From Gammaproteobacteria bacterium (GTDB taxonomy: Bacteria > Pseudomonadota > Gammaproteobacteria > Steroidobacterales > PWYM01), in NCBI GenBank assembly GCA_020832005.1, contig JAFIFN010000001.1, positions 9,775 to 73,774 of the forward strand: a stretch of 64,000 nt of DNA, read 5' to 3'. Position 1 is the stretch's first letter, and each line of letters opens with the position of its first letter. Shown here piece after piece: positions 1-64,000 of this stretch. The notes below the pieces were generated by a model, which was not told the DNA's origin, searched no databases, and saw only the letters and a list, made by a program, of their open reading frames with translations. The position numbers and the translations under genes are program-made.

Positions 1-1629
1 GGCGAGCAGGTTCTTGAGCACCTTGAGTATCGTGCCAAGTTCAAGCGTCTTGGGCACCAGGCTTTCAACGAGTTTCGGATGACTGCCGGCCAGCACATCG
101 AGGAGTTTCTGCACCTCTTCATGGCCGAGCAGTTCGTGGGCGTGCTCCTTGAGCACCCTGCTCAGGTGCGTGGCAATCACGGTGGACACATCGACCACCG
201 TGTAACCCAGCGATTGCGCCTGCTCACGGGTCGATGGCTCAATCCACACAGCATCGAGACCGAATGCCGGATCTTTCGTCGTAAGCCCTGGCACGCTGCC
301 GTAGACGCGACCCGGGTTGATCGCCAGGTCCCGGTCGGGCTGCACCTCGCCTTCGGCCAGCGGCACGCCCAGCACGCTGACCCGATACCCCGTGGGCGGC
401 AGCTCGAGGTTGTCGCGGATGTGTACGGGATGGAGCAGGAAACCGAGTTCCTGGGAGAGCTTGCGGCGCACCCCCTTGATACGTGTCATCAGGCTGCCGC
501 CCTGCGAGGCGTCTACCAGCGGAATCAATCGGTAGCCCAACTCCAGGCCGACCAGGTCGACGGCCGGCACGTCCTCCCAGGACAGCTCCCGGTCCTCACC
601 ACCGCTGAGCGGTGCCGGTGCGGCGCTTGTCGTCTCGGGCGACTCGGCGGCCTGCTGGTTGCGCCGGATCAACCAGGCCAGGCCGCCCATCAGCGCGGCC
701 AGCATCAGGAACACCGTCGCCGGCATGCCCGGCACCAGGCCCATGACGCCGATGACACCGGCGACCGTGAACAGCGCGCGCGGGTTGCTCAGCAGCTGAC
801 GGTTGACCTCCTCGCCCATGTCGCGTGCGGCAGATACCCGGGTGACGATGATGGCGGTGGCCGTGGACAGCAGCAGCGAAGGAATCTGTGCGACCAGCCC
901 GTCGCCGATCGTCAGCAGGACATAGTTCGTAGCCGCATCGCCCAGCGACATCGCGTGCGACACGGTGCCGATGATCAGGCCACCGATGATGTTGATGAAC
1001 AGGATCAGGATGCCGGCGATGGCATCGCCGCGCACGAACTTGCTGGCGCCATCCATGGAGCCGTAGAAGTCCGCCTCCTGGGCCACCTCCTCACGACGCG
1101 CCTTGGCCTCTTCCTGCGTCAGGATACCGGCGTTCAGATCGGCGTCGATGGCCATCTGCTTGCCGGGCATCGCATCCAGGGTGAAACGCGCGCTGACCTC
1201 GGAGACGCGTCCGGCGCCCTTGGTCACGACGACGAAGTTGATGATCACCAGGATCGCGAACACCACCAGACCAACCGCGTAGTTGCCCCCGATGACGAAT
1301 TCGCCGAAGGCCTCGATGACCCTGCCGGCCGCATCGGTGCCGGTATGACCGTTGAGCAGCACCACACGGGTCGATGCGATATTCAGCGCCAGACGCAGCA
1401 GCGTGGCCACCAGCAGAATGGTCGGAAACACGCTGAAGTCCAGCGGACGCGCGCTGTAGACGGACATCAGGATGACCACCAGCGCCAGAGCGATATTGAA
1501 CGTGAAAAACACGTCCAGCAGCAGCGGTGGCAGCGGGATGACCATCATGGTCAGCAGCGCGATCAGCAGCAGCGGTGTGCCCAGTCCGAGCAGTTTCAGG
1601 CGATTCCCGGGGTCTGACAGTGCGCTCAT
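1..1629 (-). CDS. flhA: Flagellar export gate protein FlhA, N-terminal ~543 codons (3' end lies beyond window start)
   Basis: Absent from the ORF track because it runs off the window. My reverse translation from ATG 1629-1627 reads MSALSDPGNRLKLLGLGTPLLLIALLTMMVIPLPPLLLDVFFTFNIALALVV...RFTLDAMPGKQMAIDADLNAG...ASKFVRGDAIAGILI, matching the FHIPEP/FlhA family. The start overlaps the flhB stop (TGATG). The listed + ORF 79-1617 is its antisense shadow. Confidence 0.93.
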   Translation of the reverse strand, partial: MSALSDPGNRLKLLGLGTPLLLIALLTMMVIPLPPLLLDVFFTFNIALALVVILMSVYSARPLDFSVFPTILLVATLLRLALNIASTRVVLLNGHTGTDAAGRVIEAFGEFVIGGNYAVGLVVFAILVIINFVVVTKGAGRVSEVSARFTLDAMPGKQMAIDADLNAGILTQEEAKARREEVAQEADFYGSMDGASKFVRGDAIAGILILFINIIGGLIIGTVSHAMSLGDAATNYVLLTIGDGLVAQIPSLLLSTATAIIVTRVSAARDMGEEVNRQLLSNPRALFTVAGVIGVMGLVPGMPATVFLMLAALMGGLAWLIRRNQQAAESPETTSAAPAPLSGGEDRELSWEDVPAVDLVGLELGYRLIPLVDASQGGSLMTRIKGVRRKLSQELGFLLHPVHIRDNLELPPTGYRVSVLGVPLAEGEVQPDRDLAINPGRVYGSVPGLTTKDPAFGLDAVWIEPSTREQAQSLGYTVVDVSTVIATHLSRVLKEHAHELLGHEEVQKLLDVLAGSHPKLVESLVPKTLELGTILKVLKNLLA

Positions 1630-2777
1630 CAGCGATTCCTTCGCGGCTTCAGCAGTTCATCGGGCACCGGCAGCGCCTGTGGCAGTGGCGGAGAATTGAC
1701 GCCTGTGCTCCTTGCTGATCTGACTTGCATGACCCATGCCAAAACGCGCGCCACGGCAAGATACAGCGCGGCGGGAATCTCCTCGCCGATACGACAGTTG
1801 AAATAGATGGCCCGCGCCAGCGGTGGCGCCGCACACAGGGGCACTCGATGCTCAGCGGCCAGTTCGCGAATGCGCGCGGCAACCAGATCGCGGCCCATGG
1901 CGACGACACGTGGGGCGCGATCCGGACGATCGGTGTAGCGCAGGGCTACAGCGTAGTGGGTCGGGTTGGTGATGATGACGTCGGCCAGTGGCACCTGTTC
2001 CATCATTCTTCGCGAAGCAACTTCCTGCTGCATGCGCCGGATACGCCCGCGCATCTCAGGATTGCCCTCGGTCTGCTTGAGTTCGTCCTTGACCTCCTGG
2101 CGGGTCATGCGCAGCTGCTTGAAGTGATTCCACAGCTGGAACGGCACATCCACCGCAGCGATCAGGACCAGGCCGCCGGCCAGAGTCAGAAAGGACAGCT
2201 GCACCATGCGCGCAGCCTCCGCCATGCCCTGCAGGTACGCGCCATTGCCCAGCGAGAGCAGCCTATCGGACAGCGACCACAACAGCGCACCGGAAATACC
2301 CGCGAGTACGACGAACTTGAGCAGGGTCTTGCCCAGCTCCATCAGGCCCTGCGCGGAGAAGATGCGCTTGAGGCCCTTGGGCACACTGAGCCGGTCGAGT
2401 TTCGGCCGTGCCGCCTCGGCGCTGAACACCAGGCCACCCAGCACCGCGGGACCACCCAGGGCAGCCACGATCAGCACAAACAACAATGGTGCCAGCAGCA
2501 CCATGGCCTCGCGTACGGCACCCGACAGCGAGGCGATCGGGTCGGCACTGGCAGAGCCCGACATTCCGGCAGTGCCAAGCCGATCGATCATCACGCCCTG
2601 TAGCCCGCCGAGCATCCACTCGCCCAGCACCAGAATGGCGCCTGCGCCCACCAGCATGACTGTCATGGTGTTGAGTTCACGCGAGCGTGGCACCTGGCCC
2701 TTGCGCCGCGCATCGAGCAGCCGTTTGGGCGTGGGTTGTTCGGTCTTCTCCTGGGCCGGTTGGTTGTTCTCGCTCAT
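1629..2777 (-). CDS. flhB: Flagellar export switch protein FlhB
   Basis: 382 aa. N-terminal EKTEQPTPKRLLDARRKGQVPRSRELN and the autocleavage site NPTHYAVAL. Four TM segments. Start/stop overlaps with fliR and flhA. Confidence 0.95.
   Translation of the reverse strand: MSENNQPAQEKTEQPTPKRLLDARRKGQVPRSRELNTMTVMLVGAGAILVLGEWMLGGLQGVMIDRLGTAGMSGSASADPIASLSGAVREAMVLLAPLLFVLIVAALGGPAVLGGLVFSAEAARPKLDRLSVPKGLKRIFSAQGLMELGKTLLKFVVLAGISGALLWSLSDRLLSLGNGAYLQGMAEAARMVQLSFLTLAGGLVLIAAVDVPFQLWNHFKQLRMTRQEVKDELKQTEGNPEMRGRIRRMQQEVASRRMMEQVPLADVIITNPTHYAVALRYTDRPDRAPRVVAMGRDLVAARIRELAAEHRVPLCAAPPLARAIYFNCRIGEEIPAALYLAVARVLAWVMQVRSARSTGVNSPPLPQALPVPDELLKPRRNR
1726..1741 (-). promoter_or_regulatory. Possible internal sigma54 -24/-12 element for flhA: TGGCAT-gggtc-ATGCA
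   Basis: Reverse complement of tgcatgacccatgcca. It lies inside the flhB 3' end, ~85-100 nt upstream of the flhA ATG. GG-N10-GC spacing is correct, but the -12 region is ATGC rather than TTGC. Confidence 0.4.
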
Positions 2778-3562
2778 CGGGCTGCACCGAGCACCGTACG
2801 GGCGTGTTCAAGGCCGGCCTGCAGCACCTCTTCGAACTGCGCCCCAAGCGAGGGCATACTGAAGGTCAGCACGACGAGACCCAGCAGCAGGGTCATCGGA
2901 AAGCCCACAGCAAACACGTTCAACTGCGGCGCACTTCTGGCGATCATGCCCATCGACACATTGGCCACCAGCAGCGAGGCCGAGGCAGGCAGCGCGACGA
3001 ATACGGCCGAGGCAAACATGTCGCTGCCCCAACTCACCAGCTGCTGGAAGCCCGCACCGGCCAGCCCACCGGCAGCTGGCGGCAGCACCTGGAAGCTGTC
3101 GACCAGCAACGCCAGCAGCGCAAGGTGGCCATCCATGGCCAGAAACAACAGGGTCGAGAAGATCACGAAGTACTGACCGACGAGCGGCACACTGCCGCCG
3201 CGCTCGGGATCAACCATGCTCGCAAAGGCCAGGCCCATGGACAGGGCCACCAGCTCGCCGGCCATGGCCATCGCCGAGAACACCATCTGCAACACGAAGC
3301 CCAGCGTCACGCCGATCAGGATCTCGCGTAGCACAAGCGCAGCACCCGGCAAAGACAGGGGATCGACATCCACCGGGGTATCGATCAGCGGGTACACCAC
3401 CAGTGCGAGCAGCATCGCCAGGGTGATCCGCACGCGCACCGGTACGGTGCGTGCACCGAACATAGGTGCCGCCACAAGCAACGCGCCGATGCGAACAAAG
3501 GGCCAGAAGTATCCCGTCAACCACGCCGTCAACTGCCCTTCGGAGATCTCGAGCAGGGCCAT
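2774..3562 (-). CDS. fliR: Flagellar export apparatus protein FliR
   Basis: 262 aa polytopic membrane protein. Sits between fliQ and flhB with an ATGA overlap to flhB. Confidence 0.9.
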   Translation of the reverse strand: MALLEISEGQLTAWLTGYFWPFVRIGALLVAAPMFGARTVPVRVRITLAMLLALVVYPLIDTPVDVDPLSLPGAALVLREILIGVTLGFVLQMVFSAMAMAGELVALSMGLAFASMVDPERGGSVPLVGQYFVIFSTLLFLAMDGHLALLALLVDSFQVLPPAAGGLAGAGFQQLVSWGSDMFASAVFVALPASASLLVANVSMGMIARSAPQLNVFAVGFPMTLLLGLVVLTFSMPSLGAQFEEVLQAGLEHARTVLGAAR

Positions 3563-3568
3563 GGGGTA

Positions 3569-3844
3569 TCAGCCGATCAGCATCGGGATGTCGAGCACCA
3601 GCTCGCGAAACCAGTCGAGCATCATCGACAGCATCCAGGGGCCTGCGATCACCAGCACGCCGACAATGCCCAGCAGCTTGGGGATGAACGACAGGGTCAT
3701 CTCCTGGATCTGCGTGGCCGCCTGGATCATGCCGATGACAAGACCGATCACCAGTGCGGTCAGCAGAATCGGTGCGGCCAGCAGCATGGCGATCCACATC
3801 GCCTGGTTACCTACCTGCAGAACATCTTCGATCATCATGTGCAA
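3569..3844 (-). CDS. fliQ: Flagellar export apparatus protein FliQ
   Basis: 91 aa with two TM helices (...QAMWIAMLLAAPILLTALVIGLVIGMIQAATQIQEMTLSFIPK...), a FliQ/EscS-like pattern. Position fliP-fliQ-fliR. Confidence 0.9.
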   Translation of the reverse strand: MHMMIEDVLQVGNQAMWIAMLLAAPILLTALVIGLVIGMIQAATQIQEMTLSFIPKLLGIVGVLVIAGPWMLSMMLDWFRELVLDIPMLIG

Positions 3845-3875
3845 GGGCCCTGATACGCGTATCGCGCAGTTGGAT

Positions 3876-4643
3876 TTACAGGAAAAAGCTGCCCGCCAGC
3901 GTGGTCATCACCAGTGACCAGCCGTCCACGAGCACGAACAGCATGATCTTGAACGGCAGCGAGATGATCAGTGGCGAGAGCATGACCATGCCCATCGACA
4001 TCAGCACACTGGCCACGACGAGGTCGATGATCAGGAACGGAATGAGCAGCAGGAAACCGATCTGGAAGGCTGTCTTGAGCTCGCTGGTCACGAAGGCGGG
4101 CAACAGCAGCGTGAAAGGTACATCTGCGGTGTCCTGAAACGGTTCGTGGCCACCGAGACTGGCGAACATCGCAAGATCGGTCTCGCGGGTGTGTGCCAGC
4201 ATGAACTCGCGCACCGGCTCGCTGGCCGCCTGCAGTGCCTGCATGGGTGCCAGCTCCTCGGCCACGTACGGCGTGATGGCGTCCTGGTACACGCGATCGC
4301 CGACCGGCGCCATGATGAACATGGTCAGAAACAACGCGATGCCCAGCATGACCTGGTTGGAAGGCGTCTGCTGGGTGCCCAGGCCCTGGCGCAGGATGGC
4401 CAGTACGATGATGATGCGGGTGAACGAGGTCATGGTGATGAGCAGCGCCGGGATCACGCTCAGCGCCGTCATGAATAACAGCACCTGCAGACTCACCGAG
4501 TAGGTCTGTGCGCCTTCTTCACCACCGGTCACGGTCAGCAAGTCCAGCGCAGCCTGTGCGTGTGCGCCCGATGTGACCAGCACACCGGACAGCAACAGGA
4601 CACCACACGCGGCAATGCGAAAACCCGCCGCCATGCTGATCAC
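3876..4643 (-). CDS. fliP: Flagellar export apparatus protein FliP
   Basis: 255 aa. Signal-like N-terminus, then the conserved [40 protein letters not shown] and [13 protein letters not shown] blocks typical of FliP. Confidence 0.93.
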
Positions 4644-5086
4644 GAATCTCTCCCGCCCAGCGTGCGCGAAAGCCAGCTGCCGGACTGACCGCCAGGGTCG
4701 CTGCGCAGATCGGCCGGTGCCTGGACCGGTTCATCGAGCACGTGCAGCGTATTGACGCGCCCCGGTGCGACGCCGAGCATCACCTGGCGATTGCCCACTT
4801 CAAGCAAGACCACGCGTTCGCGCTGGCCCACCGGCAGCGAGGCGACCACGCGAAACCCGCGGCCGCCAGTCAGGGCGCGACCGCCCAGGCGCGGCAACAG
4901 CCGCGAGAGCACAAACACCATGGCAAGCACGAAGACCAGACCGGCGATCAGGCGCATGAGCTGTGCGCCGGCACTCGGGGCAGCCTCGGCCGCAGCCGCA
5001 GCGATCGACGGAAACAGCAGCGCGGGCACGACCACGGCCAGGCCGTGCAGATACGCGCCGTGTGAACACCTGATCATGCGCCGCAC
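4640..5086 (-). CDS. fliO: Flagellar protein FliO
   Basis: 148 aa with a single TM ([20 protein letters not shown]) followed by [28 protein letters not shown]. Lies between fliN and fliP and overlaps the fliP start. Confidence 0.8.
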
Positions 5087-5088
5087 GC

Positions 5089-5583
5089 CTACTTCAGCTT
5101 GCGCACGCGCTCGGCGGGACTGACCACATCGGTCAGGCGAATGCCGAAGCGCTCGTTGACGACCACGACCTCACCGTGAGCGATCAGCGTGCCGTTGACC
5201 AGGACGTCCATGGGCTCACCGGCAAGCTGATCGAGTTCGACAATCGAACCCTGGTTGAGCTGCAGCAGGCTACGGATTGGCAGGCGTGTGCGCCCGATCT
5301 CCATGGATACTGTCACCGGAATGTCCAGGATGACATCGAGGTTGCGGTCGCTGGTCGCTCCCGTTCTGGCAGACGCCGGGCTCGTGCCATCCAGCTCGGG
5401 CATCTCGACCGGCTGTGCCTGCCCGACCTGGTTACCGGGCGCACTGCTGCCCGCCTGTCTCTGCTCGGCCATCGCCGAGTCCCAATCGCCGCCGGCAGAG
5501 TCATCTGCCGCTGGGTCGGTCTGTGCTTGTTCCGTCATATCACTGTCACTCCATTCGAGCTTTGGATTCGCGCCCGACAGCAC
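5089..5583 (-). CDS. fliN: Flagellar motor switch protein FliN
   Basis: 164 aa. C-terminal SpoA/FliN domain LDVILDIPVTVSMEIGRTRLPIRSLLQLNQGSIVELDQLAGEPMDVLVNGTLIAHGEVVVVNERFGIRLTDVV. Confidence 0.95.
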   Translation of the reverse strand: MLSGANPKLEWSDSDMTEQAQTDPAADDSAGGDWDSAMAEQRQAGSSAPGNQVGQAQPVEMPELDGTSPASARTGATSDRNLDVILDIPVTVSMEIGRTRLPIRSLLQLNQGSIVELDQLAGEPMDVLVNGTLIAHGEVVVVNERFGIRLTDVVSPAERVRKLK

Positions 5584-5616
5584 GCTCTGAGACTGCGCCG
5601 GGTGGTTTGGATGAAA

Positions 5617-6612
5617 TCAGCAATCGGCATCCAGCGACCCGCGTGCGATGGGCTGCAGTATCTGCAGCGCATTCTGGCCATCCGCGACCCCTACACGAGC
5701 GCGAAACAGCGGCACTTCTTCAGCGCACAACGTGACAACATCGGGGAGCTCAACCGGCAGGATGTCGCCCGCCTTGAGCTCCAGGACGCGACCCAGCGTC
5801 ATGTGGGTCTCCACCAAGCTGCTGTGGACCTCGACTTCAGCGGCCTTCATCTCATGGCGAATCGAGCGCGACCAGCGCTCGTCGCGACTGCCGCGATCAC
5901 TCTGGATACCGGCATCGAGCAGTTCGCGGATCGGCTCGAGCATCGAATAGGGCAGCGTCATGTGCAGCTCTCCATTGATGCCATCCATGTCCAGCGAGAA
6001 CGAGGAGATCACCACTACTTCGGTGGGACTGACGATATTGGCGAACTGCGGGTTGACCTCCGAGTTGATGTACTCGAACTCCACCGGCATCAGCGCCGTC
6101 CACGCCTCCGTCATATCGGCGAACACGCGAGCGAGCGTCATCTCGATGACCCTGTTTTCCATTGCCGTGAACTCACGCCCCTCGACGCGATTCTGGAACC
6201 GGCCATCACCACCGAAATAGTTGTCTACCAGCGCGAACACCAGGCGAGCATCGAGTACGATCAGGCCGGTACCGCGCAACGGCGAGACGCGAATCATGTT
6301 CAATGACGTGGGAAGGGCCAGCGTATGCGTGTACTCAGAGAACTTAGCCAGACGCACGCCCTGGAAAGAAATATCTACCGCCCGGTGAACCAGGTTGAAC
6401 AGGCTGACCCGAAAGCTGCGCGAGAAGCGATTGCCAATCATCTCCAGCGTCGGCATGCGACCGCGAACAATTCGTTCATGCGCCGTCAGGTCCACCGCTC
6501 GGGCTACACCATCGCGCAAGTGCAGGTCATTCTCTGTACTCACATCACCGCTGTCGACCCCATGCAGCAGGGCATCGATCTCATCCTGGGACAGAATTTC
6601 GTTGACGGACAT
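5617..6612 (-). CDS. fliM: Flagellar motor switch protein FliM
   Basis: 331 aa. N-terminal LSQDEIDALL (CheY-P binding motif), a central FliM domain and a C-terminal SpoA-like domain. Confidence 0.95.
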   Translation of the reverse strand: MSVNEILSQDEIDALLHGVDSGDVSTENDLHLRDGVARAVDLTAHERIVRGRMPTLEMIGNRFSRSFRVSLFNLVHRAVDISFQGVRLAKFSEYTHTLALPTSLNMIRVSPLRGTGLIVLDARLVFALVDNYFGGDGRFQNRVEGREFTAMENRVIEMTLARVFADMTEAWTALMPVEFEYINSEVNPQFANIVSPTEVVVISSFSLDMDGINGELHMTLPYSMLEPIRELLDAGIQSDRGSRDERWSRSIRHEMKAAEVEVHSSLVETHMTLGRVLELKAGDILPVELPDVVTLCAEEVPLFRARVGVADGQNALQILQPIARGSLDADC

Positions 6613-6621
6613 CGCAGCGCC

Positions 6622-7134
6622 CTACTGCATCACGAAAGAGGTGAAGTACAGGGACTCAATCCCCGGCTCGCCGTAGCGCGCCTGCAGTACCGCCTGGATT
6701 TCAGCGAGCGCCTCGCGCTGCAGATTCTCCTTGCCCTCGCGAGTGGCCAGCGCGTCGCTGTTCTGGTCGCTGAGCAGCATGATCAGGTTGTTGCGGATCA
6801 CTGCGTTGTGGCTGCGCAGGGCCTCGATGGCCTTCGGATCACGCGACATCACCTCAATGCCGACCTGCAGATAGCGGGTGCGCGAGCCGCCACGAAAATT
6901 CACAACCAGGTTGGAATCCAGCGTGTGATAGATCGGTTGACGACGATCCGTCGCATCAGCATCCGCTGGCTCGTTCGCAATGCCTGTACCCGGAATGAGT
7001 CCGGCGTACCAGGCACCGCCTGCACCACCCGCTGCCAGAAGCAGCACAATCGTGATCCAGACCAGCCCCTTGCCTCTGGCCTTGCCCGCGGGCGCCGCCT
7101 CCTGTTCCAGGACCACTGCTTCTTCTGCACTCAT
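6622..7134 (-). CDS. fliL: Flagellar basal-body-associated protein FliL
   Basis: 170 aa. One TM (LVWITIVLLLAAGGAGGAWYA) followed by the FliL-type block YHTLDSNLVVNF...YLQVGIEVM....LRSHNAVIRNNLIMLLS. First gene after a sigma54 promoter. Confidence 0.88.
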   Translation of the reverse strand: MSAEEAVVLEQEAAPAGKARGKGLVWITIVLLLAAGGAGGAWYAGLIPGTGIANEPADADATDRRQPIYHTLDSNLVVNFRGGSRTRYLQVGIEVMSRDPKAIEALRSHNAVIRNNLIMLLSDQNSDALATREGKENLQREALAEIQAVLQARYGEPGIESLYFTSFVMQ

Positions 7135-7168
7135 TTGCCTTGCCTCCGGATGACTACGAAGGTTTCAA

Positions 7169-7184
7169 AGCAATAGTCGTGCCA
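7169..7184 (-). promoter_or_regulatory. sigma54 (RpoN) -24/-12 promoter of the fliLMNOPQR-flhB operon: TGGCAC-gacta-TTGCT
   Basis: Reverse complement of agcaatagtcgtgcca, a perfect consensus 35-50 nt upstream of the fliL ATG. An unusually AT-rich block (7190-7235) lies just upstream. Confidence 0.8.
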
Positions 7185-7307
7185 TGTCTGAGATTTTCAT
7201 CTAATATATTGTTTATTAAGTTTTTTTATTTTTCTGCCAGATGGATCGAGGCTTGTGGATTGGGGGTAGACGGAAATTTGACGCATGCTGTCCGAAACGA
7301 TCAGGCA

Positions 7308-7335
7308 GGTGCGCGCCGGAGAACCGGCGCACGCC
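7308..7335 (-). terminator. GC-rich stem-loop immediately after the fliK stop (possible terminator)
   Basis: Minus-strand RNA GGCGUGCGCCGG-UUCU-CCGGCGCGCACC: 9 contiguous pairs including one G-U, then one mismatch and 2 more pairs. It starts 1 nt after the stop codon. No clean U-tract follows. Confidence 0.45.
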
Positions 7336-7336
7336 T

Positions 7337-8269
7337 TCAGGCGAAAGTATCAATGAGAGCGTAGCCGTGGACCGACTGGACTGAGCGCGCTGGTGCATCA
7401 GCCTCGGAATCCGCACCGAGCCCGCTGTCCTCGCCTGCCAAGGCGTCCTGAGTAGAATCGCTGCGCTTGCGCTGCTCATCACGCTCGCCGCCGCCCACCT
7501 CGGCGTGACCCAGATCAAGTCCCTGTTCGGCCAAGGTCTCTCGCAGTCGGGGCAGGGCATTTTCCAGTGCCTCACGCACCGCGGCATGTGGTGAGGCCAT
7601 GCTCACCTGCAGGCCGTCGCCCTCCAGCCGGATCCGGATCTCGATCGGCCCCAGGTGTTCGGGATGTACCCGCACACGGGCATCCTGGATGCCCTGTTGC
7701 GCGAACACCAGCACGCGCTGCGCCAGGGCCTGGTCGAATCCCGGCTGCTGCGGGCTCATCGCGGCACCGGCCTGGCCGACCGGAACCATCACTGCCGCCA
7801 GCCCCGTGCGCACTGCGGATCCGGCCAGGCCGGGCAGTCCTGCATCGACGCCGCCAGAGTCCCGACGCAGCAGCTGCTGGCCGAACGTCGAGGCCAGCGG
7901 GTCACCTGCTGCATGGCCGCCCAGGCGCGCAGCCGTCGCCAGCATGCCTGCATTGCGCAGCAGGCCGTCATCATCGTCAGCCTGCGCCAGTGCCTGCGAG
8001 AACTCGGCAAGTGGCAACAAGTTGCCGTCAGGCGGCATTGTCCTGCCGGCCTGGCCATCTGCTGCGTTCCTCGCGGCCAGCGCATGAACTGCCGCGCCAC
8101 CGGGCGCCGCGGTCATGACCACCGGCTGGTTGAGCGCTGCCAGCACCAGCGCGAATTCGGGATTCGCCGCGTCCACGGCCTCGTCCGCAGTCTCTGCAGG
8201 CGGGCTCGCAGGCTCACCGATCTTGGTTCCAGCCTTGAATTCGATGCCTGATCCCGTCGCTACCAGCAT
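7337..8269 (-). CDS. fliK: Flagellar hook-length control protein FliK
   Basis: C-terminal Flg_hook block VRVHPEHLGPIEIRIRLEGDGLQVSMASPHAAVREALENALPRLRETLAEQGLDLGHAEVG. I place the start at ATG 8269 (MLVATGSGIEF; AGGAG upstream) because a sigma54 promoter lies inside the longer ORF listed to 8452. Confidence 0.85.
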   Translation of the reverse strand: MLVATGSGIEFKAGTKIGEPASPPAETADEAVDAANPEFALVLAALNQPVVMTAAPGGAAVHALAARNAADGQAGRTMPPDGNLLPLAEFSQALAQADDDDGLLRNAGMLATAARLGGHAAGDPLASTFGQQLLRRDSGGVDAGLPGLAGSAVRTGLAAVMVPVGQAGAAMSPQQPGFDQALAQRVLVFAQQGIQDARVRVHPEHLGPIEIRIRLEGDGLQVSMASPHAAVREALENALPRLRETLAEQGLDLGHAEVGGGERDEQRKRSDSTQDALAGEDSGLGADSEADAPARSVQSVHGYALIDTFA

Positions 8270-8320
8270 GACCCGATGCTCCTGCGCCTGCGCGCGTTGC
8301 TGATTCCTGCAAGGTTTCCA

Positions 8321-8336
8321 AGCAAGTCCTGTGCCA
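8321..8336 (-). promoter_or_regulatory. sigma54 -24/-12 promoter of fliK: TGGCAC-aggac-TTGCT
   Basis: Reverse complement of agcaagtcctgtgcca, in the fliJ-fliK gap ~55 nt upstream of ATG 8269. Confidence 0.8.
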
Positions 8337-8351
8337 ACCGGCAAGCCCTGG

Positions 8352-8804
8352 TCAGTGCGCGTTGCCAGCGGCCAGACGGCGTGCGGACGCCTGCAGAGCA
8401 AGATCGTCCTGCTGACGCTGCTCTGTGCGACGTGCGTCGAGCGCGGCGCCATCCATACGCTTCTCGATCAGTTTCTCCATCGCCTGTCGCTGCATCCGCG
8501 CTGACAACCAGCGCGCGCGGGCAGCCTCAAGGCGTTGTCTGCATGCCGAGACCTGACGGCGTTGAGCCTCCAGCGTCTGTTCAAGTTGCGACAGGAACTG
8601 GTGCTGACCGCGCAGGCGACGAAGATCCACCGTGCCCGTCAGGGTGGATGCGTGGTACTCATCCACATAGATCTCTACCGCGTGGAGACGCTCCTCCTCT
8701 TCGGCCAGCTTGGTCTGCGCGATGCGCAGCGCCTCACCCGCCTGACGCTCCTCTTCACGCTTCATACCTGCGACGACTTCAAGTTGAGCGTGCTGACGGG
8801 TCAT
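8352..8804 (-). CDS. fliJ: Flagellar export chaperone/stalk protein FliJ
   Basis: 150 aa, all-helical and Q/R/E-rich coiled coil. Overlaps the fliI stop (ATGA) at the canonical fliI-fliJ position. Confidence 0.85.
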   Translation of the reverse strand: MTRQHAQLEVVAGMKREEERQAGEALRIAQTKLAEEEERLHAVEIYVDEYHASTLTGTVDLRRLRGQHQFLSQLEQTLEAQRRQVSACRQRLEAARARWLSARMQRQAMEKLIEKRMDGAALDARRTEQRQQDDLALQASARRLAAGNAH

Positions 8805-10198
8805 TCCCTGGACTCCTGTGTGGGTGTTGCGCCGGGCTCGCCAAGCAGGCGGGCCAGTGCGTGCATGCTTTCGTGCACGCCGACCGCCTCCTCGGGCAGC
8901 TGCGTCAGGAACGCTTCCATGCGCGGATGAAGCTCGATAGCCTGATCGACCGCGGCATCAGTGCCACGTCGGTAGGCGCCCACTGTGATCAGATCGCGAT
9001 GCTGCTCGTAGCAGGCGGTGATGCGCCGAAAGCTTTGCGCAAGTTCGCGCTGCGCCGGGCTGACCATGGCATTCATGACACGGCTGATGGAGGCCTCGAC
9101 GTCGATGGCCGGGTAGCGGCCACGCTCGGCAATGCGCCGCGACAGGACGATATGGCCATCCAGCACCGCACGTGCGGCATCGGCGACCGGGTCCTGAACA
9201 TCATCGCCTTCCGCCAGAACCGTATAGATGCCGGTGATCGAGCCGCCCGTATTGGAGTTGCCGGCGCGTTCGAGCAACTGCGGGAGTTTTGCAAATACCG
9301 ACGGCGTGTAGCCACGGGTCACCGGCGGCTCGCCGATGGCCAGGCCGATCTCGCGCTGCGCCTGCGCGTAACGGGTCAGGGAGTCCATCAGCAACAGCAC
9401 ATGGCGACCCTGTTCGCGAAAATACTCGGCGATCGCGGTGGCCGACTGTGCCCCCTGCAGGCGCATCAGGGGCGGCGCATCCGCGGGGGCGACAACGACC
9501 ACCGCGCGGGCAAGGCCGTCGGGCCCGAGTATTTCGTGGATGAACTCGTTGACCTCGCGGCCACGCTCGCCAATCAGGCCGACAACGATGACGTCGGCAG
9601 CCGTATGCCGCGCCATCATCCCCAGCAGCACGCTCTTGCCCACACCACTGCCGGCGAACAGGCCCATGCGCTGACCACGGCCGATGGCAAGCAGCGAATT
9701 GATGCTGCGCACGCCAACGTCCAGAATCTGACGGACCGGCTCACGCTGCAGCGGATTGATGGTGCGCCCCGACAGCGGCATGCGCTCGCGACAGCGCGGT
9801 GAGGGCGCCGAATCCAGTGGCTGGCCGGTCGGGTCGATCACCCGGCCGAGCAGCATGTCGCCGACCGGCATCTGCCGGGCACGCGACACCGGGCGCACGC
9901 GCGCCTGCGGCGTCAGCCCGCCGATCTGGCCGACGGGCATCAGGAACATCCGGTCACCAGCGAATCCCACCGCCTCGGCCAGAACAGGCTCGTGGCCACG
10001 ACCCAGGATGCGGCAGCGGCCGCCCACCGGCATCTCGCAGCCTACGGCCTCCAGGGTCATCCCGACCATGCGTACCAGGCGACCCTCGGCGACCAGGTTC
10101 AGCTCCTGTGTCGCGGCCTCCTGCCAGCCACCGATACGCGAGCGAAGCATACTGCGGCGGCGCTGCGTCACTGCGGTTTCAGTCACCGGCACGATCAT
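8801..10198 (-). CDS. fliI: Flagellum-specific ATPase FliI
   Basis: Walker A GSGVGKS, Walker B VLLLMDSLTR, F1/T3SS ATPase fold. The ORF track starts at 10249. ATG 10198 (MIVPVTE) has a better upstream GGGA and a shorter overlap with fliH, so the start is uncertain by ~17 codons. Confidence 0.93.
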   Translation of the reverse strand: MIVPVTETAVTQRRRSMLRSRIGGWQEAATQELNLVAEGRLVRMVGMTLEAVGCEMPVGGRCRILGRGHEPVLAEAVGFAGDRMFLMPVGQIGGLTPQARVRPVSRARQMPVGDMLLGRVIDPTGQPLDSAPSPRCRERMPLSGRTINPLQREPVRQILDVGVRSINSLLAIGRGQRMGLFAGSGVGKSVLLGMMARHTAADVIVVGLIGERGREVNEFIHEILGPDGLARAVVVVAPADAPPLMRLQGAQSATAIAEYFREQGRHVLLLMDSLTRYAQAQREIGLAIGEPPVTRGYTPSVFAKLPQLLERAGNSNTGGSITGIYTVLAEGDDVQDPVADAARAVLDGHIVLSRRIAERGRYPAIDVEASISRVMNAMVSPAQRELAQSFRRITACYEQHRDLITVGAYRRGTDAAVDQAIELHPRMEAFLTQLPEEAVGVHESMHALARLLGEPGATPTQESRE

Positions 10199-10877
10199 CG
10201 TCCCGCGGTACCGCATGCACATACTCCGGCCCGTCGACGCGTTCGTCACCGAGCAGGCGCGCGGCGATGGCCGTCATGCGTGTCTCCACACTGGCATCCA
10301 CCAGCGAGACATCGGTTTCGACCCGCGTGCCGCCCCGGCTGAGAGTGAGGTCGTCGTGCAGACGAATGGTCCGCTCCAGGGTCTCTGCAGGCAGCGCCTC
10401 GCGGACCAGGCGTACATCCTCGGGATGCAGATGGATATGGACGCGGGTTTCCGACATCGGCAGGGCGGCCATGGCCTCGCGCACGACGCGTACGATCTCA
10501 CCGGGCTCGCGCGACAGCTCCCGGCGGACGAACTGGCGTGCAATGACCAAGACGAGCTCACCGAGTTGCTCAAGCAGCGGCTCATCCAGCACGCCTGCCA
10601 GCGGATCTATGCTCTCCAGCAGGTCTTCGAGTCGCTGAGCCGCATCATTCATCTGCAGCCGTCCTGCGGCGCGACCTTCCTCCAGACCCCGACGGTAACC
10701 TTCTTCATGGGCCTGTGCTTCAATATCGCCGATGCGCTCGGCCGTCAGTGGCATGGAGAGCACCCCGGGCTGAGAGCCTGCGGACATGCCGGACATGTCA
10801 GGAGCATGCCAACGCCGCACCGTTGTGCCTTGCGCCGGAGCAGCGCCTGTCATGGTCTGTGATTCAGACGAAGTCAT
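10179..10877 (-). CDS. fliH: Flagellar assembly protein FliH
   Basis: 232 aa. Central EAQAHEEGYRRGLEEGRAAG repeat-like helix and a C-terminal FliH domain. Lies between fliG and fliI. Confidence 0.85.
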   Translation of the reverse strand: MTSSESQTMTGAAPAQGTTVRRWHAPDMSGMSAGSQPGVLSMPLTAERIGDIEAQAHEEGYRRGLEEGRAAGRLQMNDAAQRLEDLLESIDPLAGVLDEPLLEQLGELVLVIARQFVRRELSREPGEIVRVVREAMAALPMSETRVHIHLHPEDVRLVREALPAETLERTIRLHDDLTLSRGGTRVETDVSLVDASVETRMTAIAARLLGDERVDGPEYVHAVPRDDDRAGD

Positions 10878-11889
10878 CGCCGCCCTTGCCTCCTACCGCG
10901 ATCTCGCCTTCCTCTGACAGGCGTCTGACGATGCCCAGAATCTCCTTCTGTGCTGCCTCGACCTCCGAGACGCGGGTGGGGCCGCGCATCTCGAGGTCCT
11001 CCTGCAGACTTTCCGCGGCGCGCTTGGACATGTTGCGCAGGATCAGAGCCTTGATCTCCGCCGTGGCCCCCTTCAACGCAATCACCAGTTGATCGCTGGA
11101 GACCTCACGCAGCAGTCGCTGGATGCTGCGGTCATCGAGATCCAGCAGGTTTTCGAAGGTAAACATCAATTCCTGGATTCGCCCGCCGAGACTCTCGTCA
11201 GAGGCCTTGATGCTGTCGATAATGGCGGCCTCGGCCGAGGAATCCATCAGGTTGAGAATGTCCGCGGCACGCTTGAGGCCACCCACGACGCTGGTCTTGG
11301 ACGCAGAAGTGCCCGAGAACTGACGTTCGAGAATCTGGTCAAGTTCCTGCAACGCACTGGGATGAATGCTCTCCAGCGATGCGATCCGCATGATCACATC
11401 GCTGCGTATACGATCAGGGAGAAACCCCAATACTTCAGCCCCGTGATCACTGTCCAGATAGGACACGACAATAGCCATGATCTGCGGATGTTCATCGCGG
11501 ATCATGTCTGCCACCGCGCGGCCGTCCATCCACTTCAGCGATTCAAGACCACTGGAGTTACCGCCGACGAGGATGCGGTCGATCAGACTTCGCGCCCGGT
11601 CCTCTCCGAGTGCCTGATTCAGCACCTTTCGCAGGTATTCATCACTTCCCACACCGATCGGCGTCTGATCCTCCACCACCGCGGTGAACTCGGCCACCAC
11701 ACGCGAGAGCTGCGTACGACTGATTGCCGGCATCGCGGCCATCGCCGTACCGATACTCTGTACTTCCTTCGGGCCCAAGTGTTTGAGCACCGCCGAGGCA
11801 GTATCTTCGCCCAGGGTCATCAGGAAGATCGCAGCGCGATCCACGCCACTGATGACCGCCTGACCTGATGATTGCGCTTTACTTGCCAT
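10864..11889 (-). CDS. fliG: Flagellar motor switch protein FliG
   Basis: 341 aa. GVDRAAIFLMTLGEDTASAVLKHLGPKEVQ and C-terminal RLLREVSSDQLVIALKGA...RNMSKRAAESLQEDLE torque-helix region. Confidence 0.95.
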   Translation of the reverse strand: MASKAQSSGQAVISGVDRAAIFLMTLGEDTASAVLKHLGPKEVQSIGTAMAAMPAISRTQLSRVVAEFTAVVEDQTPIGVGSDEYLRKVLNQALGEDRARSLIDRILVGGNSSGLESLKWMDGRAVADMIRDEHPQIMAIVVSYLDSDHGAEVLGFLPDRIRSDVIMRIASLESIHPSALQELDQILERQFSGTSASKTSVVGGLKRAADILNLMDSSAEAAIIDSIKASDESLGGRIQELMFTFENLLDLDDRSIQRLLREVSSDQLVIALKGATAEIKALILRNMSKRAAESLQEDLEMRGPTRVSEVEAAQKEILGIVRRLSEEGEIAVGGKGGDDFV

Positions 11890-13558
11890 CCTGGTTCATC
11901 CATGTGCGTACGACCTGGGCCACCAGCCGCGGATCATCCGTGGCCACCTTTCGTACCCTGTTGAGTTCATCATCCAGCGAGCCACCGGCGCCTCCACGGT
12001 CAGACAGGCTCTGAAACTCATCCCCGGGCTGACCAAGCTGACCGGCTGCCCGGGCGCTCCCTGGCGGCTCCGGCAATCCGGGCGCGCCGCCCGCCATCGC
12101 AGGCATGGCTCGACCGGGCGCCGGCGCAGGAAGCTGCACGAGTTGTCGCAGCGTGGGCCGCAGCACCAGCAGGATCAGCAGCAACAGTCCCAGTGCAGCC
12201 ATGCCCTGGCGGGCGAGATCACGGATCCAGGGCTCCTCCCACAGGGGACGTGCTTCCAGCGCCTCGGGCTCGGCCACTTCACGAAACGAGGCATTGACGA
12301 CATTGATTCGGTCGCCGCGCGCCTCATTGAAGCCAACAGCCTCGCCGACCAGCGACTGCAGATAGGCCATTTCAGCCGCATCCCGGGGCAGACGCAGGCG
12401 TTCGCCACCCTCACCGCGGCCGATCCGGTCATCGACAACCACTGCAACAGAGATCCGTGACAGCGTGGCGGGTGCCTGGCGGATATGGCTGACCTCGCGG
12501 TCGACCTCGAAGTTTCGGGTGCTGCGCGAACTGCGTGAGGCCGGGTCGCCGGTGCGCTGTTCGTCGTTCATCAATCCCTGTGCCGGCATCACCACCGTGG
12601 CGGCACCAGGCGGCTGATTGGTCAGCGCTCCGGGCACACCCCCGGTTACCGGATTGCGACTCTCCTCCTCGCTGGTCTGCTCGCTGCGAAGCACGATGCG
12701 CTCAGGATCGAAGCTCTCGCGAGTGCTTTCGATCTGGGTAAAGTCGATGTCGGCGGTCACCTGCACGCGCATGCCGTCAGGCCCGACCAGCGGCGCGAGA
12801 ATATCCTCGATGCGCTCCCGATAGGCATCCTCAAGGCGACGGGTGTAGTCCAGGTGCTGCGCGGTCAGCCCTCCGGCTGCCGCACCGGCCATCTGGCTGA
12901 GCAACTGCCCACGCTGGTCGATGACAGTGACACGCTCGGCTTCGAGCTCAGGGACACTGGAAGCGACCAGGTGCACGATACCGGCGACCTGGGCGTCATC
13001 GAGCATGCGCCCGGGATGCAGGTGAACGATGACCGAGGCGCCCGGCTTGATGCGGTCGCGGACGAATACGGACTGTCGTGGCAGCGCCAGGTGTACGCGT
13101 GCCCGCTCAACGCTGTTCAGCGTCGTCACCGAGCGCGCAATCTCGCCTTCCAGCGCCCGCTGGTAGCGGGCCGTCTCGACCATCCGGCTGGTGCCGATGC
13201 CACTGTCCTGGTCGAGCAACTCGAAACCCACGCCATCGGCGCGCGGCAAGCCCTCTGTGGCCAGGTTCAGGCGCGCCTCGGCAACGCGTGTGGCCGGCAC
13301 CATCAGGGCACCACTGCGCGCATCGAGTCGATGCGGAATATTCTGCCGACTGAGCACCGTCACGGCCTGGGCGATGTCGCGCTCAGCCGCACCAGACAGC
13401 AGCACCTGGTAGCCGGGCCGCAGCCCCCACATCACCACGGTGACCGCAAGGGCAAGCACCACGGCCAGACCGAGCACCGTGCCGAACTGGCGTTGTGCCG
13501 GCAGTCGACCCAGGCCTGCAAACTGTTTACTGATCGTCCGGGGCAGATTGTCCGCCAT
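11879..13558 (-). CDS. fliF: Flagellar MS-ring protein FliF
   Basis: 559 aa. N-terminal TM, YscJ/FliF ring-building motifs (LATEGLPR..GFELLD) and a second TM near the C-terminus. Confidence 0.95.
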   Translation of the reverse strand: MADNLPRTISKQFAGLGRLPAQRQFGTVLGLAVVLALAVTVVMWGLRPGYQVLLSGAAERDIAQAVTVLSRQNIPHRLDARSGALMVPATRVAEARLNLATEGLPRADGVGFELLDQDSGIGTSRMVETARYQRALEGEIARSVTTLNSVERARVHLALPRQSVFVRDRIKPGASVIVHLHPGRMLDDAQVAGIVHLVASSVPELEAERVTVIDQRGQLLSQMAGAAAGGLTAQHLDYTRRLEDAYRERIEDILAPLVGPDGMRVQVTADIDFTQIESTRESFDPERIVLRSEQTSEEESRNPVTGGVPGALTNQPPGAATVVMPAQGLMNDEQRTGDPASRSSRSTRNFEVDREVSHIRQAPATLSRISVAVVVDDRIGRGEGGERLRLPRDAAEMAYLQSLVGEAVGFNEARGDRINVVNASFREVAEPEALEARPLWEEPWIRDLARQGMAALGLLLLILLVLRPTLRQLVQLPAPAPGRAMPAMAGGAPGLPEPPGSARAAGQLGQPGDEFQSLSDRGGAGGSLDDELNRVRKVATDDPRLVAQVVRTWMNQDGK

Positions 13559-13604
13559 CTCAGGAAGCTTCCTTGTCAGCGTGTTTCAGGGCAGTGCAGG
13601 TCCA

Positions 13605-13925
13605 TCAGACCTGCATGTTCATGATTTCCTGGTAAGCCGCGACCAGGCGATTTCGCACCTGTGTCACCGCTTCGAACTGCAGACTGGATTTCTGCATCGC
13701 CACCATGACATCGGGCAGGCTGACCTGGGCATCGCCGGCCACGAAGCGGGTTGTCAGCTCGCCCGAGTGCTGTTGCGCCGCATTGACCTGGTCGAGCGAC
13801 TGCTTGAGCAGGGTTGCGAACTCCGCACCCTGGGCCGCACCACTCGCGGCGGCCGGGCCTTCACCGGCACGCGCGGACAGCGCGCGCATCTGAGCCAGTA
13901 CCTGCTGTATCTGCATGTCACTCAT
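13605..13925 (-). CDS. fliE: Flagellar hook-basal body complex protein FliE
   Basis: 106 aa. C-terminal [37 protein letters not shown]. The start ATG overlaps the stop of the upstream activator gene (ATGA). Confidence 0.93.
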
Positions 13926-14914
13926 GGCAGTGCCACTCCCATGTCACGTAGCCGCGCCATCTTGTAGCGCAAGGTGCGTGGGCTGATGCCCAGCCGGTCG
14001 GCCGCGGGCTTGCGGCGACCCTCTTCAGCGCGCAGCGCCGCGCGAATCAACTCGCCTTCCGACACCCGCAGCGAGGCCTCAAGATCCAGCGCCTCACCGT
14101 CATCGCCGACGCCCGCGAGCTGCTGCGTCTCGCCGCCATCGATGCGCAGATCGGCCGGCTCAATGACGCCACCGGTGTGGAGGATCAGCGCCCGCTGCAT
14201 GACGTTTTCCAGTTCCCGGACGTTGCCCGGCCAGTCATGCCGACGCAGGTAGTCACAGGCTGCCGTGCTGAGTGCGGGCACCTTGCGATCGGCCGCATGA
14301 CGCTGCAGCAGATGCGCGGCCAGCGCGATGATGTCATCCGGACGGTCCCGCAACGCCGGGACCCGCAGGGGGAACACATTCAACCGGTAGTAGAGGTCCT
14401 CACGCAGCACCCCTTCGCCGACGGCCTCGCGCAGCTGGCGATTCGACGTGGCAATGACGCGTACGTCCACACGCCGGGCACTGGCGGCTCCCAGGCGCTC
14501 GACTTCGCGCTCCTGGAGCACGCGCAGCAGCTTGGCCTGCAGGGTAATCGGCATCTCGGTGATCTCATCGAGCAGCAGCGAGCCGCCGCTGGCCTGCTCG
14601 AACTTGCCGGCACGCGCATCGCTTGCCCCGGTGAAAGCACCCTTTTCATGACCGAACAAGGTCGCTTCGAGCATGGGCTCGGGGATCGCCGCACAGTTGA
14701 CGGCGATGAAGGGCCCGGACTTGCGGCTCGAGGCGGCATGGATGAAGCGCGCGTAGACTTCCTTGCCCACGCCGGATTCGCCCGTAAGCATGACGGTCAC
14801 ATCGGCCGCCGCGACGCGCTCGGCCAGCGCGAACATCTCGCGACTGCGTGCGTCCAGGGCGATCGGGAGATCACGATGGCCACCAGGGCTCGCCAGCTTG
14901 TCGGCTTCGGTCAT
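13922..14914 (-). CDS. sigma54-dependent transcriptional activator without a receiver or other N-terminal regulatory domain (FleT-like); AAA+ core plus Fis-type HTH
   Basis: 330 aa. Only ~25 residues precede the AAA+ core (Walker [15 protein letters not shown] sigma54-contact loop, Walker B LLLDEI). C-terminal [22 protein letters not shown]. Own sigma54 promoter upstream. Translationally coupled to fliE. Confidence 0.85.
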
Positions 14915-14962
14915 GCGTCCGAACTCCTGCGGGTCGGTATGAAGGACTGTCGCAGGAGTAAA

Positions 14963-14978
14963 AGCAAAACCCGTGCCA
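14963..14978 (-). promoter_or_regulatory. sigma54 -24/-12 promoter of the activator-fliEFGHIJ operon: TGGCAC-gggtt-TTGCT
   Basis: Reverse complement of agcaaaacccgtgcca, ~50 nt upstream of ATG 14914. An AT-rich block (14981-15030) lies just upstream and contains an IHF-like AATCAGTAAATAA. Confidence 0.8.
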
Positions 14979-15077
14979 TAGCACGTTATTTACTGATTAA
15001 TATGGGAATTTCTTATTTTCCGCGCGGCCAGGACGTTGTGGCCGTCAAGCTTCTGACGCGCAGACGGAGCAGGATGT

Positions 15078-16598
<1,521 letters not shown>

Positions 16599-16711
16599 GC
16601 TGCCCCATCCCTGAAAGCTCGCCGACCCCGTCCCTAACGAGCCGCAGTGTCCCCCATATGCGACAGTAACTTCAATAGGGAGGACCCGCAATGTCGCAGG
16701 GGGAAACCCTT

Positions 16712-16727
16712 CGCAGGTCCATTGCCA
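16712..16727 (-). promoter_or_regulatory. Weak sigma54-like element upstream of fleQ: TGGCAA-tggac-CTGCG
   Basis: Reverse complement of cgcaggtccattgcca. GG-N10-GC spacing is right but both hexamers are degenerate. fleQ/flrA are usually sigma70-driven in other genera. Confidence 0.3.
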
Positions 16728-16737
16728 TGGTTGTAAC

Positions 16738-17331
16738 TCAGCGTGTGGTACGGCTGTGCGCCACGGCGCGTCGATGACGTCGAAACACCAGCTTGTCCAG
16801 CCAGTCCCGCGACCCGGTCGACAACCCTTCCAGGCGCGCGCAGGCGCGCCAGCCGTCGCGACGCGCCTCTGCGCTGGTCACCCGTCCGTGCAGCGTCAGT
16901 GGCACCGGCCAGGCCGGCAGTGCGAAAATCTCGAATTCCAGCAGCGCGCCCTGCGACACCGGCCCGGCGTCATCCCAGCACAGCCCCCGGGCGTTGAGAC
17001 GCATTGAATGAGGGCGTATGGGTTCGGCCTGGCGTTCACGCATCAGCTCGGTCAACAGTTCAAGCACCAGGTTGAGCTTGCCCTCGATGCGGTGCAGCTC
17101 GGCACGTTCCGCGGCATCGGACTGTGTCTGATCCTGTTCTTCGAGCATCGCAATCGAGCGCAACACGGTCTCGTTGCGGGCATTGATCCTTGCCAGCAGC
17201 ACCTCACCGGGCAATGCCTCCACCCGGCGCCAGCGCAACCCCAGTTCATCGTCGCAGAATACGCGTTCACCGAGCACGTCGATCTCGCCAGGAGGCAGGA
17301 TGCGATAGAGCCCGGACATCGATTCGCTCAT
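16738..17331 (-). CDS. PilZ-like (atypical PilZ) domain protein, putative c-di-GMP receptor
   Basis: 197 aa. A long central helix (LRSIAMLEEQDQTQSDAAERAELHRIEGKLNLVLELLTELMRERQ) is followed by a small beta-rich domain with SMRLNARGLCW resembling the PilZ xxSxxG strand. No canonical RxxxR. Assigned by resemblance only. Confidence 0.45.
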   Translation of the reverse strand: MSESMSGLYRILPPGEIDVLGERVFCDDELGLRWRRVEALPGEVLLARINARNETVLRSIAMLEEQDQTQSDAAERAELHRIEGKLNLVLELLTELMRERQAEPIRPHSMRLNARGLCWDDAGPVSQGALLEFEIFALPAWPVPLTLHGRVTSAEARRDGWRACARLEGLSTGSRDWLDKLVFRRHRRAVAHSRTTR

Positions 17332-17334
17332 GGC

Positions 17335-17718
17335 CTATGACCCCCCTGCGGCATTCAGGTAGTGTCCAGCAGCACTGTGGCCCTGCAGGGCCAATGCAAG
17401 CTCGGTGGCCGTCTGGTCGCGGGCGATGGTCAGGGCCTCAAGCACGGCGGCATGGCGCTCGGCGACCTGATTCAGCCGCGCAACCATCGTCGCGCGACGC
17501 CCGGGATGATTGGCTGAGACGTCGCGTGCCACGTGTTCCAAGGCGGCCAGGCTGCCATGCAGCTGGTCGGCCAGCGCCGGCAGGCCCTCCCACGCCTGTT
17601 CATCCACCCCACGCTGCATTGCCATCACCAGGCCTTCGGCCCGGGCCAGCAGATGCTCGGGAACTGCCTCATCGCTCGGGCCCGAAGCGCCGGATGAAGC
17701 CGCTGTGGACATCGTCAT
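17335..17718 (-). CDS. fliT: Flagellar chaperone FliT-like protein
   Basis: 127 aa, helical. Contains AMQRGVDEQAWEGLPALADQL (the A..gdWd.l pattern of FliT) and a C-terminal ...HYL. Sits downstream of fliS as in Pseudomonas-type clusters. Confidence 0.6.
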   Translation of the reverse strand: MTMSTAASSGASGPSDEAVPEHLLARAEGLVMAMQRGVDEQAWEGLPALADQLHGSLAALEHVARDVSANHPGRRATMVARLNQVAERHAAVLEALTIARDQTATELALALQGHSAAGHYLNAAGGS

Positions 17719-17804
17719 GATTCATACCCCTCGACGGTTCGCACGGCGCATGGCGTCAGAAATCCGTCACACCACCGGCGTCATTACAGTCTCGAGAGGT
17801 ATTA

Positions 17805-17820
17805 AGCAAAATTCGTGCCA
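17805..17820 (-). promoter_or_regulatory. sigma54 -24/-12 promoter of the fliT-PilZ-like operon: TGGCAC-gaatt-TTGCT
   Basis: Reverse complement of agcaaaattcgtgcca, in the fliS-fliT gap ~85 nt upstream of ATG 17718. Confidence 0.8.
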
Positions 17821-17833
17821 GATACAGGGCCGT

Positions 17834-17863
17834 AAAAAAACGCGTGTCAGCTGAATCAGCGCG
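17834..17863 (-). terminator. Possible fliS terminator (imperfect hairpin followed by U7)
   Basis: Minus-strand RNA CGCGCUGAUUCAGCUGACACGCG followed by UUUUUUU. The stem is interrupted (4 bp + 4 bp). A run of 7 T is rare in this GC-rich DNA. Overlaps the fliS stop codon. Confidence 0.3.
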
Positions 17864-18299
17864 CAGCCGCCGCGCTGATGCCTGTGCCCGGCACAGCCCC
17901 GCCCGCGATCACCTGTCCGAGTTCCCGCCAGCCGGTCTGCAGTTCGCGCAACAGACTCGCCACTTCATCAAGAATACCGATGTCATTGTGCAGGTTGGCC
18001 GCCAGCAGTCGACGGCCCATGTAGTCGTAGAGCGCCAGCAGGTTTTCGGCTATTTCGCCCCCGCCCGCCGTATCCAGACTGACACGTAGCCCCTCGACCA
18101 GGCCGATGGCTTTACCGATGAGCTCACCCTTGCGGGCGGTCTCCCCGGCCTCGATGGCACCGCGAGCGGCCGCGACGCGCGCCACGGCACCGTCAAGCAT
18201 CATCTGGATCATCTGATGCGGCGAGGCACCACTGACCTGGGCGGCAACGCCGACCTGCTCGTATTGGGTGATGGCCCGATGACTGCCGTTGCCGTACAT
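17856..18299 (-). CDS. fliS: Flagellin-specific chaperone FliS
   Basis: Start at ATG 18299 (MYGNGSHRAITQYEQV; GGAGA RBS). MIQMMLDGAVARVAAARGAIE...LYDYMGRRLLAANL is the FliS four-helix pattern. The ORF track 5' extension to 18386 is rejected. Confidence 0.92.
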   Translation of the reverse strand: MYGNGSHRAITQYEQVGVAAQVSGASPHQMIQMMLDGAVARVAAARGAIEAGETARKGELIGKAIGLVEGLRVSLDTAGGGEIAENLLALYDYMGRRLLAANLHNDIGILDEVASLLRELQTGWRELGQVIAGGAVPGTGISAAAAR

Positions 18300-18352
18300 G
18301 GTGGTTCTCCGTGACTCGTTGACGTTGCGCGATGCCCCGCCGGATATAGGGA

Positions 18353-18379
18353 ATATCGGCAACAAGCAGGGAAAACTGA
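18353..18379 (-). promoter_or_regulatory. Possible sigma28 (FliA) promoter for fliS: TCAGTTT-N12-GCCGATAT
   Basis: Reverse complement of atatcggc-N15-ctga. The -10 is perfect. The -35 deviates by 2 positions from the TCAAGTT seen at the other six sites. Confidence 0.4.
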
Positions 18380-18398
18380 AGGGCAAGAGGCAACTTGG

Positions 18399-18422
18399 CA
18401 GGCAAAAAGCGTCAATTGCCTG
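18399..18422 (-). terminator. Stem-loop after fliD (CAGGCAA-N10-UUGCCUG)
   Basis: 7-bp perfect stem 24 nt after the fliD stop, located between fliD and the putative fliS promoter. No U-tract. Confidence 0.35.
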
Positions 18423-18445
18423 TCGCCACCGGGCGTAGGGCGAAC

Positions 18446-19789
18446 CTACAGCCGCAGCGACGACAGGCCGGCCAGCTGCTGGGTCAGATACGCGCTTGTG
18501 TTCTGTGTCTGGGTGACCAGCGAGTCCAGCGCGGTGAACTGAGCGCGCAGGCGCGTCTCTATCTGCTCCATTCGCCGATCAAGGTTCTCGCGCTGCTGGC
18601 TCACCCTGCGCATCGTCGCATTCAATGCGGTGGTGCGACCGTTGATGATGCCATCGCTACTGGAGAACGCCCGCATCGTCGTGGACAGTGACTCGCCGAA
18701 GGCCGACAGCACGGCTTCGACACCCTGCTCATTGCCGGCCATCGCCTCATTGAATGCCGCCGTGTCCAGTCGCGCCTTGCCAGTGGCGTCGGTGCGCACA
18801 CCCAGGTCGAACATACTGCCGAACGGGTTGTCGGCGAGATCGGTATTGACTGCCCCGCTCAAGGCGCTGCCCAGTCGTGACTGCACGGAGCGCAGGATCG
18901 AGTTGCCCAGCAACGGGCCGGCTTCCTGGGTCTCGGCGTTGAAACGCCCCAGCTTGCGGGTCTCGTCGATCAGCGCGTTGTAGGCCTTGATCATGGTCTC
19001 GACCCGGCCGCGCACGGCGTCACCGTCGGGCTGTATCTCGATGCGGGTCGAGCCGGTGTCAGGACTCACCGCCGTGAGCCGGAAAGTGACTCCTGGAATT
19101 ACGTCCTCGATGGAGTTGCTGGCGCTGCTCAGCGTCAGTCCATTGATGCTGAAGCTGGCATCGTTGGCAGCGGCCGTCTGGGTCATCTGCGCAGAGCCCA
19201 GGCGCGCGTCCAGTCCACCGGCAGCACTGAGGGTCATCTCGCCGGCCTGACCGGAGCGCGTCGAGGTCAGCAGCAACCGGTACCCCTCACCATCACGCAC
19301 GACGGCGGCCTGCACCTGTGCACCGCTGGCGTTGATCGCATCGCGCACATCGCGTAGTGACACATCGCCGGCAGAAAGATCGATTTCCACGCTCTCGTCG
19401 CCGACGCTCACGCTCAGAGCGCCGTTCGCCAGGGGCGCATCTGCATCTGCGAACAGCTCGGTGGCCAGCGACTGGGCGCTGGCCAGTTCGTTCACGCGCA
19501 ACTGGTAAGTCGCCCTTTCGGCTCCCGGGCCCAGCGTCACGGCGACGTTCTCGGGTCCAGTCATACGTGTGCGCAGCGGCGTCTGGGTATTCTCCAATGC
19601 CGCGCCGGCCGTAGCCAGGGCGGACACCGCGCTGCGAAGCGTGCCCAGCGCAGAGAGTTCAAGTTTCGCACGAGACTCACGGCGACTGAGTTGCAGGTCA
19701 TTGGGCGCACGCTGTCCGCGGACCAGGGCAGACACCAGCCCCTCGAGGTCTATCCCTGAGCCGATGCCCAGACTGCTGATACCCGTCAT
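18446..19789 (-). CDS. fliD: Flagellar filament cap protein FliD
   Basis: 447 aa. N-terminal ISSLGIGSGIDLEGLVSALV and C-terminal RLRAQFTALDSLVTQTQNTSAYLTQQL. Confidence 0.95.
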   Translation of the reverse strand: MTGISSLGIGSGIDLEGLVSALVRGQRAPNDLQLSRRESRAKLELSALGTLRSAVSALATAGAALENTQTPLRTRMTGPENVAVTLGPGAERATYQLRVNELASAQSLATELFADADAPLANGALSVSVGDESVEIDLSAGDVSLRDVRDAINASGAQVQAAVVRDGEGYRLLLTSTRSGQAGEMTLSAAGGLDARLGSAQMTQTAAANDASFSINGLTLSSASNSIEDVIPGVTFRLTAVSPDTGSTRIEIQPDGDAVRGRVETMIKAYNALIDETRKLGRFNAETQEAGPLLGNSILRSVQSRLGSALSGAVNTDLADNPFGSMFDLGVRTDATGKARLDTAAFNEAMAGNEQGVEAVLSAFGESLSTTMRAFSSSDGIINGRTTALNATMRRVSQQRENLDRRMEQIETRLRAQFTALDSLVTQTQNTSAYLTQQLAGLSSLRL

Positions 19790-19805
19790 TGTCCGCTCCT
19801 GTCAG

Positions 19806-20168
19806 TCATGACCATGCCTCGAGGCCAAGTGAGTCCATGCGCGCTCCCTGCAACAGCATGCTGGCCATGCGTAAGACCTCGTCCCCGGGGATCTGCCGGA
19901 TCACATCACCGCTGTCGGATGCGACCACCTGGACCACCGTACGTCCAGTTGACTCATCGATGCGAAAACGCAAGTCCCGGCGGTCATCCTGCAGCGCCTG
20001 GTTGAGCAGTGATACGGCCTGCACGGCTGCGGGGGCCCTGCTGTCGGTGACCTCTGCAGGTGCCTCCGGCCCCCGTTCGGTAACCACGGCAGCTGCGGTC
20101 GGCCGATTGACCGTGATGCCCGGCAGCGATGGACGCTCCATCTTCGCGAGCATCGCCTCGATTTTCAT
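19806..20168 (-). CDS. flaG: Flagellar protein FlaG
   Basis: Start at ATG 20168 (MKIEAML). Core LRFRIDESTGRTVVQVVASDSGDVIRQIPGDEVLRMA is the FlaG signature. Lies between fliC and fliD. Confidence 0.85.
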   Translation of the reverse strand: MKIEAMLAKMERPSLPGITVNRPTAAAVVTERGPEAPAEVTDSRAPAAVQAVSLLNQALQDDRRDLRFRIDESTGRTVVQVVASDSGDVIRQIPGDEVLRMASMLLQGARMDSLGLEAWS

Positions 20169-20306
20169 CGCAGACCACCCTGGCCCATGAGTTGCGCCCG
20201 ACTCGTCCCAGCCGCCCGATCCAATACGCATATCACGGCGAAAGCCCGGGTCATGCCCGAGCCGTAGCGACGTGATATGCACACTGTCATGTCAGAGATC
20301 CGGTCC

Positions 20307-20332
20307 CGGCGGCGACCCGAAGGCCGCCGCCG
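20307..20332 (-). terminator. Very stable stem-loop with UUCG tetraloop 20 nt after the fliC stop (terminator/attenuator or 3' stabiliser)
   Basis: Minus-strand RNA CGGCGGCGGCC-UUCG-GGUCGCCGCCG, 11 pairs including one G-U. No U-tract follows on the fliC strand. Confidence 0.5.
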
Positions 20333-20351
20333 TTTCCGGTTTTGCCTTCGC

Positions 20352-21527
20352 TTAACGCAACAGGGCCAGCACGTTCTGCGGAGCAGCGTTGGCCTGGGCA
20401 AGCATGGCCACGCCAGCCTGCTGCAGCACCTGCGCCCGGGTCAGCGCCGCCGTCTCGGCAGCGAAATCCGTGTCGCGGATGCGGCTGCGTGAGGCGGCCA
20501 GGTTCTCGCTGTTGGTCTGCAGGTTGGCGATCACAGACTCGAAGCGATTCTGGATGGCACCCATCTGGGCGCGTACGCTGTTGATCTCGGTCAGGGCGGC
20601 ATCAGCAATCCCGAGCGCGCGCTGGGCACCACCGAAGGTCGAGATGTCGATATCACTGACGAACTGCTCATCGCCAGCAGCCGGGGCCACAAAGGTACCT
20701 GTCGCGCCGGTGGCGGCGAAGGTGATCGCGTCTTCACCGGCCTGGATGGAGCTGACGTCGATCCCGCCGGCAGCCGTGCCCGCCTCGGCAGATACGCCTG
20801 ACTGAGCGGAGACCGAGTTGATCGCACTGACGAGAGCGTCGCGCAGGGCGGCCTGTGTGGCAGCGGCGTCCGTGGTCACGGTGCCACCACCCGAGGTGGA
20901 CGTGATCGCGGTCACCGACACGTCGTCGACCGCAACACCGTTGACCGTGATCCCGGTCACCGAGGTCGCGCCCGAAGCTGCAACTGCGATGCTGCCGTTG
21001 GCAAACATGGCTTCGCCGAGCCGGTCGCCACGCGCGTCGGCATCGATCTCGACCGAGATCAGCTGACCGGCGTTGGCGCCGACCTGGAACGCAGCACCAG
21101 TGAACGAGCCGTCGAGCAGCCGGGTACCGTTGAACTCGGTCTGCTGGGCAACACGCGTGATCTCCTGGATCAGCTGCTGGGCTTCCGCATTCAGGGCAGC
21201 GCGGTCGCTGGCGGAGTTCGTGGCGTTGGAGGCCTGCACGGCCAACTCACGGATGCGCTGCAGGTTGTTGCCAACCTCGCCCAGTGCACCTTCAGCGGTC
21301 TGTGCCAGCGAAATGCCGTCGTTGGCGTTGCGCACGGCGACGTTCAGACCACGAATCTGCGTGGTGAAACGCTCAGAGATGGCGAGGCCTGCCGCGTCAT
21401 CCTTGGCGCTGTTGATACGCAGACCTGAGGACAGGCGCTGCAGAGAAACACCCAGCGCACTCTGCGAGGTGCTCAGGTTGCGCTGTGCGTTCAGCGACAG
21501 CACGTTGGTATTGATTACCTGTGACAT
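20352..21527 (-). CDS. fliC: Flagellin
   Basis: Start at ATG 21527 (MSQVINTNVLSLNAQRNL; AGGAG RBS). Conserved D0/D1 N- and C-termini (...AAETAALTRAQVLQQAGVAMLAQANAAPQNVLALLR). The central variable region is rich in S/T/A/G. The ORF-track start 21551 is rejected. Confidence 0.96.
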   Translation of the reverse strand: MSQVINTNVLSLNAQRNLSTSQSALGVSLQRLSSGLRINSAKDDAAGLAISERFTTQIRGLNVAVRNANDGISLAQTAEGALGEVGNNLQRIRELAVQASNATNSASDRAALNAEAQQLIQEITRVAQQTEFNGTRLLDGSFTGAAFQVGANAGQLISVEIDADARGDRLGEAMFANGSIAVAASGATSVTGITVNGVAVDDVSVTAITSTSGGGTVTTDAAATQAALRDALVSAINSVSAQSGVSAEAGTAAGGIDVSSIQAGEDAITFAATGATGTFVAPAAGDEQFVSDIDISTFGGAQRALGIADAALTEINSVRAQMGAIQNRFESVIANLQTNSENLAASRSRIRDTDFAAETAALTRAQVLQQAGVAMLAQANAAPQNVLALLR

Positions 21528-21633
21528 TTCCGTACTCCTGGTACTCGTCAAATTTACATTCAGTTGGCCGCCGCAAGAGGCGGGGTCTCATCCGGCGGCA
21601 TGAATGTGCCGGTTGCAAAATGCATATCGGCGC

Positions 21634-21660
21634 AGAGAGAGAGAACTTTAGGCACGCGCT
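21634..21660 (-). promoter_or_regulatory. sigma28 (FliA) promoter of fliC: TAAAGTT-N12-GCCGATAT
   Basis: Reverse complement of atatcggc gcagagagagagaac ttta, with the canonical TAAA-N15-GCCGATA spacing. Lies ~100 nt upstream of the fliC ATG. Confidence 0.85.
21644..21654. repeat. (GA)5A / T(CT)5 dinucleotide tract inside the fliC promoter spacer
   Basis: The sequence agagagagaga is read directly from the window and lies entirely between the -35 and -10 elements of the sigma28 promoter. Confidence 0.9.
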
Positions 21661-21765
21661 TCATACCCGTGCTGGCAACCCGCGGCTGCCGTGTATTCAC
21701 TGCTGTGACGCCGTGGATAACGTGAACTGCTTCACGAAATTGTTCGAGGGCCTGATCGCAGATCA

Positions 21766-23328
21766 TCAATGCGCGTCCGGCAGCATCGCCAGTATTCTTT
21801 GCCGGGCGCGCTCGAAGGCGTGCGCGAACAGTGGTGCCTGCGCCTGATAGGCGTCCGTGAGGCAACCGAATGCCGCGGTAACCTGAACTCTGGCCTCGTC
21901 GCTGCCCGCCATGCCGACCACCTCCGGACGCACGCTGCGCGCAGCGTCGTTGGCGCACATCGCATCCCAGTCCAGACCATGCACCTCAAGCATGCGCCGC
22001 ACACAGCTGTCAGGATCGGCCACCAGGTCTTCGTAGGACAGTACGCTCACGCGTTCGGGAAACAGCGCCTGCCAGTGCGCAGCCAGGCGCTCATACACAA
22101 GTATGTATTCGGCGATCAGGTCCACATCCCAGGCGTAGGGATGAGGCTGCTCGAAGTACTTCAGGTAGATGGCCAGCGCGTTGGCAAAGTGCTCACGGCG
22201 ACAGATCACCAGTCTTGTCTGAGGATTGAGCATCATGAGCATGCCGGCGTAGATGATGTTGCCAGGAGTCGTCACCAGATGAGTGACAACGCCCGGGGCG
22301 GGTGCCTCGCCCCATGCAGCCTCCAGCAGGGTTCCAAGCCGGTCCATCGCCATCGCATCGAGGTTGCGTAGCGAGTCGGGGTAGGCGGCCAGCAGTCCTT
22401 GGCCTGATTTGCGCAGCACCTCGTCGATGACATCGCGCTCGCCCCAGCCACGGATCGCCGGATGCGCCCCGAGCGCGCCTTCCAGCAGGCTCTTGCCGGC
22501 ACGCGGGGGGCCCAGCACCAGGGTGAGGCCCCTGTCTGATCGAGTCCGAACGCATCCGGCGGCGACGAATTCTGGCTGAAACACGTCGATGACACGCGTC
22601 GCGAGGCGAATCAGCAATCCACCGCGCAGGCGCTCGACCTCGGTGCGTTCATGTTCACACATCAAGCGGTTGCCTGCCTGACAGGCCTTGAACGAAGCAA
22701 GCGAATCCCCACCATCCTGGTACATCTTGCTCAATGCGAACTGCAACATTGCGCGCTCCCGAAGAGACAGCCGATCGCGCTGCAGCAGCTTGCGCAGCTG
22801 CTTGATCTGAGCCCCTGCGCCGGCGAAATGCCGGGTCTGCGAGTATCGAAGCCAAAGCTCGGCATCGTCGCGCCGCACGGCCAGCAGCGCCGCCAGAAAA
22901 GCACTCGCCTCCTCCATGCGTCCCAGCGCCCGCAGAGCCATTGCATACAGCCTCATCGCCTGCTGGCTCTCGGGGTTCAGCCGCATTGCCTCACGCAGCG
23001 CGGCGGCGGAAGCTTCGTAACGACCCAGTTCGTAGAACGTACTTCCGACCAGTTCGAATACGCCCGCATCGGCGTCCGGAAGACTGAGCAGCTGCGCGGC
23101 GTACTGCAGCGCCGTGTTGTGCATGCGCAGTTGCAGGGACAGCAGCGTCAGCGACGTCAGCGCCCCGCGATTCTGGGGGTCGCGCTCAAGCACCTGGCTC
23201 AACAACTCTACTGCATCGAGCTTGCGGTCCTCGTCAACAGCCTGGCTGGCTTCAGTGAGCAGGGAGCGAAGCTCTGATGCCGGTGCCGCTGCCGCTGCCG
23301 ACAGGCGTGGCCGGGTCGCCGCCATCAT
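21766..23328 (-). CDS. TPR-repeat / sulfotransferase-domain fusion protein (candidate flagellin-modifying enzyme)
   Basis: 520 aa. The N-terminal ~200 aa are TPR-like (AVELLSQVLERDPQNRGAL; YELGRYEASAAALREAMRLNPESQQA; LGRMEEASAFLAALLAVRRDDAE). The C-terminal half has a PAPS 5'-phosphosulfate-loop-like LVLGPPRAGKSLLEGALGAHP, then VICRREHFANALAIYLKYF and YEDLVADPDSCVRRMLEVHGLDWD, as in TPR-containing sulfotransferase families. The ATG overlaps the flgL stop (ATGA). Confidence 0.7.
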   Translation of the reverse strand: MMAATRPRLSAAAAAPASELRSLLTEASQAVDEDRKLDAVELLSQVLERDPQNRGALTSLTLLSLQLRMHNTALQYAAQLLSLPDADAGVFELVGSTFYELGRYEASAAALREAMRLNPESQQAMRLYAMALRALGRMEEASAFLAALLAVRRDDAELWLRYSQTRHFAGAGAQIKQLRKLLQRDRLSLRERAMLQFALSKMYQDGGDSLASFKACQAGNRLMCEHERTEVERLRGGLLIRLATRVIDVFQPEFVAAGCVRTRSDRGLTLVLGPPRAGKSLLEGALGAHPAIRGWGERDVIDEVLRKSGQGLLAAYPDSLRNLDAMAMDRLGTLLEAAWGEAPAPGVVTHLVTTPGNIIYAGMLMMLNPQTRLVICRREHFANALAIYLKYFEQPHPYAWDVDLIAEYILVYERLAAHWQALFPERVSVLSYEDLVADPDSCVRRMLEVHGLDWDAMCANDAARSVRPEVVGMAGSDEARVQVTAAFGCLTDAYQAQAPLFAHAFERARQRILAMLPDAH

Positions 23329-24521
23329 CGAATGAAGTCGAACAGGCTGAGCCTGCCCAGCTGTACGTAGGTCTGTTGCGCAGCCTGCAGGGCCACCTGC
23401 TGGAGGTTGAAGCGGCTAATGGCTTCGGCATAGTCGAGATCCTGGATCTGCGAGAGCGCCGTCTGCAACTGCAGTTTCTGGTCCTCGTTGACCACGCCCT
23501 GGCTGTCGATCGTGTTGAGCCTGGCGCCCACGTCGGTGCGCAGTGCCAGCACGCGACCCAGGGCCTGGTCGATGTTCTGCAGGCCCGCGGCGATGGACTG
23601 ATCCCGCAGCGTGTTGCCCGCCGCGGAACTCCTGGGGGTTTCCAGCTCCGCCGCCAGGGCATCCACGATCGCAAACACGGAGGTCACACCGGCAGGTTCA
23701 ATGGCGAAACTGTCGCCGGCTGCAGGCGCGCCCGCGAGCACGATGCGCCGCCCGGCGTAATCGATCGCCTGGTCGGGCTGGTAGGCACCGCTGGCGACGA
23801 CGACCCCGCTGCCGTCGCGCAGCTGCCAGGCCTCCGCAGAGGTGAACTCGAGATTCAGTGCAGTATTGTCGATCAGCGTGGGATTGAGCACTTCACCGGC
23901 GGCCACGCGGCCGGTGCCCGAATTGCCCGTGTCCGGGGTCACCGTGAACACGCCATTGCCGCGTGGGATGCTCATCCACGCCTGCCCACTTTCGCCAACG
24001 GCGACGCTTCGATCGGGCGACAGGGCCACCCGACGCTGGCCACCATCCCCCAGATAGGCTACTGCCCCACCGGCGTCGCGCACGAACGGCCGGCTGCCGG
24101 AGCGGTAACCGGCAAACATGTACTCGCCGCTGGCATCGCGCGCATTGGCGCCATCGAGCAGCCCCTCGGCGAGCTGACGCACCTCCAGCGCGAGGGCTGC
24201 GCGAGACTCGTTGTTCTGGGTGCCGTTGGCCGCCTGAAGCGTAAGCTCACGCACCCTCTGCAAAGCTTCGCCCATCTGCGTGAGCACCGATTCCTGCTGC
24301 TGAAGACGGCTGACGGCCGCATCTGCGTTGCGGGAATATTGGTCGACTGCGGCGATTCTCTCACCAAGCTTCAGCGACTGGATCGCACCACCCGGGTCAT
24401 CCGAGGGCTTGAGGATGCGCTTGCCCGTGGCCAGCTGCTGCTGGGTCGCCGCCAGCGACGCCTGGTTGCGCTGAATCGCGCCGATGCCGCCGTCGAAAAT
24501 CTGTGCCGTTGAAATTCGCAT
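23325..24521 (-). CDS. flgL: Hook-filament junction protein FlgL (HAP3)
   Basis: 398 aa. MRISTAQIFDGGIGAIQRNQASLAATQQQLATGKRILKPSDDP and a flagellin-like C-terminus. Confidence 0.93.
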   Translation of the reverse strand: MRISTAQIFDGGIGAIQRNQASLAATQQQLATGKRILKPSDDPGGAIQSLKLGERIAAVDQYSRNADAAVSRLQQQESVLTQMGEALQRVRELTLQAANGTQNNESRAALALEVRQLAEGLLDGANARDASGEYMFAGYRSGSRPFVRDAGGAVAYLGDGGQRRVALSPDRSVAVGESGQAWMSIPRGNGVFTVTPDTGNSGTGRVAAGEVLNPTLIDNTALNLEFTSAEAWQLRDGSGVVVASGAYQPDQAIDYAGRRIVLAGAPAAGDSFAIEPAGVTSVFAIVDALAAELETPRSSAAGNTLRDQSIAAGLQNIDQALGRVLALRTDVGARLNTIDSQGVVNEDQKLQLQTALSQIQDLDYAEAISRFNLQQVALQAAQQTYVQLGRLSLFDFIR

Positions 24522-24558
24522 TGATGAACCTCCTGCGGACTGCTCGCCCGCTCAGCCC

Positions 24559-26451
24559 TTAGCGCCGGACGGCCGCGAGCAGCGTGTCAAACATTGAACC
24601 TGCCACCGCGATGACCTGGGCACTGGCCTGGTAGGCCTGCTGGAAACGCAGCAGGTTCGCGGCCTCCTCGTCGAGGTTGACGCCCGAGATGTTCTCGCGC
24701 TGGGCGCGAGCATCAGCGAGCATTCGTCCCTGCACCTCTGCGTTGATCGAGGCACGCCGTGTCTTTACGCCGACATCGGCCACCAGTTCCGCATAGCCCT
24801 CGGAGAGGCTTGTTGTGCCGCCGGCCAGGGTGCGCTGCCTGGCCAGGCCTGCCAGCGCCAGGGCGCCGCGGTTATCGCCGACACCGCCGGCATTGTCGCG
24901 AACCTCGAAGCGATCACCCTCTGCGGGTGTCCCCCGAATCACCGTGCGCCAGCCATTGAGCTCGATGGTGGTGTCGCCAGACGGATCCGGAGAGAAACTC
25001 GTTCCGCCGACCACGAACTGCCCGCCGGTAAACTCGATATCGATGGGGTTGCGCAGGTCCGCGGCAGCGGGATCGACAATGCTGATCTCCCGCAGGCTCG
25101 CCGCACCGGTGTTCTGGGCCGCCGCCTCAGCGCGCACGGGCAATGCTGCGGCAACCGCCCTGGGATCGGTGATGCGCACGCTCAGATCGCCCGCCACCTG
25201 CAGGGGGCGCAACAGGAAGCTGTCCCCGCGTTGCGCGCCGCTCACGCCCGAGAGATCCAGACTCAGACCATCGAAATCCAGGCTGTCGCCTGGAGCCAGG
25301 GTAGCCAGACGCTCGCCATCTGCCAGCCTGCGCAGCACCCAGTTGTCGCCATCGAAGCGCAGCTGGTAGTCGCTGGCCTCCAGCGCACCGACATCGCTGA
25401 TGGCCAGATCCGGAATACCGCTGGCCACGTTGCCGAGGTTGGCATACACGCGCGGATCGGGACGCTCGAAAAATGCGCCACCGGCCAGACCTCGAAGATC
25501 CATGCCTGCGGCGTGCTGCTCGTTGAAACTGTCGACCAGCGACACGGCAATACGGCCAAGCCCGTTGCTGGCCGGGTCGAACAGGGTATCGCGAAGATCC
25601 AGCAGTGCGCCGAGCTCCCCGCCAGTCATGAACTCGGTGGCAATCACCGTGGCCGAACCGTTGCGAAACCCGATATCCAGTCGGCCCGGATCCGCGCCCA
25701 TCGCCTGGGCAAACAGCCGCGTTTGCTCGAAGCCCACCACAAGGGCCTGGCCCCGACCGATATAGATGTTGACGCTGCCATCGGACTGCTCAAGAGTCTT
25801 GACCGAGGTCAGTGATGACAGATCGCGAATCAGCTCGTCGCGGCGATCCAGCAGGTCATTGGGATCGCGCCCGCCGCTGCGCCCCCGTGCCTCGACGATC
25901 TCGCGGTTGAGCTGCGCGATGCTCGTGGCCAGCTGGTTGATCTCGTCTACGGTCCCGCTGATGCGACCATTGGCAATGCTGCGTTGGTCCTCAATGCGGC
26001 CTTCCAGCTGAGCGAAGCGATCGGTCAGCGACTGCGCCTGGCTGATCAGCTGCTGGCGGGCGGCCGTCGAGGTCGGATCGGTGGCGACGTCCTCAAGCGC
26101 TGCGAAGAACTGACTCAGTGCCGGCGCGAGCCCGGAGTTCGGATCGGCCAGCAGCGTGTCGAGCCGGCCGGCGAACTCCGCGTAGGTGCGCTCGTAGCCT
26201 GCACCCGACAGATTCATGCCCAGGCGCGCCTCGACGAATTGATCGACGACGCGGCGCACACCAGTGGTGGTCACACCCGTACCCAGAGAGCCGAAGCCGG
26301 AGTTCAGCGGCTGCGAGGTGCCCAACTGCAGCTGCTGGCGGCTGTAGCCTTCCGTGCCAACATTGGCGATGTTGTGCCCGGTGACCTGCAGGGCGCGCTG
26401 ATACGCCAGCAACGCCGAAGTGCCGACACCGAAAATGCCGCCTCCGCTCAT
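24559..26451 (-). CDS. flgK: Hook-filament junction protein FlgK (HAP1)
   Basis: 630 aa. N-terminal GVGTSALLAYQRALQVTGHNIANVGTEGYSRQ and C-terminal VNLDEEAANLLRFQQAYQASAQVIAVAGSMFDTLL. Confidence 0.95.
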   Translation of the reverse strand: MSGGGIFGVGTSALLAYQRALQVTGHNIANVGTEGYSRQQLQLGTSQPLNSGFGSLGTGVTTTGVRRVVDQFVEARLGMNLSGAGYERTYAEFAGRLDTLLADPNSGLAPALSQFFAALEDVATDPTSTAARQQLISQAQSLTDRFAQLEGRIEDQRSIANGRISGTVDEINQLATSIAQLNREIVEARGRSGGRDPNDLLDRRDELIRDLSSLTSVKTLEQSDGSVNIYIGRGQALVVGFEQTRLFAQAMGADPGRLDIGFRNGSATVIATEFMTGGELGALLDLRDTLFDPASNGLGRIAVSLVDSFNEQHAAGMDLRGLAGGAFFERPDPRVYANLGNVASGIPDLAISDVGALEASDYQLRFDGDNWVLRRLADGERLATLAPGDSLDFDGLSLDLSGVSGAQRGDSFLLRPLQVAGDLSVRITDPRAVAAALPVRAEAAAQNTGAASLREISIVDPAAADLRNPIDIEFTGGQFVVGGTSFSPDPSGDTTIELNGWRTVIRGTPAEGDRFEVRDNAGGVGDNRGALALAGLARQRTLAGGTTSLSEGYAELVADVGVKTRRASINAEVQGRMLADARAQRENISGVNLDEEAANLLRFQQAYQASAQVIAVAGSMFDTLLAAVRR

Positions 26452-27506
26452 CTCTCATCTCCCGCGGCCGCGCGCACATGCGCAACCTGTGCTGATGGTG
26501 GGTTGTCGGCCGCGGGCGTGTGAACTTGATCACGCGGTGAGCTCGCCGTGTTGGCCGCGCTGCTCGATGTCTCGCGCGAGCGCACCGGCACCCCCGGCAG
26601 TCCCCGCTCGACGATCGACATGATCTTGGCGGCATACTCGGGATCCGTGGCCCAACCGCCCTTCTGCAGGCCGCGGGCATAGTCAGCACTGGTGCTGGCC
26701 TCCCGCGCCGGTGCATAACGTGGCCGGTTCTCGATGATCTGTACGTAATCGTCGAAGCTCTCGGCGATGCTGGCGTAGACGCGAAACGGCTCACGGCGAC
26801 GCTCGGGCACGCCATTAATGAACTCCAGCGTCGAGACGCTGGCCTGCCTGCCCTGCCACCCGCCTGTCGCCTTGATGCCGAAGAGATTGTGTGAGGGGCG
26901 GCCGGTCGCATCGGTGATCATGTGCTGACCCCAGCCGGTCTCAAGCGCGGCCTGCGCGACCAGCACATCCGGCGGCACGCCAAGCCGTTGCGCCGCCCGA
27001 CGCGCGTGCGGCCACAGGGCAGAAACGAAAGCCTCCGGCGTCTCGGGCGCAAAGCGCTGAGCGGTCGTACGGGCGAGCGGATTTACGCTTGGGCCTGCTT
27101 CGGGCTGTCGATAGCTTGCCGCCTCGGGGAGCGCCGAGGCGTGATCGCCGCGCAGGCGCACCGGTCCCATCGGCGATACTGGCCGTGCGGTCTGGCCATC
27201 ATCGCCCCCGAGCTGGCGCAGAATCGAGTCGGCCAGGCCGATACCACGGCCCCGCGACAGCGTCAGCGACATCTGCTGGTCGAGCATATCCTCGTGAAAG
27301 CGCATACGCTCGCGATCCACCAGGCCGCCATCGATGACCGAGGAAGCATCACGCATCTGCTTGAGCATCTGGTTGAGAAACAGCGCCTCGAACTGCTGCG
27401 CCACGGCACGGCGCGCCTCGGGCGTATCATTGGCGGCCTCGCGACGCAGCGAGGCCATGCCCTGCAGGTCGGTAAAGGTGAAGGCCGCGTCGATACCAGC
27501 GCTCAT
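26448..27506 (-). CDS. flgJ: Flagellar rod assembly protein / peptidoglycan hydrolase FlgJ
   Basis: 352 aa. N-terminal rod-binding domain (AVAQQFEALFLNQMLKQMRDA) and a C-terminal glucosaminidase domain (AQAALETGWGQ...NLFGIKA...). Ends in a ~60-aa Ser/Pro/Ala-rich tail. Confidence 0.92.
   Translation of the reverse strand: MSAGIDAAFTFTDLQGMASLRREAANDTPEARRAVAQQFEALFLNQMLKQMRDASSVIDGGLVDRERMRFHEDMLDQQMSLTLSRGRGIGLADSILRQLGGDDGQTARPVSPMGPVRLRGDHASALPEAASYRQPEAGPSVNPLARTTAQRFAPETPEAFVSALWPHARRAAQRLGVPPDVLVAQAALETGWGQHMITDATGRPSHNLFGIKATGGWQGRQASVSTLEFINGVPERRREPFRVYASIAESFDDYVQIIENRPRYAPAREASTSADYARGLQKGGWATDPEYAAKIMSIVERGLPGVPVRSRETSSSAANTASSPRDQVHTPAADNPPSAQVAHVRAAAGDER
26503..26529 (-). promoter_or_regulatory. 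sigma28 promoter of the flgK-flgL-sulfotransferase operon: TCAAGTT-N12-GCCGACAA
   Basis: Reverse complement of ttgtcggc-N15-ttga, inside the flgJ 3' end ~52 nt upstream of the flgK ATG. One mismatch in the -10. Confidence 0.7.
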
Positions 27507-27512
27507 GGGCGT

Positions 27513-28667
27513 TCAGATCACGATCAGCTCGGCGCGCAGCGCGCCGGCCTGATGCAGCGCCTCAAGGATCGCGACCAGGTCGCCGGGGGCTGCGCCGACA
27601 TCATTCACCGCGCGTACGATCTCGTCGAGGTTGGTGCCGGGCCCGAAGGGGAACATCCGCGAGCCGCCCTCGCTGACCTCTATGTCGGTTCTTGGCGTCA
27701 CGACCGTCTGGCCACGCCCGAATGGCTCGGGCTGCGAGACATCGAAGTTCTCCGTGATGGTCACGGTCAGACTGCCATGGGACACCGCTGCCGGCAGCAC
27801 GCGCACGCCGCCGCCCATGACGATCGTGCCGGTTCGCGCGTTGACGATGACCCGTGCCGGCGGCTCGCCGGGGGTCACCGTGAGATTCTCGAGCACGGAG
27901 ACGAAGGCCACGCGCTGCGAGGGATCCATTGGCGCGCGCACGCGCACGGAGGTGGCGTCCATCGGCATGGCCAGCACATCACCGAGCGAGTCATTGATCG
28001 CATCGGCCAGGCGCCGCGCCGTCGTGAAATCCGCTCGATTGAGATTCAGCACCAGGCTGTCGCCATGATTGAAGCTGCTGGCCACTTCACGTTCGACCGA
28101 GGCACCCCCGGGAATACGACCGACGCTGGGCACGTTGACGGTGACCCGCGAGCCATCACGCCCGCCCGCACCGAATCCACCCACCACCAGATTGCCCTGT
28201 GCCATCGCATAGACCTGGCCGTCGGCACCCAGCAGCGGCGTCATCAACAGGCTGCCTCCGCGCAGGCTGCTTGCATTGCCGATGGACGAGGCCGTGATAT
28301 CGATGGTCTGACCCGGCTTTGCAAACGGCGGCAGCTCGGCATGCACCATCACCGCCGCCACGTTCTTCACCTGCAAATTCGTACCCGGTGGAATCGTCAC
28401 GCCCAGCTGGCCGAGCATGTTGCGCAGGCTCTGCGAGGTGAACGGCGCCTGCGTGGTCTGATCGCCGGTGCCGTCGAGACCCACCACCAGCCCATAGCCG
28501 ACCAGCTGGTTGGAACGCACGCCCGCCACGCTGGCGAGGTCTTTCACGCGTTCGACAGCATGGCCGGTAGCGGGTGCGCCCACCGCTGCGAACGCTGTCG
28601 CCAGAGTGCACAGCAGCCATACCGGCACCGCGCGGCGAATGCGTGAAACTGATTTTGTTGCGATCAT
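27513..28667 (-). CDS. flgI: Flagellar P-ring protein FlgI
   Basis: Signal peptide followed by [33 protein letters not shown] 28667 is preferred over the GTG 28682 of the ORF track. Confidence 0.95.
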
Positions 28668-28686
28668 CGGGTTACGCTCCACTGGC

Positions 28687-29418
28687 CTAGAAGGGCCAGG
28701 CCGGACTGTTGAAGAAACGTGTCAGCCAGCCCGGCGAGCTGCTGTCGGCGACCGTGCCGGTACCACCATAGGCCAGCTGGGCGTCGGCCACCTGAGTGGA
28801 GAACACGCTGTTGTCGGCACGGATATCCACGGGGCGTACGATGCCGCGCAGACGGATGTACTCCTGCCCCTGATTGATGCGCATCCACTTCTCACCCTGG
28901 ACCCGCAGGTTGCCATTGGGCAGCACCTCGGCCACGGTCACCGTGATCGAGCCTTCCAGCAGATTGCTCTGTGCCGCATCGCCCTGGCCATCGAACGAGC
29001 GCGAACCCCCGATCTCGGTGTCCAGCAGCGGTACACCGTCGCGCGTCACCGGCCGCCCGGCGATGGTCGGATTGAGCAGTCGCACACTGCTTTCCTTTGC
29101 CGTGGACGCGCCGGCAGATTTGCGCGCATTGGTCCGCTCGGCGAGCAGCACCGTCAGCACATCGCCCACGCGCCGCGCCTTGTAATCCTGGAACAGGCTC
29201 TGCGAGGAGGCGGCATGAAAGATCGCACCCTGGTTGTCGCGCGGCGAGACCGCCTCGACCGGCGGCGTTGCCGTGAAGCGCTCGTCGCCACCCTTGTAGT
29301 TGACCGGCGCGCCCGCGCAGGCAGCCAGTCCGAGGCTGGCCAGCAGCGGCAACAGGCACCGTCCGCCTGTCTGCAGGCCCACGCGCATCTGGCCGAACCC
29401 CTGATCTGATGTGGTCAT
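28687..29418 (-). CDS. flgH: Flagellar L-ring lipoprotein FlgH
   Basis: Lipobox LASLGLAAC. Conserved [17 protein letters not shown] and [16 protein letters not shown] blocks. Confidence 0.95.
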
Positions 29419-29453
29419 CGTGAAATCACTCCTGGCGGCGACTGCTGCGCGCC

Positions 29454-30245
29454 TCAGCGGCCGAGATTGTTGTTCGCGAACTGCAGCATCTGGTCGGCTG
29501 TCGAGATCGCCTTCGAGTTGATCTCGTAGGCGCGCTGCGTCTCGATCATGTTCACGAGCTCCTCGACGGTATTGACGTTGGAGCTCTCAAGCATGCCCTG
29601 CATCAGGGTGCCCAGACCGGTCAGCCCGGGCGTGCCGACCTGCGGTGCCCCGCTGGCTGCAGTCTCCACCAGCAGGTTGCCGCCGATGGCCTGCAGACCG
29701 GCAGGATTGACGAAGTCCGCAAGCTGGATCGCGCCGATTTCCTCGGGCACCGGGTTGCCCGGCACGGCCGCGGTGATGATGCCGTCCTGGCTGATGCTCA
29801 CCGACAGGGCGTTGTCGGGAACGACGATGCCGGGCTGCAATTCGAAGCCACTGGCCGTGACCACCTGACCGTCGCGGTTGACCTGCAGCGCGCCATCACG
29901 CGAGTAGGCCAGCGAGCCGTCAGGCATGAGGATCTGCAGAAAACCGCGACCCTGTACGGCGACATCGAGCGCATTGTCGGTCTGGATCAGGTTGCCCTGG
30001 GAATAGATTTTTTCGGTTGCCACGGTGCGCACACCGGTGCCGAGCATCAGGCCCGACGGCAACTGCGTGTCCTGCGAGGACTGCGCACCCGGCTGGCGGA
30101 TGTTCTGGTAGACCAGGTCCTCGAACACAGCACGGCCCTTCTTGAAGCCGCTGGTGTTGACGTTGGCCAGATTGTTGGAAATGACCGACATGCGCGTCTG
30201 CTGCGCGTCCAGTCCGGTCTTGGCGATCCACAGTGCCTGATTCAT
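29454..30245 (-). CDS. flgG: Distal rod protein FlgG
   Basis: 263 aa. [32 protein letters not shown] and C-terminal [29 protein letters not shown]. Confidence 0.96.
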
Positions 30246-30283
30246 GACTCAATCCTCTATTTCGGGCGTAGTGCCGCGACTCA

Positions 30284-31027
30284 TCAGCCCAGACGCATCA
30301 GAGCGCTGGAACTGCGATCGTTCTGCTCGGCGGTATTCATCATCTTGACCTGCAGCTCGAAGCTGCGGGCGTGCTGGATCATCTCGACCATCGCGCCAAT
30401 GACGCTGACATTGCTGCCCTCGAGCATGCCGCCAACCAGGCGGACATCAGCCTCCGGCGGCGGTGCTTCGCCATCGGCCACGCGTATCAGTCCGTCTTCG
30501 CCGCGACGCAGCGTCTGCGGCTCGGGATTGACCAGGCGGATACGCTCCACCACGGCCAGGCCCGCAGCATCCTGGCCCAGGGGTCGGATGCTGATCGTGC
30601 CGTCGCCTGCAATCTCGAGCGCCTCGTACGGCGGCAGGGCGATCGGGCCACCATTGCCCATCACCGGCAGACCTGTCCCCGTGGTCAGCATGCCGAAGGC
30701 ATCGACCCGCAGGTCGCCGGCTCGCGTGTAGGCCTCGCCGCCATCGGGCGCCTGCACGGCGATCCAGCCCTCGCCCTCGACGGCCACATCGAGTTCCCGG
30801 CCGGTGGCCATCAGTGCCCCGGGCGTGAAGTCGATGCCGCGCCCTGCGGTCACCGAGTAGGTGCGCGCACTGGCATGTCCGGGCCCGGCCAGCGGCACCT
30901 CTGCCGCGCCGGCCAGTGTCGAGCGAAAGCCCGTCGTGGAGGCGTTGGCAAGATTCTGGCTGGTCACCGATTGCGCCACCTGTGCCTCGCGGGCACCGGT
31001 CATCGCAACATAGAGCAGTCTGTCCAT
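30284..31027 (-). CDS. flgF: Proximal rod protein FlgF
   Basis: 247 aa. MDRLLYVAMTGA...NLANASTTGFR and C-terminal LEGSNVSVIGAMVEMIQHARSFE. Confidence 0.93.
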   Translation of the reverse strand: MDRLLYVAMTGAREAQVAQSVTSQNLANASTTGFRSTLAGAAEVPLAGPGHASARTYSVTAGRGIDFTPGALMATGRELDVAVEGEGWIAVQAPDGGEAYTRAGDLRVDAFGMLTTGTGLPVMGNGGPIALPPYEALEIAGDGTISIRPLGQDAAGLAVVERIRLVNPEPQTLRRGEDGLIRVADGEAPPPEADVRLVGGMLEGSNVSVIGAMVEMIQHARSFELQVKMMNTAEQNDRSSSALMRLG

Positions 31028-31043
31028 GGCTTAAGCGTTTCCG

Positions 31044-32261
31044 TCAGCGGATATTGATGATGGTCTGGGTGACCGAGTCGGCCGTGCTGATCACCTGGGC
31101 ATTGGCCTGGAAGTTGCGCTGTGCGGTGATCAGGTTGACCAGCTGGGCTGCGATATCGACGTTCGAGGCTTCCAGTCCGCCCGACTGCAGCGTGCCCAGG
31201 TCCCCATTGCCCGCCACCCCGAAGATCGGGTCGCCGGCGCCGAAGGTCTCGACCCAGGCGTTGTCACCTGCCTGCTGCAGACCTTGCGGATTGGAGAAGT
31301 TGGCCACGGCAATCTGACCCAGTGGCGAGCTCTGGCCATTGGTGTAGCGCGCGAACACCACGCCGCTGCCGTCGATATCGATGCCGGTGAGGCGGCCGCT
31401 GGCAAAACCGTCCTGCCGAAGGGCCGCGACGTTGTCGCTTGTGCCGAACTGGGTTGCATTCGACAGATCGAACTCGATATTCATCGCCGCGGCGCCGTTG
31501 GAGGGCGTGAAACCGCCGAAACTCACTGGCGTGGCCGGTGCGACCAGGGCACCGTCAGCTCCGAATTCCAGCGCCTGCGGGCCGCCGACCGCCTGACCAT
31601 CGATCGCCAGGTGCGCATCCCAGTTCAGCGAGCCGGTATTGCGGAAGAACAGCGTCGCCACGTGCGACTGTCCCAGCGAGTCGTAGACCGTCAGCGAAGT
31701 CGAGAATGAGTAGCTGTTCGGATCCGTCGCATCGAAAGTCACCGCCGAGAGATCTTCCGGGTTCGAGCGCAGATTGAATGTGGCCTCGACCTGGCTGGTC
31801 GCGCGCGGTGCGGATTCGGTGGTTGCCAGGCGCAGATCGCCGATGTTGCCGGTATTGAAGGTCCCTGCCAGCGGGTCCTGGACCGGATAGGCCTGCAGGC
31901 GCTTGCCCCCGGTGTTGACGACGAATCCATCGCGATCGACCTGGAAGGATCCGTCGCGCGTGTAGCTGCGGCCGCCGCCATCGGCGAGTACGAAAAAGCC
32001 CTTGCCCGACAGCGCCATGTCCAGATTGCTGCCGGTGAAGTCGATGTTGCCCTGCGAGAACTGTTGCGTCACCGCGGCCAGACGCGTGCCGGTCCCGATG
32101 GCCGTGCGACTCACACCGCCGTAGGCGGTGGCGAAAATGTCGGAGAACTCTGCGCGCGATTGCTTGAATCCGGTGGTCCCGGAGTTCGCGATATTGTTCC
32201 CGGTGACACGCAGATCCGCGGAGGCTGCATTGAGTCCGCTCAGTGCTGTACGAAATGGCAT
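31044..32261 (-). CDS. flgE: Flagellar hook protein FlgE
   Basis: 405 aa. ALSGLNAASADLRVTGNNIANSGTTGFK and C-terminal LEASNVDIAAQLVNLITAQRNFQANAQVI. Confidence 0.95.
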   Translation of the reverse strand: MPFRTALSGLNAASADLRVTGNNIANSGTTGFKQSRAEFSDIFATAYGGVSRTAIGTGTRLAAVTQQFSQGNIDFTGSNLDMALSGKGFFVLADGGGRSYTRDGSFQVDRDGFVVNTGGKRLQAYPVQDPLAGTFNTGNIGDLRLATTESAPRATSQVEATFNLRSNPEDLSAVTFDATDPNSYSFSTSLTVYDSLGQSHVATLFFRNTGSLNWDAHLAIDGQAVGGPQALEFGADGALVAPATPVSFGGFTPSNGAAAMNIEFDLSNATQFGTSDNVAALRQDGFASGRLTGIDIDGSGVVFARYTNGQSSPLGQIAVANFSNPQGLQQAGDNAWVETFGAGDPIFGVAGNGDLGTLQSGGLEASNVDIAAQLVNLITAQRNFQANAQVISTADSVTQTIINIR

Positions 32262-32277
32262 GTGATTACTCCTGCAA

Positions 32278-32952
32278 TCAGTTGGCTATGCCGCGCACGC
32301 GGCTGAAATCGACGACGCCCAGGCCGGTTACGGTCAGGGACAAACTGCCCTGCCGGCCACCCAGCGCCACACTCTCGACGCGTCCGGACACCAGGGCATC
32401 GAGCGCCACGGCGCTGCCTGCCTGGGTGCCGGTGGCACGCAGTTCGTAGAATCCCGGATCGGCCCGCCCGCCGTTGGAGAGTTGACCGTCCCATCTGAAG
32501 GGCACCTGTCCGCCGGCGGCAGAATCCACCGGCAGGGAGGTCACCAGGCGTCCGCTGAGATCGTAGACGCCGAGCGTGACGCCATTGACGCCCTGGGGAA
32601 TATCCACCGCGCCGGCCAGACTGCCCTCGGGCGGCAACCAGCCCTCACGGGCCGGCACCAGCACCTGGCGATCCACCAGACCTGCGGCCTGCAGCGTCTG
32701 GTTGCCGGCAATCGTGCCCGCCAGCGACTCGAAGGACTTGCGCATGTCCTCGATACCCGAAACGGTGCCGAACTGCGCCAGCTGGCCGAGGAACTCGCCG
32801 CTTTCCATCGGTGCGAACGGGTCCTGGTTGCGCAGCTGCGTGATCATCAGCCGCATGAAGTCCTCCTGGCCAAGCCGGTCACGCGGCTTGTCCGAGGGCT
32901 TGGCTGCGAGGCCGAGCTGGCTGAGTGCGTTGCTGTCGATATTATTGGCCAT
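32278..32952 (-). CDS. flgD: Hook capping/assembly protein FlgD
   Basis: 224 aa. LGQEDFMRLMITQLRNQDPFAPM motif and a C-terminal FlgD Ig-like domain. Confidence 0.93.
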   Translation of the reverse strand: MANNIDSNALSQLGLAAKPSDKPRDRLGQEDFMRLMITQLRNQDPFAPMESGEFLGQLAQFGTVSGIEDMRKSFESLAGTIAGNQTLQAAGLVDRQVLVPAREGWLPPEGSLAGAVDIPQGVNGVTLGVYDLSGRLVTSLPVDSAAGGQVPFRWDGQLSNGGRADPGFYELRATGTQAGSAVALDALVSGRVESVALGGRQGSLSLTVTGLGVVDFSRVRGIAN

Positions 32953-33371
32953 CAGCGCTGACCCAGCTGCAGTGTGCGCAGCATCAACTGCTTGACGGTA
33001 TTCATCATCTCGACGTTGTTCTGGTAATTGCGCGAGGCCGACATCATGTTCGCCATCTCCTCGACCATATTGACGGCCGGGAAGAACACGTAGCCTTCCT
33101 CATTGGCGAGGGGATGACCCGGCATGTACTCCATGCGCGGCGGCGACGAACTCTCGGCGATGCCGGTCACCCGCACGCCGGCACCGGCGGCAGGCCCGCC
33201 GCCCTGCTGGGCCATCATCGCCGCGAATACCGGCTGCTTGGCCCGATAGACGCCTTCGGCCGTCGCACTGGCCACCTCTGCGTTGGCCATGTTGCTGGCC
33301 ACCGTGTTGAGACGCACAGACTGGGCGCTGAGCGCCGAGCCGGACATGTCGAATACCTTGAACAGACTCAT
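32952..33371 (-). CDS. flgC: Proximal rod protein FlgC
   Basis: 139 aa. MSLFKVFDMSGSALSAQSVRLNTVASNMANA...NMVEEMANMMSASRNYQNN. Confidence 0.95.
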   Translation of the reverse strand: MSLFKVFDMSGSALSAQSVRLNTVASNMANAEVASATAEGVYRAKQPVFAAMMAQQGGGPAAGAGVRVTGIAESSSPPRMEYMPGHPLANEEGYVFFPAVNMVEEMANMMSASRNYQNNVEMMNTVKQLMLRTLQLGQR

Positions 33372-33403
33372 GTTGTCTTCTCCATCAGGTCCGGGCGTAT
33401 GCC

Positions 33404-33802
33404 CTATTCGCCGCGCAGCGCCTTGCGCAGGCCTTCAACTCTGGCACCCAGGAAATCCAGGCTCGCCTGGTAGCGCACGGCGGCCTCACCAAAGGCCGCC
33501 TGCTCCATCTGCATATCGACGGTGTTGCCATCCAGCGAGGGATGATTGGGCATCCGGTACATCGACTCGGGCGCCGCACCGGTCTGCGCAGCCGAAATGT
33601 GTCCGCGCTGCGTGGCACGCAGTCTGCCGGCATCACCTTCGTTAACAGCCGCCTGCAGCGCACTGCGAAAATCAATGTCACGCGCCTTGAAGCCTGGCGT
33701 ATCGGCGTTGGCCATATTGCCGGCCAGCACTTCCAGACGCCTGGCGCTGACGGCCAGTGCCTGGGGATGTATGCCCAGCGCTGCATCGATCATCTTGTTC
33801 AT
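33404..33802 (-). CDS. flgB: Proximal rod protein FlgB
   Basis: Start at ATG 33802 (MNKMIDAALG; GGGAG RBS), giving 132 aa with LAGNMANADTPGFKARDIDF. The 199-aa ORF-track version would run through its own sigma54 promoter. Confidence 0.93.
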   Translation of the reverse strand: MNKMIDAALGIHPQALAVSARRLEVLAGNMANADTPGFKARDIDFRSALQAAVNEGDAGRLRATQRGHISAAQTGAAPESMYRMPNHPSLDGNTVDMQMEQAAFGEAAVRYQASLDFLGARVEGLRKALRGE

Positions 33803-33838
33803 GCGGCCTGCTCCCGGATGCTCTGTCGCAGGAAGCAA

Positions 33839-33854
33839 TGCAAGCGTCATGCCA
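33839..33854 (-). promoter_or_regulatory. sigma54 -24/-12 promoter of the flgBCDE... operon: TGGCAT-gacgc-TTGCA
   Basis: Reverse complement of tgcaagcgtcatgcca, ~40-50 nt upstream of ATG 33802. Confidence 0.7.
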
Positions 33855-33971
33855 AGAACGGGACTTATTGGGGCGACGAGCGCTTTACACGCGTCGAAAG
33901 GGTGGATGAGCGTTGCAAACGGCAAACGACTGCCGCGCGGTGGCAAGCGATTGCCGCTACAGCAGGGTCCG

Positions 33972-33993
33972 GGCTGCCGGCTTCCGGGCAGCC
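33972..33993 (-). terminator. Stem-loop 6 nt after the cheV stop (possible terminator)
   Basis: Minus-strand RNA GGCUGCCCG-GAAG-CCGGCAGCC: 7 bp, one mismatch, then 1 bp. No U-tract. Confidence 0.4.
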
Positions 33994-33999
33994 GCCAAA

Positions 34000-34932
34000 T
34001 CAATGACGCCGCGAGTTGAGAAGAAACTCGGTGACGGCCCCGGCGAACTCGTCAGGATCGAATTTCGCGAGCAGACGATCAGCGCCTGCCTCGTGACACG
34101 CGCGACTGTTGAAGCGACCGCTCAGCGAGGAATGCATCATCACGAAAAGCTGCGCCAGGCGCGGATCCTTGCGGATCTCACGCACCAGCGTATAGCCGTC
34201 CATCTGCGGCATCTCAATATCGGAGATCACCATCGAGACACGTTCGTCAACGCTGCCAGTATCGGCCCAGTACCTGAGTCGGTCCAGCGCCTGGACCCCA
34301 TCATTGCACAGGATCGCATCCACCCCGATGTCCTGCAGGGCGCGGCTGATCTGATTGCGGGCCACCGCTGAGTCATCGGCGACCAACGCGCATCGTGGAC
34401 GCTCGCCCAGGGTTTTGCGGGCATGGATAGCGATCTGCGTGGACACACCGGCGCCCGGACCGGTCACCAGATTCAGCACCCGTTCGACGTCCAGGATCTG
34501 CACCAGGCGGTTGTCGATAAGCGTGATCGCCGTGACATGAGACTGTTCCGGATCGTCAACGGGAGGCGGATGGACGCTATCCCAGCCGGTATTGACGATA
34601 CGCTCGATGCCGCTGACCAGCAGCCCCTGGATGGAGCGGCTGAACTCGGTGAGCACGATGTAGTCGGCCTGCCGTGCCGGCAATGAGGGCTGGCCGATGG
34701 AGCGGGCGAGGTCGAGCACCGGAACCGTCACACCGCGAATCCGCGCCAGCCCCGCGACCAGCGGATGGGCATTTGGAAAACGGCGTAATGGCGCGGCCTG
34801 GACGACTTCCCGGACCTTGAAGACGTTGATGCCGTAGAGCTGGTCATGGCCGAGACGGAACAATAGCAGCTCAAGCCGGTTCTGGCCCACAAGTCGCGTC
34901 AGGCGGTCAACATTTTCGAGCACCTGGGCCAC
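34000..34932 (-). CDS. cheV: Chemotaxis coupling protein CheV (CheW-like domain + receiver)
   Basis: CheW-like domain (LELLLFRLGHDQLYGINVFKVREV...) followed by REC (ALVADDSAVARN...VISDIEMPQMDGYTL...). I place the start at GTG 34932 (GGAG 5 nt upstream), because a sigma28 promoter at 34977-35003 lies inside the longer ORF listed to 35013. Confidence 0.88.
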   Translation of the reverse strand: MAQVLENVDRLTRLVGQNRLELLLFRLGHDQLYGINVFKVREVVQAAPLRRFPNAHPLVAGLARIRGVTVPVLDLARSIGQPSLPARQADYIVLTEFSRSIQGLLVSGIERIVNTGWDSVHPPPVDDPEQSHVTAITLIDNRLVQILDVERVLNLVTGPGAGVSTQIAIHARKTLGERPRCALVADDSAVARNQISRALQDIGVDAILCNDGVQALDRLRYWADTGSVDERVSMVISDIEMPQMDGYTLVREIRKDPRLAQLFVMMHSSLSGRFNSRACHEAGADRLLAKFDPDEFAGAVTEFLLNSRRH

Positions 34933-34976
34933 TGAGACTCCAAGAAACTGGTGGGGGAACACGCGATGCACGAGGG

Positions 34977-35003
34977 GTATCGACCACTTGCGCATAAACT
35001 TGA
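34977..35003 (-). promoter_or_regulatory. sigma28 promoter of cheV: TCAAGTT-N12-GTCGATAC
   Basis: Reverse complement of gtatcgac-N15-ttga. Confidence 0.75.
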
Positions 35004-35034
35004 TCGCCAACACGGATCACCGGCGCATAAGAAC

Positions 35035-35050
35035 TGGCACATCTATTGCA
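35035..35050 (+). promoter_or_regulatory. sigma54 -24/-12 promoter of flgA: TGGCAC-atcta-TTGCA
   Basis: Perfect consensus read on the plus strand, 56 nt upstream of the flgA ATG. Lies back-to-back with the cheV sigma28 promoter, with 31 bp between them. Confidence 0.8.
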
Positions 35051-35105
35051 TCAGCAAATACAGGAAGACGCGATGCTGCGGCGACTGCCGGAGCGTTGAC
35101 ACATA

Positions 35106-35843
35106 ATGAGGAGAACATCGTTGAGATCACGCACGCTTTGCCTGCACGCCGTCGCGCTGATACTCGTGTTCGCACCGCTCGCCGCGCCGGCTCAAGCGCC
35201 TGAATCTGCTGATCACGCGCAGCTTCGAGCGCTGGCCGAGCGCCATGCCCTGGCGCAGGTCGCAAGCCTGGCGCCTGATTCGGCTCGGCTTCGTGCCGAG
35301 GCAGCCCGCCTCGATCCCCGCCTGCGGCTGCCAGCCTGCGCACAGCCCCCCGAAACCTTCGATCCGCCTGGCCAACGTCCCGGGGCGAACCAGAGCATCG
35401 GCATTCGTTGTCACACAGGCGCGGGCTGGACACTTTACATCCCTGTACGTGTGGAAATGCTCGCCGACGTTGTGGTCCTTGCCGCGGCTGCCGCCCGAGG
35501 TACGGCGCTGACATCCGCCCACGTCCGGCTGGAGAGCCATGATCTGGCCCAGCTCAATGGCGGTTGGTTGACAGACCCGAATGACGCAGTCGGCATGGTG
35601 TTACGCCGGCCGGTACGCCCCGGCACCGTGCTGACCAGCAGTGTGCTGGAGCGGCCCAAGCTGGTCCGCCGGGGCGAACGCGTGCGCGTCGTCTCTTCCG
35701 GCGGCGGCTTCGCCGTGGCCACTGAAGGTGAGGCACTCAACGACGCGGCAGAGGGCGAGCGGGTGCGGGTGCGCAACGTGAATTCTCGCAGCATCATTGA
35801 AGGCCGCATGGCGGCCGACGGACAGGTCGTGACCGCCCGATGA
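35106..35843 (+). CDS. flgA: Flagellar P-ring assembly chaperone FlgA
   Basis: 245 aa. Signal peptide, then a C-terminal SAF/FlgA block VRRGERVRVVSSGGGFAVATEGEALNDAAEGERVRVRNVNSRSIIEGRM. An alternative TTG start at 35120 sits behind AGGAGA. Confidence 0.9.
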   Translation: MRRTSLRSRTLCLHAVALILVFAPLAAPAQAPESADHAQLRALAERHALAQVASLAPDSARLRAEAARLDPRLRLPACAQPPETFDPPGQRPGANQSIGIRCHTGAGWTLYIPVRVEMLADVVVLAAAAARGTALTSAHVRLESHDLAQLNGGWLTDPNDAVGMVLRRPVRPGTVLTSSVLERPKLVRRGERVRVVSSGGGFAVATEGEALNDAAEGERVRVRNVNSRSIIEGRMAADGQVVTAR

Positions 35844-35887
35844 GTACTCGCCTGCGATGAAAGAGACAATTTTTTGACGTTCAGGGC

Positions 35888-35914
35888 TCAAGTTTCGGCA
35901 GTCACGGTCGATAG
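35888..35914 (+). promoter_or_regulatory. sigma28 promoter of flgMN: TCAAGTT-N12-GTCGATAG
   Basis: Read directly on the plus strand, ~60 nt upstream of the flgM ATG. Matches the known class-3 promoter arrangement of flgM. Confidence 0.75.
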
Positions 35915-35973
35915 TCCCTGCACAACCTGGACTCAAGGTCGATCAGACCAGCACACCAACAAGAGAAACGGCG

Positions 35974-36267
35974 ATGCAGATCAAGCACTCGACAATCAGC
36001 GATCCGGCGGCCGGCCAGCGGGCCGGAAGTTCGGCTTCTCCGCGCAACCAGGCAGCTGGGCAAAGCGTTTCGGGCGGTACCAGCGCCGACCAGCTGACGC
36101 TGACGCCGGCGGCCCGCCAGTTGCTTGAGGCGAACCGTGCGGCGCCGGGCGACGGGGTCGACGCCACCCGGGTAGCCCAGATCAAGGCACAGATTGCCGA
36201 TGGCCGCTACCAGGTTGATGCACAACGCGTTGCCGAGCGTATCCTGGCAATGGAGAAGGCGCTCTAG
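35974..36267 (+). CDS. flgM: Anti-sigma-28 factor FlgM
   Basis: 97 aa. C-terminal VAQIKAQIADGRYQVDAQRVAERILAME is the FlgM sigma28-binding helix pattern. Confidence 0.92.
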   Translation: MQIKHSTISDPAAGQRAGSSASPRNQAAGQSVSGGTSADQLTLTPAARQLLEANRAAPGDGVDATRVAQIKAQIADGRYQVDAQRVAERILAMEKAL

Positions 36268-36708
36268 ATGTCCGCCCACGATCCGCAGCAACTGCACCAA
36301 CCCGAGTCCACGCACAGCGGTGCTGGCGCCGCGCTGCAGCAGTTGCTGACGCTTCTCGAGGCCCTCGAGGACGCGCTCGGGCATGAAGCGAAGGCCCTGG
36401 TAGCTGGAGACATGGCGGCGCTTTCGACGCATACCATCACCAAGCGGGCGCTGCTGCGCGAACTCCAGGGACGCATGAGCCCGAACAGCGTATCTTTTTC
36501 GGGCCAGGATGTGCCGGAACTGCTTGCAAGGCTGCATCGCTGCCATGCGCTGAATCAGTCAACCGGTGCGGCCATCTACAGCGCAATGCGTCACAACGCC
36601 CAGGTGCTGAGCATGCTCGGCTATGACTCCGGCCCGGTCGCATATGCGCCGCACGGCAGCTCATCGACAGGTATCACCCACAGCGGCCGCAGCCTGGCAA
36701 GCGCCTGA
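36268..36708 (+). CDS. flgN: Flagellar chaperone FlgN (FlgK/FlgL-specific)
   Basis: 146 aa, helical. LLTLLEALEDALGHEAKALVAGDMAAL... The ATG directly abuts the flgM stop. Confidence 0.8.
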   Translation: MSAHDPQQLHQPESTHSGAGAALQQLLTLLEALEDALGHEAKALVAGDMAALSTHTITKRALLRELQGRMSPNSVSFSGQDVPELLARLHRCHALNQSTGAAIYSAMRHNAQVLSMLGYDSGPVAYAPHGSSSTGITHSGRSLASA

Positions 36709-36751
36709 CGACGACCTGCCGCAAAGCTTCCGCACCGTCATCGGTGGCTCC

Positions 36752-36778
36752 TCAAGTTAGTACCCCCAGTGCCGATAC
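36752..36778 (+). promoter_or_regulatory. sigma28 promoter of the MCP-PilZ unit: TCAAGTT-N12-GCCGATAC
   Basis: Read directly on the plus strand, with a perfect -10. It lies inside the ORF-track version of the MCP (start 36769), which argues for the ATG at 36814. Confidence 0.8.
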
Positions 36779-36813
36779 CTCTTGCATCACCACCCAACCA
36801 GGTGTTCGCGCTT

Positions 36814-37971
36814 ATGGCAAACAAGGATTCTGTGCTGTTGACCGCAACGCTGGTCGCCGCTTTGGCCGTGGCCAGCCTGCTGGCCATCACCGCCATCTTT
36901 GGCCGCTGGCTGGAAGCTGCGCTTGCTGCGCTTGCGCTGCTGGCAACGGCGGCAGCCCTGTGGCGTACATTGGTTCGGACGTCGGCGTCAAAAGTCTCCC
37001 GCGATCAGGTGATCGAGCTCGTCCGCGGCCTGGATACCGAGCTTGACCAGGACGTCGAGGGCATCGAGCTTGAGATCCACCGCGTACAGAAGCTGATCGC
37101 CGGGGCCGTCGCCGAGCTCTCGGCCAGCTTCACCCGCCTGCACGCCATCGCCCGCTCGCAGGGAGAGCTGCTGGAGCGAAGTCTTGGCACCGGTCCCGAC
37201 AGCCAGGCACAGGACAGTGTCGGTAGCGAGGCGTCGGTGGATGCGCTGCATGGTTTCATGGAGGCGCTTGTGAGTGTCAGCGGGCAGAGCGTTGCCATGG
37301 CGGCCGATACCGAAAATATGCTCACGCACCTGCACGGTATTTTTCGCGTACTCGAAGAAGCACGCAGCCTCGCCGAGCAGACCAACCTGCTGGCGCTGAA
37401 CGCGAGCATCGAGGCCGCCAGGGCTGGCGAGGCCGGTCGCGGGTTTGCGGTAGTCGCCGATGAAGTGCGCAAGCTCTCGCAGCGATCCGCCGAGTTTAAT
37501 GAGCAGATCCGCGAAAGAGTCGAGGAGACACGTGAAGCCGTTGCCCGGGTACAGAACAATGCGCACACACTCGCCTCGTTTGATCTGGAAAAGACCACAG
37601 CCGAGAAGAATCGTATCAGTCGCGCCCTGAAACGTGCCGAGAGCGCGAGGAGTGAGATACGACAGAAACTGATGACAGAGCTCGCCCCCATCAACGAAAA
37701 CCTGCATAGCACTGTGGCCGATGCAGTGCGTTCACTGCAGTTCCAGGACAGCTCCACCCAGGCCCTGACCACCGCTGCTGAAGCGATCTCACGACTTACG
37801 GACCTGCGTGTCGAGGTACAGTCTGCTGTCCGGGGTACATCCGACCCTTTGAGCTGGATCCCGGTCTTGACCGAGAAACTCAGTACTCTGCGAACCCGTC
37901 GCCGCACGCGCATGCGATCGAGGCCTGTGGCCCAGACCTCGATGACGCAAGGCAGCGTCGAGCTTGTCTGA
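36814..37971 (+). CDS. Methyl-accepting chemotaxis protein lacking a periplasmic ligand-binding domain (TM hairpin + MCP signalling domain)
   Basis: 385 aa from ATG 36814 (MANKDSV). Two TM helices are separated by only GRW. The highly conserved tip is [44 protein letters not shown]. Basic C-terminal tail without an NWETF-type pentapeptide. Confidence 0.88.
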
Positions 37972-37999
37972 TCGTTCACATACTTCGACGGCAAGCCAC

Positions 38000-38659
38000 A
38001 TGACAATCACTCTCCCGCAGATCGGTACACGCATGAGTGTCGAGAGCGCGCACCTGTCCGGGCGTTTCTGGTCGACGCTGATCGGCTACCGAAAGGGCAG
38101 TTATGTCATGCTCGAGACACCAGAGACAAAAATCCCGCCCGGTCTCAGCGTGGCGTTCTCAGAACAGGATGTGCTTACTATCCGGTACGTAGAAAACGGT
38201 ACCGTCGTAGGCTTCCGTACGCCGGTGCTCGGGCGCATACGCGCCCCCGTAATGCTGATCGTCGCGGCATATCCTCACCATGTCCATACGCATGCGCTGC
38301 GTCAGCACCCCAGGTTGAGCTGTTACCTGCCCTGCCATGGACGGATAGGCGAACATGTTTTCACTCGCGCAATCCTGCGCGATGTCAGTGTTCACGGCTG
38401 CCAGCTGCGCATCCCGGTGGAAAACCTGCCCCCGGAAGGCAAACAGAAGTTACTGGAGGGCGAGATCGAAATCGAGCTGGCCCTGCTGGGCGAACACGGG
38501 TCGAATACTATCGATCAGTGCATCAACGGACGCGTGGTGGGCCTGGAGTCGCAACGCGGCTATGCCATGTTGCGCGTCCATACCGATGCTGATCTCAACG
38601 AACTGATGAGCTATCTGAGCGCCTTCACTGCCCGCATCGAGTTCAGCTCCACCGCTTAG
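38000..38659 (+). CDS. YcgR/FlgZ-type PilZ-domain protein (c-di-GMP-dependent flagellar brake family)
   Basis: YcgR-N-like domain (GRFWSTLIGYRKGSYVMLETPE) followed by a PilZ domain with RxxxR (LRQHPR) and DxSxxG (RDVSVHGC). The first ATG is at 38000. The ORF track uses TTG 37964, which would overlap the MCP stop by 8 nt. Confidence 0.8.
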   Translation: MTITLPQIGTRMSVESAHLSGRFWSTLIGYRKGSYVMLETPETKIPPGLSVAFSEQDVLTIRYVENGTVVGFRTPVLGRIRAPVMLIVAAYPHHVHTHALRQHPRLSCYLPCHGRIGEHVFTRAILRDVSVHGCQLRIPVENLPPEGKQKLLEGEIEIELALLGEHGSNTIDQCINGRVVGLESQRGYAMLRVHTDADLNELMSYLSAFTARIEFSSTA

Positions 38660-38672
38660 CCAACCTGCCCCC

Positions 38673-39569
38673 TCACTCGGCTGCGCACTCCTGTGTAGCC
38701 AAGGCCAGGATGTCATCGCCAACGCTTGGATCCAGCCCGAGCGCGTGCATGTCCAGCGGGTTCGCCGGTGCGAGATCGGCCGCAAAGCTGCCAGGCAGTC
38801 GGCCAGAAAGCTGGTCAGCCAAGGCGATGATCCGCGCCAGGAGACCCGACGCATCGTCGCTGAATTGCGCCTCGTGATGACCTGCTACCAGGGAGACAGT
38901 CCAGTCGGGAAACTTCCAGGTCCGCAGCGCCGCCGCCCCGACCTGTGCGTGATCCATGCCAAGATGCGCACGCTCACTCGCAAGATAACCGTCGGGCTCA
39001 TGAGACACGGCAGTCACCACGTCGCAGAAGCCCTGGCGATCGAGCTGGATCATCACGATATGACCGACATCATGCAGCAACCCCCCAAGAAAGGCGCGCT
39101 GTGGGTCAACCCCCGGCACGTGCAGCGCAAGGCGGCGCGCGACAGCGGCCGTGGTCCTGGCATGCATCCAGAGGCAGCGGGCGTCGAAACGCTCGCACAA
39201 CCTGCCCTGTTTGAAAAGCCGCCTCAGCGTCGCGGCGTAAATGAGGTTCCGCAGGGCTTCGAATCCAAGCACGCGCAGCGCCTGGTGCAGGGACTCGACC
39301 TGCCGGGAAAGCCCGTAGAACGGTGAATTCGCCACTGCCAGCACATTGCTGGACAAAGCCACATCCTGCTTGAGCAGTTGCAGGACACGAAGATCCGAAA
39401 TATCCGGATCACGCATCTCCGCCATCAGCTGGGCTGCGAAATCGCCGATCGTCGGCAACCGCCTTGCACGGAAGTTACCAGTGCTGTCAAACGCTGCGGC
39501 CAGACCCTGTCGCGGTGACCGGCGAGGCGTTTCCGCTGGCGCCTGGCTACCGGGAAGCTCCCCATTCAT
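38673..39569 (-). CDS. HDOD domain protein (paralogue 2)
   Basis: LLKQDVALSSNVLAVANSPFYGLSRQVESLHQALRVLGFEALRNL...GGLLHDVGHIVM is the HDOD pattern. ATG 39569 (GGAGGCGGAAG upstream) is preferred; the ORF-track start 39620 would overlap the upstream paralogue by 23 nt. Confidence 0.8.
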   Translation of the reverse strand: MNGELPGSQAPAETPRRSPRQGLAAAFDSTGNFRARRLPTIGDFAAQLMAEMRDPDISDLRVLQLLKQDVALSSNVLAVANSPFYGLSRQVESLHQALRVLGFEALRNLIYAATLRRLFKQGRLCERFDARCLWMHARTTAAVARRLALHVPGVDPQRAFLGGLLHDVGHIVMIQLDRQGFCDVVTAVSHEPDGYLASERAHLGMDHAQVGAAALRTWKFPDWTVSLVAGHHEAQFSDDASGLLARIIALADQLSGRLPGSFAADLAPANPLDMHALGLDPSVGDDILALATQECAAE

Positions 39570-39597
39570 ACCACTTCCGCCTCCACATCCTGGTTTA

Positions 39598-40521
39598 TCA
39601 ATGACCATTGGCGAATTCACCCTGCAGCCTTCCCAGTTCAGCCCTGACCTGCTGTTGCAGGGCCTGCCGTCGAGTCCACCGGAAGTTCAGACAGCTCAGC
39701 AGTTCTACATCCGGCACGCCGGGTTCGGAAGTGAACTGCAGACCGATACCCGAATCGCATACCAGGCAATCGGCCAGCGCCACGACGCCCACCAGGGCCC
39801 GCACGCCCGAAGGCTGTGCCATGGGCTCATGGTGGTGTCGGACAGCTTCCACTATGCCTTCCGGCAGGCGCCATCCGGCCAGTACCTCGGCGGCGATCTG
39901 AGCATGGTCGGCGCCGAAGGCCTGGCGCTCGAGTTTAATCCAGCCGCGCGGACCCGTGGGGCCCGGCCCGGCACGGCCTTCGGCGACCAGCCCACACAGC
40001 GTCTCGAACTCGCCGTAGAGTTGCAGCAGCAAGCCGAAGTCGTGCAGCAGGCCAGCGAGGAAAGCATCCTCGGGCGCAAGTCTGGGGTGGGTGGCCGCAA
40101 GCATACGTGCCGTGACCGCGACACCCAGGCAGTGTGTCAGTACATCCGAGGCGGAAAATCCGGAGCCTATGCTGGGCAGACTGGGCATGCGATAGCAGCT
40201 GGCTGCCAGCGCGATCCCACGAATCGTCGGCAGCCCGAGGACGACCACAGCGCGCTCGATCGAGGAGATCGTACGGGGTTGGCCATAGTAGGCACTGTTG
40301 ACCACCTTGAGCACGCGAGCAGCCAGCGAGACATCCCGGCTGATGATACGGCTGATGCTGGCAGCACTGCCATGCTCACCGGCCAGTGTGCCGATGAGTT
40401 CGGCAATCGACACGTCGACACAGGGCAGGCGTGCAGCCATCCGGGCAATACGTTCATTGCAGCCCGGGGGTGGTACTGCCATGGCGTCTGCGCCGTTCGA
40501 GCCTGGATTCGATGCGTGCAT
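39598..40521 (-). CDS. HDOD domain protein (paralogue 1)
   Basis: 307 aa. SRIISRDVSLAARVLKVVNSAYYGQPRTISSIERAVVVLGLPTIRGI...AGLLHDFGLLLQL. Begins 23 nt after the motB stop. Confidence 0.8.
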   Translation of the reverse strand: MHASNPGSNGADAMAVPPPGCNERIARMAARLPCVDVSIAELIGTLAGEHGSAASISRIISRDVSLAARVLKVVNSAYYGQPRTISSIERAVVVLGLPTIRGIALAASCYRMPSLPSIGSGFSASDVLTHCLGVAVTARMLAATHPRLAPEDAFLAGLLHDFGLLLQLYGEFETLCGLVAEGRAGPGPTGPRGWIKLERQAFGADHAQIAAEVLAGWRLPEGIVEAVRHHHEPMAQPSGVRALVGVVALADCLVCDSGIGLQFTSEPGVPDVELLSCLNFRWTRRQALQQQVRAELGRLQGEFANGH

Positions 40522-40544
40522 GACTTGTGACCGCGGTCCGCGCC

Positions 40545-41387
40545 CTATTCGAGCGCGACCAGCCCCTGTGCGGCGGCGCGCATCGCCGCTTCCGCCTGGT
40601 CGTTGAGTACCAGGATCGAGATGCGTCGATTGATGGGGTGCTCGGGACGATCCTCGAGCAACGGCACCGTCGAGCCCAGGCCTACGACCCGGCCGAGTTT
40701 CGTTTCATCCAGCCCGCCGCCAACGAGGGCGCGTCTGGCCGCGTTGGCCCGGTCTACCGACAGTTCCCAGTTGCTGTAGCCGGGCCGGTTCAGCGGCAGG
40801 GCGTCGGTGTGGCCGGAGATGCTGATGCGGTTACGCACCTTGTTCAAGGTGACCGCGAGCTCCCCGATCAGGGACTCAGCGTAGCCCTCCAGCGTGGCAC
40901 TGCCCAGCGCGAACATCGAGCGACGTTCCTGGTCGACAATCTGGATACGCAGACCCTCGGGCGTGATGTCGATCAGCAGATGCTCGGCATACTGAGTCAT
41001 CGACGCCTTTTCGCGCAGGGCAAGCTCTAGCTCTTCGCGCAGCGCCTCGAGCGCGGACCGGTTGTCCTCGGCGACCATCGCCTGATCGTTTGCCTCGCGT
41101 GGCAACTCCATGCTGCCGCCAAGATCAATGACCGCGCTGCTGGGTCCACCATCACCCAGGGAGGCCGCTGCCGGCGGCATCGTACTCGTGCCCATGACGG
41201 CCGAAGGATTGTTGAAGAACTCCGAGATCGCACCCTTCTGGGCCTCATCGGTGGAAGCCATCAGCCACAACAGCAGGAAAAACGCCATCATCGCAGTGGC
41301 GAAATCGGCAAAGGCCACTTTCCAGGAGCCGCCGTGATGGCCATCGACCTTGTAGATCCGCTTGATGACAATGGGCTGGGCACTCAT
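40545..41387 (-). CDS. motB: Flagellar stator protein MotB
   Basis: 280 aa. GGSWKVAFADFATAMMAFFLLLWLM, with the conserved proton-channel Asp, and a C-terminal OmpA-like peptidoglycan-binding domain (ISISGHTDALP...NWELSVDRANAARRAL). Confidence 0.93.
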   Translation of the reverse strand: MSAQPIVIKRIYKVDGHHGGSWKVAFADFATAMMAFFLLLWLMASTDEAQKGAISEFFNNPSAVMGTSTMPPAAASLGDGGPSSAVIDLGGSMELPREANDQAMVAEDNRSALEALREELELALREKASMTQYAEHLLIDITPEGLRIQIVDQERRSMFALGSATLEGYAESLIGELAVTLNKVRNRISISGHTDALPLNRPGYSNWELSVDRANAARRALVGGGLDETKLGRVVGLGSTVPLLEDRPEHPINRRISILVLNDQAEAAMRAAAQGLVALE

Positions 41388-41405
41388 GCTGACAAGGCTC
41401 CGTAA

Positions 41406-42275
41406 TCAGGCCGCAGCCGCCGCAGGGGCGCCCTTGAGTTCCTGTTCCAGCTCTTCGAAGTTGGGGCGAATCTCCGGCGGGATCGCCTTACGACCGAATT
41501 CGACCGCGACCTTGGGTGCATACCCGCGCAGGCTCGCCAGGATGCAGGTCTTGATGGTGGCGTAGTACTGGGTCTCCTCTTCGCCCTGGCGGCTCAGCGC
41601 GGTGGCCAGCGGACCCACAAAACCGTAGGCCAGCAGAATCCCGAGAAAACTGCCGACCAGCGCCGCCGCCACCATCTTGCCGATCTCCTCGATCGGCCCG
41701 CCAAGCGCACCCATCGTGTTCACGATGCCAAGCACGGCTGCCACGATCCCGAAGCCGGGAAGCGCATCGGCGACACGATTGACGGCATGGCCGGGCTCGG
41801 CGGCTTCATGATGATGGCTGTCGAGTTCGATATCCATCAGGTTTTCAAGCTGGAAGGCATCCATATCGCCACTGATGATCAGCCGCATGTAGTCGCGTAT
41901 GAAAGTGACGGCGTGATGGTCCTTGAGCAGGCCTGGATAGGCCTGAAAGAGCTCGCTGCTGTCTGGGTCGTCAATATCCGCCTCGATGGCGAGCATGCCG
42001 TCTTTGCGAGCCTTGGTGAACAGCGCGAACATGAAACGCAGCAACTCGACATAGTCCGGGCGTTTGTAGCGTGGGCCTTTCATCATCGCCGGAATGGCTT
42101 TCAGGACCTTGAACACCGTCGCCTTGGGATTGGCGATCACGAAAGCACCTATTGCCGCACCGCCGATAATCACAAGCTCGTAGGGCTGCCAGATCGCCAG
42201 CAGCTGGCCGCCATGAGCCATGAAGCCGCCGAATACACAGACGATGACAACGATACTGCCGATGATCAGATTCAT
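41406..42275 (-). CDS. motA: Flagellar stator protein MotA
   Basis: 289 aa with four TM segments. MotA/TolQ/ExbB channel block ...GPIEEIGKMVAAALVGSFLGILLAYGFVGPL. Confidence 0.93.
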   Translation of the reverse strand: MNLIIGSIVVIVCVFGGFMAHGGQLLAIWQPYELVIIGGAAIGAFVIANPKATVFKVLKAIPAMMKGPRYKRPDYVELLRFMFALFTKARKDGMLAIEADIDDPDSSELFQAYPGLLKDHHAVTFIRDYMRLIISGDMDAFQLENLMDIELDSHHHEAAEPGHAVNRVADALPGFGIVAAVLGIVNTMGALGGPIEEIGKMVAAALVGSFLGILLAYGFVGPLATALSRQGEEETQYYATIKTCILASLRGYAPKVAVEFGRKAIPPEIRPNFEELEQELKGAPAAAAA

Positions 42276-42407
42276 ACCTGGCGTGCTTCCCGCGCAATCG
42301 TATGGGTCCCGGGCACCGCAAGGCGGGGCCTGCGGCTCTCAATGGCGGGAAAAGCCGGCCGGCCAGGCAGCGAACGGGCGCAACCGGGCAGCATCCCACC
42401 TTGCGCT

Positions 42408-42434
42408 ATGTCGACAGGCGGGCGACGAACTTGA
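42408..42434 (-). promoter_or_regulatory. Probable sigma28 promoter of motAB-HDOD-HDOD: TCAAGTT-N12-GTCGACAT
   Basis: Reverse complement of atgtcgac-N15-ttga, ~135 nt upstream of the motA ATG. It shares the extended TCAAGTT -35 with the other sites, and the -10 has 2 mismatches. The -35 lies in a 13-bp palindrome, CTTGAG-A-CTCAAG. Confidence 0.55.
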
Positions 42435-42464
42435 GACTCAAGCTTCGCGAGACGGGACCTCGCC

Positions 42465-43217
42465 TCAGAGTGCTGCCCGCACCCGGGCGAGATCTTCCGG
42501 CGTATCGACACCGCCTGGCGGCACCTCGCAGGCATCGGCGACCTGGATACGCAGACCCATCCACAGGGCGCGCAGCTGCTCGAGCTTCTCGAGCTGCTCG
42601 AGCTCACAGGGCGGTGCCGCGGCCAGTCTTTGCAGGGCGGCAACGCGGTAGGCATAGATGCCGACGTGTCGGCGATGCACGGCGAGCGCTGCGGCCTGTT
42701 CGGCATCGCGCGGGTAAGGGATGACGGCACGACTGAAATACAGCGCCCGGCCATCGGCGGCAGTGACCAGCTTGACCACATTCGGGTCGGCGAGCTCATC
42801 GCTGCCCGCCAGTGGCGCCGCCAGCGTCGCGATCGCCACGTCGGCAGACACACGCGCAAGCTCGGCCACCTGTGCAATGACTGCCGGGGGAATCAGCGGC
42901 TCGTCGCCCTGCACATTCACGACCACGCAGGCAGCGGGCCATTCAAGACGCCTGGCCACCTCGGCGACACGGTCGGTGCCCGATACGTGGCTGGCATCGG
43001 TGAACAGTACATTGGCACCAAAGCCGCGGGCGGCCCGTTCGATACGTTCGTCGTCGGTGGCAATCCAGACCTCGGCTGCGCCGCTGTCGCAGGCACGTCG
43101 CCAGACGTGCTCGATCATGGGCCGACCGGCCAGCGCCAGCAGCGGCTTGCCGGGCAGTCGCACGGAAGCATAGCGCGCAGGAATGACGACCCGAAAATCC
43201 GCATGCGCCTCAATCAT
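42465..43217 (-). CDS. kdsB: 3-deoxy-manno-octulosonate cytidylyltransferase (CMP-KDO synthetase)
   Basis: FRVVIPARYASVRLPGKPL... ATG 43217 behind GAGGAG. 8-nt overlap with the lpxK stop. Confidence 0.92.
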   Translation of the reverse strand: MIEAHADFRVVIPARYASVRLPGKPLLALAGRPMIEHVWRRACDSGAAEVWIATDDERIERAARGFGANVLFTDASHVSGTDRVAEVARRLEWPAACVVVNVQGDEPLIPPAVIAQVAELARVSADVAIATLAAPLAGSDELADPNVVKLVTAADGRALYFSRAVIPYPRDAEQAAALAVHRRHVGIYAYRVAALQRLAAAPPCELEQLEKLEQLRALWMGLRIQVADACEVPPGGVDTPEDLARVRAAL

Positions 43218-44232
43218 CGCAAGCTCCTCGCGTACACCCCGCACGCGTACTCGCCATCACGGCATCGAGCAGCGCTGCCCCGTCGCCTGCCGAGAACTGC
43301 GCCTGCACAGGCAGATACCAGTGCCTGGGCAGGCTCATGGCATGGCACTTCACGGCATCTTTCTCCGTCATGACGACAGGATGATCATCATCAAACAGCA
43401 GGTCGCCGGCGCGCAGTTTCGCATGGTCGGCCAGCGGATGGGCCAGCACCTGCACCCCGGCCTGCTCCAGCGTGGCGAAAAAGCGCTGCGGGTTGCCAAT
43501 GCCGGCCACGGCGTGCACCGTCTGGCCGCGCAGACGCTCAAGGGGCATGTTCGGGCTACCGGAGAGCGAAACCAGGTCTCCGGGCACCAGCTGCATGTGC
43601 ACACTGCCTGCCGGCATCCAGGCCTCACGCTGCGCACCATTGACGACGAGCGCATCGACTTCGCCCAGGCGTGCAACGGGTTCGCGCAATGGCCCGGCCG
43701 GCAGACACAGGCCATTGCCCAGACCACGCTCACCGTCCACCACGACGATCTCCATGGCCCGCGCCATGGCGTAGTGCTGCAGCCCGTCGTCGCTGATTGC
43801 AAGCGCCACCCCTTCCTCTCCAAGCCGCCGCACGGCCGCAGAGCGATCAACACACACGACAACCGGCACGCCCGTGCGTCGTGAGATCAGCAGCGGCTCA
43901 TCGCCGACCTCCGCCGCCGAGTCGCTGCCGGCAAGCAGCCTTGGCTGACGCAGCTCACGACCACCGTAGCCGCGACTGACGACGCCCACGTGCACCTGGC
44001 GTGCGCGCAACTGCTCGACAAGCCAGATCACCAAAGGGGTCTTGCCGGTACCACCGACACTGATATTGCCCACGACCACCACGGGCACCCGGGCTGCGCC
44101 ATCGAGCGGTCCGCGGCGCAGGTATCGCCTGCGCCGGAGGCTCACGACGACGATGAACAGCAAGGACACGGGCCACAGTGCCCAGCGCCAGGCACTGCGT
44201 CCATACCACAGTCGCGCCAGCCAGCCCGGCAC
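43210..44232 (-). CDS. lpxK: Tetraacyldisaccharide 4'-kinase
   Basis: 340 aa. VVVVGNISVGGTGKTPLVIWLVEQL P-loop typical of LpxK. Confidence 0.92.
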   Translation of the reverse strand: MPGWLARLWYGRSAWRWALWPVSLLFIVVVSLRRRRYLRRGPLDGAARVPVVVVGNISVGGTGKTPLVIWLVEQLRARQVHVGVVSRGYGGRELRQPRLLAGSDSAAEVGDEPLLISRRTGVPVVVCVDRSAAVRRLGEEGVALAISDDGLQHYAMARAMEIVVVDGERGLGNGLCLPAGPLREPVARLGEVDALVVNGAQREAWMPAGSVHMQLVPGDLVSLSGSPNMPLERLRGQTVHAVAGIGNPQRFFATLEQAGVQVLAHPLADHAKLRAGDLLFDDDHPVVMTEKDAVKCHAMSLPRHWYLPVQAQFSAGDGAALLDAVMASTRAGCTRGACDD

Positions 44233-44238
44233 CGGGGC

Positions 44239-45990
44239 TCAGACCTCCGCGAACTGCAGGCGATGCAACGCCGCGTATTGCCCGCCGGTCGCGAGCAACT
44301 GCGCATGATTGCCGCTTTCCACGATCTGTCCGGCCTCCATGACGATGATCCGGTGAGCCTTCTCGACTGTTGAGAGCCGGTGCGCGATGACCAGTGTCGT
44401 GCGATCTCGCATCAGCGACTCCAATGCCAGCTGAATGTGTCGCTCCGACTCGCTGTCGAGCGCCGAGGTGGCCTCATCAAGGATCAGGATCGGCGCGTTC
44501 TTGAGTACCGCGCGGGCGATCGCGATGCGCTGGCGCTGGCCACCGGAGAGCAGCACGCCACGATCGCCGACCACGGTGTCGAGGCCATTGGGCAGCGCGT
44601 CGATGAATTCGCTGACATGCGCCACCTCGGCCGCGCGCTCTATGTCCTCGCGGCCAATCCCCTCGCTCAGGCCGTAGGCGATATTGCGCGCAATGGTATC
44701 GTTGAACAGGGTCACGTCCTGGCTGACCAGCGCGATCTGGCGACGCAGGTCAGCCAGGCGGTACTCGCGCACGTCGTGCCCATCGAGCAGGATGCGACCG
44801 CTGTCGATGTCGTAGAAACGCGGCAGCAGACCAACAAGCGTCGACTTGCCGCTGCCCGAGCGCCCGACGATTGCCAGTGTCTGACCAGCAGGCACCACCA
44901 GGTCTATGTCGCGCAATACCGCGCCCTTGGCCTGGTCGTAGGTGAAATTCACCTGCTCGAAGGCGATGTCGCCGCGTGCACGTTCGAGGGTACGGGTACC
45001 GGCATCACGCTCGGTGTGTTCGTCGAGCAGTTCGAAGATGGTTTCGCCGGCAGCAATGCCACGCTGCAGGGCGACATTGACGTTCGTCAGGCGCTTCAAC
45101 GGCGCCATCAGCAGCAGCATGGCCGACAGAAAGGCCACGAATCGTGCAGGATCGATGGCATCCACGGCGCTTTGCAGCGTGGCGACGTATATCACGCCGG
45201 CCACACCGAGTGCCGCCAGAAACTGGGTGGCCGAGTCTCCCAGCGACTTCGACAACACCAGTTTCATATGCTGGCTGCGATTGCGCTCGTTGACGGTCTC
45301 GAACTGTCCTTCCTCATAGCGCTGGCCGTTGAAGACCTTGATGACACGATGACCCGAAATCGCCTGTTCGGCCACGCGCGTGACATCGCCCATCGAATTC
45401 TGGATGCGGCTGCTGTAACGGCGGAACAGCTTGCTTAAGTAGCGGATCAGAACGGCAATCGTCGGCGCGACGACGGCGATGAACAACGAGAGTGTCGGGC
45501 TGAGGTACACCATCACAGCCACCAGACCCAGGATGGTCAGCGTGTCGCGGATCAGGATCGTCAGTACATTGCTGGTGGACTCTGCGACCTGCTCGATATT
45601 GTAGGTGAGCTTGGAGAGCAACATGCCCGATGAACTCTGGTCGTAATATCGGTTGGGCAGATTGACCAGGTGAGAGAACACCTGGGTACGCATCTGCTTG
45701 ATCACCTGGCGACCCACCCAGCCCAGCGTGAAGTCGGCACCGAAACCGGCCAGCGCACGGGTCACGAACAGCCCGAGCACCAGCAGCGGCAGCAGCATCG
45801 AACCCGCCGCCTCACCAGCCTCCAATGATCGCAGCAGCGGCTGCATCAGCAACGCAAAGCCTGAATCAGTGGCCGCGTAGATGACCATCGCCACCATGGC
45901 CAGCGCCAGCACGCGCAGGTGCGGTCGCGCATAGCCCAGCAGGCGTCCGTAGACGCGCAGCACGTCAGGATCAACGCCCGGTACGCTCAC
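44239..45990 (-). CDS. msbA: Lipid A export ABC transporter MsbA
   Basis: 583 aa. Six-TM domain followed by an NBD (GRSGSGKST, LSGGQRQR, ILILDEATS). Synteny with lpxK-kdsB. Confidence 0.9.
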   Translation of the reverse strand: MSVPGVDPDVLRVYGRLLGYARPHLRVLALAMVAMVIYAATDSGFALLMQPLLRSLEAGEAAGSMLLPLLVLGLFVTRALAGFGADFTLGWVGRQVIKQMRTQVFSHLVNLPNRYYDQSSSGMLLSKLTYNIEQVAESTSNVLTILIRDTLTILGLVAVMVYLSPTLSLFIAVVAPTIAVLIRYLSKLFRRYSSRIQNSMGDVTRVAEQAISGHRVIKVFNGQRYEEGQFETVNERNRSQHMKLVLSKSLGDSATQFLAALGVAGVIYVATLQSAVDAIDPARFVAFLSAMLLLMAPLKRLTNVNVALQRGIAAGETIFELLDEHTERDAGTRTLERARGDIAFEQVNFTYDQAKGAVLRDIDLVVPAGQTLAIVGRSGSGKSTLVGLLPRFYDIDSGRILLDGHDVREYRLADLRRQIALVSQDVTLFNDTIARNIAYGLSEGIGREDIERAAEVAHVSEFIDALPNGLDTVVGDRGVLLSGGQRQRIAIARAVLKNAPILILDEATSALDSESERHIQLALESLMRDRTTLVIAHRLSTVEKAHRIIVMEAGQIVESGNHAQLLATGGQYAALHRLQFAEV

Positions 45991-45999
45991 GCGAGTAAC

Positions 46000-46425
46000 C
46001 TAGCGTGCATCAGGGTTGCTGACAGTGGCGATGCTGATATCACTGTGGCCGAGACGACCTGCCACATCCATGGCGGTCACGACATCCTGGTGGCGCGCCT
46101 GGGCATCGGCCCGGATGATTACCGGCAGCCGATCGCGACCCTCGCTGATCTCGACGATGGCGCGACGCAGCGTCGCGGCCTGGTTATTGACCAGCAGACG
46201 TCCGTCCACCAGGTAGCTGCCGGTCGCCGTCACGGTGATCTCGATGATTTCGCGCTCGATGTCCGCCACCGCGGTATCGGTGGCTTCAGGCAGACTCAGC
46301 CGGATCTCCGACTCGCGTACAAAGCTTGTTGAAACCATGAAAAACACCAGAAGCAGCAGTACGACATCGATCAGTGATGTCAGATTGATGTCAGGCTCTT
46401 CGCGTTGTCGCGCCTGCAGCTTCAC
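46000..46425 (-). CDS. ExbD/TolR-family proton-motive-force transducer subunit
   Basis: 141 aa. INLTSLIDVVLLLLVFFMV, with the conserved TM Asp, and an ExbD periplasmic domain. Confidence 0.88.
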   Translation of the reverse strand: MKLQARQREEPDINLTSLIDVVLLLLVFFMVSTSFVRESEIRLSLPEATDTAVADIEREIIEITVTATGSYLVDGRLLVNNQAATLRRAIVEISEGRDRLPVIIRADAQARHQDVVTAMDVAGRLGHSDISIATVSNPDAR

Positions 46426-47048
46426 GCCCCGGCCCGCTCGATGCTCTTGCGATACTGCAGTGCCTCAACGAGTTTCATGGCCTCTTTTTCCATCTCCACG
46501 ACCAGGCCGTCGATACGCCCGCGCAGGTAGCGATAGCCCATCAGCGCCGGAATCGCCACCGACAGGCCTGCGGCGGTGGTGATCAGCGCCTCGGAGATAC
46601 CACCGGCGAGCACACCGGGATTGCCGACGCCGTGCGTGGTGATGGCGGCGAATACCTTGACCATGCCGATCACGGTGCCCAGCAGGCCGAGCAGCGGCGT
46701 GATCGCCGCGATCGTGCCCAGTGGATTGAGGTAGCGTTCCAGTTCGTGGACGACATGACGTCCAGTGTCCTCGATGCTTTCCTTGAGTTCATCGCGATCG
46801 CGATCGCGGTTGATCAGTCCGGCAGCCAGGATGCGCCCCAGTGGCGAGTCACGCTGGATGGTCTCGATATGCTGCCGGGTGAGCTGCTCTGACTTGACGA
46901 GTTGCCAGACACGTGCGGTCAGGTCGCGCGGCAGCACGCGCGTCTGTTTCAGTGTCCACAGGCGCTCGAGGATGATCGCCGCAGCACAGATGGAGCAGAT
47001 GATGATCGGCAGCATGAGCCAACCGCCAGCCTGAACAATCTCTAGCAT
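46422..47048 (-). CDS. ExbB/TolQ/MotA-family proton channel subunit
   Basis: PLLGLLGTVIGMVKVF...GGISEALITTAAGLSVAIPAL. ATG 47048 is preferred; the ORF track uses TTG 47075. Confidence 0.88.
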   Translation of the reverse strand: MLEIVQAGGWLMLPIIICSICAAAIILERLWTLKQTRVLPRDLTARVWQLVKSEQLTRQHIETIQRDSPLGRILAAGLINRDRDRDELKESIEDTGRHVVHELERYLNPLGTIAAITPLLGLLGTVIGMVKVFAAITTHGVGNPGVLAGGISEALITTAAGLSVAIPALMGYRYLRGRIDGLVVEMEKEAMKLVEALQYRKSIERAGA

Positions 47049-47096
47049 GGGTGCCTTTGCAAGTCGCTTCGTCAAACGCGGACTATAGCGCGGCGC

Positions 47097-49400
47097 TCAG
47101 TGCCTGTGCCAGAAGCGACGTCGCCGTTCGCGCCAGCCCTCGGCGATCTCGACACCCGTCTCGGCGCTCACACGGATCTCCAGCGCCCCGGTCTCAGCGG
47201 TATTGAACACACTCGCGCCCTCGTTGCGCCAGCGCGCCACCACCTCGTCCCTGGGCATGTTCCAGCGATTGTCGTGACCCGCACTGACGAGCGCGACATC
47301 GGCGCTGACGGCGGCGACCAGAGGGAGACTGGAGGACGTCATACTGCCATGGTGGGGCACGACCACCAGCGAATGTTGCAGGTCCGTGCCTGCAGCCAGC
47401 AGGCTGGATTCGCCCCAGTACTCGATGTCACCGGTCAGCAGCAGGGAACCACCTGCTGCGCGGATGCTCAGCACACACGAGCCCTCATTGCCGCGCAACC
47501 GCGGTGTGGCGGGGTGCAGGACCTCGAAGACCACCCCATCCCAGTGCCACCGCTGTCCCGTCAGGCAGGCTTCAGCGTCAAAGCGTGCCGCATCGGCACC
47601 ACCGACCAGCACACGCCCGACCGGGAAGCGCGCGCGCACCGACGGCCAACCCCCGGCATGATCGTTGTCGCCGTGACTGAGCATGACCTTGTCGAGTCGC
47701 GCCACACCCTGGTGTGCAAGCATCGGCAGGATCACCGAGCGGCCTGCATCGAATCCCTCCGCCATGGCAGGTCCGGCGTCGTAGAGCAGCACATGGCGAT
47801 GGGTGCGCACGACCAGCGCAAGCCCCTGGCCGACATCGAGCAGCCATAACTGAAAATCGCCGCGCGCCGGGACGTCCGGCCGCCACGACAGCGTCGCTGC
47901 CAGCAGCGGCACCGCCAGCCAGCGACCCGGCAGACCACGGGGCGTCAGCGCCAGCCAGGCGGCGAGGCTGAACACCAGCCACCAGACCGGCGGCAGTGCG
48001 GGCAACACGTACACCGACCAGGGCAGCGCCGCCAGTCCCTGGAGGGGCGGCCAAAGCGCATCGAGCAGGCGCGACAGACACGCCAGCCACCACAGCCCCA
48101 GGTCTGGCAGCAAAGCCACCAGCAGCATGCCCAGCAGCGTTCCTGGCACGATCAGGACGCTGAACAGCGGCACCAGCAGCGCGTTGGCCAGCGGCGAGAC
48201 CAGTGGCACCTGGGCGAAGAAGATCCCGGTGGCCGGTGCCATGCCGACCACGATCAGACCCTGGAGCAGCACGAACATGCTGATCGCGCGCCGCCAACGC
48301 AGCCAGGCCCGCCGCTCTGGAGATACGTCCTCGGGCAGCCCCGAGAGACGGCCGCGCAGACTCAGCACGATCACCGCCACTGCAACGAACGACAGCCAGA
48401 AACTGACATCCAGCGTGGCCAGCGGGTCCACCAGCAGCACCACCACCAGCGCCAGCGCGAGTCCGCGCCCCGGGCGCAGCGGCCTGCGCAGGCACAGCGC
48501 AGCCAGCACGACGGCAAGCATCAGCAGCGCACGGCGCGTCGGGATGGCGAACCCGGCGAGTGCGGCATAGACTGCTGCCACCAGCAGCGCCAGCCAGGCC
48601 CCTGCGACCACAGGCGGTACGCGCCTGCACGGACCCGGCAGCCAGGCCCACAGCCAGCGACACCCCAGCAGCACCAGACCGGCCACCAGGCCGATGTGCA
48701 GGCCCGAGATCGCCATCAGGTGACTCGTCCCGGTGCGCGCCAGCACCTCGCGATCCTCGGCAGTCAGCAGATGTCGCGTCCCCAGGCCCAGTGCCAGCAC
48801 GATGGCTGTACCACGCTCCTCGCCAAGCGCGCCGCTGACCCGCTCGGCAAGCCGGTGACGGATGTCCAGCAACCACAACCGTCGAGGCACCGCCTCCAGC
48901 CGATGCTCGTCACGCACATACCCGGTCGCACCGATGCGCGCACGGTACAGCCAGCCTTCGAAATCGCCGCCGCCGGGATTGGCCAGCCCGCGCGGCGAGC
49001 GCAGACGCACCGTCAGCTGCAGCGCCTCACCCGGGCTCACCAGGCGCGGCGGTCGATACCAGGACAACCGAAGCCGGGGCGGCACCTGTGCCGGCGCCTC
49101 ACTGACCACAAACTCGAAACTGCTGCGAATCCGTCCGTGACGCGGAAACTCCGCGACGCGCCCGGTCACGACGAAGTCACTGCCAGACACGGCGCTGTCG
49201 AGGCGCAGCTGCAGGGCATGGTCTGCCACCAGGCCGGTCCAGGCGAACATGCTCAGGCCAAGGGCCGGACCCCACCGGCGCAGCATTGCCAGGATGACGC
49301 CTGCCAGGATCGCCAATCCCAATGCAGTCTTTGCGGGCAACCCCGGCAGCTGCAACAGCAGCAGGTTGCCGGTCAGCATCCATGCGGCCAAACGAATCAT
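47097..49400 (-). CDS. comEC: ComEC/Rec2 family DNA internalisation protein
   Basis: Polytopic competence domain followed by a C-terminal metallo-beta-lactamase fold (MLSHGDNDHAGG, VVPHHGS). ATG 49400 behind GGGGGAA; the ORF-track extension to 49508 is rejected. Confidence 0.88.
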   Translation of the reverse strand: MIRLAAWMLTGNLLLLQLPGLPAKTALGLAILAGVILAMLRRWGPALGLSMFAWTGLVADHALQLRLDSAVSGSDFVVTGRVAEFPRHGRIRSSFEFVVSEAPAQVPPRLRLSWYRPPRLVSPGEALQLTVRLRSPRGLANPGGGDFEGWLYRARIGATGYVRDEHRLEAVPRRLWLLDIRHRLAERVSGALGEERGTAIVLALGLGTRHLLTAEDREVLARTGTSHLMAISGLHIGLVAGLVLLGCRWLWAWLPGPCRRVPPVVAGAWLALLVAAVYAALAGFAIPTRRALLMLAVVLAALCLRRPLRPGRGLALALVVVLLVDPLATLDVSFWLSFVAVAVIVLSLRGRLSGLPEDVSPERRAWLRWRRAISMFVLLQGLIVVGMAPATGIFFAQVPLVSPLANALLVPLFSVLIVPGTLLGMLLVALLPDLGLWWLACLSRLLDALWPPLQGLAALPWSVYVLPALPPVWWLVFSLAAWLALTPRGLPGRWLAVPLLAATLSWRPDVPARGDFQLWLLDVGQGLALVVRTHRHVLLYDAGPAMAEGFDAGRSVILPMLAHQGVARLDKVMLSHGDNDHAGGWPSVRARFPVGRVLVGGADAARFDAEACLTGQRWHWDGVVFEVLHPATPRLRGNEGSCVLSIRAAGGSLLLTGDIEYWGESSLLAAGTDLQHSLVVVPHHGSMTSSSLPLVAAVSADVALVSAGHDNRWNMPRDEVVARWRNEGASVFNTAETGALEIRVSAETGVEIAEGWRERRRRFWHRH

Positions 49401-49514
49401 GTCCGTTCCCCCACCAGATCGGGGATAATGACCACCGAATCTTGGAATCCGGTGCGTCCGCAGCGTGGCCCGGCATGGGCGCGTCATGCCCCGCGGACGT
49501 GGCAACATTTAAGA

Positions 49515-50051
49515 ATGTTTCGACGTTTCCTACGAAAACATCTTCCCAGGCGTGAACACCTCCATCAGCGCTGGTACCTGCGGCCTTTTCACGCGCTGCT
49601 GCACGACCCTGCACTGTGGGCCGTGCATCGCAAGGGCGTCGCACGCGCCGTGGCCATTGGCCTGTTCGTAGCTTTCCTGCCGATCATGCCGTTGCAGCTA
49701 CTGCTGGTCTGCCTGCTGGCTGTCTGGCTGCGCGTGAATCTGCCGGTGGCGGTGGTAGTGGTCTTTGTCAACAACCCCCTGACCATGGTGCAGATGTATT
49801 ACCTCGACTATCGCGTGGGCACCTGGCTGCTGGGCCGCGACCCGGTGGGCTTTCCCGACGAGCTGTCGCTGCAGCTGCTGGTTGAGCAGACGACCCGCAT
49901 CGGCACACCACTGCTGCTCGGCTCACTGCTCGTCGGGCTCATCGCAGGCCTGCTGGGTTATCTGGTGAGCGACGGCCTGTGGCGCCTTTCGCTGTTCTGG
50001 CGTTTTCGCCGCCGCAGTCGCCGCCAGCGCGAGCGCCTCGAAAACCTCTAG
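49515..50051 (+). CDS. DUF2062-family membrane protein
   Basis: 178 aa from ATG 49515 ([11 protein letters not shown]...[33 protein letters not shown]...NNPLT). Only the 3' third of ORF 48696-50051 is real; the rest is antisense to comEC. Confidence 0.7.
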
Positions 50052-50758
50052 AGCTGTTCGCCCGGCACTTCGCGCAGCTGACCGTCGATGAGTTCCATCA
50101 CCCGATCCATGCGTCGGGCAATACGCAGATCGTGAGTGACGACGATCAGGCTGGTGGCAAGTTCGCGGTTGAGCTCGAGCATCAGTTCGAAGACGCGTTC
50201 GCCCGTGGCACCATCGAGATTTCCGGTCGGTTCATCAGCCAGCACCACGGCCGGACGTGTGACCAGCGCGCGCGCCACGGCGGCACGCTGCCGCTCGCCA
50301 CCCGAAAGTTCCGAGGGCTTGTGATCCAGCCGCTCCCCCAGACCGACACGACCAAGCACCTCGGCTGCCTGGCTGCGGGCATCAATGGGTGACAGCCTGC
50401 GAATCAGCAACGGCATGGCGACGTTCTCGATGGCCGTGAACTCCGGCAACAGGTGATGGAACTGGTAGACGAAGCCCAGCGTGCGATTGCGCAGCTGGTC
50501 ACGCTCACCTTCGGCCAGCCCGAACAGGGACTGGCCTCGCACGCGCACATCCCCGCCAGTGGGTTGATCCAGCCCGCCGAGAATCTGCAGCAGCGTGGTC
50601 TTGCCGGAGCCCGAGGCCCCGATGATGGCTACACGATCGCCGCTGCCGACACTCAGGTCGACGCCACGCAGCACGGTGAGCTCGCCGCGCACCTCCGTGA
50701 AACTGCGTCGAACGCCAAGGGCCTCGAGCACCGGCGTGGGAGATGAATGTTCAGTCAT
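50048..50758 (-). CDS. lolD: Lipoprotein-releasing ABC transporter ATP-binding protein LolD
   Basis: 236 aa. [28 protein letters not shown]. Follows two LolC/E permeases. Confidence 0.9.
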
Positions 50759-52007
50759 GCCGCAATGCCTCCGCAGGCTGGGTTCGGGCGGCTCGCCATG
50801 CCGGATAGAGCGTCGATATCAGCGACAGCACCAGTGCCGTCATTGCGATCGCCAGCAGATCCTGCCACTGCAGCTGTGCCGGCAGATCGCTGATGAAGTA
50901 CACATCGGCTGCCAGGAACTTGGTGTCGAGCAGCCGTTCCACGCCTGCGATCAGGCGCTCGAGATTCACTGCCAGCAGTGCGCCGAGCAATACGCCCAAC
51001 AGGGTACCCACGACACCGATGACTGTGCCCTGGACGATGAATATGCTGGTGATATGTCGCGGCGACGCACCCAGGGTACGCAGGATCGAAATATCCGTCT
51101 GCTTGTCGCGCACCACCATTACCAGCGTGGAGACGATATTGAATGCCGCCACCGCCACCACCAGCAGCAGAATGACGAACATGATCGTCTTGGTGAGCTG
51201 GATGGAGCGGAAGAAATTGGCATGTCTTCGCGTCCAGTCATCGATGTACACGCCGCCACCGTAGTCCAGGGCGATCTCGCGCACCAGCGGCCCCGCGCGA
51301 TAGATGTCCGTCACCGCCAGGCGCACACCGGTGGCCCGCTCCCCGAGCCGGTAGAGGCGCTGGGCATCGGCAATGTGCAACAACGCAATCGAGCGATCAA
51401 ATTCGAACATGCCTGCGCGAAAAATGCCGCTGACCGTGAAACTTCGCATCCGCGGCATCAGGCCCAATGGGGTGACCGAGCCCTCGGGAATGACCAGTAT
51501 GACCCGCTCGCCGAGGCTCACGTCGAGCGCGCGCGCGAGCTCCTCGCCCAGCACGATCCGCCATTGCCCGGCCTGCAGGGCATCCAGCGACCCTTCGACC
51601 ATCAATGTGTCGATACCGGCCACCTCGGCCTCGAGCGCAGGCTCGATGCCGCGCAATGCCACACCGGAGAGGACCTGGCCTGCCAGCAGCAGCCCCTGCC
51701 CTTCGATATAGGGGGCTGCGGCCTGGACCTGCGGATAGCCTGCGGCAAACTCGGCCACGGCACGCCAGTCCGGAAGTGCGTCGCCGTAACCGGTGATGGT
51801 GGCATGGGCGGTCATGTTGAGGATGCGCTCGCGAAGTTCACGTTCAAACCCGTTCATGACGGACAACACCACGATCAATACCGCAACTCCGAGTGCGATA
51901 CCCAGCATGGAAATCAGCGAAATGAACGAGATAAAGCGGTTCCGGCCGCGTGCACGCAGGTAGCGCAGTCCAATGAACAACTCGAAGGGCAGTTGACCTG
52001 TTCGCAT
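50751..52007 (-). CDS. Lipoprotein-releasing system permease (LolC/LolE family)
   Basis: Start at ATG 52007 ([19 protein letters not shown]). MacB-like FtsX permease with a large periplasmic loop. Paralogue of the upstream gene. Confidence 0.88.
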
Positions 52008-52014
52008 GGGCCGC

Positions 52015-53262
52015 TCAGTCGTATCGCAGGGCTTCGGCCGGGGCGATGCCGGCTGCACGACGAGCCGGATAAAGCGTTGCCAGCAGAGTCAGCAGCAGCG
52101 AGGCGGCAGCGATGAGGCTCACATCGGACCAGCGGATCTCGGCGGGAATGTCGGTCACGTAGTAGACATCACCCGGCATGATCTGGAAACGGAATGTCTG
52201 CTCCAGCCAGGGCACGATGGTGTCGACGTTCGCCGCCAGGACGATGCCCAGTGCAAGCCCGAGCAGCATGCCGGTCACGCCGATGACGGCACCCTGGACG
52301 ATGAACACCCGATTGACCGATTTCGCCGACAGGCCGAGCGTGCGCAGGATCGCCACGTCGGTGTGCTTTTCGGTGACCACCATGACCAGGGAGGCGACGA
52401 TATTGAATGCAGCCACCGTGACGATCAGCAGCATGATCGTGGTCATCATGGTCTTTTCCAGGCGGATGGCGCGAAAGTATGTTGCGTTCTCGCGCGTCCA
52501 GTCGGTATGCACGAAGCCCTCGCCGAGGCGAACTGCCAGAGCTTCAGCCAGTCGCGGCGCGGCGAACACATCGTCCATCTGCAGGCGCAGTCCGCCGGCC
52601 AGGCCATCGTGTCCTGCGAGGGCTGCGGCATCATCGAGGTGCACCAGTGCCAGCGTGCCATCATGGTCCTGCAGCCCTGCCTCGAAGATACCGCTGACCG
52701 TGAAGCTGCGAAGCTTAGGGCGGATGCCCGTGCCATCGGCGACGATTTCGGGCACCAGCACCGTGACCAGGCTGCCGACTTCCGCACCGATCGACAGCGC
52801 CAGCACCCGACCGAGAATGATCCGCCCACCGCCGGAGTGCAGATCATCGAAACGACCCTGGCGCATGAAGCCACTGATCTGCGAGACCCCCGACTCGAGC
52901 TCCGGCAGGACCCCGCGAATTTCCGCACCATGCAGCTGGTTGCCGCGCCCGAGCATGGCCTCGACGCGCACGAAGGGGGCAGCGGCGACGATGCCCGGCG
53001 TGGCCAGGGCCTCGTCGCGCAGCGACGTCCAGGACGCCAGGGGCCCGGATTCGGCGCGCACGGCCGCATGCGCCGTCATGCTCAGCAGGCGGTCGCGCAA
53101 CTCCCCCTCGAAACCGTTCATCACCGACAGGATCACGATCAGCGCGGCGACACCAATGGCCACGCCCAGCATCGAGGCCAGGCTGATGAAGGAAATGAAG
53201 CCATTGCGTCCCCTGGCGCGCAGGTACCGCAGGCCGATGTAGCACTCCAGGGGACGAAACAT
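52015..53262 (-). CDS. Lipoprotein-releasing system permease (LolC/LolE family)
   Basis: 415 aa. [28 protein letters not shown]... Gene order here is permease-permease-lolD. Confidence 0.88.
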   Translation of the reverse strand: MFRPLECYIGLRYLRARGRNGFISFISLASMLGVAIGVAALIVILSVMNGFEGELRDRLLSMTAHAAVRAESGPLASWTSLRDEALATPGIVAAAPFVRVEAMLGRGNQLHGAEIRGVLPELESGVSQISGFMRQGRFDDLHSGGGRIILGRVLALSIGAEVGSLVTVLVPEIVADGTGIRPKLRSFTVSGIFEAGLQDHDGTLALVHLDDAAALAGHDGLAGGLRLQMDDVFAAPRLAEALAVRLGEGFVHTDWTRENATYFRAIRLEKTMMTTIMLLIVTVAAFNIVASLVMVVTEKHTDVAILRTLGLSAKSVNRVFIVQGAVIGVTGMLLGLALGIVLAANVDTIVPWLEQTFRFQIMPGDVYYVTDIPAEIRWSDVSLIAAASLLLTLLATLYPARRAAGIAPAEALRYD

Positions 53263-53361
53263 GAGCGCATTACACCACAGCGGATGTTGACGCAGTTCGC
53301 GCTTTGGCGGCCCAAGGCGGTGCTATAGTTCGCGTGTTGGAGACCTGAGAGAGCGTCCGCA

Positions 53362-53652
53362 ATGCCGATTTCACACAAGCCCCTGCTGATCGCAGCCCTG
53401 TGCGCCGGGCTGGCCCTGTCCGCCGTGAGCCGGGCGGATGTGTTGCTGCTCGAGGGCCTTGAGGCCGCCGCCCAGGCGGGGCCCGAGCGTCCGCGGCGCG
53501 GTATGAGCATGGACGCCGTGGCAAGCCGGTTCGGTGAGCCCATGGCCCGTGTGCCCGCCGTCGGCCAACCGCCGATCAGCCGCTGGGAATATGCCGAGTT
53601 CATCGTCTACTTCGAGCACAATCTGGTCCTGCACGCCGCGCTGAAGCGCTAG
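53362..53652 (+). CDS. Small exported protein of unknown function
   Basis: 96 aa. Signal peptide (LLIAALCAGLALSAVSRA), then ...PPISRWEYAEFIVYFEHNLVLHAALKR. Codon usage looks coding. No family recognised. Confidence 0.55.
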   Translation: MPISHKPLLIAALCAGLALSAVSRADVLLLEGLEAAAQAGPERPRRGMSMDAVASRFGEPMARVPAVGQPPISRWEYAEFIVYFEHNLVLHAALKR

Positions 53653-53815
53653 GGCTGATCGCGGGGCGAGATGCGGACGCCCGGTGCGCAAGCGCCGGGT
53701 ACCGCCCGGCAGCTTCGCGTTGCTGTCGCGGGACAACGACAGCCTGGGCAACCCTGCGCGCGGCCCGCAGCGCGTGTAGAATGCAGCGCCTTTCGCACTC
53801 GCAGCATTCGCCCTC

Positions 53816-56800
53816 GTGCCAAGCACTGATATCCGCCAGACCGTTCTGCCCTCCGCCCCCGGCGTGCGTGTGGCATGGGGGGCCTTGCATGGCTCGGCCG
53901 ATGCCCTGGCCATCGCCAATGGCCACCGCCACGCCGCCGATCGCGCCTGGCTGGTGGTCTGCGCCAGCCCCGCTGAAGCAGACCGGATGGCGGCCCGACT
54001 GGCTTTCTACCACCGCGCGCCCGAGCAGGTACGGCTGTTTCCCGACGCAGAGACCCTGCCCTACGACAGCTTCTCACCGCATCCTGACCTGATCTCCGAG
54101 CGCATCCGCCGGCTGGCGGAGCTGGCGCGCGGCGACACCGCCATGCTGGTTGTCTCGGCGGCCACGCTGCTGGCCCGGCTGCCGCCGGCGGCCTATGTCG
54201 CGCGATCCCTGTCGCTGCATCCCGGACAGCAGCTCGACAGCGTCGCCCTGCGCCGTCAACTCGAGACCGCCGGTTACAGCCATGTTTCCCAGGTCATGGA
54301 GCATGGCGAGTTCGCCGTACGCGGCTCGCTGATCGATCTGTTCCCGATGGGCGAGTCCACGCCCGTGCGCATCGATCTGTTCGATGACGTCATCGACACG
54401 CTGAAGCGCTTCGACCCGGAGTCGCAGCGCTCGACCGAAACGCTCGAAGCCCTTGAAATCCTGCCGGCGCGGGAGTTCCCGCTCGACGAGGCCGGGATCC
54501 GTGGCTTCCGGCAGCGCTTCCGGGCACGCTTCGAGGGCGATCCTGCGCGCACCCTGATCTATCGTGAAGTCTCCGCGGGCAACGCGCCCGGTGGCATCGA
54601 GTACTACCTGCCGCTGTTCTTCGACGATACCGCCTCACTGCTCGACTACCTGCCTGCCGACAGCATCGTGTGCATGCCAGGGGACATGGAAGCGCTGCTC
54701 GAGGCGCAGTGGCAACAGGCCTGTGAACGCCATGAGCAGATGTCCGTGGACCCGGAGCGGCCGCTGCTCGCGCCCGCCGAAGCGCTGTGGGCGCCCGGGC
54801 CATTGCTGGCACGCCTGCGCGACGAGCATCGCGGTATCGAACTGAGTCGCAACGAGTATCCCGACGGGGACGGATCGCGGGTGGTGAACTATGCCACCTC
54901 CCTGCCGCCTGCCGTGGCTTTCGATCAGCGCGCCGAGCAGCCGGCTGCGCGCCTCGCCGGGTTTCTAAATGACTTCGACGGTCGCGTGCTGATCGCGGCG
55001 GAGTCCGCGGGTCGCCGCGAGTTGATCCTCGATGTGCTCAAGGGTCGGGATTTCACGGTCACCGCCTGCCGTGGCTGGGCGGAGTTCCTGGACCGTTCGC
55101 CGGCGCTGGGCATTACCGTGGCTCCGCTGGACAGCGGGCTGATGCTGCCCGAGGCGGGCCTGGCTGTCATCGCCGAGGAGCAGCTGTTCGGCGACCGGGT
55201 TCGCGCCACCCGTGAGCGCCGTCGCGCCGAGCGCGATCCGGCCACGCTGATCCGCGATCTGCGCGACCTGCGTGAAGGCACGCCGGTGGTGCACCAGGAC
55301 CACGGTGTGGGTCGGTTCATCGGCCTGATGACGCTGGAGGTCGGCAACGCCAGCCAGGAATTCCTGACACTCGAATACCAGAACAACGACCGCCTGTATG
55401 TGCCGGTACAGAGCCTGGAACTGATCAGCCGCTATACCGGCAGCTCACCGGAGTCCGCCCCGCTGCATCGACTGGGCGGTGAGCAGTGGGCGCGGGCGCG
55501 CCGCAAGGCCGCCGAGAAGATCCGCGATGTCGCCGCCGAACTGCTGGATGTGCACGCACGGCGCGCCGCGCGCATCGGCCATGGCTTCAGCATCGCCGAG
55601 GCAGACTACCGCGCGTTTGCGGCTGCGTTCCCGTTCGAGGAAACCGATGACCAGCTCACGACCATCGAGCAGGTCATCAACGACATGCGCGCACCGCAGC
55701 CGATGGATCGCGTCGTCTGCGGCGATGTCGGGTTCGGCAAGACCGAGGTGGCCCTGCGGGCAAGCTTCGTGGCAGTCCAGGATGGCCGGCAGGTGGCAGT
55801 GCTGGTGCCCACCACCTTGCTGGCACAGCAGCATTTCCGCACCTTTTCCGACCGTTTCGCGGACTGGCCGATCCGCGTGGAGATGCTGTCGCGCTTTCGC
55901 ACCGGCAAGCAGGTCAACCAGGTGCTCAGGGACCTGGCCGATGGTCGCGTCGACATTGTCGTGGGCACCCACAAGCTGCTGGCCGAGAGCGTGAAGTTCG
56001 CTCGCCTGGGGCTGGTCATCGTCGATGAGGAGCATCGCTTCGGCGTGCGCCACAAGGAGGCACTCAAGCGCATGCGCAGCGAGGTCGACCTGTTGACGCT
56101 CACGGCCACGCCGATCCCGCGCACGCTGAACATGGCGTTGGGCGGGCTGCGCGACCTGTCACTGATCACCACCCCGCCCTCCGACCGGCTCGGCGTCAAG
56201 ACCTTCGTCACGCAGTGGTCGCACGCGGTGATCCGAGAAGCCTGCCTGCGCGAGATCAAGCGCGGCGGCCAGGTGTACTTCGTGCACAACAGCATCGAGA
56301 CGATCGAACGGGTGGCAGACGAACTCGAGACGCTGCTGCCCGAGGCCAGACTGCGTGTAGCCCATGGCCAGATGCGCGAGCGCGACCTCGAACAGATCAT
56401 GCTGGATTTCTATCACCGGCGCTTCAATGTGCTGTTGTGCACCACGATCATCGAAAGCGGTATCGACGTACCCACGGCCAACACCATCCTGATCAACCGC
56501 GCGGATCGATTCGGGCTGGCGCAGCTGCACCAGCTTCGCGGCCGTGTCGGACGCTCCCACCATCGTGCCTATGCCTACCTGCTGGCGCCGCCGCCGGCGG
56601 CGCTGACCGCCGATGCCGTCAAGCGACTCGAGGCCATAGAATCGCTGGAAGACCTGGGCGCCGGCTTTGCGCTGGCCTCGCATGATCTGGAGATCCGCGG
56701 TGCCGGTGAGCTGCTCGGTGACGAACAAAGCGGCCAGATCCACGAGATCGGCTTCACCATGTACATGGACCTGCTCGAGCGCGCCGTCGCCGACCTCAAG

Positions 56801-57298
56801 GCCGGTCGCGAACCCGCGCTGGATCAGCCCCTGTTCCACGGCACCGAGGTCGACCTGGGCGTCGCGGCACTGCTGCCTGAGGACTACCTCCCCGATGTTC
56901 ACCAGCGCCTGATTCTCTACAAGCGCATCAGTGCCTGCACGGACGATGCAGCGCTCGATGAACTGCAGGTGGAGATGATCGATCGTTTCGGGCTGCTGCC
57001 GCCGGCGGCGAAGCATCTGGTCCAGGTAGCGCGCCTGAAACATCGGGCAAGTCCGCTGGGACTGCGTAAGCTCGAGGTCGGCGCCGAGGGCGGACGCCTG
57101 AAATTCCATGCCGACACCCGCGTCGATCCGATGACGCTGGTCGGACTGGTACAGCGCGAGCCGAAAGTTTTTTCGCTGGATGGCGGAGAGCTGCTGCGCT
57201 TCCGTGCCTCGCTGCCGGAAGCTGCAGACCGTTTCGATTTCGCCTGCCGGCTTCTGGAGCGGCTCCGTCCCGACGCAAACATGGTCCGCTCAGCCTGA
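53816..57298 (+). CDS. mfd: Transcription-repair coupling factor Mfd
   Basis: 1160 aa. UvrB-homology N-terminus, RNAP-interaction (CarD-like) domain VVHQDHGVGRF, superfamily-2 helicase motifs GDVGFGKTEVA / DEEHRFG, and a TRG motif. GTG start. Confidence 0.96.
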   Translation: MPSTDIRQTVLPSAPGVRVAWGALHGSADALAIANGHRHAADRAWLVVCASPAEADRMAARLAFYHRAPEQVRLFPDAETLPYDSFSPHPDLISERIRRLAELARGDTAMLVVSAATLLARLPPAAYVARSLSLHPGQQLDSVALRRQLETAGYSHVSQVMEHGEFAVRGSLIDLFPMGESTPVRIDLFDDVIDTLKRFDPESQRSTETLEALEILPAREFPLDEAGIRGFRQRFRARFEGDPARTLIYREVSAGNAPGGIEYYLPLFFDDTASLLDYLPADSIVCMPGDMEALLEAQWQQACERHEQMSVDPERPLLAPAEALWAPGPLLARLRDEHRGIELSRNEYPDGDGSRVVNYATSLPPAVAFDQRAEQPAARLAGFLNDFDGRVLIAAESAGRRELILDVLKGRDFTVTACRGWAEFLDRSPALGITVAPLDSGLMLPEAGLAVIAEEQLFGDRVRATRERRRAERDPATLIRDLRDLREGTPVVHQDHGVGRFIGLMTLEVGNASQEFLTLEYQNNDRLYVPVQSLELISRYTGSSPESAPLHRLGGEQWARARRKAAEKIRDVAAELLDVHARRAARIGHGFSIAEADYRAFAAAFPFEETDDQLTTIEQVINDMRAPQPMDRVVCGDVGFGKTEVALRASFVAVQDGRQVAVLVPTTLLAQQHFRTFSDRFADWPIRVEMLSRFRTGKQVNQVLRDLADGRVDIVVGTHKLLAESVKFARLGLVIVDEEHRFGVRHKEALKRMRSEVDLLTLTATPIPRTLNMALGGLRDLSLITTPPSDRLGVKTFVTQWSHAVIREACLREIKRGGQVYFVHNSIETIERVADELETLLPEARLRVAHGQMRERDLEQIMLDFYHRRFNVLLCTTIIESGIDVPTANTILINRADRFGLAQLHQLRGRVGRSHHRAYAYLLAPPPAALTADAVKRLEAIESLEDLGAGFALASHDLEIRGAGELLGDEQSGQIHEIGFTMYMDLLERAVADLKAGREPALDQPLFHGTEVDLGVAALLPEDYLPDVHQRLILYKRISACTDDAALDELQVEMIDRFGLLPPAAKHLVQVARLKHRASPLGLRKLEVGAEGGRLKFHADTRVDPMTLVGLVQREPKVFSLDGGELLRFRASLPEAADRFDFACRLLERLRPDANMVRSA

Positions 57299-57320
57299 AT
57301 CACCCGGGTATACTGTGCGC

Positions 57321-58061
57321 ATGAAAATCCGATCAGCCTTGACTCTTCTGCTGTTCGCGTGGCCGGTCATATTGCTGGGCCAGACCGGCACGCCCGTCGA
57401 GCAGCTCTATCGCGTGGAGCTCATTGTGTTTGCGCATGAGCCGGGGGCCGCCGGCGCCAGTGAGGACTTCCTGGCGCCGCCCGACCCAGACCCGGAGCGC
57501 ATCCTGACGCAGATCGATCTGGCATTCACCCAGCGCCCGGATTGGCTGGCAATCCCGAGGGATCGGGCCGCAGAGTCGGAGGAGATGCCATCAATTCAGC
57601 CCATCGAGCTGCCGAAATACCGTCAGCTGCTCGATGTCAGTCAGGGTGAACTGCGCGGCCTGTTTCAGCGGCTGCAATCACGCGCCGGGCATCGGCCATT
57701 GATGCATATCATGTGGTTGCAGTCCGCGCTGCCCGATGCCGAACCGCCGCTGGTCGATCTCGGCGCTGCCGTGCTCGCAAGCCCGGAGCTCAGCGGCACG
57801 GCCAGGCTGTCGCGATCCCGCTTCCTGCACCTGGAACTGGACCTGGAGTTCCTGCCGACCGATCGGCCGCAGGCACGCCCAATGCCGGTACTGCGTGACG
57901 GCGAGACGGCGATCGAGCGATTGCTGCCGCGCTACCGATTGCAGGAATCGCGGCGCATGCGCAGCCAGGAGACGCACTATTTCGATCACCCCGCCTTCGG
58001 CGTGATCGCGAAGGTCACGCCGCTGGCCGCGAGTGCGTCTCAGGACGACAACGCGCGCTGA
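57321..58061 (+). CDS. CsiV-like periplasmic protein (DUF2803 type)
   Basis: 246 aa from ATG 57321. Signal peptide, LYRVELIVFAH, C-terminal THYFDHPAFGVIAKVTP. Position next to mfd matches other gammaproteobacteria. Family call is from memory. Confidence 0.55.
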   Translation: MKIRSALTLLLFAWPVILLGQTGTPVEQLYRVELIVFAHEPGAAGASEDFLAPPDPDPERILTQIDLAFTQRPDWLAIPRDRAAESEEMPSIQPIELPKYRQLLDVSQGELRGLFQRLQSRAGHRPLMHIMWLQSALPDAEPPLVDLGAAVLASPELSGTARLSRSRFLHLELDLEFLPTDRPQARPMPVLRDGETAIERLLPRYRLQESRRMRSQETHYFDHPAFGVIAKVTPLAASASQDDNAR

Positions 58062-58996
58062 ATCCGTGTGACCTTCGCGGAAGCCTCGTCCGGCGAGGCA
58101 GTCGTTGCGTCCAGCCAGTCAGCAACACGCTCGCCGGCACCGGGAACGGCCACACGAACCTGGCATTTGACGGTAACGAAGCGGCTGCCTGGTGCACGCG
58201 GATTGTGAATGCACATGCGTTTCACGGCCTGGCCGATGGCGCTGGCGTGACTTTCGGCATCGGCCTGGCTCATGTCCTCGGCCAACGCGGCAAAACGTGT
58301 GTCGCCGACTCGGGCGACCAGATCGGTCGTGCGACGCATCGCCGAGGCGATACCGTGGGCCACCAGGCGCAGACATGAGTCGCCGGCCTTGCTGCCAAAG
58401 GTCTGCAGATAGGCATCGAAGCTCTCGATGTCGAACAGCAGCAGCGCAAGCGGTCGGCCTCGCCGCTGCGCACCGGCCAGCTGATGGCGAAACATCTCTT
58501 CGAACCATTCACGTCCGAGAATGCCGGTCACCGGATCCTCGCGGCTCATCTGGCGGATCTGGCGTTGCGCCGCCGCCAGGCGTCCGCGCAGGTCACCCAG
58601 TCCGGTCGCGTCGGCCTGGGCGCCGGCGTGCGTACGTTCATCGACTTGCAGCATCCAGTAGCCGCGACGTCCATCACTGAGTTTCAGTGGAGACACGCGT
58701 ACCTGCCAGGCGGCGAAACTGCCGTCACGCCGCCTGCCGTGCAGGGGTGTGGGCGGCACGTCGCCACCGTCGGTGGTCCCGGTGTCCGGCAGCAGGGCGT
58801 CGAGTGCGCCCGGTGTCGGCACCCATGGGTGGTCGGCGCCGATAAGCTCGGACCCCGAATACCCGGTCAGCTGCTCGAAGGCATGATTTGCCCAGACGAG
58901 GGGAGTTCCAGGACCGCAAGCCTCTATCACGGCCACGGGGCGCTCGACGAGATGCAGCATTTGCTCGAGCAGGTGGCGGGTCAGTGTGTGCGCCAT
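58040..58996 (-). CDS. PAS-domain protein with degenerate GGDEF domain (GDTRF; RxxD I-site retained)
   Basis: 318 aa. PAS (VIEACGPGTPLVWANHAFEQLTGYSGSELIG) followed by a GGDEF fold (DPVTGILGREWFEE...LLLFDIESFDAYLQTFGSKAGDSCL...RRTTDLVARVGDTRFAAL). Confidence 0.8.
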   Translation of the reverse strand: MAHTLTRHLLEQMLHLVERPVAVIEACGPGTPLVWANHAFEQLTGYSGSELIGADHPWVPTPGALDALLPDTGTTDGGDVPPTPLHGRRRDGSFAAWQVRVSPLKLSDGRRGYWMLQVDERTHAGAQADATGLGDLRGRLAAAQRQIRQMSREDPVTGILGREWFEEMFRHQLAGAQRRGRPLALLLFDIESFDAYLQTFGSKAGDSCLRLVAHGIASAMRRTTDLVARVGDTRFAALAEDMSQADAESHASAIGQAVKRMCIHNPRAPGSRFVTVKCQVRVAVPGAGERVADWLDATTASPDEASAKVTRIQRALSS

Positions 58997-59080
58997 CGGG
59001 CGACTTCTCCAAAAGAACTGGCGGTGGAGTTACATAACTCCCAGCAGACCCCAAAGCGCTCCGGGGCACAAGGAATCAGG

Positions 59081-59848
59081 TCACAACCGGGAAGCCAGCG
59101 CAGCCAGTCCCGGCAATGCCCGCCGCAACAGCACGAGTGCGGCATCGGCACTGGTCTGCATATGCGCCTGCATTTCCTCGTGCAGGGCCTGTCGACCGCG
59201 GCCGGCCGCCCAGTTCACCGACAGCGCGATGCACGCATAGGCCAGGTCCAGCTCGCGTGCCAGCGCCGCCTCCGGCATCAGCGTCATGCCCACCATGTCA
59301 CAGCCGTCGCGTGCCAACCGCTCGATCTCGGCGCGCGTCTCCAGGCGGGGTCCCTGGGTGACGCCGTAGGTCCCTCGCGGCGCCGCCGGCTGATCCATCG
59401 CCTGCGCGGCCGCCAGGAGTTCGGCGCGCAGCGACGCATCCATCGGTTCAGTGAATTCGACATGACGCATCGCTCCGGCGTCATCCCAGAAACTCTGTGT
59501 CCGGCCCCAGGTGTAGTCGATCAGCTGATCCGGCAGCGCCAGGCGTCCGGGTCTCATCCACGAGGCAATACCGCCCACGGCGTTGAGCCCGATCACCACT
59601 CGCACCCCAAGAGACTGCAGGGCCGCCAGATTGGCGCGGTAGTTGATGCGGTGCGGCGGCAGTTCGTGGTCCTTGCCATGACGCGGGATGAATGCAAGCA
59701 TGACCTCGTCGAGCCTGGCAACGCACGGCGCTGCCGACGGCGACCCCCACGGTGTGGCGACCGGGTGGAGCGTCGCTGCCTCCAGGGCACCGATCCGCTC
59801 CAGCCCGCTGCCACCGAGTATCCCCAGCAGCGGACGCTCAGCGACCAT
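59081..59848 (-). CDS. 5'-methylthioadenosine/methylthioinosine phosphorylase (PNP family 2)
   Basis: 255 aa. GILGGSGL...FIPRHGKDHELPPHRINYRANLAALQSLGVRVVIGLNAVGG. Confidence 0.85.
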   Translation of the reverse strand: MVAERPLLGILGGSGLERIGALEAATLHPVATPWGSPSAAPCVARLDEVMLAFIPRHGKDHELPPHRINYRANLAALQSLGVRVVIGLNAVGGIASWMRPGRLALPDQLIDYTWGRTQSFWDDAGAMRHVEFTEPMDASLRAELLAAAQAMDQPAAPRGTYGVTQGPRLETRAEIERLARDGCDMVGMTLMPEAALARELDLAYACIALSVNWAAGRGRQALHEEMQAHMQTSADAALVLLRRALPGLAALASRL

Positions 59849-60395
59849 TCTCTTCGCTCACCGCGTAAATCGCCGACAGCCCGCGCCAGTACTCGGCGAC
59901 ATCCATCCCGCAGCCGAACACGTAAACATCATCGACCTCCAGCGCGTGGAAATCGACACCGGCCTTTGGGCTGCGCCGCGGATTACGCTTGACCACGAGC
60001 ACCGCCGTGCGCACGCTGCGCGCCCCGGCGGCATTGCAGGCTTCCTTGACGGCGCTCAGCGTATGACCTTCGTCCAGGATGTCATCGACGACCAGCACAT
60101 CGCGGCCCTCTATCGCCTGGCTTGGCCACACCCGCCACTGGATCTCACCGCCGCGCTGCGCACCGCGATAGCGGGTGGCGTGCAGATAATCCACGCCGTG
60201 CGGAAAATCCAGGCGGCGGCTGAGTTCGACTGTAGGCCACATGCCGCCGGTCATCACGGCGAGCAGCAGCGGATCGGCGTCAGCCAACTGCGCAGTGATC
60301 GCGCCGGCCTGTCTGTCCAGTGCCGTGCTGACCGCGCCGGCATCGTGTATGCAGCGCGCGCGCTCGAGCACCTCGCGCGCCTGGCGTGGCGTCAT
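59838..60395 (-). CDS. hpt: Hypoxanthine-guanine phosphoribosyltransferase
   Basis: 185 aa. PRPP-binding motif VLVVDDILDEGHTL. Overlaps neighbouring genes. Confidence 0.85.
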   Translation of the reverse strand: MTPRQAREVLERARCIHDAGAVSTALDRQAGAITAQLADADPLLLAVMTGGMWPTVELSRRLDFPHGVDYLHATRYRGAQRGGEIQWRVWPSQAIEGRDVLVVDDILDEGHTLSAVKEACNAAGARSVRTAVLVVKRNPRRSPKAGVDFHALEVDDVYVFGCGMDVAEYWRGLSAIYAVSEENGR

Positions 60396-61447
60396 TCAGG
60401 CCGCTCCGGTGCCAGCGCCAGACCCGGTGGCTGCTCGAGTTGCTCGATGAGCCTGCGGGCAGCCTGCCACTGTGGCTCGGCATTCAGATGCTTGCGTTCC
60501 ACGGTATTGCGGGGGCGCAGGCGCACCAGGCGCAGCTGTGCTGCCGGATCACTGTAACCTTCCAGCTCGCGCAGCACCTGGGCGGCTGCGCGTGCATCGT
60601 TACACACCAACACCATGTCACAGCCAGCCGTCACGGCGGCGCGTGCGCGTCCGGCCGGCCCGCCCGCGGTCGCGGCACCCCGCATGCTCAGGTCATCACT
60701 GAATATCGCACCGGTAAAGCCCAATGCATCGCGCAACTCATCACGAATCCAGCGCGAGGAGTATCCGGCCGGCTGCGGATCGACTTCCGGGTAGATGACA
60801 TGGCCCATCATGATCGCCGCAAGGCCGGCATCGATCATGCGCCGGAACGGCTCCATGTCGTCGAGCAGCGCACTCCACGCGCGCCGGTCGACGGCCTCCG
60901 TGACATGCGAATCGGCCACCACACCACCATGCCCGGGAAAATGCTTGCCAACGGCTGCCATGCCGGCATCACGCATGCCCAGCATCAATGACTGTGCAAG
61001 CACCGCGACAGCTTGCGGGTCTGAATGCAGGGCACGGTCCCCGATCACCTGGGAGACGCCGTGATCGAGATCCAGCACGGGCGCAAAACTCAAGTCCACG
61101 TGGCAGCTGCGCAGCTCCGCGGCCAGCAGCCAGCCCAGTGCGCGGGCGGTCTCTCGCGCACCGCGCGGATCTGCATCGTAGGCACGTCCGAGGTGGCGCA
61201 TCGGCGGCAGTATCGTGAAGCCCTCGCGGCAGCGCTGCACGCGCCCCCCCTCCTGGTCGACCGCCACGAGCAGCGGCGGCGTACGCACCGCGTGGATCGC
61301 ATCGACCAATGCAGTCAACTGTTCGGGCGTCTGGATATTGCGCGCAAACAGGATCACGCCGCCGACCTCGGGGCGCCGCAACAGCTCGCGTTCATCCGGG
61401 CGCAGTTCGGGGCCTTCGAGGTCGACCATGACCGGACCGAGCGTCAT
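60392..61447 (-). CDS. nagZ: Beta-N-acetylhexosaminidase NagZ (peptidoglycan recycling)
   Basis: Start at ATG 61447 (MTLGPVMVDLEG). GH3 motifs GGVILFARN, VAVDQEGGRVQR, KHFPGHGGVVADSH. The ORF-track extension to 61546 is rejected. Confidence 0.92.
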   Translation of the reverse strand: MTLGPVMVDLEGPELRPDERELLRRPEVGGVILFARNIQTPEQLTALVDAIHAVRTPPLLVAVDQEGGRVQRCREGFTILPPMRHLGRAYDADPRGARETARALGWLLAAELRSCHVDLSFAPVLDLDHGVSQVIGDRALHSDPQAVAVLAQSLMLGMRDAGMAAVGKHFPGHGGVVADSHVTEAVDRRAWSALLDDMEPFRRMIDAGLAAIMMGHVIYPEVDPQPAGYSSRWIRDELRDALGFTGAIFSDDLSMRGAATAGGPAGRARAAVTAGCDMVLVCNDARAAAQVLRELEGYSDPAAQLRLVRLRPRNTVERKHLNAEPQWQAARRLIEQLEQPPGLALAPERPE

Positions 61448-61448
61448 C

Positions 61449-61985
61449 TCAGCCGATCCGCACTTCGGTGCCCACGGGCACGATCTCAAAGAGTTCGATG
61501 ACATCGGCATTGGACATGCGGATACAGCCGTGGGAGGCCGGCACACCCAGGGGTTCGGTCTCCGGCGTGCCGTGGATGTAGATATAGCGACGCATGGTAT
61601 CGACCTCGCCGAGCCGGTTACGCCCTGGCTCCAGTCCGCTCAACCACAGGATACGGCTGAGTATCCAGTCGCGCTGCGGATAGCGCGCAGCCAGTGCCGG
61701 TGTCCACACCTCGCCTGTCGGCCGCCGACCTACCAGCACTGCACCGGACGGCAGACCCGCACCAATTCTGGCCCGCACCACGTGACGTCCCCGCGGTGTG
61801 CAGCCACTGCCATTGCGCTCACCGGCACCGTTGCGGGCCGTGGACACCGCATAGCGCGCGCTCACGCGTCCGAAACGATATACCGTGAGGCATTGCGCAC
61901 TCAGCGAGACATCCAGCACCACGGCCGCTGCAGCGTCATCGGCAGTTGACGGCGAAGGGGTCCGATTCGGCATTGTCGTGGACAT
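61449..61985 (-). CDS. L,D-transpeptidase (YkuD domain)
   Basis: 178 aa. C-terminal IYIHGTPETEPLGVPASHGCIRMSNADVIELF catalytic motif. Confidence 0.88.
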   Translation of the reverse strand: MSTTMPNRTPSPSTADDAAAAVVLDVSLSAQCLTVYRFGRVSARYAVSTARNGAGERNGSGCTPRGRHVVRARIGAGLPSGAVLVGRRPTGEVWTPALAARYPQRDWILSRILWLSGLEPGRNRLGEVDTMRRYIYIHGTPETEPLGVPASHGCIRMSNADVIELFEIVPVGTEVRIG

Positions 61986-64000
61986 GGTGGCTAGTGTAGC
62001 AGCGTGTCACACAATCTCGATCAACGATCAGCGACAGACACTTGGCTACCAGCTCAGGGCTGCGAATCGGTTTGCTGGCGAAGTCGTCGAATCCGGCCGC
62101 CAGGCACTGCCGCCGGTCCTGCTCCAGCGCATGCGCCGTGAGCGCGAGAATGGGCAGGGTCTCGCCAGCATCGCGCAGGCTGCGAACCAGCGCGTAGCCA
62201 TCCATCTCGGGCATCTGGATGTCACTGACCAGCAGATCAACGCGCCGACCCTCGGCACGGCAGCGTGCCAGGGCCTCCAGCGCCCGCAAACCATTGTCGC
62301 AGATCACGAGACTCGCCCCGGCGCGTCGCAGGTGATAGCCGATGAGGCGCTGATTGTCCGGCCCGTCCTCGGCGAGCAGGATCCAGCGACCGGCCAGCGG
62401 CGGTTGCTCACAGCTCGCAGGCACGATCGTGGCAGCTTCGACATCGGCGCTCTGCAATGCCGTGTCCAATTCAGCCGTGTCGAACTCAATTGTGGGCTGG
62501 ACCATCTCCAGCCGCTCCCACGGTCCCAAGGCAAGCGCGAGTTCGAAACGACTGCCGTGACCCTGGTGGGAGTCGCCGCGAATTTCTCCGCCGAGCATAC
62601 GAGCCAATTCATGACTGATACTCAGGCCCAGGCCGCTGCCGCCGAAACGACGGCTCATGCTGTCGTCTGCCTGGGAGAACGCAGCGAATCTCAGCACGCG
62701 GGTCAGTTCATCCGGACTCATGCCTACACCGGTGTCGCACACTACGAAGCTCAGACTGGCCTGACCCTCGTCATCGCGCTGACAGGCAAGCTCGATCGTG
62801 ACCGCACCTTGTGAGGTGAACTTGATGGCGTTTCCGACCAGGTTGATCAGAATCTGTCGCAGCCGCGTGGGATCGGAAACAACGCTGCGCGGCAGCTCGC
62901 CATGACAATGCACTGAAAGTGCCAGCGACTTTGCAGTAGCCTGGGGCTTGAGCAACGCCACCACATCGTGGACCACCGCAGCCGGTGCGACATCGATACG
63001 CTCGACGCTCATTCTGCCCGCCTCGATACGCGACATGTCCAGCACGTCATTGATCACTGCGAGCAGGTGATGTGCGTTGCCGCGAATGCTCTGCACGGCC
63101 TCATCAACAAGCGCTGGCTGGGCGCGAAAATGTGCATCCTCGAGCAGATCCGCGTAACCCGTGATCGAGGTCAGCGGCGTGCGGATTTCGTGGCTCATAT
63201 TTGCGAGAAACGCGCTTTTCGCACGGCTCGCGGCTGCGGCCTGCTCCAGCGCCTGCTCCAGGTTCAGCCGTTGACTGACCTGCTCGGAAATATCGATGTT
63301 CACCCCAGCGATCTCGAGGGGATGTCCGTGCGCATCCTGGCTCAGGACGGTCACGACCGAGCGGATCCAGACCCAGTCGCCACTACGATGACACATTCGA
63401 AAATCGAACGCGTGGAGCTGCTCGGGTTTTTCATCAACCGCCAGGATGGCTTGCTTCAGTCGCGGCTGATCCTGCGGATGCAGCAATGCTTGCAGGGCCT
63501 GGTAATCCAGCGTCCGCATCGATTCTTGCGGATAGCCCAGCATCTCGACCCAGCGCCGGTCGACATGAAAGGTGCGCGTCTCCACCACATACGACCACGT
63601 GCCGATACGCGTGGCCGAAACGATATGCCCGGCCTGTCGCCTGCTTCGCGCCAGTTTCCGTGCATGACCGCGAACCTCCTGTAATGCCGGCATCAGCAGC
63701 AGTGACATCAGTACCACTACGAGCACTATGAAGCCCAGGCGCGCCCAACCCTCCTGCACCTGCAGTTGCCGCAGGCTGGCAACCTGCAGTGCTCGATACT
63801 CGGCGGTCAACTGACGCTGTAGCGGCTCGAGCATCGCGCCGAGTGCCAGCATTCCTTCAATTGTCTCCCCCTGGCTCGACGCGCCGCTGCTGTATCGCTC
63901 CATCAACCCGTCGAGTTGCCGTCGCCCGTCGGCTAGGGGCCGACGAAGCTCGGACGCAAACCCTGGGCGACGATTCATATCTGCCGCCAACACGGCAAAA
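61936..64000 (-). CDS. Hybrid sensor histidine kinase (TM, PAS, HisKA, HATPase_c, receiver); 5' end probably beyond window end
   Basis: H-box SHEIRTPLTSI, N/G boxes (NLVGNAIKFT, DTGVGM, GGSGLGLSI), C-terminal REC (LLAEDGPDNQ...LLVSDIQMPEMDGY). The reading frame stays open from GTG 63993 to the last base of the window. Confidence 0.88.
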   Translation of the reverse strand, partial: FAVLAADMNRRPGFASELRRPLADGRRQLDGLMERYSSGASSQGETIEGMLALGAMLEPLQRQLTAEYRALQVASLRQLQVQEGWARLGFIVLVVVLMSLLLMPALQEVRGHARKLARSRRQAGHIVSATRIGTWSYVVETRTFHVDRRWVEMLGYPQESMRTLDYQALQALLHPQDQPRLKQAILAVDEKPEQLHAFDFRMCHRSGDWVWIRSVVTVLSQDAHGHPLEIAGVNIDISEQVSQRLNLEQALEQAAAASRAKSAFLANMSHEIRTPLTSITGYADLLEDAHFRAQPALVDEAVQSIRGNAHHLLAVINDVLDMSRIEAGRMSVERIDVAPAAVVHDVVALLKPQATAKSLALSVHCHGELPRSVVSDPTRLRQILINLVGNAIKFTSQGAVTIELACQRDDEGQASLSFVVCDTGVGMSPDELTRVLRFAAFSQADDSMSRRFGGSGLGLSISHELARMLGGEIRGDSHQGHGSRFELALALGPWERLEMVQPTIEFDTAELDTALQSADVEAATIVPASCEQPPLAGRWILLAEDGPDNQRLIGYHLRRAGASLVICDNGLRALEALARCRAEGRRVDLLVSDIQMPEMDGYALVRSLRDAGETLPILALTAHALEQDRRQCLAAGFDDFASKPIRSPELVAKCLSLIVDRDCVTRCYTSHHVHDNAESDPFAVNCR

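Follow-up and report, generated by a model that had tools for sequence, protein, structure and literature searches.

The 64,000-nucleotide stretch of DNA analyzed here (the window) carries four ORFs head to tail on its minus strand. The first two encode the stator proteins, motA (41406..42275) a protein of 289 aa (TIGR03818, 398 bits against a cutoff of 304; Pfam MotA_N and MotA_ExbB) and motB (40545..41387) one of 280 aa (NF006548, 313 bits against a cutoff of 277; Pfam MotB_plug and OmpA). They are followed by HDOD1 (39598..40521, 307 aa; PF08668 HDOD, E 2.8e-45; PF01966 HD, 42 bits) and HDOD2 (38673..39569, 298 aa; PF08668, E 2.3e-52; HD, 47 bits), both stand-alone HDOD proteins in which a Pfam HMM search found no receiver, GGDEF, or EAL domain. 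The motA/motB, motB/HDOD1, and HDOD1/HDOD2 gaps, read from the sequence, are 18, 23, and 28 nt. A preliminary description of this DNA had given the same ORFs, coordinates, tandem order, and gaps and had likewise seen no partner domain; our reading of the sequence and the HMM matches bear it out on these points, and the HDOD assignment, for which it had proposed an HMM test, holds in both the HMM and the fold searches.

HDOD2 is preceded by a GGAGG Shine-Dalgarno sequence (39580..39584, minus strand) read 10 nt upstream of its ATG, the position of which is kept in the related loci L007 and L017 (as GGAGG or AGAGG); a GTG at 39620 could serve as an alternative start. The start of HDOD1 is uncertain, with in-frame ATGs at codons 1, 14, and 28 and a clear Shine-Dalgarno sequence at none of them. 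In comparison with L007, an 83%-identical relative, dN/dS was 0.18 for HDOD1 and 0.09 for HDOD2, and the corresponding values were 0.02 for motA, 0.04 for motB, and 0.13 to 0.16 for the comparison genes KdsB and LpxK. The values for HDOD1 and HDOD2 mark them as real genes rather than chance ORFs and indicate that purifying selection still acts on both.

Promoter-like motifs and the convergent MCP-PilZ unit

A σ28 (FliA)-type promoter-like motif, TCAAG-N14-GTCGACAT (42408..42434, minus strand), lies 5′ of motA in the 189-nt kdsB/motA intergenic region. A scan of the window for σ28-like motifs returned 10 matches, against 2.2 ± 1.4 expected, and matches with canonical spacing precede fliC, flgK, flgM, cheV, an MCP gene, and motA. 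Equivalents are also found upstream of motA in L007 and L008 (TCAAG…GTCGATAC) and in L009 (TAAAG-N14-GCCGACAC). On the minus strand within 42408-38673, we found no σ28 motif beyond the one upstream of motA and no credible σ54 site, and a scan of 36500-43500 found neither a σ70-like site nor a terminator on the operon strand; all of these scans used simple consensus patterns, which real promoters can escape. They agree with the earlier report of a σ28-type site upstream of motA and of no promoter or terminator inside the cluster. On sequence evidence alone, the gap readings and motif scans uphold an operon-like layout behind a predicted σ28-type promoter, from which motA, motB, HDOD1, and HDOD2 would be cotranscribed.

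As had been described, the cluster converges on an MCP-PilZ unit on the plus strand, with 13 bp between the stops of the PilZ gene (38659) and HDOD2 (38673). The unit begins with a short MCP gene (36752..37971 including the upstream motif; 385 to 400 aa; PF00015 MCPsignal, E 3e-25), preceded by a σ28-like motif with one mismatch, TCAAG-N14-GCCGATAC (36752-36778). Its second gene (37964..38659) encodes a YcgR-like PilZNR-PilZ protein of 219 to 231 aa (PF12945, E 1e-11; PF07238, E 1.3e-7) with intact c-di-GMP-binding motifs, RQHPR (RxxxR) and DVSVHG (DxSxxG). The sole correction to the preliminary description concerns the starts, which gene callers place near 36814 for the MCP gene (385 aa, the length also called for its orthologue) and at 38000 for the PilZ gene (219 aa).

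Gene order in relatives and the two HDOD lineages

The arrangement was found in about six species-level MAGs among 185,579 species representatives, and all organisms with these loci are uncultured MAGs. Its full form, in L012, reads motA-motB-HDOD1-(PAS-GGDEF-EAL)-HDOD2-(EAL-HDOD), and the junctions from motB onward are a 2-nt gap, an 11-nt overlap, a 14-nt overlap, and a 3-nt gap. The other loci show motAB-HDOD1-HDOD2 (arrangement A: the window, L007/L016, L008, and L017), motAB-(GGDEF-EAL)-HDOD2 (arrangement B: L009, L004, and L021), or HDOD1-(PAS-GGDEF-EAL)-HDOD2-(EAL-HDOD) (arrangement C: L001, L005, L010, and L013). The EAL-HDOD gene after HDOD2 in the full form and in arrangement C is degenerate, and a PilZ gene lies near the HDOD module in arrangements A and C and in the full form. 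The profiling of motAB-HDOD linkage that had been suggested earlier gave a divided answer: the linkage is present in arrangements A and B and in the full form, but it is absent from 74 other genomes, whose HDOD homologues are generic (at most 39% identity) and have no mot genes within 10 kb.

The GGDEF-EAL enzyme of the relatives is intact, with GGDEF, EALVR, DDFGTG, EGVE, and QG[YF] all present and Pfam scores of 137 to 221 bits. The enzyme genes are 56 to 66% identical to one another, and the next-best distinct protein among the matches listed, P0170, reaches at most 45%. Scars are visible at some of the loci. In L009, an 82-aa ORF matches the C-terminal end of HDOD1 (46 to 48% over 37 to 44 aa) and retains the same 11-nt overlap with the start of the enzyme gene, and upstream of HDOD1 in arrangement C there are matches to MotA residues 94-123 (E 5e-13) and 262-289 (1e-8) and to MotB residues 2-22 (2e-10), with two hybrid histidine kinases now in place of the decayed motAB genes. 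At the HDOD1/HDOD2 junction of the window, no remnant of the enzyme gene was detectable, so its loss there is read from phylogeny alone: L004, a carrier of the enzyme gene, is the outgroup by MotB and KdsB identity and in an HDOD2 tree, a single neighbor-joining tree without bootstrap support. From this, we infer that the window lineage lost an enzyme gene that had stood between HDOD1 and HDOD2, which would account for the present adjacency of the two. GGDEF or EAL genes related to the lost enzyme are absent from the 64-kb window.

The two HDOD genes have separate orthologues on opposite sides of the enzyme gene. In relatives, the HDOD1 orthologue is the HDOD gene that immediately precedes the (PAS-)GGDEF-EAL gene, with 46 to 50% full-length identity between HDOD1 and the “HDOD291” genes of L001, L010, L012, and L013, and the HDOD2 orthologue adjoins or overlaps the same gene at its 3′ end, with 50 to 61% identity in L001, L004, L005, L009, L010, L012, and L013. 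The preliminary description had taken the genes for a duplicated pair, and their adjacency, shared strand, similar length, and identical domain content would suit a tandem pair recently duplicated from one HDOD gene, but this scarcely credible origin is ruled out by their identity of just 32%, by match lists in which the other group appears no higher than rank 67 in one case and rank 38 in the other, so that each protein has dozens of closer relatives elsewhere than its neighbor, and by the fixed side of the enzyme gene that each orthologue group holds.

Proposed role and alternatives

We tentatively favor the reading that HDOD1 and HDOD2 represent two distinct ancient lineages of accessory proteins belonging to a clade-specific c-di-GMP module in the flagellar stator operon, from which the enzyme gene would have been deleted in the window lineage. 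The ancestral operon would have been motA-motB-HDOD1-(PAS-)GGDEF-EAL-HDOD2, with a degenerate EAL-HDOD gene behind it in some lineages, its genes overlapping and probably transcribed from a σ28 late-flagellar promoter, such that stators, enzyme, and the two HDOD partners would be produced together. The c-di-GMP level set by the enzyme and its partners would then be sensed by the adjoining, putatively σ28-driven YcgR-like PilZ brake. The HDOD proteins would not be the main phosphodiesterase but may bind the GGDEF-EAL enzyme as adaptors that sense metals, redox state, or nucleotides. Deletion of the enzyme gene would have brought the flanking HDOD genes side by side, and in the window organism the pair may still modulate swimming, either by way of an enzyme from another locus or by direct action on the motor or the PilZ brake.

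The preliminary description had proposed stator-associated or c-di-GMP-linked factors, and the two halves of that proposal fared differently. The c-di-GMP link gained from the orthologues that flank or overlap an intact GGDEF-EAL gene and from the YcgR-like PilZ neighbor, but the stator role was weakened by the persistence of the HDOD module where motAB has decayed. A role in which the pair, alone or as a heterodimer, binds MotA, MotB, or the rotor and tunes recruitment or torque on a metal or redox cue without c-di-GMP is rather unlikely. The short gaps directly after motB in every arrangement A locus would fit it, as would purifying selection that continues past the loss of the enzyme gene, and overexpression of Pseudomonas syringae PSPTO_4229 abolishes swimming through residues predicted for protein contacts and leaves the Congo red (c-di-GMP-type) phenotype unchanged (PMC11813219). 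However, arrangement C keeps the HDOD and enzyme genes with only scars of motAB, HDOD1 is dispensable in arrangement B, and, bar motB in some loci, the GGDEF-EAL gene is the only direct neighbor of either HDOD gene in relatives.

It is improbable that the HDOD genes are bystanders, general signaling proteins that merely border the flagellar cluster, with their own promoter inside motB and no motility role. Such a promoter could be overlooked by simple-consensus scans, the generic homologues have no mot neighbors, and in arrangement C the module has outlived motAB, but the short gaps and Shine-Dalgarno spacing are kept across arrangement A loci at a dS of about 0.7 to 1.1, motAB linkage is seen in the full form as well as in arrangements A and B, with MotB identities as low as 53%, and a PilZ motor-brake gene is close by in most arrangements.

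The conserved residues raise a further alternative. In orthologue alignments, the invariant residues are H130, H160, D161, H206, H230, H231, and D251 of HDOD1 and H136, H166, D167, H170, H207, H231, H232, and D252 of HDOD2, which also has conserved cysteines (C125, C132, C182, and C295). Both proteins keep the complete H…HD…H…HH…D set of metal ligands. The best PDB sequence match of HDOD2 is 3HC1 (E 5e-30, every ligand position aligned), a Geobacter sulfurreducens HDOD protein that holds two iron ions (PMC12075610). AF2 models (pLDDT 86 for HDOD1 and 87 for HDOD2) likewise returned 3HC1 as the top structural match for both proteins, with the H, HD, H, HH, and D positions all aligned, and the top PDB matches of the HDOD1 model were all HDOD structures. 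3HC1 differs in being a structural-genomics entry without known function or genomic motility link, and its identity is only about 25%. One or both proteins could be phosphohydrolases, for example of c-di-GMP or of pGpG, the EAL product, in which case the window lineage would sustain nucleotide turnover without an EAL enzyme. The invariant ligands across both orthologue groups, the match of both proteins to the Pfam HD model, the iron ions of 3HC1 (PMC12075610), and the pGpG hydrolase role proposed for HDOD beside EAL (PMC2952852) all speak for this. Nevertheless, we consider it improbable: no HDOD protein is known to have phosphohydrolase activity, and the domain is described as noncatalytic (PMC6543031); the HHE of HDOD1 and HDOD2 lacks a following GYP motif; and catalytic HD and HD-GYP enzymes scored E 0.02 to 0.08 in the fold search, far behind HDOD structures (at most 1e-4). 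For the favored c-di-GMP module, in turn, the fully conserved di-metal site, needless for a pure adaptor, would sit ill with the adaptor function.

Relation to known systems

In the literature searched, we found no description of HDOD genes in a mot operon, in keeping with the preliminary description. Its view of HDOD as a domain with no defined activity calls for updating, since stand-alone HDOD proteins with motility phenotypes and an adaptor function of SadB have been published (PMC11813219, PMC11004494, PMC12075610); phenotypic links between HDOD and motility are already published knowledge. The gene order in relatives ties the domain to motor control, a modest variation in one small clade.

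The stand-alone proteins that change swimming (PMC11813219, PMC11004494) include PSPTO_4229 of P. syringae DC3000 and PFL_0554/PFL_5871 of P. protegens Pf-5, single-domain HDOD proteins of about 270 to 300 aa which, like the window pair, have no receiver, GGDEF, or EAL domain and which share a link to flagellar motility. They were found by phenotype and are not reported in a mot operon or flanking a GGDEF-EAL gene; they are compared here by published description, the window genes being known from sequence alone. SadB, the Pseudomonas YbaK-HDOD protein (PDB 9QZK), was the second-best structural match (TM-score by query length, 0.71 to 0.72) and governs the motility-versus-biofilm decision via protein-protein contacts (PMC12075610, PMC6543031), with its HDOD domain functioning within a protein adaptor (PMC12075610). 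Unlike the single-domain window proteins, it has an extra YbaK-like domain, and it still works with three of five pocket histidines lost and the pocket occluded (PMC12075610), whereas the window proteins keep every ligand. As cited in PMC11004494, loss of the HDOD proteins GsmR (Xanthomonas campestris) or Cj0248 (Campylobacter jejuni; PDB 1VQR) alters flagellar motility. GsmR differs in its receiver domain and in acting at the level of flagellar gene expression, and Cj0248 resembles the window proteins only distantly in structure (E 1e-5 to 1e-6).

EAL-HDOD fusions, which we take to be the COG3434/YuxH-PdeH architecture, also combine HDOD with c-di-GMP phosphodiesterase domains, and the degenerate gene after HDOD2 in the full form and arrangement C is of this type. 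HDOD is a frequent EAL fusion partner, present in 128 of 1,805 EAL-only proteins, and the same 2010 census recorded no HDOD fusions among hybrid GGDEF-EAL proteins (PMC2952852). In the relatives, HDOD genes are instead linked to a hybrid GGDEF-EAL gene by neighborhood and by codon overlap, and the window has neither fusion nor enzyme.

The logic of the putative ancestral operon matches that of the σ28-controlled PdeH (YhjH)/YcgR motor brake of Escherichia coli, in which late flagellar genes supply both a PilZ brake and an enzyme that degrades c-di-GMP, so that the motor is shielded from c-di-GMP or exposed to it. Because the enzyme gene is absent there, the window is missing a defining part of such a circuit. 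Where this clade retains its enzyme, the enzyme differs from PdeH in being a bifunctional GGDEF-EAL protein encoded within the stator operon, with an HDOD gene on either side.

Layout and predicted transcription of the stator operon

The layout previously described for this locus is accurate: motA (41406-42275), motB (40545-41387), HDOD1 (39598-40521) and HDOD2 (38673-39569, with an alternative GTG start at 39620) are four consecutive minus-strand genes, all confirmed by profile search and separated by gaps of 18, 23 and 28 nt. MotA (TIGR03818, 398 bits versus a cutoff of 303.8) and MotB (NF006548, 312.6 bits versus a cutoff of 277) both exceed the curated equivalog HMM cutoffs for the stator proteins, and HDOD1 and HDOD2 match the Pfam HDOD family, PF08668, with E values of 2.8e-45 and 2.3e-52, respectively. 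The ATG of HDOD2 is preceded at 10 nt by GGAGG. A 10-bp palindrome, GACCGCGGTC, in the motB/HDOD1 gap of the window is missing in two loci from relatives (L007, which is 83% identical to the window, and L017), and we therefore treated it as a chance occurrence rather than as a conserved element.

We scanned the window for σ28-like sites of the form T[AC]AAG-N13-15-GCCGATAA and found 10, compared with 2.2 ± 1.4 expected over its whole length; 7 of the 10 had the canonical 14-nt spacing. Six of these seven lie directly 5' of fliC, flgK, flgM, cheV, a short MCP gene and motA, and the seventh, which is antisense inside motB, is probably a chance match. The motA motif (42434-42408, minus strand, TAAAG/TCAAG-N14-GCCGATAA type) has mismatches at three of the eight positions of its -10 element, and equivalent motifs also precede motA in L007/L008 and in L009. 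No further σ28-like motif was found on the minus strand from the motA promoter to the end of HDOD2, and a consensus scan of the operon strand from 36500 to 43500 found no σ70-like promoter and no terminator. An internal σ54 promoter was rejected, since the sole σ54-like match inside the operon (39807-39821) has two mismatches and lacks the -12 GC and since the σ54-like counts over the window equal the chance expectation. There was likewise no hairpin at the 3' end of the operon or between it and the convergent operon (z-score, +1.5), and no Rfam structured RNA was matched anywhere in the window. Because a σ28-like motif lies upstream of motA, as had been proposed, and internal promoter and terminator motifs are absent, the simplest reading is that motA-motB-HDOD1-HDOD2 would be cotranscribed from the σ28 promoter.

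The gene meeting the operon head-on encodes a protein with PilZNR and PilZ domains, and only 13 bp separate its stop codon from that of HDOD2 (38659-38673); the corresponding gap in L007 is 91 nt. Both operons appear to be σ28 driven, a σ28-like motif also being present upstream of the MCP-PilZ unit, and the 3' ends of their transcripts may overlap. This plus-strand unit (36752-38659) begins with the short MCP gene, whose product of 385 to 400 amino acids (aa) consists of the signaling domain only. The pair lies near the HDOD genes in most relatives, in some of which (arrangement C, below) a small Xre-like open reading frame (ORF) sits between its two members. The longest ORFs of the MCP gene (400 aa, 36769-37971, plus strand) and of cheV (337 aa, 34000-35013, minus strand) probably overshoot the true starts, because the orthologues are called at 385 and 310 aa; the σ28-like motifs of both genes fall inside these 5' extensions.

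Elsewhere in the flagellar cluster there are five perfect TGGCAC-N5-TTGC σ54-type sites, at 7170-7184, 8322-8336, 14964-14978 and 17806-17820 (all minus strand) and at 35035-35049 (plus strand), one of them just 5' of flgA. Together with a gene for a FleQ-like σ54 activator (15078-16691, minus strand), they fit a flagellar hierarchy of σ54 and σ28. A gene for a TPR and sulfotransferase-family protein (21766-23328, minus strand), located between the flgK region and fliC, may be a flagellin modification gene, and a 512-aa ORF adjoining flhB (79-1617, plus strand) had no Pfam match at an E value of ≤1e-5.

Fold and predicted metal site of the HDOD proteins

The assignment of both distal genes to the HDOD family was borne out by sequence and by predicted structure. 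HDOD1 and HDOD2 score 154.7 and 177.8 bits against PF08668 (curated cutoff, 22.9 bits), covering profile positions 1 to 196 and 1 to 195 of 196, and each also exceeds the general HD model; the Pfam search found no receiver, GGDEF or EAL domain in either. Their AF2 models (pLDDT, 86 for HDOD1 and 87 for HDOD2) have the all-helical HDOD fold, and the best 12 Foldseek matches in the PDB for each model are HDOD entries only (3HC1, 9QZK, 3M1T, 3P3Q/3LJX, 3MEM, 3I7A and 1VQR). At an E value of ≤1e-4 the models match HDOD structures only, versus E values of 0.02 to 0.08 for catalytic HD and HD-GYP phosphodiesterase structures. Membership in the HD-GYP family was rejected: Pfam reports only HDOD and HD, the HD-GYP structure 4R8Z is a weak match to HDOD2 (E, 0.04 to 0.08), and there is no GYP motif, HHExxDGxGYP being absent and the HHE of HDOD1 and HDOD2 being followed by PMAQPSGVRAL and AQFSDDASGLL, respectively.

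The solved structure closest to HDOD2 is 3HC1 (E, 5e-30), which holds two iron ions via five His residues and one Asp residue (PMC12075610). By alignment, both window proteins have every one of the 3HC1 ligand positions, with H130, H160, D161, H206, H230, H231 and D251 invariant in the HDOD1 group and H136, H166, D167, H207, H231, H232 and D252 invariant in the HDOD2 group. Both proteins thus have the ligands of the metal-binding (3HC1-type) HDOD subgroup and are predicted to bind metal, the ligands being assigned from the HD superfamily motif and the description in PMC12075610 rather than from coordinates. Four cysteines of HDOD2 (C125, C132, C182 and C295) are conserved in its orthologue group, all members having two of them and at least 90% having each of the other two; C132 lies one helical turn ahead of the metal ligand H136, and the cysteines could make up a redox-sensitive site or a further site for metal.

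Between the window and L007, for which dS is ~0.6 to 1.1, dN/dS was 0.18 for HDOD1 and 0.09 for HDOD2. These values are similar to those of KdsB (0.13) and LpxK (0.16), and we concluded that both HDOD genes are still in use.

Arrangements in relatives and the missing enzyme gene

The window was matched with 100% identity by a MAG of an uncultured gammaproteobacterium. The contigs that encode orthologues, one of them from a 90%-identical relative labeled Woeseiaceae, sort into four arrangements. Arrangement A, kdsB/motA-motB-HDOD1-HDOD2/convergent PilZ plus MCP, is that of the window, L007/L016, L008 and L017. The full form, motA-motB-HDOD1-(PAS-GGDEF-EAL)-HDOD2-(EAL-HDOD), occurs in L012, where the junctions after motB are a 2-nt gap, an 11-nt overlap, a 14-nt overlap and a 3-nt gap. 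Arrangement B (L004, L009 and L021) reads motA-motB-(GGDEF-EAL)-HDOD2. In arrangement C (the groups L001-3/L019, L005/6/L018, L010/11 and L013/14/L020), kdsB is followed by genes for two PAS hybrid histidine kinases, at the place that motAB occupies in the other arrangements, and then by HDOD1-(PAS-GGDEF-EAL)-HDOD2-(EAL-HDOD).

Over the full length, window HDOD1 has 46 to 50% identity with the product of the gene that precedes the enzyme gene, and window HDOD2 has 50 to 61% identity with that of the gene that follows it. The enzymes are 56 to 66% identical to one another, and their GGDEF, EALVR, DDFGTG, EGVE and QG[YF] signatures are intact. When the L009 enzyme was used as the query in a database search for a relocated copy, generic GGDEF-EAL proteins filled the matches listed, of which the next-best distinct protein was P0170 (45% identity); the known orthologues with 66% identity were not among them. 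In the product of the trailing EAL-HDOD gene the EAL domain is degenerate: it has ELLFR, lacks DDFGTG and matches the Pfam model in part, at 38 bits.

To see how widely these genes occur, we scanned 185,579 species-representative genomes with an HDOD2 alignment. Orthologues with at least 56% identity occurred in six MAGs; the other 74 loci were generic HDOD genes of other phyla, with at most 39% identity, and none of the 74 had mot genes within 10 kb. The same scan of metagenome contigs gave a single weak match (37% identity), so that the arrangements were counted over about a dozen lineages. The motAB-HDOD arrangement is thus real and conserved but limited to a small uncultured clade.

The probable ancestral order, motAB-HDOD1-enzyme-HDOD2, is supported in three ways. 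First, motB and the enzyme gene of L009 have between them an 82-aa ORF (5898-6146) that resembles the last 37 to 44 residues of HDOD1 (46 to 48% identity) and is a C-terminal remnant of it. The remnant overlaps the start of the enzyme gene by 11 nt, as intact HDOD1 genes do, perhaps because the overlap has been retained for translational coupling. Second, arrangement C carries scars of the stator genes 5' of HDOD1 (MotA residues 94 to 123 and 262 to 289 and MotB residues 2 to 22; E, 5e-13, 1e-8 and 2e-10), with fused motA/motB fragments between the second histidine kinase gene and HDOD1 at ~3075-3350 of L001 and 5120-5365 of L019. Third, an HDOD2 tree rooted with HDOD1 (neighbor joining, no bootstrap) places L004 outside the window clade, in agreement with the identities of MotB (53 to 55% versus 74 to 77%) and KdsB (63 to 65% versus 67 to 72%); because L004 has the enzyme gene, a single loss in the window clade is a more parsimonious history than gaining the gene twice.

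A tblastn search of the 64-kb window with the relatives' enzymes found no GGDEF or EAL gene, and tblastn and blastn searches of the HDOD1/HDOD2 junctions of the window and L007, with the ends of the relatives' enzyme genes as queries, gave nothing better than an E value of ~0.1. Both HDOD orthologues are present and the enzyme gene is missing, and we therefore regard the window as a reduced derivative of the HDOD1-(GGDEF-EAL)-HDOD2 module rather than a full member. An EAL-HDOD/SCO1/MCP720 block is present in some relatives and is compatible with either loss or gain.

A candidate c-di-GMP circuit at the motor

Taken together, the stator genes, the HDOD-bracketed enzyme of the relatives and a seemingly σ28-driven PilZ gene appear to assemble the parts of a c-di-GMP motor control circuit. 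The convergent PilZ protein is YcgR-like, with RQHPR at RxxxR and DVSVHG at D/NxSxxG. The most likely reading, which we hold tentatively, is that the HDOD proteins serve the enzyme as accessory subunits, in a sensor or adaptor role. In the relatives, a bifunctional GGDEF-EAL protein encoded alongside the stator genes, between HDOD genes with overlapping codons, would form a partnership with the HDOD proteins, and the YcgR-like PilZ brake would be the readout of this stator-coexpressed pairing. In the window lineage, the HDOD proteins might still influence motility by way of an enzyme whose gene lies elsewhere or, alternatively, by acting directly on the brake or the motor. The c-di-GMP link offered in the preliminary description is thereby strengthened, through the enzyme flanked by orthologues and the PilZ neighbor, and its duplication framing is refuted.

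That the HDOD proteins are direct regulators of the stator seems unlikely, being weakened by arrangement C, in which the HDOD module was kept while motAB decayed. It is improbable that the HDOD genes are bystanders with a promoter of their own. An outside chance attaches to their being putative true phosphohydrolases, which the intact metal site favors and which is without precedent. Equally speculative is a metal-centered, possibly di-iron, HDOD1-HDOD2 heterodimer as the functional core, acting at the stator as a redox, O2 or iron sensor or as a pGpG/c-di-GMP phosphohydrolase; it would explain why both genes and every ligand survived the loss of the GGDEF-EAL gene and, if true, would be the first defined biochemical activity for an HDOD domain. 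A recent tandem duplication is refuted outright, because HDOD1 and HDOD2 are only 32% identical over 225 residues, each has its own orthologue group, and among the 166 HDOD proteins collected the HDOD2 group ranks 67th or lower for HDOD1 and the HDOD1 group 38th or lower for HDOD2. Ignavibacteriales, Melioribacteraceae and related Bacteroidota-type MAGs (L038, L041-L043, L047, L058 and L067) also carry tandem runs of two or three HDOD genes that stand alone, away from any mot gene, so such tandems are not unique to the window clade.

HDOD is a very common bacterial signaling domain and, to our knowledge, its biochemistry is still undefined. General links of HDOD to c-di-GMP and to motility are already known: HDOD-EAL fusions account for 128 of 1,805 EAL-only proteins and for none of the hybrid proteins (PMC2952852), and motility phenotypes have been described for GsmR, Cj0248, SadB, PFL_0554/PFL_5871 and PSPTO_4229 (PMC11004494, PMC11813219 and PMC6543031), of which SadB, whose pocket is degenerate, serves as an adaptor for proteolysis (PMC12075610). 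Full-text literature searches turned up neither a mot operon with HDOD genes nor a GGDEF-EAL gene bracketed by them.

The practical weight of these loci is limited by those earlier links and because their carriers are all uncultured MAGs of a tiny clade. Their main value lies in the naturally occurring variants of one module (complete and placed behind the stator genes, lacking HDOD1, lacking motAB and, in the window, lacking the enzyme gene), a series that makes testable a partnership between two HDOD proteins and a bifunctional GGDEF-EAL protein, with stator coexpression and a YcgR-like readout. It is also evident from the series that keeping the two HDOD genes by themselves is worthwhile, and L012-type and window-type operons offer defined constructs for comparison.

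The arrangement resembles the FliA-controlled PdeH/YcgR circuit of E. coli. The window differs from it in that the tblastn search of its 64 kb found no gene for a c-di-GMP-degrading enzyme; such a gene does stand in the late flagellar regulon of L012, L009, L004 and L021. The likeness lies in the YcgR-like PilZ protein of the window and in the enzyme encoded in the stator operon of its relatives.
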